DNA from: a virus | IMG/VR virus record: IMGVR_UViG_3300022758_000053 | Location: 1-15,723 of that record | DNA: 15,723 nucleotides | Strand: one strand, 5' to 3' | In this document: positions 1-15,723 of the stretch, piece by piece | Layout of the letters: each line of letters begins with the position of its first letter | Numbering within the stretch: position 1 is the first letter of the stretch | The notes under the pieces: generated by a model | What the model was told of the DNA's origin: nothing | The model's database searches: none | Seen by the model: the letters and a program-made list of their open reading frames with translations, nothing else | Translations under genes and position numbers: made by a program

Positions 1-103
1 CACGGCATGAGCTATGTCGAAGCTGCTAGGACAACGCTTGTTGAATTTGAGGTATATAATACCGCCTACGCTATTAAACAAGAGGACATCCGCTTTAACG
101 CAG

Positions 104-943
104 CTATTCAAGCATGGTATAACCAGAATCAAGTGTGCCATCGTTTTGAACTTTAGACAAAGTAGCTTGGTCTGCGATTTTAAGGCGCAAGTTAGTGCCG
201 TTTGGAATACCGTACACCAAGCCGTTGAAGTTACCAGTAATCAATGTACCTGTTGGGTAAGTTTGGCCGTCTTGCAATTGAAGTTGAGAATATGGAAGAC
301 CATCAAGCTCACCGATTGCGTTAGGGTTAGCTGGCTTAGTGAAGATGTGTTGACCACCGTTCACGCTGTCCACGATTCCACGGAGTGTGCGGTTGATTGT
401 GCGGTGCCCCACGAATGCGTTAGGTTCTTTTTCTGACTTGTCCTCAACATCGTAGATATTATTGAGGTTGATGTCACCAGATACGATGTTCTGAGCACGT
501 TTAGCAGACGCCAAAACGTTAGCGCCGAATGGGTTGTTATACAAGCCAAGGAACGCCGCCCCGTCGATTTTCTTGTTGAACAAGTCAACAATCTTGTCTT
601 TGATCGATTCAAAGAAGTTAGTCCAAGTGTAGTTGAGGACTTCTTCTGTAACTGGCAAGATAACTGCCAATTTACGAGATTCAAGAACGTAAGATTTAGT
701 TTGTACTTTTGCAGTACCGATTTTTTGACCTTCACCAACAAAGTAAGCGTCTGTCAATTGACCAACTTCTACGCCTTTACGAACCATTTTACCGTTCATT
801 TCAACTTTTTGACCAAGCTGAATGACTTTTGAAGTTTTTACAAGTTCGTCAGTGAATAGATCAGTGATGTATTCTGATGTAATCTCTTTTCCAAGAGAAT
901 CAGACAAGAGGACTGTGTCCGGATTGAATTTTTGTTGAGCCAT
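104..943 (-). CDS. Major capsid protein (279 aa)
   Basis: Complete ORF with an ATG at 943 and an AGGAG 5 nt upstream. It sits directly downstream of the scaffold gene, the usual position in SPP1-like head modules. Its size and composition fit a siphovirus major head protein. Confidence 0.8.
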   Translation of the reverse strand: MAQQKFNPDTVLLSDSLGKEITSEYITDLFTDELVKTSKVIQLGQKVEMNGKMVRKGVEVGQLTDAYFVGEGQKIGTAKVQTKSYVLESRKLAVILPVTEEVLNYTWTNFFESIKDKIVDLFNKKIDGAAFLGLYNNPFGANVLASAKRAQNIVSGDINLNNIYDVEDKSEKEPNAFVGHRTINRTLRGIVDSVNGGQHIFTKPANPNAIGELDGLPYSQLQLQDGQTYPTGTLITGNFNGLVYGIPNGTNLRLKIADQATLSKVQNDGTLDSGYTMLE

Positions 944-961
944 GCGCTCTCCTTTCTTAGT

Positions 962-1513
962 TTAGAAATTAGTGATTTTGGCTTTATCAAACTTGTCTTT
1001 TCCACGGTGAGAACGCCCTTCCTCTCCACCACTAGTGCGAGGTGGTAGAGCTTTAGCTTCTTCTCGTTTCTGCAAGTTTAGGATGTTAGCCATGTTTGAA
1101 ACAGCTAGCTTAGTAGCTTCTTCATCGCCTTTGACTACGAATGCAAGCGTTGACTCATTGACAGGCACGCCTTGAGCTTCGAGCTCTTTAATAGCGATAT
1201 CCTGCATTTGACGTTGAACGATCTGAGCTTGAAGTGCTGCAATTGTGCTCTGGGCTTCTTCGAATTCTTTATCCCGCTGTTTCTGTTGCAGCTCTTGAAG
1301 TTCTTCTTCACTCATTTTAGCTTTAGCAACAGCTTCCTCGATTTTTGCTTGAATACCGGTTTGCATATCAGCAATTTCAAGAGTGTGTTTCTCTTCCATC
1401 TGTTTGAGTCTACGCTGCATTTCAGCAACTGACACCATCTTCTCCTCTTTTTCTGGTTGGCTAGCTTCAACCTCTTGAGGATTCTCAACTGTTTCAAGTT
1501 CTTTTTCTGCCAT
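962..1513 (-). CDS. Capsid scaffolding protein
   Basis: Acidic, E/K/Q-rich 183-aa protein predicted to form coiled coil. It lies between the minor head and major capsid genes. ATG at 1513 with AAAGGAG upstream. Confidence 0.8.
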   Translation of the reverse strand: MAEKELETVENPQEVEASQPEKEEKMVSVAEMQRRLKQMEEKHTLEIADMQTGIQAKIEEAVAKAKMSEEELQELQQKQRDKEFEEAQSTIAALQAQIVQRQMQDIAIKELEAQGVPVNESTLAFVVKGDEEATKLAVSNMANILNLQKREEAKALPPRTSGGEEGRSHRGKDKFDKAKITNF

Positions 1514-1599
1514 GATAGGCTCCTTTCTTTACGCTTTTACGAGCAACCCCCTCGAACTCATGCAGCTTTTAACGTCCTCAGCACGGTCTGGACAAGAGC

Positions 1600-2556
1600 T
1601 TACTCGCCCCAAACACCGTTAACAGCTTCTTCGTCAAGAGTGCTGCCACCAGCTTTATATTCCATTTTGATATGTCCATACGCTGAACAGCGACAGTTAG
1701 GGTGCATTGGGTACATGTTAACCCCTTTCTCTGCCTTGTTGATTGGTATGGCCTTCCTATCAAGGGGCTTACAGATATCACAAGCCCCACTTTCAGCAAC
1801 ATAGATTAAATGTGTGAAGTCATTCTCCTTCAGCATCATCAATTCTGTATCAGCATTAATGCGAGCTATTTCGGTCTTGAGCAATCGTTGGGCGTTGGCT
1901 TGGCTTGTGTTATATTTCTTAGCTAATCGTTGCCGTTCCTGCTTAAAACCGTCCATGTCGGTGAAGATACGTGCTAACGAGCTAAACACATCCTTCTGCA
2001 TGTTTGCACGAAGTCCGTTCCTGCCCCAAACTCTGCGACTAAAATTCTGACCGTAGAAATCAGCGTCTAAAATTGCTCTCATACGACTTACCGCATTGAC
2101 AGCAGAATTGCCTAAGATACCCGCTTGGCGCTTAAATTCAGCTAAATATTCACTCTCACGCGCTTTATCGAAGACTTCGTTAACATCTGATATAAGACTA
2201 GCTATTTCAAGCCTTAATTCTGCTTTGAGTAGCTCCAACCGACTGACTTTCATTTTTAAGTTAAACAGTCTTAGCCATTGATTAGTGCCGTGTGAGAAGT
2301 CCTTCTCGACTACTGCCTTTCTAGCTCGGTCTCTGTACTCAGTAACATCGAACTCATTAGCTCGCTTCATAGCTTCGGCACGGCTTAGCCCCTCTTTGTC
2401 AGCGTAGCGCATGTAAAAGCCGTTTATTTGGCTCTGCATACGGTTATATGACGCTTGATAAAGCTCTTTTAAGACCTTGTCACGCTCTATGTCACGCTTG
2501 ATTAGGTCTGATTGCGCTTTTCTCTCGGCATTGTAGCGTTCATTATTCGTCATCAT
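1600..2556 (-). CDS. Minor head / head morphogenesis protein, SPP1 gp7 / Mu F family
   Basis: The C-terminal motif ...CDICKPLDRK...NMYPMHPNCRCS is typical of the gp7/MuF family. It lies immediately after the portal gene. The ORF track starts at GTG 2565. I prefer ATG 2556 (AGGTG 6 nt upstream), which overlaps the portal stop codon. Confidence 0.85.
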   Translation of the reverse strand: MMTNNERYNAERKAQSDLIKRDIERDKVLKELYQASYNRMQSQINGFYMRYADKEGLSRAEAMKRANEFDVTEYRDRARKAVVEKDFSHGTNQWLRLFNLKMKVSRLELLKAELRLEIASLISDVNEVFDKARESEYLAEFKRQAGILGNSAVNAVSRMRAILDADFYGQNFSRRVWGRNGLRANMQKDVFSSLARIFTDMDGFKQERQRLAKKYNTSQANAQRLLKTEIARINADTELMMLKENDFTHLIYVAESGACDICKPLDRKAIPINKAEKGVNMYPMHPNCRCSAYGHIKMEYKAGGSTLDEEAVNGVWGE

Positions 2557-4042
2557 CCTCAACACCTACAATCTGACTAACTTCTAGATCAGTAGCCCCG
2601 CCCTCTTCGAGCAAACGGCTCTTTTCTTTGCGAGCGTCTGTGAAGCTAGCTGATTCCATAAGCGTCTCTTGTGAGATTTCCATGCCGGAATTGATAGCAG
2701 ATTGAATCTCAGCCCATACATCCGTTGGCAGGTTCTCATGGAACGTAAATGTCAGCATGTCAGCGTCCACTGGTTCGATACCTTTGAGATTGTTAGATAG
2801 CAACTCAAGCAGCTTATAGCGTCGTCTGAGCGCCTTGACAAAGAACCCACGCTTAACGGCTGTAACTTGCTGCAAATCAACTAGCTTGTAGCGGATAGCG
2901 ATCCCAGACGTAGCTGAGAAAGTCGAATCGTCTTGCAAGTTAGGCAATCCAACAATGCGGAAGAAGTCTTTAATCAAACGTGATTTATACGCTTCGACAC
3001 CGCTGACATCATATTGTTTGTAGATATAGCCGGCATCTAGTGACGTTTGCTGCCCGTTGTGTCCGACACCACTCTCAAGTACTAGCATGTTAGCGTGCTT
3101 CATTTTCATGATGTCAGACGCATTCATGCCAGTACTTTCGACATCACCCTTGATAACCAGCATGGCATCGTTAAGGTCTGACATGTAGTTAGCTGTGTCC
3201 GACTCTGCTGCGTCGTAAGCGTCAATGATTGGAATCCCTTTCTCCCAATCTCCCGAACGCTCTCGGTTATTCTGCCATTCAACTACCGGCACCATTCCGA
3301 ACGGGTTTTCTTTACGCTCGATTTCCTGCCAGTTTGGATCATAGCTGACAATCTTGCTATCAGTGTAGACCGTGACAAACATTTCACCGTTGTACACTGG
3401 GCAATGAACAGCCGCAATGATATCTTTTCGGACGTCTGCGCTACGGATTGTGAACATCTCCCTTGCATCAATCAAGACCACTGCTGGATTGCCAAACTCA
3501 TCATAATAATGCAGCTCAAACGCTCGCCCAAAACGTGAAGCGTCATAGACTAACTCACGGTTAAGAGCTTCAATGTCGTTGTAAGCGTTGAAGTCATCAA
3601 TAGCCGTCAAGTCGCTGTCAGTGTCAGTAGCACCAATTGAAATAGGTTGACCCACCGTATAACCAGTGAAGAAGCGGCTAGCTTGTCCGCCCAGATCATG
3701 CCTAATACGGTAGTCAGCTTTCTCTGGCTCTAGTCGTTTACGACCATTTAGAATGGTGTAGTTGTTCCCGTTTGAGTAGCTCTCTAGGATATTCAAGCGG
3801 TCTATCTGTCCATCTTGGAACTGAGCTACCATCTTCTCTAACTTCTCTCGCCCTTGAAACGTGTCCACTAGGTCATCCGCTGATTGAGCCATGAAGTGGG
3901 TGTTAGCTTCTTTGGGAAAATGAAGGAAGTCTTCACGTTTCTGCAAGCTAGTCGGTTCCATGTCTCGCTCGAATTGGTATGATCTAGGAATGTACTGTCC
4001 TTCATGTAAAATGTCGTCAGCACTATGTGTTGTGTTCGTCAT
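2543..4042 (-). CDS. Portal protein (SPP1 gp6-like)
   Basis: A 499-aa ORF directly after terL, with stop TAG, one nucleotide, then ATG, and AAGGAG upstream. Its size, acidic C-terminus and position fit an SPP1-type portal. Confidence 0.9.
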   Translation of the reverse strand: MTNTTHSADDILHEGQYIPRSYQFERDMEPTSLQKREDFLHFPKEANTHFMAQSADDLVDTFQGREKLEKMVAQFQDGQIDRLNILESYSNGNNYTILNGRKRLEPEKADYRIRHDLGGQASRFFTGYTVGQPISIGATDTDSDLTAIDDFNAYNDIEALNRELVYDASRFGRAFELHYYDEFGNPAVVLIDAREMFTIRSADVRKDIIAAVHCPVYNGEMFVTVYTDSKIVSYDPNWQEIERKENPFGMVPVVEWQNNRERSGDWEKGIPIIDAYDAAESDTANYMSDLNDAMLVIKGDVESTGMNASDIMKMKHANMLVLESGVGHNGQQTSLDAGYIYKQYDVSGVEAYKSRLIKDFFRIVGLPNLQDDSTFSATSGIAIRYKLVDLQQVTAVKRGFFVKALRRRYKLLELLSNNLKGIEPVDADMLTFTFHENLPTDVWAEIQSAINSGMEISQETLMESASFTDARKEKSRLLEEGGATDLEVSQIVGVEDDDE

Positions 4043-4043
4043 T

Positions 4044-5324
4044 CTATCTCCTTATCAATTTGTTAACCCGTCTAATCTTAGCGTCTACATCCTGCCTATC
4101 CTTGACGAAAATAAGGTTCTGCAGTGCGTACCTAATCGCATCGATACAGTGGTTATAGCTATCGCATGGCTTGTTGATGTACTCGTTTGTATACTTATCT
4201 TTCTGCCATGTATAGTTTTCAAGCTCTTCAATCGTCTTGACGCATCTTTCATCAACGATTATGTCGAATTGCTGCAGGAACTGAATCCCTTGTAGAACTG
4301 AGCCTTTGCCCTTGTCTACCGGAATAGCTCGACGCAAGCCCAGCGTTTGCAATTCAGCAATGGATTTCTGTTCCGCCGAGTCGGCCATAATCACCTCTTT
4401 TGAATAACCAAGGCTAGTAATAGCTTCTGCTATCTGGTTGTTAAGCAAGCCCTTTTTGACATACTCCTCTAGGATATATAGCCGCTTATTCTCTCGGTCT
4501 ATTTTGACGTGCATAAACGCCGTGGGGTCGTTTGTAAAACCAAAGTCAAGACCAAAAAAGGACGGTAGCTGTTTAAGCTCGTCCTTATTGAGCAATTTCT
4601 TTTCGTACTTTGGAAATACTAACTTATCGAGGGTGGCAAACTCACCCAAAGCATAGATTTTGTAGTAGGCTTCGTTTCGGTTGGCTAGCTCCTCGATATT
4701 CTCCTTGGTCAAGTCATCCAGAAAGCGATTATCCTTGTACGTCGTTTGATAAACCACTGTATTCTTAGGGCTCTTCACAAAGAATGCGTTATATACCCAG
4801 TTGGCCTTAGACACTGGGTTGAACATCAAATAGATTTGTTTTTGTTTGTGAGCCTTGTCCCTCAAGCGAAGTGTTAGCTGTGTGTAATCATCAAGCGTAA
4901 ACTCTGACGCTTCTTCCATCACAACGTCTGAAATGCCTTTGATAGACTTGATTTTCTCTGGGTTATCCATCCCTTTAAAAATCAGTTCAGCTCCGTTTGG
5001 TAATTCAATACGGAATGCGCTCATGTTAACCTTGCATAGATTAAGCACACCGAAATAGGACAAGGCTGCTTGCACATCCGCAAACACCGAGTCACGAACC
5101 GTAGAGCCTACTTTTCGCAATATCAATATTTTTCGGGGTTTATCCCACTTTTTAAGAGCCTTGAGGACTATTTTTTGGAAGACGCCGTGACTCTTACCGC
5201 TAGATGCTCCGCCGTAGTGTACCTCGGTGAATGTGTCATAATCAAATAGATGTTCATAGATATGCCGATTAAACACCTTGCTTGGATTGATTTCAAGATT
5301 AATCGTCATTCCATTCACCGACAT
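4044..5324 (-). CDS. terL: Terminase large subunit
   Basis: Walker A motif HYGGASSGKSHGV near the N-terminus and a C-terminal nuclease-domain signature (CDSYNHCIDAIRYAL). The start overlaps the terS end. An alternative start is ATG 5309 (MTINLE...). Confidence 0.92.
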   Translation of the reverse strand: MSVNGMTINLEINPSKVFNRHIYEHLFDYDTFTEVHYGGASSGKSHGVFQKIVLKALKKWDKPRKILILRKVGSTVRDSVFADVQAALSYFGVLNLCKVNMSAFRIELPNGAELIFKGMDNPEKIKSIKGISDVVMEEASEFTLDDYTQLTLRLRDKAHKQKQIYLMFNPVSKANWVYNAFFVKSPKNTVVYQTTYKDNRFLDDLTKENIEELANRNEAYYKIYALGEFATLDKLVFPKYEKKLLNKDELKQLPSFFGLDFGFTNDPTAFMHVKIDRENKRLYILEEYVKKGLLNNQIAEAITSLGYSKEVIMADSAEQKSIAELQTLGLRRAIPVDKGKGSVLQGIQFLQQFDIIVDERCVKTIEELENYTWQKDKYTNEYINKPCDSYNHCIDAIRYALQNLIFVKDRQDVDAKIRRVNKLIRR

Positions 5325-5742
5325 TAATATTGATATCTTGCGTTACATCAGCTTCGACCTTATCTGTCCACATCCTATAGCGCTTACCGATATCAACTGC
5401 CGCAGCCCGACGAGTAGCTACATTCGGTTTAGCTTGAGCAATGCGTTGCATACCCTCACCATCCAGGACAAGCAAGGGTTCTTCAACCTCACCACGCATG
5501 ACGGCAGTGAGAAATTCCATGACCTCTTGTTGATCCGCAACACGTTCCGATTTTAATTGTTCCAGTCGTTCGTCTATATAAGCCTTGACCTCAGTATTTC
5601 TTAGTAGCTTACTACCATTGACTTCTGCCGTCCTTATCTTCTTAATACTAGGATAAGCCTTTTTGTACGCCTGCGTAGCGTTTAGGCTGATGATGTACTC
5701 ATCGGCAAACTTTATTTGTTTTTCGGTCATCCCATTTTCCAT
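5299..5742 (-). CDS. terS: Terminase small subunit
   Basis: N-terminal ...MTEKQIKFADEYIISLNATQAYKKAY is the usual small-terminase HTH signature. The ORF track starts at TTG 5781. I prefer ATG 5742, which follows GAAAGGAG. ATG 5730 is also possible. Confidence 0.8.
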   Translation of the reverse strand: MENGMTEKQIKFADEYIISLNATQAYKKAYPSIKKIRTAEVNGSKLLRNTEVKAYIDERLEQLKSERVADQQEVMEFLTAVMRGEVEEPLLVLDGEGMQRIAQAKPNVATRRAAAVDIGKRYRMWTDKVEADVTQDININVGEWNDD

Positions 5743-5747
5743 CAACT

Positions 5748-5767
5748 CCTTTCTGATCCTTTCTGAT
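5748..5767. repeat. Exact tandem 10-mer x2 (plus-strand CCTTTCTGAT; minus-strand ATCAGAAAGG) spanning the terS ribosome-binding site
   Basis: Read directly from the sequence. The duplication gives two SD-like GAAAGG motifs upstream of the terS ATG. Confidence 0.7.
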
Positions 5768-5849
5768 ACTGAAAAAGACAACCCACAAAGTGAGCTGTCT
5801 CTGATTTTCTTCGATAATATAATAATACCACCTTAAACAGTTGTTAGAC

Positions 5850-5887
5850 ACCGTGAATTAACCGTTGAAATACCGTTATTTCAACGT
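5850..5887 (-). promoter_or_regulatory. Four direct A(C/A)CGT motifs (plus-strand reading) spaced exactly 11 bp apart, between arpU and terS
   Basis: Plus-strand ACCGT at 5850, 5861 and 5872, and AACGT at 5883. On the minus strand this reads ACGGT x3. An AT-rich TATTAT/TATATT stretch follows in the direction of transcription. This is a candidate late-promoter activator site or pac-region binding site. Confidence 0.35.
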
Positions 5888-6297
5888 TCCACAACTAATT
5901 TGCCATCTCTATACAATTCTGCAAATGCTAGGATAGCATTATTTAGCAATTCTTGAAAAGCCGTCCTCTCGAATCCGATTGCCTGGGCGATTTGCCAGTT
6001 TGGTTTCGGAGGGTATGCCAGATATTTCTCTATCAGTATTCTGCGATAGTCTGGACGATATAGCCCGCTAACTGCTTGCTCTATGGCTTCTAGCTCGTTC
6101 ATAGCATCAACACGCCTAACTGCGATATTTTCCACTGGTCTGCTCACTCCGCTACCACCTCGTGGCATGAAGGTAAACTCTTGTGTGATCTTCTGCTCAG
6201 CGCTATCGTGTGCTATCTCTCGCCATCTAGGGTATTCTCGAAGTTTTCGCTTGCAACGTTTGATAGTTGCTTTTTCATCAATTTCCGGCAATAGCAT
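5881..6297 (-). CDS. arpU: ArpU-family phage late transcriptional regulator
   Basis: A 138-aa ORF with MLLPEID..ATIK..KRKLREYPRW... and C-terminal ...IAQAIGFERTAFQELLNNAI, a sigma region-4-like HTH. It lies immediately upstream of terS, as ArpU/RinA regulators usually do. ATG 6297 with AAGAGGA 7 nt upstream. Confidence 0.85.
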   Translation of the reverse strand: MLLPEIDEKATIKRCKRKLREYPRWREIAHDSAEQKITQEFTFMPRGGSGVSRPVENIAVRRVDAMNELEAIEQAVSGLYRPDYRRILIEKYLAYPPKPNWQIAQAIGFERTAFQELLNNAILAFAELYRDGKLVVER

Positions 6298-6311
6298 TGT
6301 TCTATCCTCTT

Positions 6312-6320
6312 TGGTATAAT
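6312..6320 (+). promoter_or_regulatory. Extended -10 promoter-like element TGgTATAAT on the plus strand
   Basis: TG at 6312-6313 and TATAAT at 6315-6320. There is no good -35 element. A transcript from here would be antisense to the arpU leader. Confidence 0.25.
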
Positions 6321-6344
6321 AGTAGTGTTGATTTTCAAAGAGTG

Positions 6345-6368
6345 CCGGCCATTATGTCGGTCTTTTTT
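6345..6368 (+). terminator. Plus-strand hairpin with T-run (CCGGC-cattat-GTCGG tc TTTTTT)
   Basis: A 5-bp stem including one G-U pair (6345-6349 with 6356-6360), followed by T6 at 6363-6368. The stem is weak. Confidence 0.3.
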
Positions 6369-6461
6369 GTTTGGCCCAAAAAACATTAAGAAGTTTTATA
6401 AGGGAAAGATTAATGTATTTGTTTTTGGGTTGTTTCTTGGGCCTTTTATCACCTCCTTCTA

Positions 6462-6494
6462 GCCAAGACACCAGCAAGATCTTTGGCTTTTTTT
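6462..6494 (+). terminator. Plus-strand hairpin with T7 run (GCCAAG ... CTTTGGC TTTTTTT)
   Basis: About 6 bp of stem (6462-6467 with 6481-6487), a large 13-nt loop, and T7 at 6488-6494. Confidence 0.3.
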
Positions 6495-6669
6495 AGTAAT
6501 GCGATATCGATAAGAAAGAGGGTGTTTCACATCCTTTTCTCTTAAATTTGCCGGGTTTTTGTTGAGCAAGGTCTGTCAGCTTGCTCGGTGTTGAAAAGTG
6601 TTCAAGCCACTAAAAATCTATATTCATTTTTTTTAGCTTCATTTTTTATTTTTAGTGTTTGACAGACAA

Positions 6670-6714
6670 TGGCTGGCAAGAGGAATCGAACCCCTTGAGT
6701 AACCACTCCAGCCA
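6670..6714 (-). ncRNA. tRNA-like minihelix 1: acceptor stem, D-loop-like bulge and T-arm, with no anticodon arm
   Basis: The minus strand reads TGGCTGG-AGTGGTTACT-CAAGGGG-TTCGATT-CCTCTTG-CCAGCCA. It has a perfect 7-bp outer stem, a 7-bp inner stem with one G-U pair, and a canonical GGTTCGATTCC T-loop. The 10-nt bulge AGTGGTTACT resembles a D-loop. Confidence 0.5.
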
Positions 6715-6999
6715 GATATAGTGAAATCATTTTTTTGGAGATTTTCCTCCTTCGTTTTTGAAATAATACAAGAATTATGGAGATTTCTGACCTATATCCA
6801 ATTGCAGGCATAAGCCTTGGATAATCACGCTACCAGTATGAGCGTTTTAGATTTTGTAAAGATAAAAATAAAGGATACCTACTTTCTATATTTTAGATTT
6901 ACTGGATTTGGGTAGCGTCAACGACCAGTCACGCTTCCGCTGATTTGAATGAAAAGAAATCAAAAGGCTCCTCTTTTCTAATTTATATTGACTGGTAAT

Positions 7000-7030
7000 A
7001 GCTAGTAAGGGAGTCGAACCCTCACTAGCT
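7000..7030 (-). ncRNA. tRNA-like minihelix 2: 7-bp acceptor-like stem stacked directly on a 5-bp T-arm
   Basis: The minus strand reads AGCTAGT-GAGGG-TTCGACT-CCCTT-ACTAGCT. This is a 12-bp helix with one G-U pair, capped by a canonical GGTTCGACTCC T-loop. No D arm or anticodon arm can be placed. Confidence 0.45.
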
Positions 7031-7087
7031 ACATGCCTAACGCATAGGCTTTATACAAGGCTTTTCTGACCGTAATTTTATTACGCC

Positions 7088-7735
7088 CTAACTCGCCTTT
7101 TTACGATATTTCAGAATAATTCTGCCAATCTCGTCATCTAACCTTTCAGGCCACTCATAATGATTGAAGACACAATCAACAATCTTACTGAATAGCTCTC
7201 TTGACAGCACGCCTTCCATTTGAATGGCCTTCAAAGGAGTTAAAGCAGCCTTCTCTAAATAACACTGATTGATGGCGTTTTGGGTTTTGTTAGCTTTCTT
7301 CTTATCGCACCCTTTAATATCTCTAATGTACTTGTTTAGGTCGTTAGGGTGTTCCTTGCGTAGCCCTTCCACTTCCTCACGGAACTCCTGGAATAGCTCC
7401 GCTGGCAGTCCTGCGTTGGTTTTATCCAAAACTGGGCGCGTGGTTTTACCTCTTGTGTAATTCTTGGATAGATATGCTTTAAGGTCATGATATAGCTCAT
7501 CAGAAATGATGCCTTTCAGTCTATCGACTGTTTGAGGTGAGATTCTCTGACGCTCCACGACCGCATTATTGAGTGCTTGCAAAATGATAATCGCTTGTTT
7601 CTCGCTGCACTGTCTCACTTTTTGGAAATGTTGCTTGTAATCTTTCGGATGTGCCTCTTTAAGTGCTGCATGTTCATTGATCAACCGTTGATGTAGCTCC
7701 TTGGTCAGTCCAGCATATTTGTAGGTTTTGCTCAT
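7088..7735 (-). CDS. Hypothetical protein (215 aa) made of two tandem copies of a roughly 95-aa domain
   Basis: ATG 7735 overlaps the upstream stop as ATGA. The track's longer N-terminal extension overlaps the previous gene. The internal repeat AGLTKELHQ...KEAHPKDYK...C..K.A / AGLPAELFQ...RKEHPNDLNK...C..K.A is visible by eye. Confidence 0.75.
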   Translation of the reverse strand: MSKTYKYAGLTKELHQRLINEHAALKEAHPKDYKQHFQKVRQCSEKQAIIILQALNNAVVERQRISPQTVDRLKGIISDELYHDLKAYLSKNYTRGKTTRPVLDKTNAGLPAELFQEFREEVEGLRKEHPNDLNKYIRDIKGCDKKKANKTQNAINQCYLEKAALTPLKAIQMEGVLSRELFSKIVDCVFNHYEWPERLDDEIGRIILKYRKKAS

Positions 7736-7980
7736 GAGCTCCGCTCCTCTATCGCTTGGCAGTCTGCGATATATCCCTCTAATGTTATTCCAACGGCTTC
7801 GAACGGAGCGTATTCGCACACAGTTCTCTTAACCACCATTGTCGTAAGCGCTCTTGTATTTCTTGGACCTCTACCGCAAATAATAGCTACATCTCTCCTA
7901 AAGCGATCTCGCTCGAAAGCCATATCATAAAGTTTTGAGACGTTTCTCATTACCGATTTTTTTAATTGTCGTTTGTTCAT
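7732..7980 (-). CDS. Hypothetical protein (82 aa)
   Basis: ATG 7980 overlaps the HNH stop as TAATG, and its own stop overlaps the next start as ATGA. No family was recognised. Confidence 0.65.
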   Translation of the reverse strand: MNKRQLKKSVMRNVSKLYDMAFERDRFRRDVAIICGRGPRNTRALTTMVVKRTVCEYAPFEAVGITLEGYIADCQAIEERSS

Positions 7981-8525
7981 TATTCCACCTCTGCCAGTTC
8001 TGGATTCTCGTAGATTCTATTTCTAATAGTTGACCAATCGCACCCGTAATGTGATGCAATCCAATTTATTGATTTACCTTCGACTAAGAATGTTTTTAAC
8101 TCTTCTAATGGGATTGAAATGCGCTTTTTCATTTTTAAGCCTTTTCTATTATGATTTGCCATGCTTATTTTTCTCCTGTGAGACTCTGAAAAAACACGTC
8201 CTTTATTATGTTTGCTATTATGAGCTTTATTCAATATCAAAGATAAATTTTCTTTTCTTGCATCTAACTTATTCTCATTCAAATGATGTACGCTATATTC
8301 AAATGGAATTCTTGTTCTTAGCCAATATTGCATTAAAAGCCTGTGCACATGAATCTTTTCGTTATGAATTGAAACAGCAGGGTAGCGACCGTGCAAATAT
8401 ATTTTTTTCTTGCTTAAAGAAGGTTTTTTCTGATACCACAGAATTGCCTTCTCTAATTCAGAATAATCAACAATACACTTACATTCATTGTCGAACTCAA
8501 TTTTCTTCTGTATTTTCAACGTCAA
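7980..8525 (-). CDS. HNH endonuclease with a C-terminal HTH
   Basis: HNH core ...VHHLNENKLDARKENLSLILNKAHNSKH and a C-terminal HTH-like INWIASHYGCDWSTIRNRI. No ATG lies upstream of the HNH core. I place the start at TTG 8525 (GGGAGG about 12 nt upstream), with TTG 8519 as an alternative. The track's start at 8669 would overlap yopX by 173 nt. Confidence 0.75.
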   Translation of the reverse strand: MTLKIQKKIEFDNECKCIVDYSELEKAILWYQKKPSLSKKKIYLHGRYPAVSIHNEKIHVHRLLMQYWLRTRIPFEYSVHHLNENKLDARKENLSLILNKAHNSKHNKGRVFSESHRRKISMANHNRKGLKMKKRISIPLEELKTFLVEGKSINWIASHYGCDWSTIRNRIYENPELAEVE

Positions 8526-8928
8526 GTAACTCACCGTCCTCCCATATATTCCCGATGATTTCAACTTCGAAGATATCTGTGTTAAACAAGTCGTATAGAG
8601 GGGATTCTTCGATTTCTCTTTTGATTTCCTTGGAAACAAACATCGCCTTGTTGTTGTTAAAAGATACAACTTCCAACCAGCTTGATAGGTTGGTCACTTT
8701 AAGAATATCCCCCTCAAAGATTTCTTTGCCATTCTTGTCTCTGAGGCCAGTTGATTGCATTAAAACACAATCATCGCTCTTGCACATCCAAGTGATAGCG
8801 TCTCCGATGAAATCAAACTCGCCATTAAAGAAATTAATTTCTTCCACATCTACCATTTCTTTATCTTCTTTAAGCCACGCTCTAAATCTTAACAAAACCA
8901 CCACGCTCCTCCCATTTTTCTTTGGCAT
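8497..8928 (-). CDS. YopX-family protein
   Basis: Contains RFRAW...MQSTGLRDKNGKEIFEGDIL, the characteristic YopX signature. The start is uncertain. ATG 8928 overlaps the upstream HNH by 47 nt, and GTG or TTG codons just after a GGGAGGAG at about 8896-8903 are alternatives. Confidence 0.85.
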   Translation of the reverse strand: MPKKNGRSVVVLLRFRAWLKEDKEMVDVEEINFFNGEFDFIGDAITWMCKSDDCVLMQSTGLRDKNGKEIFEGDILKVTNLSSWLEVVSFNNNKAMFVSKEIKREIEESPLYDLFNTDIFEVEIIGNIWEDGELLDVENTEEN

Positions 8929-9328
8929 GAAGTCTTGAGTGTTCCGAAAATGACATCAATTCAATATTTTCGGGACTATTATCTAGTTTATTTTCATTTA
9001 CATGATGTGCAACTTCATTATTTTTCAAAAACCTTCCTAATTTATTCTCCAATACTAATCTATGTTTTCCAACATACCCTGATTTCATGGCATTGGGGTG
9101 TTTAGGCATGTAAATGTATTCATATCCACTAATAATGACGCTCTTTTTATAAGACCTTCTCCTAACACCTAACTGTGAGCAAGATTGACTGCACGCAGTT
9201 AATCTGTTACCTTCCCCTGTTGGTCTAATAACAAGAGATCCACATTTAGGACATTTGAATAATGAACAATACTCTAACCTTTTTCTGTTGTTGATTCTCA
9301 TTCTTCCTAACCTTTTGATTAGTATCAT
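8882..9328 (-). CDS. HNH endonuclease with an N-terminal Cys-rich (zinc-ribbon-like) region
   Basis: Contains CPKCG...C..SC and AHHVNENKLDNSPENIELMSFSEHSRLH. ATG 9328 overlaps the upstream stop as ATGA. It is a paralogue of the HNH at 7980-8525 (shared HH-x-NENKLD...EN). Confidence 0.85.
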   Translation of the reverse strand: MILIKRLGRMRINNRKRLEYCSLFKCPKCGSLVIRPTGEGNRLTACSQSCSQLGVRRRSYKKSVIISGYEYIYMPKHPNAMKSGYVGKHRLVLENKLGRFLKNNEVAHHVNENKLDNSPENIELMSFSEHSRLHAKEKWEERGGFVKI

Positions 9329-9621
9329 TGCCCTCTCCCTTTCAAATAGCTAGGGATGTCATCCCCAACATTCGCTTGGTCATACTGTTCCTTGCTTACT
9401 AGAAACTTCCCGTAAGCTCCGCAATCAATAGTGTAGAGATCATTAATTTTCTCTTTCCCGGTAACCTTGCCATACATTTCAGAACCAGCGTTATCTACCC
9501 GATGGATAGTTACTGTCTCTACCCTGCGTGGCACTGTCAGAACGTAGTAGACTGACAGCATGTTGATAGCTAGTGATACTAGTAGTATGATTGTAGCTAT
9601 CGTTAAATCTTTATGTTTCAC
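9325..9621 (-). CDS. Small membrane-anchored phage protein (DUF1372-like)
   Basis: N-terminal transmembrane helix (LTIATIILLVSLAINMLSVYYVL). GTG start at 9621 with AAGGGG 7 nt upstream, overlapping the end of the methyltransferase gene. The family assignment is from memory only. Confidence 0.65.
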   Translation of the reverse strand: MKHKDLTIATIILLVSLAINMLSVYYVLTVPRRVETVTIHRVDNAGSEMYGKVTGKEKINDLYTIDCGAYGKFLVSKEQYDQANVGDDIPSYLKGRGQ

Positions 9622-10366
9622 TCATAAACCCCTTATATACCTTTTTTAAAATCTCGCAAACCAAACTCAGAGGAATGTTTGACCTCTCATTATAGGATTT
9701 CGTCCAATCTTGAAATTTGATGTCATTTGACTTCTTTTCATTTTTAAGATTCAACTCAATGTTTCCAGAAAATCGAGTTGGTTTAGAAATCGGATAGTCG
9801 TCATAATTGTTGTATCTTGTATGATTTTCAAACGGGATTTCGAACCCCAGCACTCTCTCGATGTATTGCCAAATTCTGCCATGAGCTGGGTTCTCTATGA
9901 TCCAATATTTGGGCTTGTATCGTTTGATGATTTCGACTGTATTGAACACACACAATTCACCATTGATTCGTTTCATAAGTTGTTTATTTGGGTAGTATTG
10001 ATATCTGTCATAATCCTTATGATCACGAACGGTAAATATCGACAAGGGTTCTTGTGGTTGAAATAAAGAGTCACCTTGCTCTTGTTTCCAACAAGCATTT
10101 CCTCTATCCATGGCGCTAGCGTTAGACCAACTTTCACACGGTGGGCTAGCGATAATCAGATCAGGTTTAGGCAATTTGTCCAATGTGTCAAATAGTGTGT
10201 TATTTCCAAACAAACGGCTATAATCAGCTAAATTCAGATTGATAAAATGATGATTTTTATTTTCGATATCAATACCTATTGGATAGATTTCAATATCTTT
10301 GCCCAGTTTCTTTACACCTTTTGTGTATGATCCGTTTCCACTGTCAAACAATGCCCAGACAATCAT
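9611..10366 (-). CDS. Compact C5-cytosine DNA methyltransferase-like protein (251 aa)
   Basis: Several motifs resemble the C5-methyltransferase set. ALFDSGNGS resembles motif I (FxGxG), ASPPCESWS resembles motif IV (PC), IIENPA resembles motif VI (ENV), and RSNIPLSL resembles motif X (GNxVP). ATG 10366 lies 1 nt after the upstream stop with GAGGAAG upstream. Confidence 0.6.
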   Translation of the reverse strand: MIVWALFDSGNGSYTKGVKKLGKDIEIYPIGIDIENKNHHFINLNLADYSRLFGNNTLFDTLDKLPKPDLIIASPPCESWSNASAMDRGNACWKQEQGDSLFQPQEPLSIFTVRDHKDYDRYQYYPNKQLMKRINGELCVFNTVEIIKRYKPKYWIIENPAHGRIWQYIERVLGFEIPFENHTRYNNYDDYPISKPTRFSGNIELNLKNEKKSNDIKFQDWTKSYNERSNIPLSLVCEILKKVYKGFMSET

Positions 10367-10367
10367 C

Positions 10368-10886
10368 CTAGAGGTCTTCCTCTTTGACGAAAGTGCCATT
10401 AATCATCTTTCCCTTTCTATTCTTAATCTCCTCGTAAGCAATACCGAGACACTCGGTCACATCAAGGTCTAGTTGATGCGCTAGTACGATAATCGTTACC
10501 AGCGTGTCACCGATAGCATCCTTGAGTGCTGCTTGTGGCTCAGCGAATTTCGTTGGTTTCAAGAGTACATCCCGAATCTCTCCGACTTCCTCAGTGATAC
10601 GCATCCACTGTATTTTCGGGTCAGCTTGTTTTAATCCACGGCTATCTGCCCAATGATTGATGCAGCGAACAAGTTTATCAAATTTTCCTTCGAACAATGT
10701 TTCATTCCCTAAAACTTCTATGATAGTCACCCCAAAATAGTCAGCAATTTTTTTGGCACTGTGCATTGTGGGCCAGTATTCCCCCGATTCGAACTTACGT
10801 AACACAGATTCTGAGAATCCTACTTCATCGGCCAGTTCCGATATGGTTAATTCCTTTTTCAGCCGTAGTCGTTGAATTTTATTCAT
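10368..10886 (-). CDS. Fusion protein: XRE-type HTH with a MazG-like NTP pyrophosphohydrolase domain
   Basis: The N-terminal part, LKKELTISELADEVGFSESVLRKFESGE...AKKIADYFGVTIIEVLG, is an XRE HTH. The C-terminal part, ITEEVGEIRDVL...LKDAIGDTLVTIIVLAHQLDLD...YEEIKNRKGKMINGTFVK, is a MazG-type all-alpha NTP-PPase. ATG 10886 overlaps the upstream stop as TGATG. Confidence 0.8.
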   Translation of the reverse strand: MNKIQRLRLKKELTISELADEVGFSESVLRKFESGEYWPTMHSAKKIADYFGVTIIEVLGNETLFEGKFDKLVRCINHWADSRGLKQADPKIQWMRITEEVGEIRDVLLKPTKFAEPQAALKDAIGDTLVTIIVLAHQLDLDVTECLGIAYEEIKNRKGKMINGTFVKEEDL

Positions 10887-11395
10887 CACTCCACCTCTTT
10901 CACTTCCACGCCCGGGCAATCGAATATCCAGCCAAAATCAGCTTCTTCTAGCTCTTTGCGGGTGTGGGCTCTACTTTGCGTGTATATGTTATTGTAAAAA
11001 CGCAATCCGTTAGTGCCTGTTTTCACTAACCAATCTCCGCCCCCATCTTTCTTCTTGAGTTTAACCGTATATCTAGCCTCTTTCTCTACCTCGTAGCCAA
11101 ACTGGTGCATGTTGACTAGGATATTAAACGGTCTTGTTTTGCTACTGATCAACCATTCTTGGAAGTCAGTTAGACCGCCACAATTGTAATTTTTTTCAGT
11201 CTGGCAGACCTCTCGATACAGATTTATCTCAAACTCATCCTTATGCCCCTCATACCAATCTGCCACACACGGCGGTACCACTGGTTTTGGGAAAAACGAG
11301 TCATATAGGTCTTCTGCGTAAGATACCGAACCGCCAGATATCCTTGATATTGTCCGCACTGCTTCTTCTCGACTTACTGCTTCTTGTCTATCCAT
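10886..11395 (-). CDS. DUF1642-like phage protein
   Basis: A 169-aa ORF with KPVVPPCVADWYE..., a motif I associate with DUF1642 proteins of Streptococcus and Lactococcus phages. ATG 11395 overlaps the upstream gene by 8 nt. Confidence 0.65.
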   Translation of the reverse strand: MDRQEAVSREEAVRTISRISGGSVSYAEDLYDSFFPKPVVPPCVADWYEGHKDEFEINLYREVCQTEKNYNCGGLTDFQEWLISSKTRPFNILVNMHQFGYEVEKEARYTVKLKKKDGGGDWLVKTGTNGLRFYNNIYTQSRAHTRKELEEADFGWIFDCPGVEVKEVE

Positions 11396-11597
11396 TGTTT
11401 TCTCCCTCTAGCAAAATCTTTTCTAACTGCTCAATCGTTTCGGTTCTTACATAAATCCGATTTGTCCCGTCTGCGAACGGCGTTTTTACAAAAATGATAT
11501 TAGGGCCAATAGAGATGTGCCCGATATCATCGACATTTAAAATTGTGTCCATATCAATTCCTTGTGCGATGTTTGTAACTCTAATAAATTTAGCCAT
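11388..11597 (-). CDS. Hypothetical protein (69 aa)
   Basis: ATG 11597 is preceded by AAGGAGG with a 6-nt spacer. The track's longer form (start 11651) lacks an RBS and overlaps the upstream ORF. Confidence 0.6.
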   Translation of the reverse strand: MAKFIRVTNIAQGIDMDTILNVDDIGHISIGPNIIFVKTPFADGTNRIYVRTETIEQLEKILLEGENNG

Positions 11598-11841
11598 TAC
11601 TAACCTCCTTTGACTCCACTTCATGGCACTTGCTACCGCCATACTTAGCACCTTGTCTGTGAAACTCGTTCAGTGCCTTATTCTTGTCCTTGTATTGAAT
11701 ACGTTGGTATAGCTTGCCATTCTCAAATACTGATACCGCCCAACTCATTTCATGCTCCTTAATTCCCATAGTTATCGGTTCCGGCCCTTCTCTGAAAACC
11801 TTTGCCGGATTCTTTGCTATAAATCGTCTTAACCATTGCAT
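11590..11841 (-). CDS. Hypothetical protein (start uncertain)
   Basis: ORF in the operon frame. ATG 11841 has a poor RBS. The internal ATG 11748 (MSWAVSVFENGK...) follows AAGGAG with a 6-nt spacer and may be the true start. Confidence 0.5.
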   Translation of the reverse strand: MQWLRRFIAKNPAKVFREGPEPITMGIKEHEMSWAVSVFENGKLYQRIQYKDKNKALNEFHRQGAKYGGSKCHEVESKEVSNG

Positions 11842-12068
11842 AGCTCGACCATCTTTCTTAACAAGCCTTCATCCGGTAACTGCTCTAGTGTCAAAATCCG
11901 ATTGAGCTTTTTTGCGTTGATTCCCAACTTAGCGCTGATATATTCCATATCTTCGTGGTTAGCCCAGAACCATTTCGAAAACTCTTGCGTTTGACCTAAT
12001 ACGCTTGTGTGGTCGTAACTGCCCGGCGCATACACACCAACCAACTTATCTTTATATTTGCTGTTCAT
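11829..12068 (-). CDS. Hypothetical protein (79 aa)
   Basis: ATG 12068 overlaps the rusA stop as ATGA. No family was recognised. Confidence 0.65.
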   Translation of the reverse strand: MNSKYKDKLVGVYAPGSYDHTSVLGQTQEFSKWFWANHEDMEYISAKLGINAKKLNRILTLEQLPDEGLLRKMVELCNG

Positions 12069-12526
12069 TCAAGCTCCTTGATTTCAAGTTCAATGCGTGG
12101 GTTAGGACTGTACTTCTTACGAGCTCTCAACTCGCAAACAATGCTGTCATCCGTCCAGACGATACCCTTCTTATCAACTTTGTTGTAGCCAGCTTTTGAA
12201 ATACTGTCAAAGAGCGATTTGACCAGATTATCAACGTCTGGAGTTTTCGCATGCCAAAGTGTTTCAGACATGAACCGCTTGAACGCATCCCACGTTTTAG
12301 CCCTTGCTTTTGGCGTTGGTTTCTTCGATACATTCAGCGGGGCTTTCATGTAAAATACGACATCGACTGAGATAGGACCGTCGTAGAATTGTCCGTCATA
12401 TTCTTGCTCGATAAGTTGCGAACATTGACGACGCCATGCCTTCATTTTAGGGTCTTCGTAAGTTCCGAATTTGCTGAATCGTGGCCTTGTTTGAGGTTTA
12501 GGCTCAATGTTTAAAATCATTTTCAT
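12065..12526 (-). CDS. rusA: RusA-family Holliday junction resolvase
   Basis: Contains EPKPQTRPRF..., ...KTPDVDNLVKSLFDSI... and ...VWTDDSIVCEL, which match the RusA catalytic-Asp signature pattern. It is 153 aa long. Confidence 0.85.
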   Translation of the reverse strand: MKMILNIEPKPQTRPRFSKFGTYEDPKMKAWRRQCSQLIEQEYDGQFYDGPISVDVVFYMKAPLNVSKKPTPKARAKTWDAFKRFMSETLWHAKTPDVDNLVKSLFDSISKAGYNKVDKKGIVWTDDSIVCELRARKKYSPNPRIELEIKELE

Positions 12527-12538
12527 GTTTTCACCAAA

Positions 12539-12994
12539 TCAGAAGGGTAGATCTGAATCTTGGATATCCATAGGGTTTGAATTACCAAACGGATTGCCGT
12601 TATTTTTTGAATAACTTGGCGCTTGCTGTTGAGATTGATTATAACCACCGTTAGCATTGCTACCTTCACGCGCTGCACGGCTTTCTAACATTTGAAAGTT
12701 CTCAGCAACCACCTCAGTCACATAGACTCTTTGACCTTGCTGGTTCTCGTAGCTGCGAGTCTGGATGCGTCCAGTAATCCCAATCAATGCGCCTTTTTTA
12801 GCCCAATTAGCCAAATTCTCGGCTTGCTGACGCCAGATAACGCAGTTGATAAAGTCTGTTTCACGTTCGCCGTTAGCATCCTTGAAATTGCGGTTAACAG
12901 CTAGGCTAAACGTAGCTACTGCAATGTTACTGGTCGTGTATTTTAGTTCGGGGTCACGGGTTAGGCGCCCAACTAGTACGGTCGAATTGATCAT
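12539..12994 (-). CDS. ssb: Single-stranded DNA-binding protein
   Basis: [20 protein letters not shown]... OB fold, a Gly/Gln/Asn-rich linker, and the acidic tip ...DIQDSDLPF. The ATG overlaps the upstream stop as ATGA. Confidence 0.95.
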
Positions 12995-13974
12995 TGATTT
13001 TCTCCTAGAATTTCATAATTTACAAAGTTGTCATCCAACAGCTTAGCGAATTGATGCCACTGATTCTCTCCGCCGTGGAAAGTTAGTGAAAGATTGACCT
13101 TGTACGGTTCAGCGGGTTTGCTAGGCACTTCCTCGACAGGCTTAGTGTCTTCGATAACCTCGCCTGTTTCAGCATTTACTGCTTTGATTTCCTTGTTAGC
13201 TGACTGTTGGGCCATTGCTTCAATCTCTGCTAGACGTGCCGCTTCTGCTTTTTGTTTGGCTTCTGCTTGCTGCTTGCGTTCAATAGCTGCATCACGGTCC
13301 TTCTTCATTTGCTTGACAACTTCAACTAGAGGTGTGCCAATTTGCAATAATTTGATATATAGCTCTGCCGGTAGTTCATAATCAAGAGCTTGTTCTTCAA
13401 TCATGGCAATGTTGGCCTTGTATTCCTCAAGTCGGTCATACTCAGCCAAAACCAATGCGTCAATCTTTTCTTCTGTCGCTTTTTTGAGCTTCATTTTCTT
13501 ATCCATGAAATCTCCGACTTTAGAAAAGCTCTCGTACTTGTCCTTGAATGTATCCTTGTCTAGTCCGGCTAGCTCACACTTACTTTCAAAGACTGATCTA
13601 ACGTGGTCGATTCGCAGCATTTTTTTGTGTTCTTTGACTTCATCACGTTTAGCGCGCAACTTGTCAAGAAGTGCATTCAATGGCTCTAGCGAGGTCGCTA
13701 GTTTAGATTCAAACTCGGTGAGTGGGTCTTTGTAGATTCTGCCAATTTCCTTACGCTTGTCATCCAGTTTGTCGCCAAGCCCTTTGAAACGAGTAATTTC
13801 TTTTAAGACCTCGTCATATTCAAGCTGGTCCAGTTGCTCGTCTGATAGCTCGCTAACTGCCGCTTGAATAGCTGCATCGAATTTGTCAAAGTCGAAGTTA
13901 ATCGTCCCCGGTGTATAAACCGGCTCGATTGTTTCCAAGAAATTGTTTGTTGCGTTGTTCGTTACGTCCTTCAT
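12991..13974 (-). CDS. DUF1351-like coiled-coil phage protein, accessory to the recombination module
   Basis: A 327-aa, E/K/A-rich coiled-coil protein located between erf and ssb. DUF1351 proteins occupy this position in lactic-acid-bacteria phages. The family call is from memory. Confidence 0.6.
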
Positions 13975-13977
13975 GTC

Positions 13978-14676
13978 TTATCCCTTTCGATTGTTAATTT
14001 GTGTTTGAATGTCGTTAGATACCACGTTAAAACCTGCTACTAGCAACTCATGGAAGTCATTGAGCTTGTACTTCTTCAAGTAGTAATTAGCTACTGTTTC
14101 GGTTGCTTGACCAGTAATTAGTGCTAGCTCATTGATTTGTTGCATGATAAGGTCATGTTGTTCATTGCTAATGAAGTTAGGTTGTTGATCGCTTCTTGAC
14201 TCGTAGCGTGCTTGTTGCGGTTGTTGGTTTTGATGTGGCTGGGGGTTGTGAGGTTGGTTTTGTTGCAAACTATCCTCTGACATTTCAAATTGGTCCACAT
14301 CTTGGTCACCGATTGCAAACAATGACTGTAAGGCATATTTCCCAGCGTATGATTGCACCGCTCCTGTCCATTGCGGCTCAGTCATTTGTTTTAAGTCCCC
14401 GTTACGAGTTTTTAAAATCGGTACGGGAGACAATTCGGCAAACGCTACCGATTCCACGTTTTTTTCTTTACTGAAAGCCGTGGCAGTGGCTTTGATATAG
14501 GTTTTGTCCATAACTACAACCAAGTCATAGTCAACAACGACACTCCAGTTTGATTTAAAACTCTTGAATGTGTTGTAAATGTCCTCAGCACTTCTTGAAG
14601 CGTACTTGGCATTTCGTTCTTGCTTTTTTTCAAGCTGCATCCGTTGTTGCAGCTCAGTGAATGTCATTTCTTCCAT
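13978..14676 (-). CDS. erf: ERF-family single-strand annealing protein
   Basis: The motifs AKYASRSAEDIYNTFK, TYIKATATAF and GAVQSYAGKYALQSLFAIGDQ parallel the P22 Erf motifs (KYRS.EDIL, YYVKATATI, SYARKY.L..LFGI). A Q/P-rich linker precedes the C-terminal domain. Confidence 0.8.
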   Translation of the reverse strand: MEEMTFTELQQRMQLEKKQERNAKYASRSAEDIYNTFKSFKSNWSVVVDYDLVVVMDKTYIKATATAFSKEKNVESVAFAELSPVPILKTRNGDLKQMTEPQWTGAVQSYAGKYALQSLFAIGDQDVDQFEMSEDSLQQNQPHNPQPHQNQQPQQARYESRSDQQPNFISNEQHDLIMQQINELALITGQATETVANYYLKKYKLNDFHELLVAGFNVVSNDIQTQINNRKG

Positions 14677-14730
14677 GTCATATCCTTTTTAATACCCCTA
14701 ATTCTCAAATTTTGGGTTCTCTTATCGTTT

Positions 14731-15021
14731 TTAGGTGGTAGTTTCTGATTTTTGGTATTCTTCGTAAAAATCAAAACCCTGCTCTCTAAGTCTGCTGAGT
14801 TTTCGTGCCATAATTTTATTCAAAAGATCAACAACATCCTTTTTATCTTCAGCATCCAGTCTGACCGATGACGAGATGTCTATCCCGTTAATGCTTTCGT
14901 AAACTTTGACCTCGATATAGTTCTTCCCTTCGGCTGAACTTAGCACTCTTACAATGTCACTTAAGACCCTTGACTCGTCCCAGACTTCTTCAAATTCTTT
15001 GAATGTTATCGTTGCTCTCAC
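14731..15021 (-). CDS. Hypothetical protein (96 aa, GTG start without a clear RBS)
   Basis: The ORF is in operon orientation. Its first codon is GTG at 15021. An upstream 20-codon ORF (ATG about 15052) with a GGGAGGG motif lies in another frame and overlaps the start. Confidence 0.5.
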   Translation of the reverse strand: MRATITFKEFEEVWDESRVLSDIVRVLSSAEGKNYIEVKVYESINGIDISSSVRLDAEDKKDVVDLLNKIMARKLSRLREQGFDFYEEYQKSETTT

Positions 15022-15087
15022 CTCTAAACTTCATTTTTTGATTATCTGCCATAATTAATGCCTACCCTCCCACCACTTCATGTTCTG

Positions 15088-15408
15088 TTACTTCGCCAAG
15101 AAGTCTAGGAGTGCTTTGATGCCATCTTTCATGGATTCTTCACGCTCCGTGCGTTCAAAGCCCGAGCCGTCAAGCTTAGTTACGTTGTATTCAGCTTCTA
15201 CGATAAGCACTTCGCAGCCAAACGCTTCGGCAAGTTTATCAAGTTCGGTTTTTTGTTCTTCATACGAATCGAACGGTAAAATTAGTGCACCTCTTAACTC
15301 AGTAGTAAAACCCGCTTCAAATGCTAAGCTACCTCTGTCTTTGTATTTTCCAAGAAATCTATCTTTTTCTGCGCTGTAAAATACGACTAGTTTATTGTTT
15401 TCTTTCAT
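15088..15408 (-). CDS. Hypothetical protein (106 aa)
   Basis: ATG 15408 lies 2 nt after the upstream stop, and its GAGGAAG RBS sits within the last codons of the LPXTG gene. No family was recognised. Confidence 0.65.
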   Translation of the reverse strand: MKENNKLVVFYSAEKDRFLGKYKDRGSLAFEAGFTTELRGALILPFDSYEEQKTELDKLAEAFGCEVLIVEAEYNVTKLDGSGFERTEREESMKDGIKALLDFLAK

Positions 15409-15410
15409 GA

Positions 15411-15723
15411 TTATTCTTCCTCACCTTCGTTGTACTTCTTGAAGCTCAATGCCAAACTTGCGATACCTGCAGCGATAACTACAAGGCCAAGAGTTGACAT
15501 GATGCCCTCTTTTTCGCCAGTGTTTGGCAAGACACCACCGTAAACCGTTGTATTTGCCACCTCTTTTGGCTCAGAATCGAGTTTATAAGAGACTGTGGTG
15601 GTAGATTGTGCCACTTTGCCATTAGAACGCTCTACGCTCGTTTTAGGGGCTTTTTCTGGCGTGCTAGGTTTTTCTGGTGTTGGTTTAGTTGGTTCCTCTG
15701 GGATTTCTAGTTCTGGCAAGTCC
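15411..15723 (-). CDS. C-terminal part of an LPXTG cell-wall-anchored surface protein (5' end outside the window)
   Basis: A Pro/Thr/Lys/Glu-rich wall-spanning segment (PEEPTKPTPEKPSTPEKAPK) is followed by LPNTG, a hydrophobic helix (IMSTLGLVVIAAGIASLALSF) and a KK tail. This is a complete sortase A sorting signal. The frame stays open to the window edge. Confidence 0.8.
   Translation of the reverse strand, partial: DLPELEIPEEPTKPTPEKPSTPEKAPKTSVERSNGKVAQSTTTVSYKLDSEPKEVANTTVYGGVLPNTGEKEGIMSTLGLVVIAAGIASLALSFKKYNEGEEE

Follow-up and report, generated by a model that had tools for sequence, protein, structure and literature searches.

The gap between the DUF1340 gene and the ArpU-like gene (arpU) of this Streptococcus phage is a non-coding RNA, conserved and strongly structured, that lies on the gene strand and comprises two tandem modules. 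The modules are paralogous copies of about 200-260 nt each. In both, an acceptor/T-arm minihelix that lacks CCA and carries a canonical T-loop is followed by a spacer of 3 nt, a trailer of 8 nt and a closing helix; the trailer is complementary to the apical loop of a downstream hairpin (pseudoknot pairing). The element is conserved, keeps its strand and its syntenic position, and its helices covary; it is common to hundreds of dairy and oral streptococcal phages and is apparently undescribed. ArpU-type activators turn on the packaging, morphogenesis and lysis genes in many Gram-positive phages, and to our knowledge the timing of their own expression is poorly understood. Essentially all phages of the S. 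thermophilus/S. salivarius group, among them 2972, a model phage for CRISPR, and the classical Sfi21, have a large covariation-supported RNA domain directly before arpU; in phage genomes the domain is unannotated or annotated as spurious small ORFs.

The non-coding gap between DUF1340 and arpU

Every gene in the window (the whole stretch of 15,723 nucleotides analysed here) lies on the minus strand. A 790-bp gap free of open reading frames had been claimed in a preliminary description of this DNA. The non-coding gap between DUF1340 and arpU stands, but the ~60 nt next to DUF1340 belong to the frameshifted 3' end of that gene, and a 69-aa ORF (6602-6811, minus strand) lies inside it. The window reads A5 where the near-identical contig L006 reads A6 (L004-L009 are identical to L006 over this stretch), and in an alignment of 32 relatives the DUF1340 frame is 21 codons longer, ending in the TAG at 7031-7029, which overlaps the first bases of minihelix A. 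Positions 7029-7087 therefore belong to the frameshifted end of this gene, which leaves about 6298-7028 as the non-coding stretch proper. The 69-aa ORF is broken by stops or frameshifts in 16 of 17 aligned relatives and intact only in the near-identical L020, and for this reason it was rejected as a gene and is regarded as non-coding. A TTG-initiated frame of 25 codons after the first SD (SD1) was likewise rejected, since indels of 1-3 nt in relatives break it. Compared with shuffled sequence the gap folds better, with z = -4.1 on the minus and z = -3.0 on the plus strand, and it holds helices of 7-14 bp, so that the many helices reported earlier are confirmed. A terminator scan found no gene-strand terminator between DUF1340 and arpU. 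The features of the gap and its neighbours are collected in Table 1.

Table 1. Coordinates of the gap element, its parts and its flanking genes in the window.
Feature	Position	Strand	Basis or remark
DUF1340 gene	7088-7819	-	upstream neighbour of the gap
Out-of-frame 3' end of DUF1340 gene	7029..7087	-	last 21 codons in relatives (...KALYKAYALG[M/V]*)
Minihelix A, short form	7000..7030	-	CM match 54.5 bits; fold z = -4.3; covariation
Discriminator A6999, spacer TTA (6998-6996), trailer 1 ACCAGTCA (6996-6989)	6989..6999	-	tail-loop table; motif coordinates
Orphan SD-like AAGAGGAG	6968..6975	-	~25 nt after predicted RNase Z site
Unit-1 hairpin AGCGT/ACGCT	6914..6935	-	loop TGACTGGT (6931-6924) complementary to trailer 1
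Unit-1 closing helix P4, CCAGTAA (6905-6899) with ATACTGG (6839-6833)	6833..6905	-	homology with unit-2 P4
Small hairpin GGAG-GAAAAT-CTCC	6737..6750	-	covaries: GGGG/CCCC or GGAGG/CCTCC in relatives (alignment)
Minihelix B, long form	6671..6713	-	CM match 63.4 bits; covariation; GG(T) invariance
Discriminator A6670, spacer TTG (6669-6667), trailer 2 GTCTGTCA (6667-6660)	6660..6670	-	tail-loop pairing
Hairpin CACTAAAAAT...ATTTTTAGTG, A-rich loop	6608..6657	-	loop 2 to ~35 nt among relatives
Unit-2 hairpin P3, GAGCAAG/CTTGCTC	6564..6586	-	compensated stems
Unit-2 closing helix P4, CCGGCAA (6554-6548) with TTGCTGG (6477-6471)	6471..6554	-	covariation
Orphan SD AAGGAGGTGAT	6448..6458	-	no start codon at proper distance; S. 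thermophilus phages keep GGGGGTGATA
Long hairpin GGCCCAAGAAACA...TGTTTTTTGGGCC	6373..6443	-	pairs better on gene strand, using G·U
Intrinsic terminator GCCGGCCATTATGTCGGT, then CTTTTTT	6338..6372	+	hairpin 6344-6361 (terminator scan)
Perfect extended -10 TGGTATAAT	6312..6320	+	gene strand reads ACTATTATACCA
ArpU-like gene (arpU)	5881-6297	-	downstream neighbour of the gap

Covarying helices of the two modules

A covariance model built from relatives matches exactly two copies in the window, both on the minus strand (6989-7039, 54.5 bits; 6660-6722, 63.4 bits; next best 10 bits), in agreement with the two T-loop elements of the preliminary description. In minihelix A, AGCTAGTGAGGG (7030-7019) pairs with CCCTTACTAGCT (7011-7000) in an uninterrupted acceptor/T-stem helix of 12 bp, which the T-loop TTCGACT (7018-7012) closes, and the D-loop-like linker of most relatives is deleted. 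Minihelix B comprises an acceptor stem of GGCTGG (6713-6708) with CCAGCC (6676-6671), the linker AGTGGTTACT (6707-6698) with its near-invariant GG, a T stem of CAAGGGG (6697-6691) with CCTCTTG (6683-6677) and the T-loop TTCGATT (6690-6684); its stack is 13 bp, not 12. Minihelix pairing is found in 94-98% of cells versus 31-58% in slid controls, with double changes at 7 of 12 pairs. The T-loop consensus is TTCGANT, and in 62 elements GG-TTCGA(N)T-CC is invariant or near-invariant, which is the tRNA T arm with its G53-C61 pair and T54-Psi55-C56-R57-A58 loop, stacked on the acceptor stem. The D-loop-like linker, whose GG is near-invariant, is optional, and the minihelices lack a D stem, an anticodon arm and an encoded CCA. 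Acceptor-stem sequences differ freely and contain no conserved identity element; in S. thermophilus phages the first minihelix copy is decayed, and the acceptor stems of some copies are mismatched. By structure and covariation, and with no gene-strand terminator flanking them, the elements have the architecture of the t-element/mascRNA type, a truncated coaxial acceptor/T minihelix, here predicted to be embedded in a longer transcript.

The last spacer base of each unit is also the first base of its 8-nt trailer (A6996 in trailer 1, which pairs with loop 1; G6667 in trailer 2, which pairs with loop 2). The P3 loop CTGACAGAC (6579-6571) is invariant, and trailer 2 pairs with its part TGACAGAC (6578-6571). 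Unlike loop and trailer, which are both invariant, the stems vary: P3 occurs in at least five fully compensated versions, with double changes at 6 of its 7 pairs. The trailer-loop helix is independently predicted by RNAalifold. Between its two paralogous versions 3 of 8 positions have changed, each with compensation, and a series of U-A, U·G and C-G pairs is also present. Sorted by trailer and loop, the distinct units comprise 101 with TCTGTCA/TGACAGA, 22 with CCAGTCA/TGACTGG, 7 with U·G, 1 with CCTGTCA/TGACAGG and 3 that are mismatched; complementarity is broken in the recombinant L052 and in two CCAGTAA variants. P4, which encloses an SD-like hairpin region in unit 1 and the SD-like hairpin AAGAGAAAAGGATGTGAAACACCCTCTTTCTT in unit 2, covaries at two positions via G·U intermediates, as counted by motif pairing tables; a column-wise count on the MAFFT alignment A4 failed, two sequence types being out of register. 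Altogether covariation is present in four helices (minihelix, P3, trailer-loop helix and P4), and the G·U pairs in the minihelix, the trailer-loop helix and P4 exist only on the gene strand. Complementarity between a loop and a distal strand, kept by compensatory change, characterizes an H-type pseudoknot and is found here, its coexistence with P3 being a model. A helix of 8 bp that takes up nearly the whole of a 9-11-nt loop has little steric room, and because of this geometry trailer-loop pairing and P3 could alternate instead of coexisting as a pseudoknot.

Outside these helices, SD-like sequences without conserved ORFs are located at 6968-6975, 6742-6753 and 6448-6458, and a plus-strand terminator at 6344-6371; an orphan SD and terminator-like hairpins on that strand had both been claimed before. 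No conserved ORF follows the SD-like sequence at 6968-6975, because the indels among relatives are not multiples of 3. The long hairpin upstream of the terminator (in the gene direction) is optional and missing in some relatives. The antisense terminator exists in three sequence variants, each a G+C-rich hairpin followed by a U6-U9 tract, with -10 to -13 kcal/mol on the plus strand versus -2 to -5 on the gene strand. The extended -10 is invariant among relatives, even where the downstream gene is a different one. A gene-strand arpU promoter at ACTATTATACCA was considered and rejected: it has no usable -35 and no TG extension, while the other strand is a perfect TGnTATAAT, the direction being ambiguous from sequence alone. 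This conserved pair of candidate antisense promoter and terminator just upstream of arpU suggests a putative antisense RNA of ~45 nt, with a predicted start at ~6327, some 7 nt after TGGTATAAT, and a predicted end in the U tract at ~6368. Repeated TTTT(C/T)(G/A)ACAC motifs lie between trailer and P3; the cleavage and pseudoknot model discussed below assigns them no place.

Distribution and relation to known RNA families

Among 46 loci fetched only via the DUF1340 protein, 45 carry the element directly after the DUF1340 gene and on the gene strand. The core of the 2972 element matches 331 GenBank Streptococcus phage records, including 2972, Sfi21 and TP-J34, and always lies between DUF1340 and arpU. 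Virulent phages, 2972 among them, retain it; in the 34,704-bp record of 2972, which ends at the orf44 stop, the corresponding stretch is nt 1-413, between orf44 and orf1. About one third of the relatives can dispense with the first module; different arpU types are joined to one and the same gap, and hybrid A/B elements indicate recombination between the copies. A scan of species-representative genomes gave 8 matches, one in a Streptococcus MAG and the rest chance matches to tRNAs, with no host-chromosome copies and no wider taxonomic spread. The openly readable literature that was covered, on TP-J34 stem-loops, tRNA-like elements, non-coding regions, DUF1340 and minihelices or RNase P in phages, contains no description of the element. 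Conservation in syntenic phages and covariation, on which the preliminary description had made its proposal depend, are thus both present, and they support its fallback suggestion of an undescribed structured element at the early/late switch point.

Two other suggestions of that description are not supported by our data. Rfam 15 was searched with cmscan, at gathering thresholds over the whole window and at E<=10 over 6100-7300, and ARAGORN was applied to the window and 176 loci. Membership in the GOLLD or ROOL family is argued for by context only, namely a large ORF-free Lactobacillales phage region beside tRNA-like sequence, and both families are indeed large structured non-coding regions of such phages, sometimes near tRNAs. 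The gap element, unlike them, is made of repeated modules built on a tRNA-like minihelix; Rfam returned 0 matches at gathering thresholds in the window and neither family at E<=10 in 6100-7300, leaving this assignment a negligible probability. A decayed tRNA cluster, in which the T-loop elements would be functionless remnants of tRNA genes, is very improbable. The T arm and acceptor stem are clearly tRNA-derived and neither program calls a tRNA. This reading is nevertheless contradicted because the parts of the minihelix covary; moreover, both paralogues and hundreds of phages have preserved the same truncated design through compensatory changes, and ARAGORN found no intact tRNA at the site in ~140 related streptococcal loci. 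In the window ARAGORN reported 0 tRNA genes and no tmRNA; its tRNAs among the 176 loci were confined to unrelated jumbo-phage or bacterial loci, which are chance matches to the DNA pattern.

Further identities were tried and rejected. A cloverleaf with D arm and anticodon arm is excluded by the ARAGORN result and by the lack of any Rfam tRNA match at E<=10 in 6100-7300. tmRNA, the sole tRNA-clan family among the partial Rfam matches, is represented by T-loop fragments of 13-17 nt scoring 6.8-8.1 bits, as opposed to a gathering score of 47. The bacterial Y-RNA-like tRNA mimic (YrlA) had no Rfam match. An rseX match at 6272-6368 (plus strand) is merely the terminator hairpin, and matches to snoRNA, isrC, MicX and CrcZ (E = 0.7-5) are noise.

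A possible role in processing of the early RNA

We tentatively favour the reading that the gap is a cis-acting structured RNA whose minihelices serve as RNase P and RNase Z signals while the pseudoknot shields the 5' end of the arpU leader. Transcription across the gap, both cleavages and the protective role of the pseudoknot are what we infer. The gap RNA would be part of an early polycistronic RNA that extends from DUF1340 into arpU; primary-transcript RNA-seq of phage 2972 revealed only an early and a middle promoter, with ArpU in the early cluster (PMC11551762). Host RNase P would cleave 5' of each minihelix, at a site that for minihelix A lies within the stop codon of DUF1340, and RNase Z would cut after the discriminator and before the conserved UU(R), in 2972 at a predicted site after the discriminator at nt ~107-108 and before TTAGTCTGTCA. 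In Streptococcaceae no tRNA gene encodes CCA, RNase Z cleaves directly behind the discriminator, and the trailer that has been mapped begins with U (PMC8549757); in B. subtilis, precursors that lack CCA and have long leaders are cut by RNase P first and by RNase Z afterwards (PMC1874595). The 8 nt downstream of the cut would pair with the apical loop of the downstream hairpin, and because this pairing places a helix only ~2-3 nt from the new 5' end, that end would be shielded from the 5'-exonuclease RNase J. The net effect would be an arpU leader uncoupled from the early mRNA, which would set amount and timing of the late activator. Against this model, RNase P cleavage in the DUF1340 stop codon would yield a non-stop mRNA, which seems costly. 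Further points against it are the 13-bp stack of minihelix B, the decay of the first copy in S. thermophilus phages, the mismatched acceptor stems of some copies, the tight loop geometry and the units whose trailer-loop complementarity is broken.

Parts of this scenario have precedents. In the mascRNA/MALAT1 and MEN-beta cases, reportedly described by Wilusz and colleagues in 2008, a tRNA-like element in a long RNA is cut by RNase P, which creates the upstream 3' end, and by RNase Z, after which CCA is added. The anticodon arm is not conserved in mascRNA-type elements. These RNAs are, unlike the phage element, eukaryotic and nuclear, and in the MALAT1 type a triple helix shields the upstream 3' end, whereas in our proposal a pseudoknot would shield the downstream 5' end. 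STAB-SD sequences and 5'-proximal stems are said to protect Gram-positive mRNAs from 5'-exonucleolytic decay (attributed to Agaisse and Lereclus, 1996, and Sharp and Bechhofer, 2005); the gap shares with them an SD-like sequence without start codon and a helix a few nt from a (here predicted) processed 5' end, but this helix would be a long-range pseudoknot. The tRNA-like domain of tmRNA also has an acceptor stem and T arm of similar T-arm sequence, an unstructured D-loop analogue and no anticodon arm; its acceptor strands, however, sit at the two ends of a ~350-nt RNA, whereas those of the phage element are contiguous, and the phage element has neither a tag reading frame nor an encoded CCA. 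Phage tRNA genes between early and late modules share position, orientation and the CCA-less streptococcal 3' trailer with the element, which differs from canonical ones by lacking D stem and anticodon stem-loop. Plant mitochondrial t-elements are, like the gap element, truncated tRNA-like folds with a GGTTCRANYCC T arm and an acceptor stem within longer transcripts, and they direct RNase P and RNase Z cuts that form 5' and 3' ends of mRNAs, in some cases within a reading frame or at its end, some of them upstream of stop codons (PMC1920247). Unlike the phage element they are organellar, scattered single copies without conserved trailer-loop pseudoknot, P3/P4 domain or tandem modules, and their cleavage has been shown experimentally, whereas the phage element is known from its sequence. 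If the minihelices are RNase P/Z sites, they would be a bacterial-virus counterpart of mitochondrial t-elements and mascRNA, in which tRNA-processing enzymes would punctuate phage mRNA and a pseudoknot would protect the processed end.

The invariance of loop and trailer next to variable stems, the tight loop-helix geometry, the conserved ORF-less SD-like sequences within the modules and the site immediately upstream of the late activator would also fit a riboregulator of read-through or translation into arpU that needs no cleavage. Trailer-loop pairing versus P3 (and P4 with the orphan SDs) would be its alternative folds, answering a factor at the tRNA-like elbow, e.g. a phage or host protein or the ribosome. 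We consider this possible but doubtful, as no gene-strand terminator/anti-terminator pair is evident, 170-700 nt separate the modules from the start codon of arpU and the first one is dispensable in about one third of the relatives. A role in trans is unlikely; in this reading the minihelices would be set free as small, stable mini-tRNA-like RNAs with a CCA tail and would decoy or inhibit host factors that recognise the acceptor/T domain, possible targets being RNase R/SmpB, the accessory nucleases of type III CRISPR and defence toxins directed at tRNA. The minihelix has exactly the domain architecture that RNase P, RNase Z and the CCA-adding enzyme recognise, the element is retained in virulent phages such as 2972, and a staphylococcal phage anti-CRISPR acts via bound tRNA/tmRNA fragments (PMC11662646); yet the acceptor stems vary freely without any identity element, and trailer, P3 and P4 are conserved as well as the minihelix, which points to a role in cis. 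The special case of dedicated, RNase P/Z-excised and CCA-tailed RNAs that serve as RNA-only anti-defence decoys, their release tuned by the pseudoknot domain, is improbable; candidate targets would be tRNA-modifying or tRNA-cleaving abortive-infection toxins and RNase R or degradosome nucleases co-opted by type III-A CRISPR. If true, an RNA-only anti-defence device would be kept in nearly all S. thermophilus phages.

We give similarly low probability to an element acting as DNA, be it a secondary replication origin, an iteron-like protein-binding array or a recombination-promoting linker between early and late modules. The direct repeats TTTTCGACAC/TTTTCAACAC with the A-rich tract after the B trailer, the hybrid A/B elements and the different arpU types joined to one gap type would suit it. 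Compensation via G·U intermediates, which are A·C on the other strand, the strict orientation and the canonical T-loop favour RNA, and the predicted origin of 2972 is elsewhere, downstream of the replication module (PMC13575424).

Experimentally, 2972 is accessible, since it can be engineered and stranded and primary-transcript RNA-seq of it exists (PMC11551762). The strongly conserved blocks GGTTCGANTCC, GTCTGTCA, GCTGACAGACC and ACTATTATAYCA are possible targets for phage detection or, in dairy strains, for CRISPR that resist escape.

Extent and identity of the gap

The preliminary description had reported an ORF-free, structured gap in front of arpU, an observation that is largely correct. 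The gap between the DUF1340 gene and arpU is real and folds better than shuffled sequence on either strand (z = -4.1 on the minus strand, the gene strand; z = -3.0 on the plus strand). All long ORFs of the window lie on the minus strand, on which YopX and HNH genes are followed by the DUF1340 gene, the gap, a 138-aa gene, terS, terL and the portal gene. The 138-aa protein has no match in a Pfam search and is 91-100% identical to S. thermophilus phage proteins that carry the annotation "ArpU late transcriptional regulator" or transcriptional activator. Among complete relatives, S. salivarius phage SA-TP2 comes closest (82% identity across 97% of the gap), and the near-identical contigs are IMG/VR metagenome contigs. 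In the early region, HNH_3-domain ORFs sit on either side of the YopX gene and a further ORF call overlaps both, which suggests free-standing homing endonuclease insertions within 7980-9328 (-).

In all relatives the DUF1340 frame runs on for 21 codons (...KALYKAYALG[M/V]) to a TAG stop, so that 7029-7087 is the frameshifted end of this gene, its last 21 conserved codons being out of frame in the window. The "anticodon-like" hairpin GCCTATGCGTTAGGC is part of this coding sequence. An A5 run in the window faces A6 in the near-identical contig L006 (contigs L004-L009 are identical to it across this stretch), i.e. a 1-nt deletion, which probably reflects either an error in sequencing the homopolymer or a mutation of very recent date. 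The gap is not strictly ORF-free as claimed before: a 69-aa ORF spans the second T-loop element, but carries stops and frameshifts in 16 of 17 aligned relatives and is intact only in the near-identical L020. By analogy, small "hypothetical protein" or "membrane protein" ORFs that GenBank/RefSeq records place in the gap, over conserved RNA helices (phage P0092, 380-583 and 983-1282; also several RefSeq records), may well be mis-annotations.

Rfam 15 gave no match in the whole window at gathering thresholds, and at E<=10 no GOLLD, ROOL, tRNA or Y-RNA-like match in 6100-7300, where the only relevant matches were two 13-17-nt tmRNA fragments over the T-loops and the rest was noise. ARAGORN found no tRNA or tmRNA in the window, in 46 loci fetched via the DUF1340 protein or in the ~140 streptococcal loci assembled later. 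The GOLLD/ROOL membership suggested earlier is thus contradicted. The decayed-tRNA candidate was also wrong, functionless tRNA remnants being contradicted by the data. The fallback suggestion, a structured element not described before and located at the early/late junction, has good support; no description of the element was found in Rfam or in the searchable literature, which does not extend to older subscription papers on these phages.

Positions of features in the window
Feature	Position	Strand	Remark
terL	4044-5324	-
terS	5299-5781	-
138-aa gene (ArpU-like)	5881-6297	-
extended -10 TGGTATAAT	6312-6320	+	perfect; invariant among relatives
extended -10 plus terminator	6312-6372	+
long hairpin	6443-6373		13-bp, optional; pairing better on gene strand
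orphan SD AAGGAGGTGAT	6458-6448	-
TTTT(C/T)(G/A)ACAC repeats	6587-6607		also in relatives, e.g. L026:2389-2760
69-aa ORF	6602-6811	-
element B (unit 2)	6713-6671	-	6-bp acceptor stem, 10-nt linker AGTGGTTACT, 7-bp T stem, loop TTCGATT
unit 1 P4 strands	6905-6899, 6839-6833		CCAGTAA, ATACTGG
element A (unit 1)	7030-7000	-	continuous 12-bp helix, cap TTCGACT
DUF1340 gene end	7029-7087		out of frame
A5 run	7095-7100	-	A6 in L006
DUF1340 gene	7088-7819	-	Pfam E = 4.5e-69
HNH_3-domain ORF	7980-8669	-
overlapping ORF call	8497-8928
HNH_3-domain ORF	8882-9328	-

Minihelices and attached helices

Both T-loop elements noted earlier were confirmed on the gene strand, and a covariance model derived from 62 copies of the long form matches exactly these two sites (63.4 bits for B and 54.5 for A; next best 10 bits). 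Most relatives have long-form elements at both sites, with a linker AAYGGTTnnn whose GG is almost invariant. Since this linker is gone from the window's A copy and from some B copies in other loci, the constant part is a coaxial acceptor/T minihelix with a canonical T-loop; D stem and anticodon arm are absent. The model found at least one copy in 45 of the 46 loci collected via the DUF1340 protein alone, every copy on the gene strand and immediately 3' of the DUF1340 gene. In this unbiased set 93.9% of the minihelix cells are paired, versus 36-50% with the partner columns slid, and in 7 of 12 pairs both sides have changed. In a 62-sequence MAFFT alignment 97% of the acceptor stem is paired and four of its six pairs are compensated; acceptor variants include AGCTAG/CTAGCT, AGCCAG/CTGGCT, GGCTGG/CCAGCC, GACTGG/CCAGTC, GACGGG/CCCGTC, GGCGAG/CTCGTC and GGCGTG/CACGTC. 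GGCTGG/CCAGTC is frequent as well, and its G·U pair would be a C·A mismatch on the opposite strand.

The acceptor strand is followed by a purine at the discriminator position, TT(R) and an 8-nt trailer, which is complementary to a downstream hairpin loop. In copy A the trailer ACCAGTCA faces the loop TGACTGGT ~60 nt downstream, in copy B GTCTGTCA faces TGACAGAC 30-110 nt downstream; the two versions differ at three of eight positions, all three compensated. Counted as distinct units, the trailer/loop combinations comprise the Watson-Crick types TCTGTCA/TGACAGA (n=101) and CCAGTCA/TGACTGG (n=22), the U·G types CCAGTTA/TGACTGG (n=4) and TCTGTCA/TGACAGG (n=3), a single CCTGTCA/TGACAGG whose C-G pair completes the series, and three mismatched units. 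One of the latter, L052, is the single clear exception to complementarity and probably a recombinant: at L052:470-510 a trailer that is still TCTGTCA is combined with a unit-2 hairpin whose loop has the unit-1 sequence CTGACTGGC. RNAalifold predicted this long-range helix without a hint from 26 diverse unit-2 regions, in which it is 100% paired.

Compensation extends to both remaining helices. P3 is the hairpin that bears the trailer-complementary loop. This loop (GCTGACAGACC) is invariant, but the stem occurs in at least five fully compensated versions (GAGCAAG/CTTGCTC, GGACAAG/CTTGTCC, GTCAAG/CTTGAC, GTCGAG/CTCGAC, GCATCG/CGATGC), with double changes in six of seven pairs. P4 closes over an SD-like hairpin, and two of its positions covary via G·U intermediates: CCAGCAA/TTGCTGG (n=54), CCAGTAA/TTGCTGG (n=24), CCAGTAA/TTACTGG (n=14), CCGGCAA/TTGCTGG (n=2), CCGGCAA/TTGCCGG (n=2) and mismatched (n=2). 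Unit 1 has matching parts. Compensated pairs are thus present in all four helices, and as every wobble intermediate is G·U when read on the gene strand, the structure is that of an RNA of this strand. Direct repeats of TTTT(C/T)(G/A)ACAC, one to three in number and spaced ~10-11 nt, lie between the B trailer hairpin and P3; they look like iterons or a protein-binding array.

At the arpU-proximal end (6460-6298) the orphan SD and plus-strand terminator described before were both recovered, together with a long hairpin. The terminator hairpin has three unrelated stem sequences among relatives, each folding at -10 to -13 kcal/mol on the plus strand with a following U6-U9 tract, and at just -2 to -5 kcal/mol on the gene strand; it is an intrinsic terminator on the plus (antisense) strand only. 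Together with the extended -10 lying 15-20 nt upstream on the plus strand, it predicts an antisense RNA of ~45 nt that would be complementary to the gene-strand RNA immediately ahead of the arpU ribosome-binding site.

Proposed processing of the early RNA

The architecture is conserved, oriented and covarying. A gene-strand terminator was sought between DUF1340 and arpU and none was found, and primary-transcript sequencing of phage 2972 revealed an early and a middle promoter only, with ArpU counted among the early genes (PMC11551762). On these grounds the early polycistronic RNA most likely includes the gap as an internal untranslated segment. RNase P, RNase Z and the CCA-adding enzyme all recognise a domain of this kind, an acceptor/T minihelix. 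In the Streptococcaceae no tRNA gene encodes CCA; RNase Z cleaves immediately 3' of the discriminator, and the mapped trailer starts with U (PMC8549757). The conserved R-UU(R) behind the minihelix matches this context. B. subtilis RNase P acts first on precursors that lack CCA and have a long leader (PMC1874595). We infer that both enzymes would cleave the early RNA at the minihelices, with the predicted RNase P site of copy A splitting the DUF1340 stop codon into U and AG. The RNase Z cut would leave the downstream RNA with ~2-3 unpaired nt at its 5' end, followed by the 8-bp trailer-loop helix. In Gram-positive mRNA decay, RNase J is blocked by a helix that close to a 5'-monophosphate end, and so it is by STAB-SD elements, SD-like sequences that lack a start codon; a sequence of this kind is located ~25 nt 3' of the predicted copy-A site. 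The trailer-loop helix would thereby shield the arpU leader from RNase J. Transcription, cleavage and protection would combine into "tRNA punctuation plus 5'-end shielding" of this leader. The 13-bp rather than 12-bp stack of copy B counts against the cleavage model.

We class the element with tRNA-like processing or mimicry elements, mascRNA being one further analogue; the element is set apart by the attached pseudoknot domain and by its place ahead of the late activator. Plant mitochondrial t-elements are its closest documented analogues: they share the GGTTCRANYCC arm, and RNase P/Z form mRNA ends at their borders, some upstream of stop codons (PMC1920247).

Since the trailer-loop helix is sterically tight, it may alternate with P3, which would fit a role of the module as a riboregulator. 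A DNA-level role of the gap, e.g. as binding sites or a recombination linker, is possible, as the TTTT(C/T)(G/A)ACAC repeats and an A-rich loop fall outside the RNA model's explanation, but the predicted origin of 2972 is located elsewhere (PMC13575424). It is also thinkable that released mini-tRNA-like RNAs act in trans, since tRNA/tmRNA fragments are the means by which one staphylococcal phage anti-CRISPR works (PMC11662646).

Distribution and recombination between copies

The gap is kept in syntenic relatives, measuring 440-920 nt from DUF1340 to the next gene in every one, including those with a different type of regulator replacing arpU. About one third lack the segment between A and B, and a single hybrid element takes the place of the two copies, a sign that these recombine; unit 1 is thus dispensable, and unit 2 is always present. 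Repeated deletion of unit 1 by this route explains the short gaps. Eight loci (L025, L027, L039, L012, L024, L030, L037, L038) have gaps of ~440-480 nt with one hybrid minihelix each; the hybrids combine a 5' portion from copy A with a 3' portion from copy B, or an A body with a B-type trailer, and some have a mismatched acceptor stem. One Streptococcus MAG alone matched the element pattern among one-per-species genomes, so the family is confined to salivarius-group phages.

In S. thermophilus phages the first copy has decayed and the second is short-form. The core of phage 2972 (nt 60-330) has matches in 331 Streptococcus phage records, including Sfi21, TP-778L, 9871 and P0092, usually unannotated or labelled as a spurious "hypothetical protein". 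The 2972 gap comprises nt 1-413, between orf44 and orf1. Nucleotide 1 of the record (AY699705, L167:1-30) belongs to the T-loop remnant GGTTCGAAAA that is left of the decayed first minihelix. The linear record thus has one part of the element at either end, a possible reason for its having been overlooked. The TP-J34 GenBank record annotates six stem-loops in the gap, unexplained.

What the first reader, a model, noticed from the sequence alone, without database searches (positions are those of the whole stretch)
6670..6714. 45-nt tRNA elbow mimic: acceptor stem, D-loop-like bulge and T-arm, with no anticodon arm
The minus strand reads TGGCTGG-AGTGGTTACT-CAAGGGG-TTCGATT-CCTCTTG-CCAGCCA. A perfect 7-bp acceptor-like stem stacks on a 7-bp stem capped by the invariant tRNA T-loop GGTTCGATTCC. 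The only unpaired segment, AGTGGTTACT, carries the GG of a D-loop, which is the partner of the T-loop in the tRNA elbow. The G-U pair occurs only on the minus strand, so the element has the same polarity as the phage genes. Minimal acceptor/T-arm helices are known substrates for RNase P and the CCA-adding enzyme. Possible roles include a processing signal, a decoy for tRNA-elbow-binding factors, or a relic att-core or tRNA gene.
Basis: seen in the sequence. Interest (0 to 1): 0.65.

Follow-up and report, generated by a model that had tools for sequence, protein, structure and literature searches.

The report
Anticodon-less tRNA mimic in phage RNA
The 45-base element is a real, conserved RNA structure that copies the acceptor stem and T-arm of a tRNA, and it is one module of a larger, previously undescribed structured non-coding RNA found just upstream of the late-gene activator in Streptococcus salivarius prophages and in several hundred dairy (S. 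thermophilus) phages.

Summary
It is not a relic or a chance hairpin.

What the comparisons show:
- A second copy lies 330 nt upstream (7031..6999).
- Both copies occur in over 100 related phage loci, always between the DUF1340 gene and the late-gene activator (ArpU- or DUF1492-type).
- Both stems are kept by compensatory and G·U changes, which fit only the gene-sense strand.
- The T-loop and its two closing G-C pairs never vary.
- A covariance model built only from other phages' copies finds exactly these two sites in the window (E about 1e-9 and 3e-6).

The mimic sits inside a roughly 660-nt RNA (about 7031..6373). This RNA has at least 15 supported helices, including four long-range pairings between single-stranded segments and downstream hairpin loops. 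The mimic's own 3' trailer forms one of these pairings. Overall 95.7% of cells are paired and 27 pairs show double changes.

It has no Rfam family, ARAGORN calls no tRNA, and I found no paper describing it.

The D-loop-like bulge is dispensable, and the outermost T-A pair is window-specific.

The function is inferred, not shown. Most likely it is an entry site for host tRNA-maturation enzymes (RNase Z, possibly RNase P) that punctuates the early-to-late transcript. The main rival is an architectural domain of a large ROOL/GOLLD-like phage RNA.

The parts
6670..6714 (-). tRNA-mimic copy B (the finding). Acceptor-like stem 6713-6708 with 6676-6671, plus a window-specific T6714-A6670 pair. D-loop-like bulge 6707-6698. 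T-stem 6697-6691 with 6683-6677. T-loop TTCGATT 6690-6684. A6670 serves as discriminator if the stem is 6 bp.
6661..6669 (-). 3' trailer of B. UU (6669-6668) is followed by GTCTGTC (6667-6661), which pairs with the loop of hairpin 3.
   Evidence: Trailer and loop are complementary in 105 family copies. L038 carries the compensating variant GTCTATC/GATAGAC.
6564..6586 (-). Hairpin 3: stem GAGCAAG (6586-6580) / CTTGCTC (6570-6564), with invariant loop CTGACAGAC (6579-6571). GACAGAC (6577-6571) pairs with the B trailer.
   Evidence: The stem covaries heavily: 3 of 7 pairs in the S. salivarius set and 5 of 6 in the S. thermophilus set show double changes.
6999..7031 (-). tRNA-mimic copy A. Here it is a bulge-less minihelix: (T)AGCTAG-TGAGGG-TTCGACT-CCCTTA-CTAGCT(A). 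Most relatives carry the bulge AACGGTTTA between the two stems. In relatives the DUF1340 stop codon TAG is 7031-7029.
6990..6996 (-). 3' trailer of A, ACCAGTC. It pairs with GACTGGT (6930-6924) in the loop of hairpin 1.
6915..6934 (-). Hairpin 1: GCGT 6934-6931 / ACGC 6918-6915. Its loop holds GACTGGT.
   Evidence: helices 4 and 5
6827..6905 (-). Second long-range pairing. CCAGTA (6905-6900) pairs with TACTGG (6838-6833) in the loop of hairpin 2 (ACGCT 6845-6841 / AGCGT 6831-6827).
   Evidence: helices 6 and 7
6723..6787 (-). Helix GAAATC (6787-6782) / GATTTC (6728-6723), which encloses hairpin GGAG (6750-6747) / CTCC (6740-6737). It lies just 5' of copy B and contains the ATG that looks like a start codon.
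   Evidence: Helix 9 is 99.6% paired with 6 double changes. GGAG/CTCC changes to GGGG/CCCC in relatives.
6461..6554 (-). Fourth long-range pairing. CCGGCAA (6554-6548) pairs with TTGCTGG (6477-6471) in the loop of hairpin 4 (6488-6461).
   Evidence: L036 and L068 carry the compensating CCGGCAA/TTGCCGG.
6373..6443 (-). Closing 12-bp stem GGCCCAAGAAAC (6443-6432) / GTTTTTTGGGCC (6384-6373), at the 3' end of the structured region.
   Evidence: Read from alignment A3. The other sequence classes keep the stem through changed pairs, including wobble pairs. It was not counted formally.
7088..7735 (-). DUF1340 gene, always directly upstream. Its 3' end overlaps the first tRNA mimic in relatives. In the window it is shortened by a frameshift.
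5881..6297 (-). ArpU-family late-gene activator, the first gene downstream of the structured RNA.

Best explanation
The element is one of two copies of an anticodon-less tRNA mimic. Each copy is an acceptor-like stem stacked on a canonical T-arm, usually with a D-loop-like bulge. Both are transcribed on the gene-sense strand as part of a roughly 660-nt structured non-coding RNA. That RNA lies between the DUF1340 gene and the late-gene activator of S. salivarius and S. thermophilus siphophages (Aliceevansviridae).

Like every streptococcal tRNA gene, each mimic has no encoded CCA. It ends in a discriminator (A or G) followed by UU. Its 3' trailer pairs with the loop of a hairpin 60-100 nt downstream.

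Most likely mechanism (inferred):
- Host tRNA-maturation enzymes that read only the acceptor/T-arm limb bind the mimic. RNase Z is the main candidate; RNase P, the CCA-adding enzyme and TruB/TrmA are possible.
- They cut the long early/middle transcript at that point.
- The upstream (DUF1340) message is left with a stable tRNA-like 3' end.
- The downstream leader of the late-activator message is left with a 5' end tucked into a pseudoknot.
- This is tRNA-style punctuation that uncouples the stability and timing of early and late-regulator RNAs.

What is shown: the structure, its strand, its covariation, its synteny and its embedding in a larger RNA. What is inferred: enzyme recruitment, cleavage and the effect on late-gene timing.
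For: Structure and strand. Pairing is 95-96% against 30-50% for slid controls, with many double changes and G·U pairs that fit only this strand.

The T-loop GGTTCGAyTCC and the G52-C62 and G53-C61 equivalents are invariant in all family members seen.

A model trained on other phages' copies finds only these two sites in the window.

Synteny: 100 of 131 locus-strands have DUF1340 ending at the first T-loop, and 103 have a late regulator within 900 nt downstream. The same arrangement is seen in Sfi21, STP1, O1205 and Sfi19, and 248-319 S. thermophilus phage records match this region.

No sense-strand promoter or intrinsic terminator separates DUF1340, the RNA and arpU, so co-transcription is plausible.

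All Streptococcaceae tRNA genes are CCA-less. Streptococcal RNase Z cuts right after the discriminator, and the trailer of the mapped tRNA-Ala began with U (PMC8549757). The mimics end in A/G + TT with no CCA.

RNase P, RNase Z, the CCA-adding enzyme and TruB all recognise the elbow and acceptor/T-arm limb (PMC4810234).
Against: - No transcript data could be obtained, so no processed ends are shown.
- The stacked helix is 12-14 bp rather than a strict 12.
- The D-loop-like bulge, the T-loop's elbow partner, is missing in some lineages. This would weaken RNase P and RNase Z elbow contacts.
- RNase P cleavage at the 5' side of copy A would remove the DUF1340 stop codon in relatives, because TAG is the first three bases of the acceptor. 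In S. thermophilus phages it would also remove about 7 codons.
- The trailer is base-paired only 2-3 nt after the discriminator, which could hinder RNase Z.
- Two of the four trailer-like/loop pairings are not next to any tRNA mimic. The architecture is therefore richer than a cleavage signal needs.
Confidence: 0.42

Rival explanations
1. Architectural domain of a large, self-contained phage non-coding RNA. The T-loop hairpins and the four segment/loop pairings would build a tertiary or multimeric fold, as in ROOL and GOLLD RNAs. The function (unknown: cage, sponge or regulator) would not depend on cleavage by tRNA enzymes.
For: - About 660 nt with at least 15 supported helices and 4 long-range pairings, 95.7% paired, 27 pairs with double changes.
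- The units are modular and are gained and lost between phages.
- ROOL and GOLLD are phage RNAs found near tRNA islands. They are held together by kissing loops, some of them intermolecular, and GOLLD sometimes carries tRNAs in its linker (PMC12286853).
- T-loops are common tertiary-contact motifs (own knowledge; see also PMC4810234).
Against: - No Rfam hit to ROOL, GOLLD or any other family.
- Long A-rich, indel-prone spacers separate the helices, unlike the compact ornate RNAs.
- The full acceptor-like stem plus discriminator-UU ending is more tRNA-like than a bare T-loop contact would require.
Confidence: 0.3
2. Decoy or sponge. The mimic would titrate a host factor that binds the tRNA acceptor/T-arm limb. 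One example is a tRNA-targeting abortive-infection toxin that modifies or cuts the acceptor end, such as the AbiE/MenT type. Another is a tRNA-modifying or tRNA-binding protein.
For: - Canonical T-arm and acceptor geometry, with two copies per genome in many phages.
- Conserved in temperate and virulent phages of a host group rich in defence systems (own knowledge).
- Phage RNA mimics of host RNAs are a known anti-defence strategy (own knowledge).
Against: - No defence or counter-defence gene is linked to it.
- Its location is fixed at the early/late boundary rather than in variable anti-defence islands.
- The acceptor sequence drifts freely by covariation, so it does not copy one particular host tRNA.
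- A decoy for 3'-end-acting toxins would first need processing and CCA addition.
Confidence: 0.1
3. DNA-level element. The palindromes and inverted repeats would be protein-binding sites or single-stranded-DNA structures (regulator operators, packaging or replication signals) rather than RNA.
For: - It lies next to the late-regulator and packaging genes.
- There are 11-nt direct repeats TTTTTYRACAC in 1-3 copies.
- Inverted 7-8-mers could serve as paired half-sites.
Against: - G·U/G·T pairs dominate at many positions and fit one strand only. Double-stranded DNA sites would not show this asymmetry.
- The invariant loop is the tRNA T-loop consensus.
- In Sfi21 the cos site is more than 1 kb away.
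Confidence: 0.05
4. Decaying relic of a tRNA gene, or of an attachment-site core captured from a host tRNA 3' end.
For: The 3' 24 nt of some copies equal the 3' end of genuine tRNA-Thr genes, for example in Phascolarctobacterium. The element therefore probably descends from a tRNA, most likely tRNA-Thr-like, through loss of positions 8-48.
Against: - Both arms are kept by compensatory change in over 100 loci and several hundred dairy phages.
- No Streptococcus tRNA carries the 20-mer.
- It is never next to an integrase, but always between DUF1340 and the late regulator.
Confidence: 0.02
5. Coding sequence of a small protein: ORF 6811..6602 (69 aa), or its internal ATG at 6730.
For: An ORF exists in the window, with a GGAGG 15 nt upstream of the internal ATG.
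Against: - The ATG is ACG in several relatives.
- SA-TP2 stops after 25 codons with a different peptide.
- Indels are not multiples of 3.
- The 'GGAGG' is half of a covarying hairpin, GGAG/CTCC changing to GGGG/CCCC.
- There is no PHROG match.
Confidence: 0.02

Closest known systems
tRNA-like structures that recruit tRNA-processing enzymes: MALAT1/mascRNA-type lncRNA 3' ends, plant-virus TLS, and phage P1/P7 C4 antisense RNA processed by RNase P
   Same: - Mimics the acceptor/T-arm limb and, usually, the elbow of tRNA.
- Embedded in a longer transcript.
- Pseudoknotting next to the acceptor end, as in the TYMV TLS.
- In P1, the processed tRNA-like RNA pairs with short complementary sites downstream in the same transcript (own knowledge; PMC4810234 for TLS and lncRNA mimicry).
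   Different: - No anticodon-arm analogue at all.
- Internal position rather than the 3' terminus.
- Two copies.
- The trailer, not a loop of the mimic, pairs with the downstream site.
- Processing has not been shown.
GOLLD and ROOL large ornate phage RNAs
   Same: - Large structured non-coding RNAs of (pro)phages of Lactobacillales and other bacteria.
- Located where phage tRNA islands sit.
- Loop-mediated long-range pairings supported by covariation.
- GOLLD can carry tRNAs in a linker (PMC12286853; PMC5737381).
   Different: - No similarity to either Rfam model.
- Modular and variable in length (about 250-700 nt).
- A-rich unstructured spacers.
- Carries truncated tRNA mimics rather than complete tRNAs.
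tRNA-like domain of tmRNA
   Same: An acceptor stem, a T-arm and a stem-less D-loop, with no anticodon arm, followed by a series of pseudoknots. Many B copies have a G·U at the third acceptor position.
   Different: - The 5' and 3' halves are contiguous, with no P2 helix.
- No tag reading frame.
- ARAGORN finds no tmRNA.
- Rfam's tmRNA model matches only the 17-nt T-arm, at 8 bits.
Bacterial Y RNA-like YrlA
   Same: A tRNA-like module with a canonical T-loop in a non-coding RNA, also found in some phages (PMC4201824, listed).
   Different: - YrlA keeps a D-arm and replaces the anticodon stem with a Ro-binding helix.
- No Rsr/Ro gene is present here.
- No Rfam hit.
tRNA minihelix (acceptor-TΨC stem-loop) substrates used in vitro
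   Same: The window's copy A, and the O1205- and Sfi19-type copies, are literally 12-13-bp minihelices capped by a T-loop.
   Different: Minihelices are laboratory constructs. Here the same design occurs naturally and is conserved.

Membership tests
tRNA gene (Rfam RF00005 / ARAGORN) | Cloverleaf with D-arm, anticodon arm and anticodon | tested here: not met
   ARAGORN finds 0 genes in the window. The Rfam tRNA model does not appear in the table for the window region at E<=10. One lower-scoring match of the same clan was suppressed and is unidentified. The Sfi21 first copy reaches only 16.8 bits against a gathering score of 29.
tRNA gene (Rfam RF00005 / ARAGORN) | Canonical T-arm (G53-C61, T54 T55 C56 R57 A58) stacked on an acceptor stem | tested here: met
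   Invariant GG-TTCGAyT-CC and a covarying acceptor-like stem.
tmRNA | tRNA-like domain closed by the 5' and 3' ends, a tag reading frame, and pseudoknots PK1-4 | tested here: not met
   ARAGORN finds none. Rfam's tmRNA model matches the T-arm only, at 8.1 bits against a gathering score of 47.
GOLLD / ROOL / other Rfam families | A match to the family covariance model | tested here: not met
   No family reaches its gathering score in the window. Nothing relevant appears at E<=10 in 6300-7150, or at E<=5 in the Sfi21 region.
Phage attachment-site core or relic of a host tRNA 3' end | Identity to the 3' end of a host tRNA gene | tested here: not met
   The exact 20-mer scan of one genome per species found tRNA-Thr/Trp genes only in unrelated phyla. 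The single Streptococcus hit is a prophage with no tRNA. Limitation: exact match only, and one genome per species.
Phage attachment-site core or relic of a host tRNA 3' end | Adjacent to an integrase, with a decaying 5' arm | tested here: not met
   The element always lies between DUF1340 and the late regulator. The 5' arm is kept by compensatory change.
New family proposed here: DUF1340-to-late-regulator intergenic RNA with a tRNA mimic | Acceptor-like stem + T-arm + discriminator-UU + a trailer complementary to a downstream hairpin loop, on the gene-sense strand | tested here: met
   Model R1, built without window sequences, scores 31.8 and 45.3 bits. The trailer/loop pairing is present. Synteny holds.
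RNase P / RNase Z / CCA-adding enzyme substrates | Cleavage at the acceptor boundaries and addition of non-templated CCA | not testable with these tools
Only consistency can be shown: the element is CCA-less with discriminator + U, like host tRNA genes.
Protein-coding small ORF | A conserved start codon, reading frame and peptide | tested here: not met
   The start codon is lost in relatives, the frame is broken, and the peptide differs. No PHROG match.

The most novel reading that the evidence does not exclude
This would be a previously undescribed class of modular phage non-coding RNA, about 250 nt in dairy phages and up to about 700 nt in S. salivarius prophages. It is built from anticodon-less tRNA mimics, each tethered through its 3' trailer to the loop of a downstream hairpin, followed by further segment/loop pseudoknots and a start-less perfect Shine-Dalgarno sequence. 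It would act as the RNA switch or timer, or as an RNA-only particle or decoy, at the early-to-late transition of Moineauvirus/Brussowvirus-type phages. Its job would go beyond being a passive cleavage site.
Probability: 0.35. Interest if true: 0.85.

Novelty: new variant of a known kind. Interest (0 to 1): 0.68.

Why it matters
S. thermophilus phages are the main biological threat to yoghurt and cheese fermentations, and they are the workhorses of CRISPR biology. Hundreds of their genomes are annotated with this region left blank.

A conserved structured RNA carrying a tRNA mimic, placed exactly between the early genes and the late-gene activator, is a concrete and testable candidate for how these phages time or stabilise late expression.

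It would also be a natural example of the 'minihelix' half-tRNA used as a functional module. That bears on how tRNA-processing enzymes are co-opted by viruses in bacteria. It adds a third, sequence-unrelated case to the puzzle of large phage RNAs found at tRNA-island positions (GOLLD, ROOL).

Tried and rejected
- ARAGORN on the window found nothing.
- Rfam found no family, either at gathering scores on the whole window or at permissive E-values on the window region and on Sfi21. The only hits were weak T-arm or deleted-tRNA matches.
- Small-ORF reading of 6602-6811: rejected.
- The promoter/terminator scan found no sense-strand signal inside the region.
- The repeat finder failed because of a strand restriction and was not repeated.
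- A greedy script to measure stacked-helix length picked spurious alternative pairings. Its numbers were discarded, and I report only the hand-checked range of 12-14 bp.
- The 'upstream hairpin' GCCTA/TAGGC (7049-7035) was first taken as RNA structure. It lies in the DUF1340 coding frame of relatives, so its conservation may be at the protein level.
- DUF1340 was examined as a possible protein partner. It matches Pfam DUF1340 only and has no PDB sequence match. The AlphaFold model (pLDDT 76, two six-helix repeats) has no significant fold match: best E is 0.8, with only a faint resemblance to Cro/cI-type helix-turn-helix domains.
- Eight literature searches found no description of this RNA and no paper mentioning DUF1340.
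- AlaRS-type charging through a G3·U70-like pair was considered. The pair is not conserved (the window copy has G-C) and its numbering is ambiguous.

Full report
**1. The observation**

The minus strand at 6714..6670 reads TGGCTGG-AGTGGTTACT-CAAGGGG-TTCGATT-CCTCTTG-CCAGCCA. Its minimum-free-energy fold is the proposed pair of stacked 7-bp stems, at -18.5 kcal/mol. On its own this is only mildly unusual: z = -2.1, and 4 of 200 shuffles fold as well.

The T-loop consensus GGTTCGAWTCC (up to 1 mismatch) occurs three times in the window against 0.34 expected. Two of these lie on the minus strand inside the same 790-nt gap between genes. ARAGORN calls no tRNA or tmRNA in the window. Rfam gives nothing beyond an 8-bit tmRNA T-arm match.

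**2. Context**

All genes near the element are on the minus strand. In order they are:
- an HNH endonuclease (8669-7980);
- a small ORF;
- DUF1340 / phrog_1814 (7735-7088);
- the non-coding gap (7087-6298);
- an ArpU-family late activator (6297-5881);
- small terminase, large terminase and portal.

The closest annotated phage is S. salivarius phage SA-TP2, about 80% identical across the gap.

**3. A second copy and a family**

The permissive Rfam alignments exposed a second T-loop hairpin at 7031..6999: (T)AGCTAG-TGAGGG-TTCGACT-CCCTTA-CTAGCT(A). In SA-TP2 and most relatives this copy ('A') carries a 9-nt bulge, AACGGTTTA, between the two stems.

Exact-pattern scans of IMG/VR returned 30, 56 and at least 85 loci. 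Most loci hold two copies on one strand, 215-345 nt apart. Some hold a single hybrid copy.

The family includes:
- S. salivarius phages YMC-2011 and Javan536, with a third sequence type: TAGCCAG-AATGGTATA-GACGG-TTCGATT-CCGTC-A-CTGGCTA;
- phages 2972 and 858, together with several hundred further records. 248 and 319 phage records match the two query regions.

Sfi21's first copy is a textbook 7 + 5 bp design: GATTTAT-ATGGGCTTGT-AGCGG-TTCGAAT-CCGCT-ATAAGTC. It is the only copy that Rfam's tRNA model notices, at 16.8 bits, below threshold.

**4. It is RNA, on the gene-sense strand, and under selection**

| Set | Cells paired | Pairs with double changes | Controls |
|---|---|---|---|
| 41 B modules | 95.9% | 7 | 0/500 shuffles; slid 37-50% |
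| 26 representatives of all sequence types | 96.4% | 7 of 11 | covariation 0.44 vs 0.21 |

In the B modules, G·U is the commonest pair at two positions and frequent at a third. On the opposite strand these would be A·C mismatches.

In the 26 representatives, the T-loop and its two closing G-C pairs never vary.

A covariance model built only from A-type and YMC-type copies of other phages finds exactly two significant sites in the window. Copy A scores 45.3 bits (E 1e-9) and copy B scores 31.8 bits (E 3e-6). The next hit scores 12 bits.

The outermost T-A pair is kept in 6 of 41 relatives. The D-loop-like bulge is absent in several lineages, including the window's own copy A, although its GG is more than 90% conserved where the bulge is present.

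**5. Not a relic and not a gene**

The 20-mer GGGGTTCGATTCCTCTTGCC was scanned against one genome for each of 185,579 species. It occurs in genuine tRNA-Thr and tRNA-Trp genes of unrelated phyla and in one Streptococcus prophage, but in no Streptococcus tRNA. The element probably descends from a tRNA-Thr-like gene that lost positions 8-48. It is now maintained as a half-tRNA.

The overlapping ORF (6811-6602) is not conserved:
- its internal ATG is ACG in several relatives;
- indels are not multiples of three;
- SA-TP2 would encode a different 25-aa peptide;
- the apparent ribosome-binding site is half of a covarying hairpin.

**6. The larger RNA**

The trailer of B (GTCTGTC, 6667-6661) is complementary to the invariant loop of a hairpin about 85 nt downstream (CTGACAGAC, 6579-6571). 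The trailer of A (ACCAGTC) is complementary to the loop of its own downstream hairpin (GACTGGT).

Two further single-stranded segments (CCAGTA, CCGGCAA) match the loops of hairpins 2 and 4. These pairings change together across phages:

| Segment | Loop |
|---|---|
| ACCAGTC | GACTGGT |
| ACCAGTA | TACTGGT |
| GTCTATC | GATAGAC |
| CCAGCAA | TTGCTGG |
| CCGGCAA | TTGCCGG |

Counted over 39 whole regions, a 95-pair model (16 helices, 4 of them pseudoknot-type) is 95.7% paired. It has 27 pairs with double changes, against 32-44% paired when partners are slid. One of the 16 helices, the GCCTA/TAGGC hairpin, may reflect coding constraint (see section 7).

The shorter S. thermophilus/YMC version gives 95.1% paired. 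Five of the six pairs of hairpin 3 show double changes.

The structured region runs from about 7031 to 6373. It ends with a 12-bp stem that keeps pairing through changed pairs in alignment A3 (not counted formally).

**7. Linkage to neighbouring genes**

DUF1340 ends within about 100 nt of the first T-loop in 100 of 131 locus-strands. Most of the remainder are cut at a locus edge. A late regulator follows within 900 nt in 103. It is ArpU-type in 64 and the unrelated DUF1492-type in 39.

In relatives the DUF1340 frame reads 20 codons further than in the window. It stops at a TAG that is the first three bases of copy A's acceptor stem. In S. thermophilus phages the acceptor 5' strand and the bulge are themselves the last codons of the gene.

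The window's DUF1340 carries a one-base-shorter A-run and stops early. As a result, the hairpin GCCTA/TAGGC that I first scored as RNA structure may be conserved for coding reasons.

DUF1340 itself gave no functional clue.

**8. Mechanism**

*Shown:* a conserved, strand-specific tRNA acceptor/T-arm mimic embedded in a multi-pseudoknot RNA at the early/late boundary.

*Inferred:*
- All Streptococcaceae tRNA genes lack CCA and are cut by RNase Z right after the discriminator. The mapped tRNA-Ala trailer began with U (PMC8549757).
- The mimics likewise lack CCA and end in A/G + UU.
- RNase Z, RNase P, the CCA-adding enzyme and TruB read the elbow and acceptor/T-arm limb (PMC4810234).
- No sense-strand terminator or promoter interrupts DUF1340, the RNA and arpU.

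I therefore favour, at about 0.4, tRNA-style punctuation. Cleavage at the mimic would give the upstream message a tRNA-like 3' end. It would give the late-activator leader a 5' end sequestered by the trailer/loop helix. A start-less perfect Shine-Dalgarno sequence (AAGGAGGTGAT, 6458-6448) might add further stabilisation.

Arguments against this model:
- the bulge is dispensable;
- the helix is 12-14 bp long;
- the trailer is paired only 2-3 nt from the cut site;
- RNase P cleavage would strip DUF1340 of its stop codon;
- two of the pseudoknot units have no adjacent mimic.

The main rival, at about 0.3, is that the T-loop hairpins are architectural parts of a large RNA that works as a folded or multimeric particle. 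ROOL and GOLLD are the models: phage RNAs at tRNA-island positions, with kissing loops, and with tRNAs sometimes inside GOLLD (PMC12286853).

A decoy role, a DNA-level role, a relic and a peptide are progressively less likely.

**9. Comparison with known systems and novelty**

The element works like known tRNA-like structures (TLS, mascRNA-type ends, P1 C4 RNA) and resembles the tmRNA tRNA-like domain. It fails the membership tests for tRNA, tmRNA, YrlA, ROOL and GOLLD.

Eight full-text searches found no description of this RNA.

I rate it a new variant of a known kind. It is a natural, conserved, anticodon-less half-tRNA serving as a module of an undescribed phage RNA family.

Interest is 0.68. 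The structure is solid and sits in a very well-studied phage group, but its function is not yet demonstrated.

Noticed in passing
window 7105-7088 and 7031-7029 (minus strand): The DUF1340 gene is frameshifted in the window. The stretch CGTAAAAAGGCG is one base shorter than in relatives (CGCACTAAAGGCAAG). This gives a premature TAG at 7090-7088 and removes the conserved C-terminus ...GRDKIAVRKALYKAYALGV. The relatives' frame stops at TAG 7031-7029, inside copy A. It could be a real mutation or a sequencing error in a homopolymer.
   Followed up: partly
window 6344-6371 (+ strand): A terminator-like hairpin, GCCGGCCATTATGTCGGT followed by CTTTTTTGTT, lies on the strand opposite to all genes, just upstream of arpU. 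Its G·T pairs fit the + strand only. A hairpin preceded by an A-run on the gene-sense strand sits at the same place in S. thermophilus phages. It may end an antisense transcript across arpU.
   Followed up: partly
window 6458-6448 (minus strand): AAGGAGGTGAT is a perfect complement of the 16S rRNA 3' end, yet no start codon follows it. It is conserved as GGAGGTG or GGGGGTG at the same position in S. thermophilus phages. It resembles a 'STAB-SD' mRNA stabiliser.
   Followed up: no
window about 6606-6588 (minus strand); alignment A2 columns 160-185: An 11-nt direct repeat, TTTTTYRACAC, occurs in 1-3 copies between phages, immediately 5' of hairpin 3. AACAC also follows the B trailer. It could be a protein-binding motif.
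   Followed up: no
loci L001-L151: The same RNA and the same DUF1340 gene are followed by either of two unrelated late-regulator families: ArpU in 64 loci and DUF1492 in 39. The RNA is therefore tied to its position and to DUF1340, not to one regulator.
   Followed up: partly
alignment A2 columns 38-44 / 76-82: 27 of 41 B copies have A·A, G-C, G·U as the first three positions of a 7-position acceptor. This is a G3·U70-like wobble, reminiscent of the alanine identity element. The window copy has G-C there.
   Followed up: partly
L150 1757-1775, L151 1525-1545 and other S. thermophilus phage loci: In dairy phages the trailer TAGTC-TGTCAT-GACTA can fold into a local hairpin. That hairpin competes with the trailer/loop pseudoknot, which suggests a possible two-state switch. 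S. salivarius copies lack it.
   Followed up: no
L075 54-129, L091 4976-5051, L072, L082 and others: Genuine tRNA-Thr genes of Phascolarctobacterium, betaproteobacteria and Omnitrophota, and tRNA-Trp genes of CPR bacteria, share the exact 20-24 nt 3' end with copy B. This hints at a tRNA-Thr-like ancestry for the mimic.
   Followed up: partly
window 7980-8669 and 8882-9328 (minus strand): Two separate HNH endonuclease genes sit in the early region. A third type of HNH gene lies next to the terminase in relatives such as SA-TP2.
   Followed up: no
window 7091-7795 (DUF1340 protein model): DUF1340 is predicted as two tandem six-helix repeats (residues about 26-112 and 126-212 of the model). It has only a faint, non-significant resemblance to Cro/cI-type helix-turn-helix domains.
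   Followed up: yes
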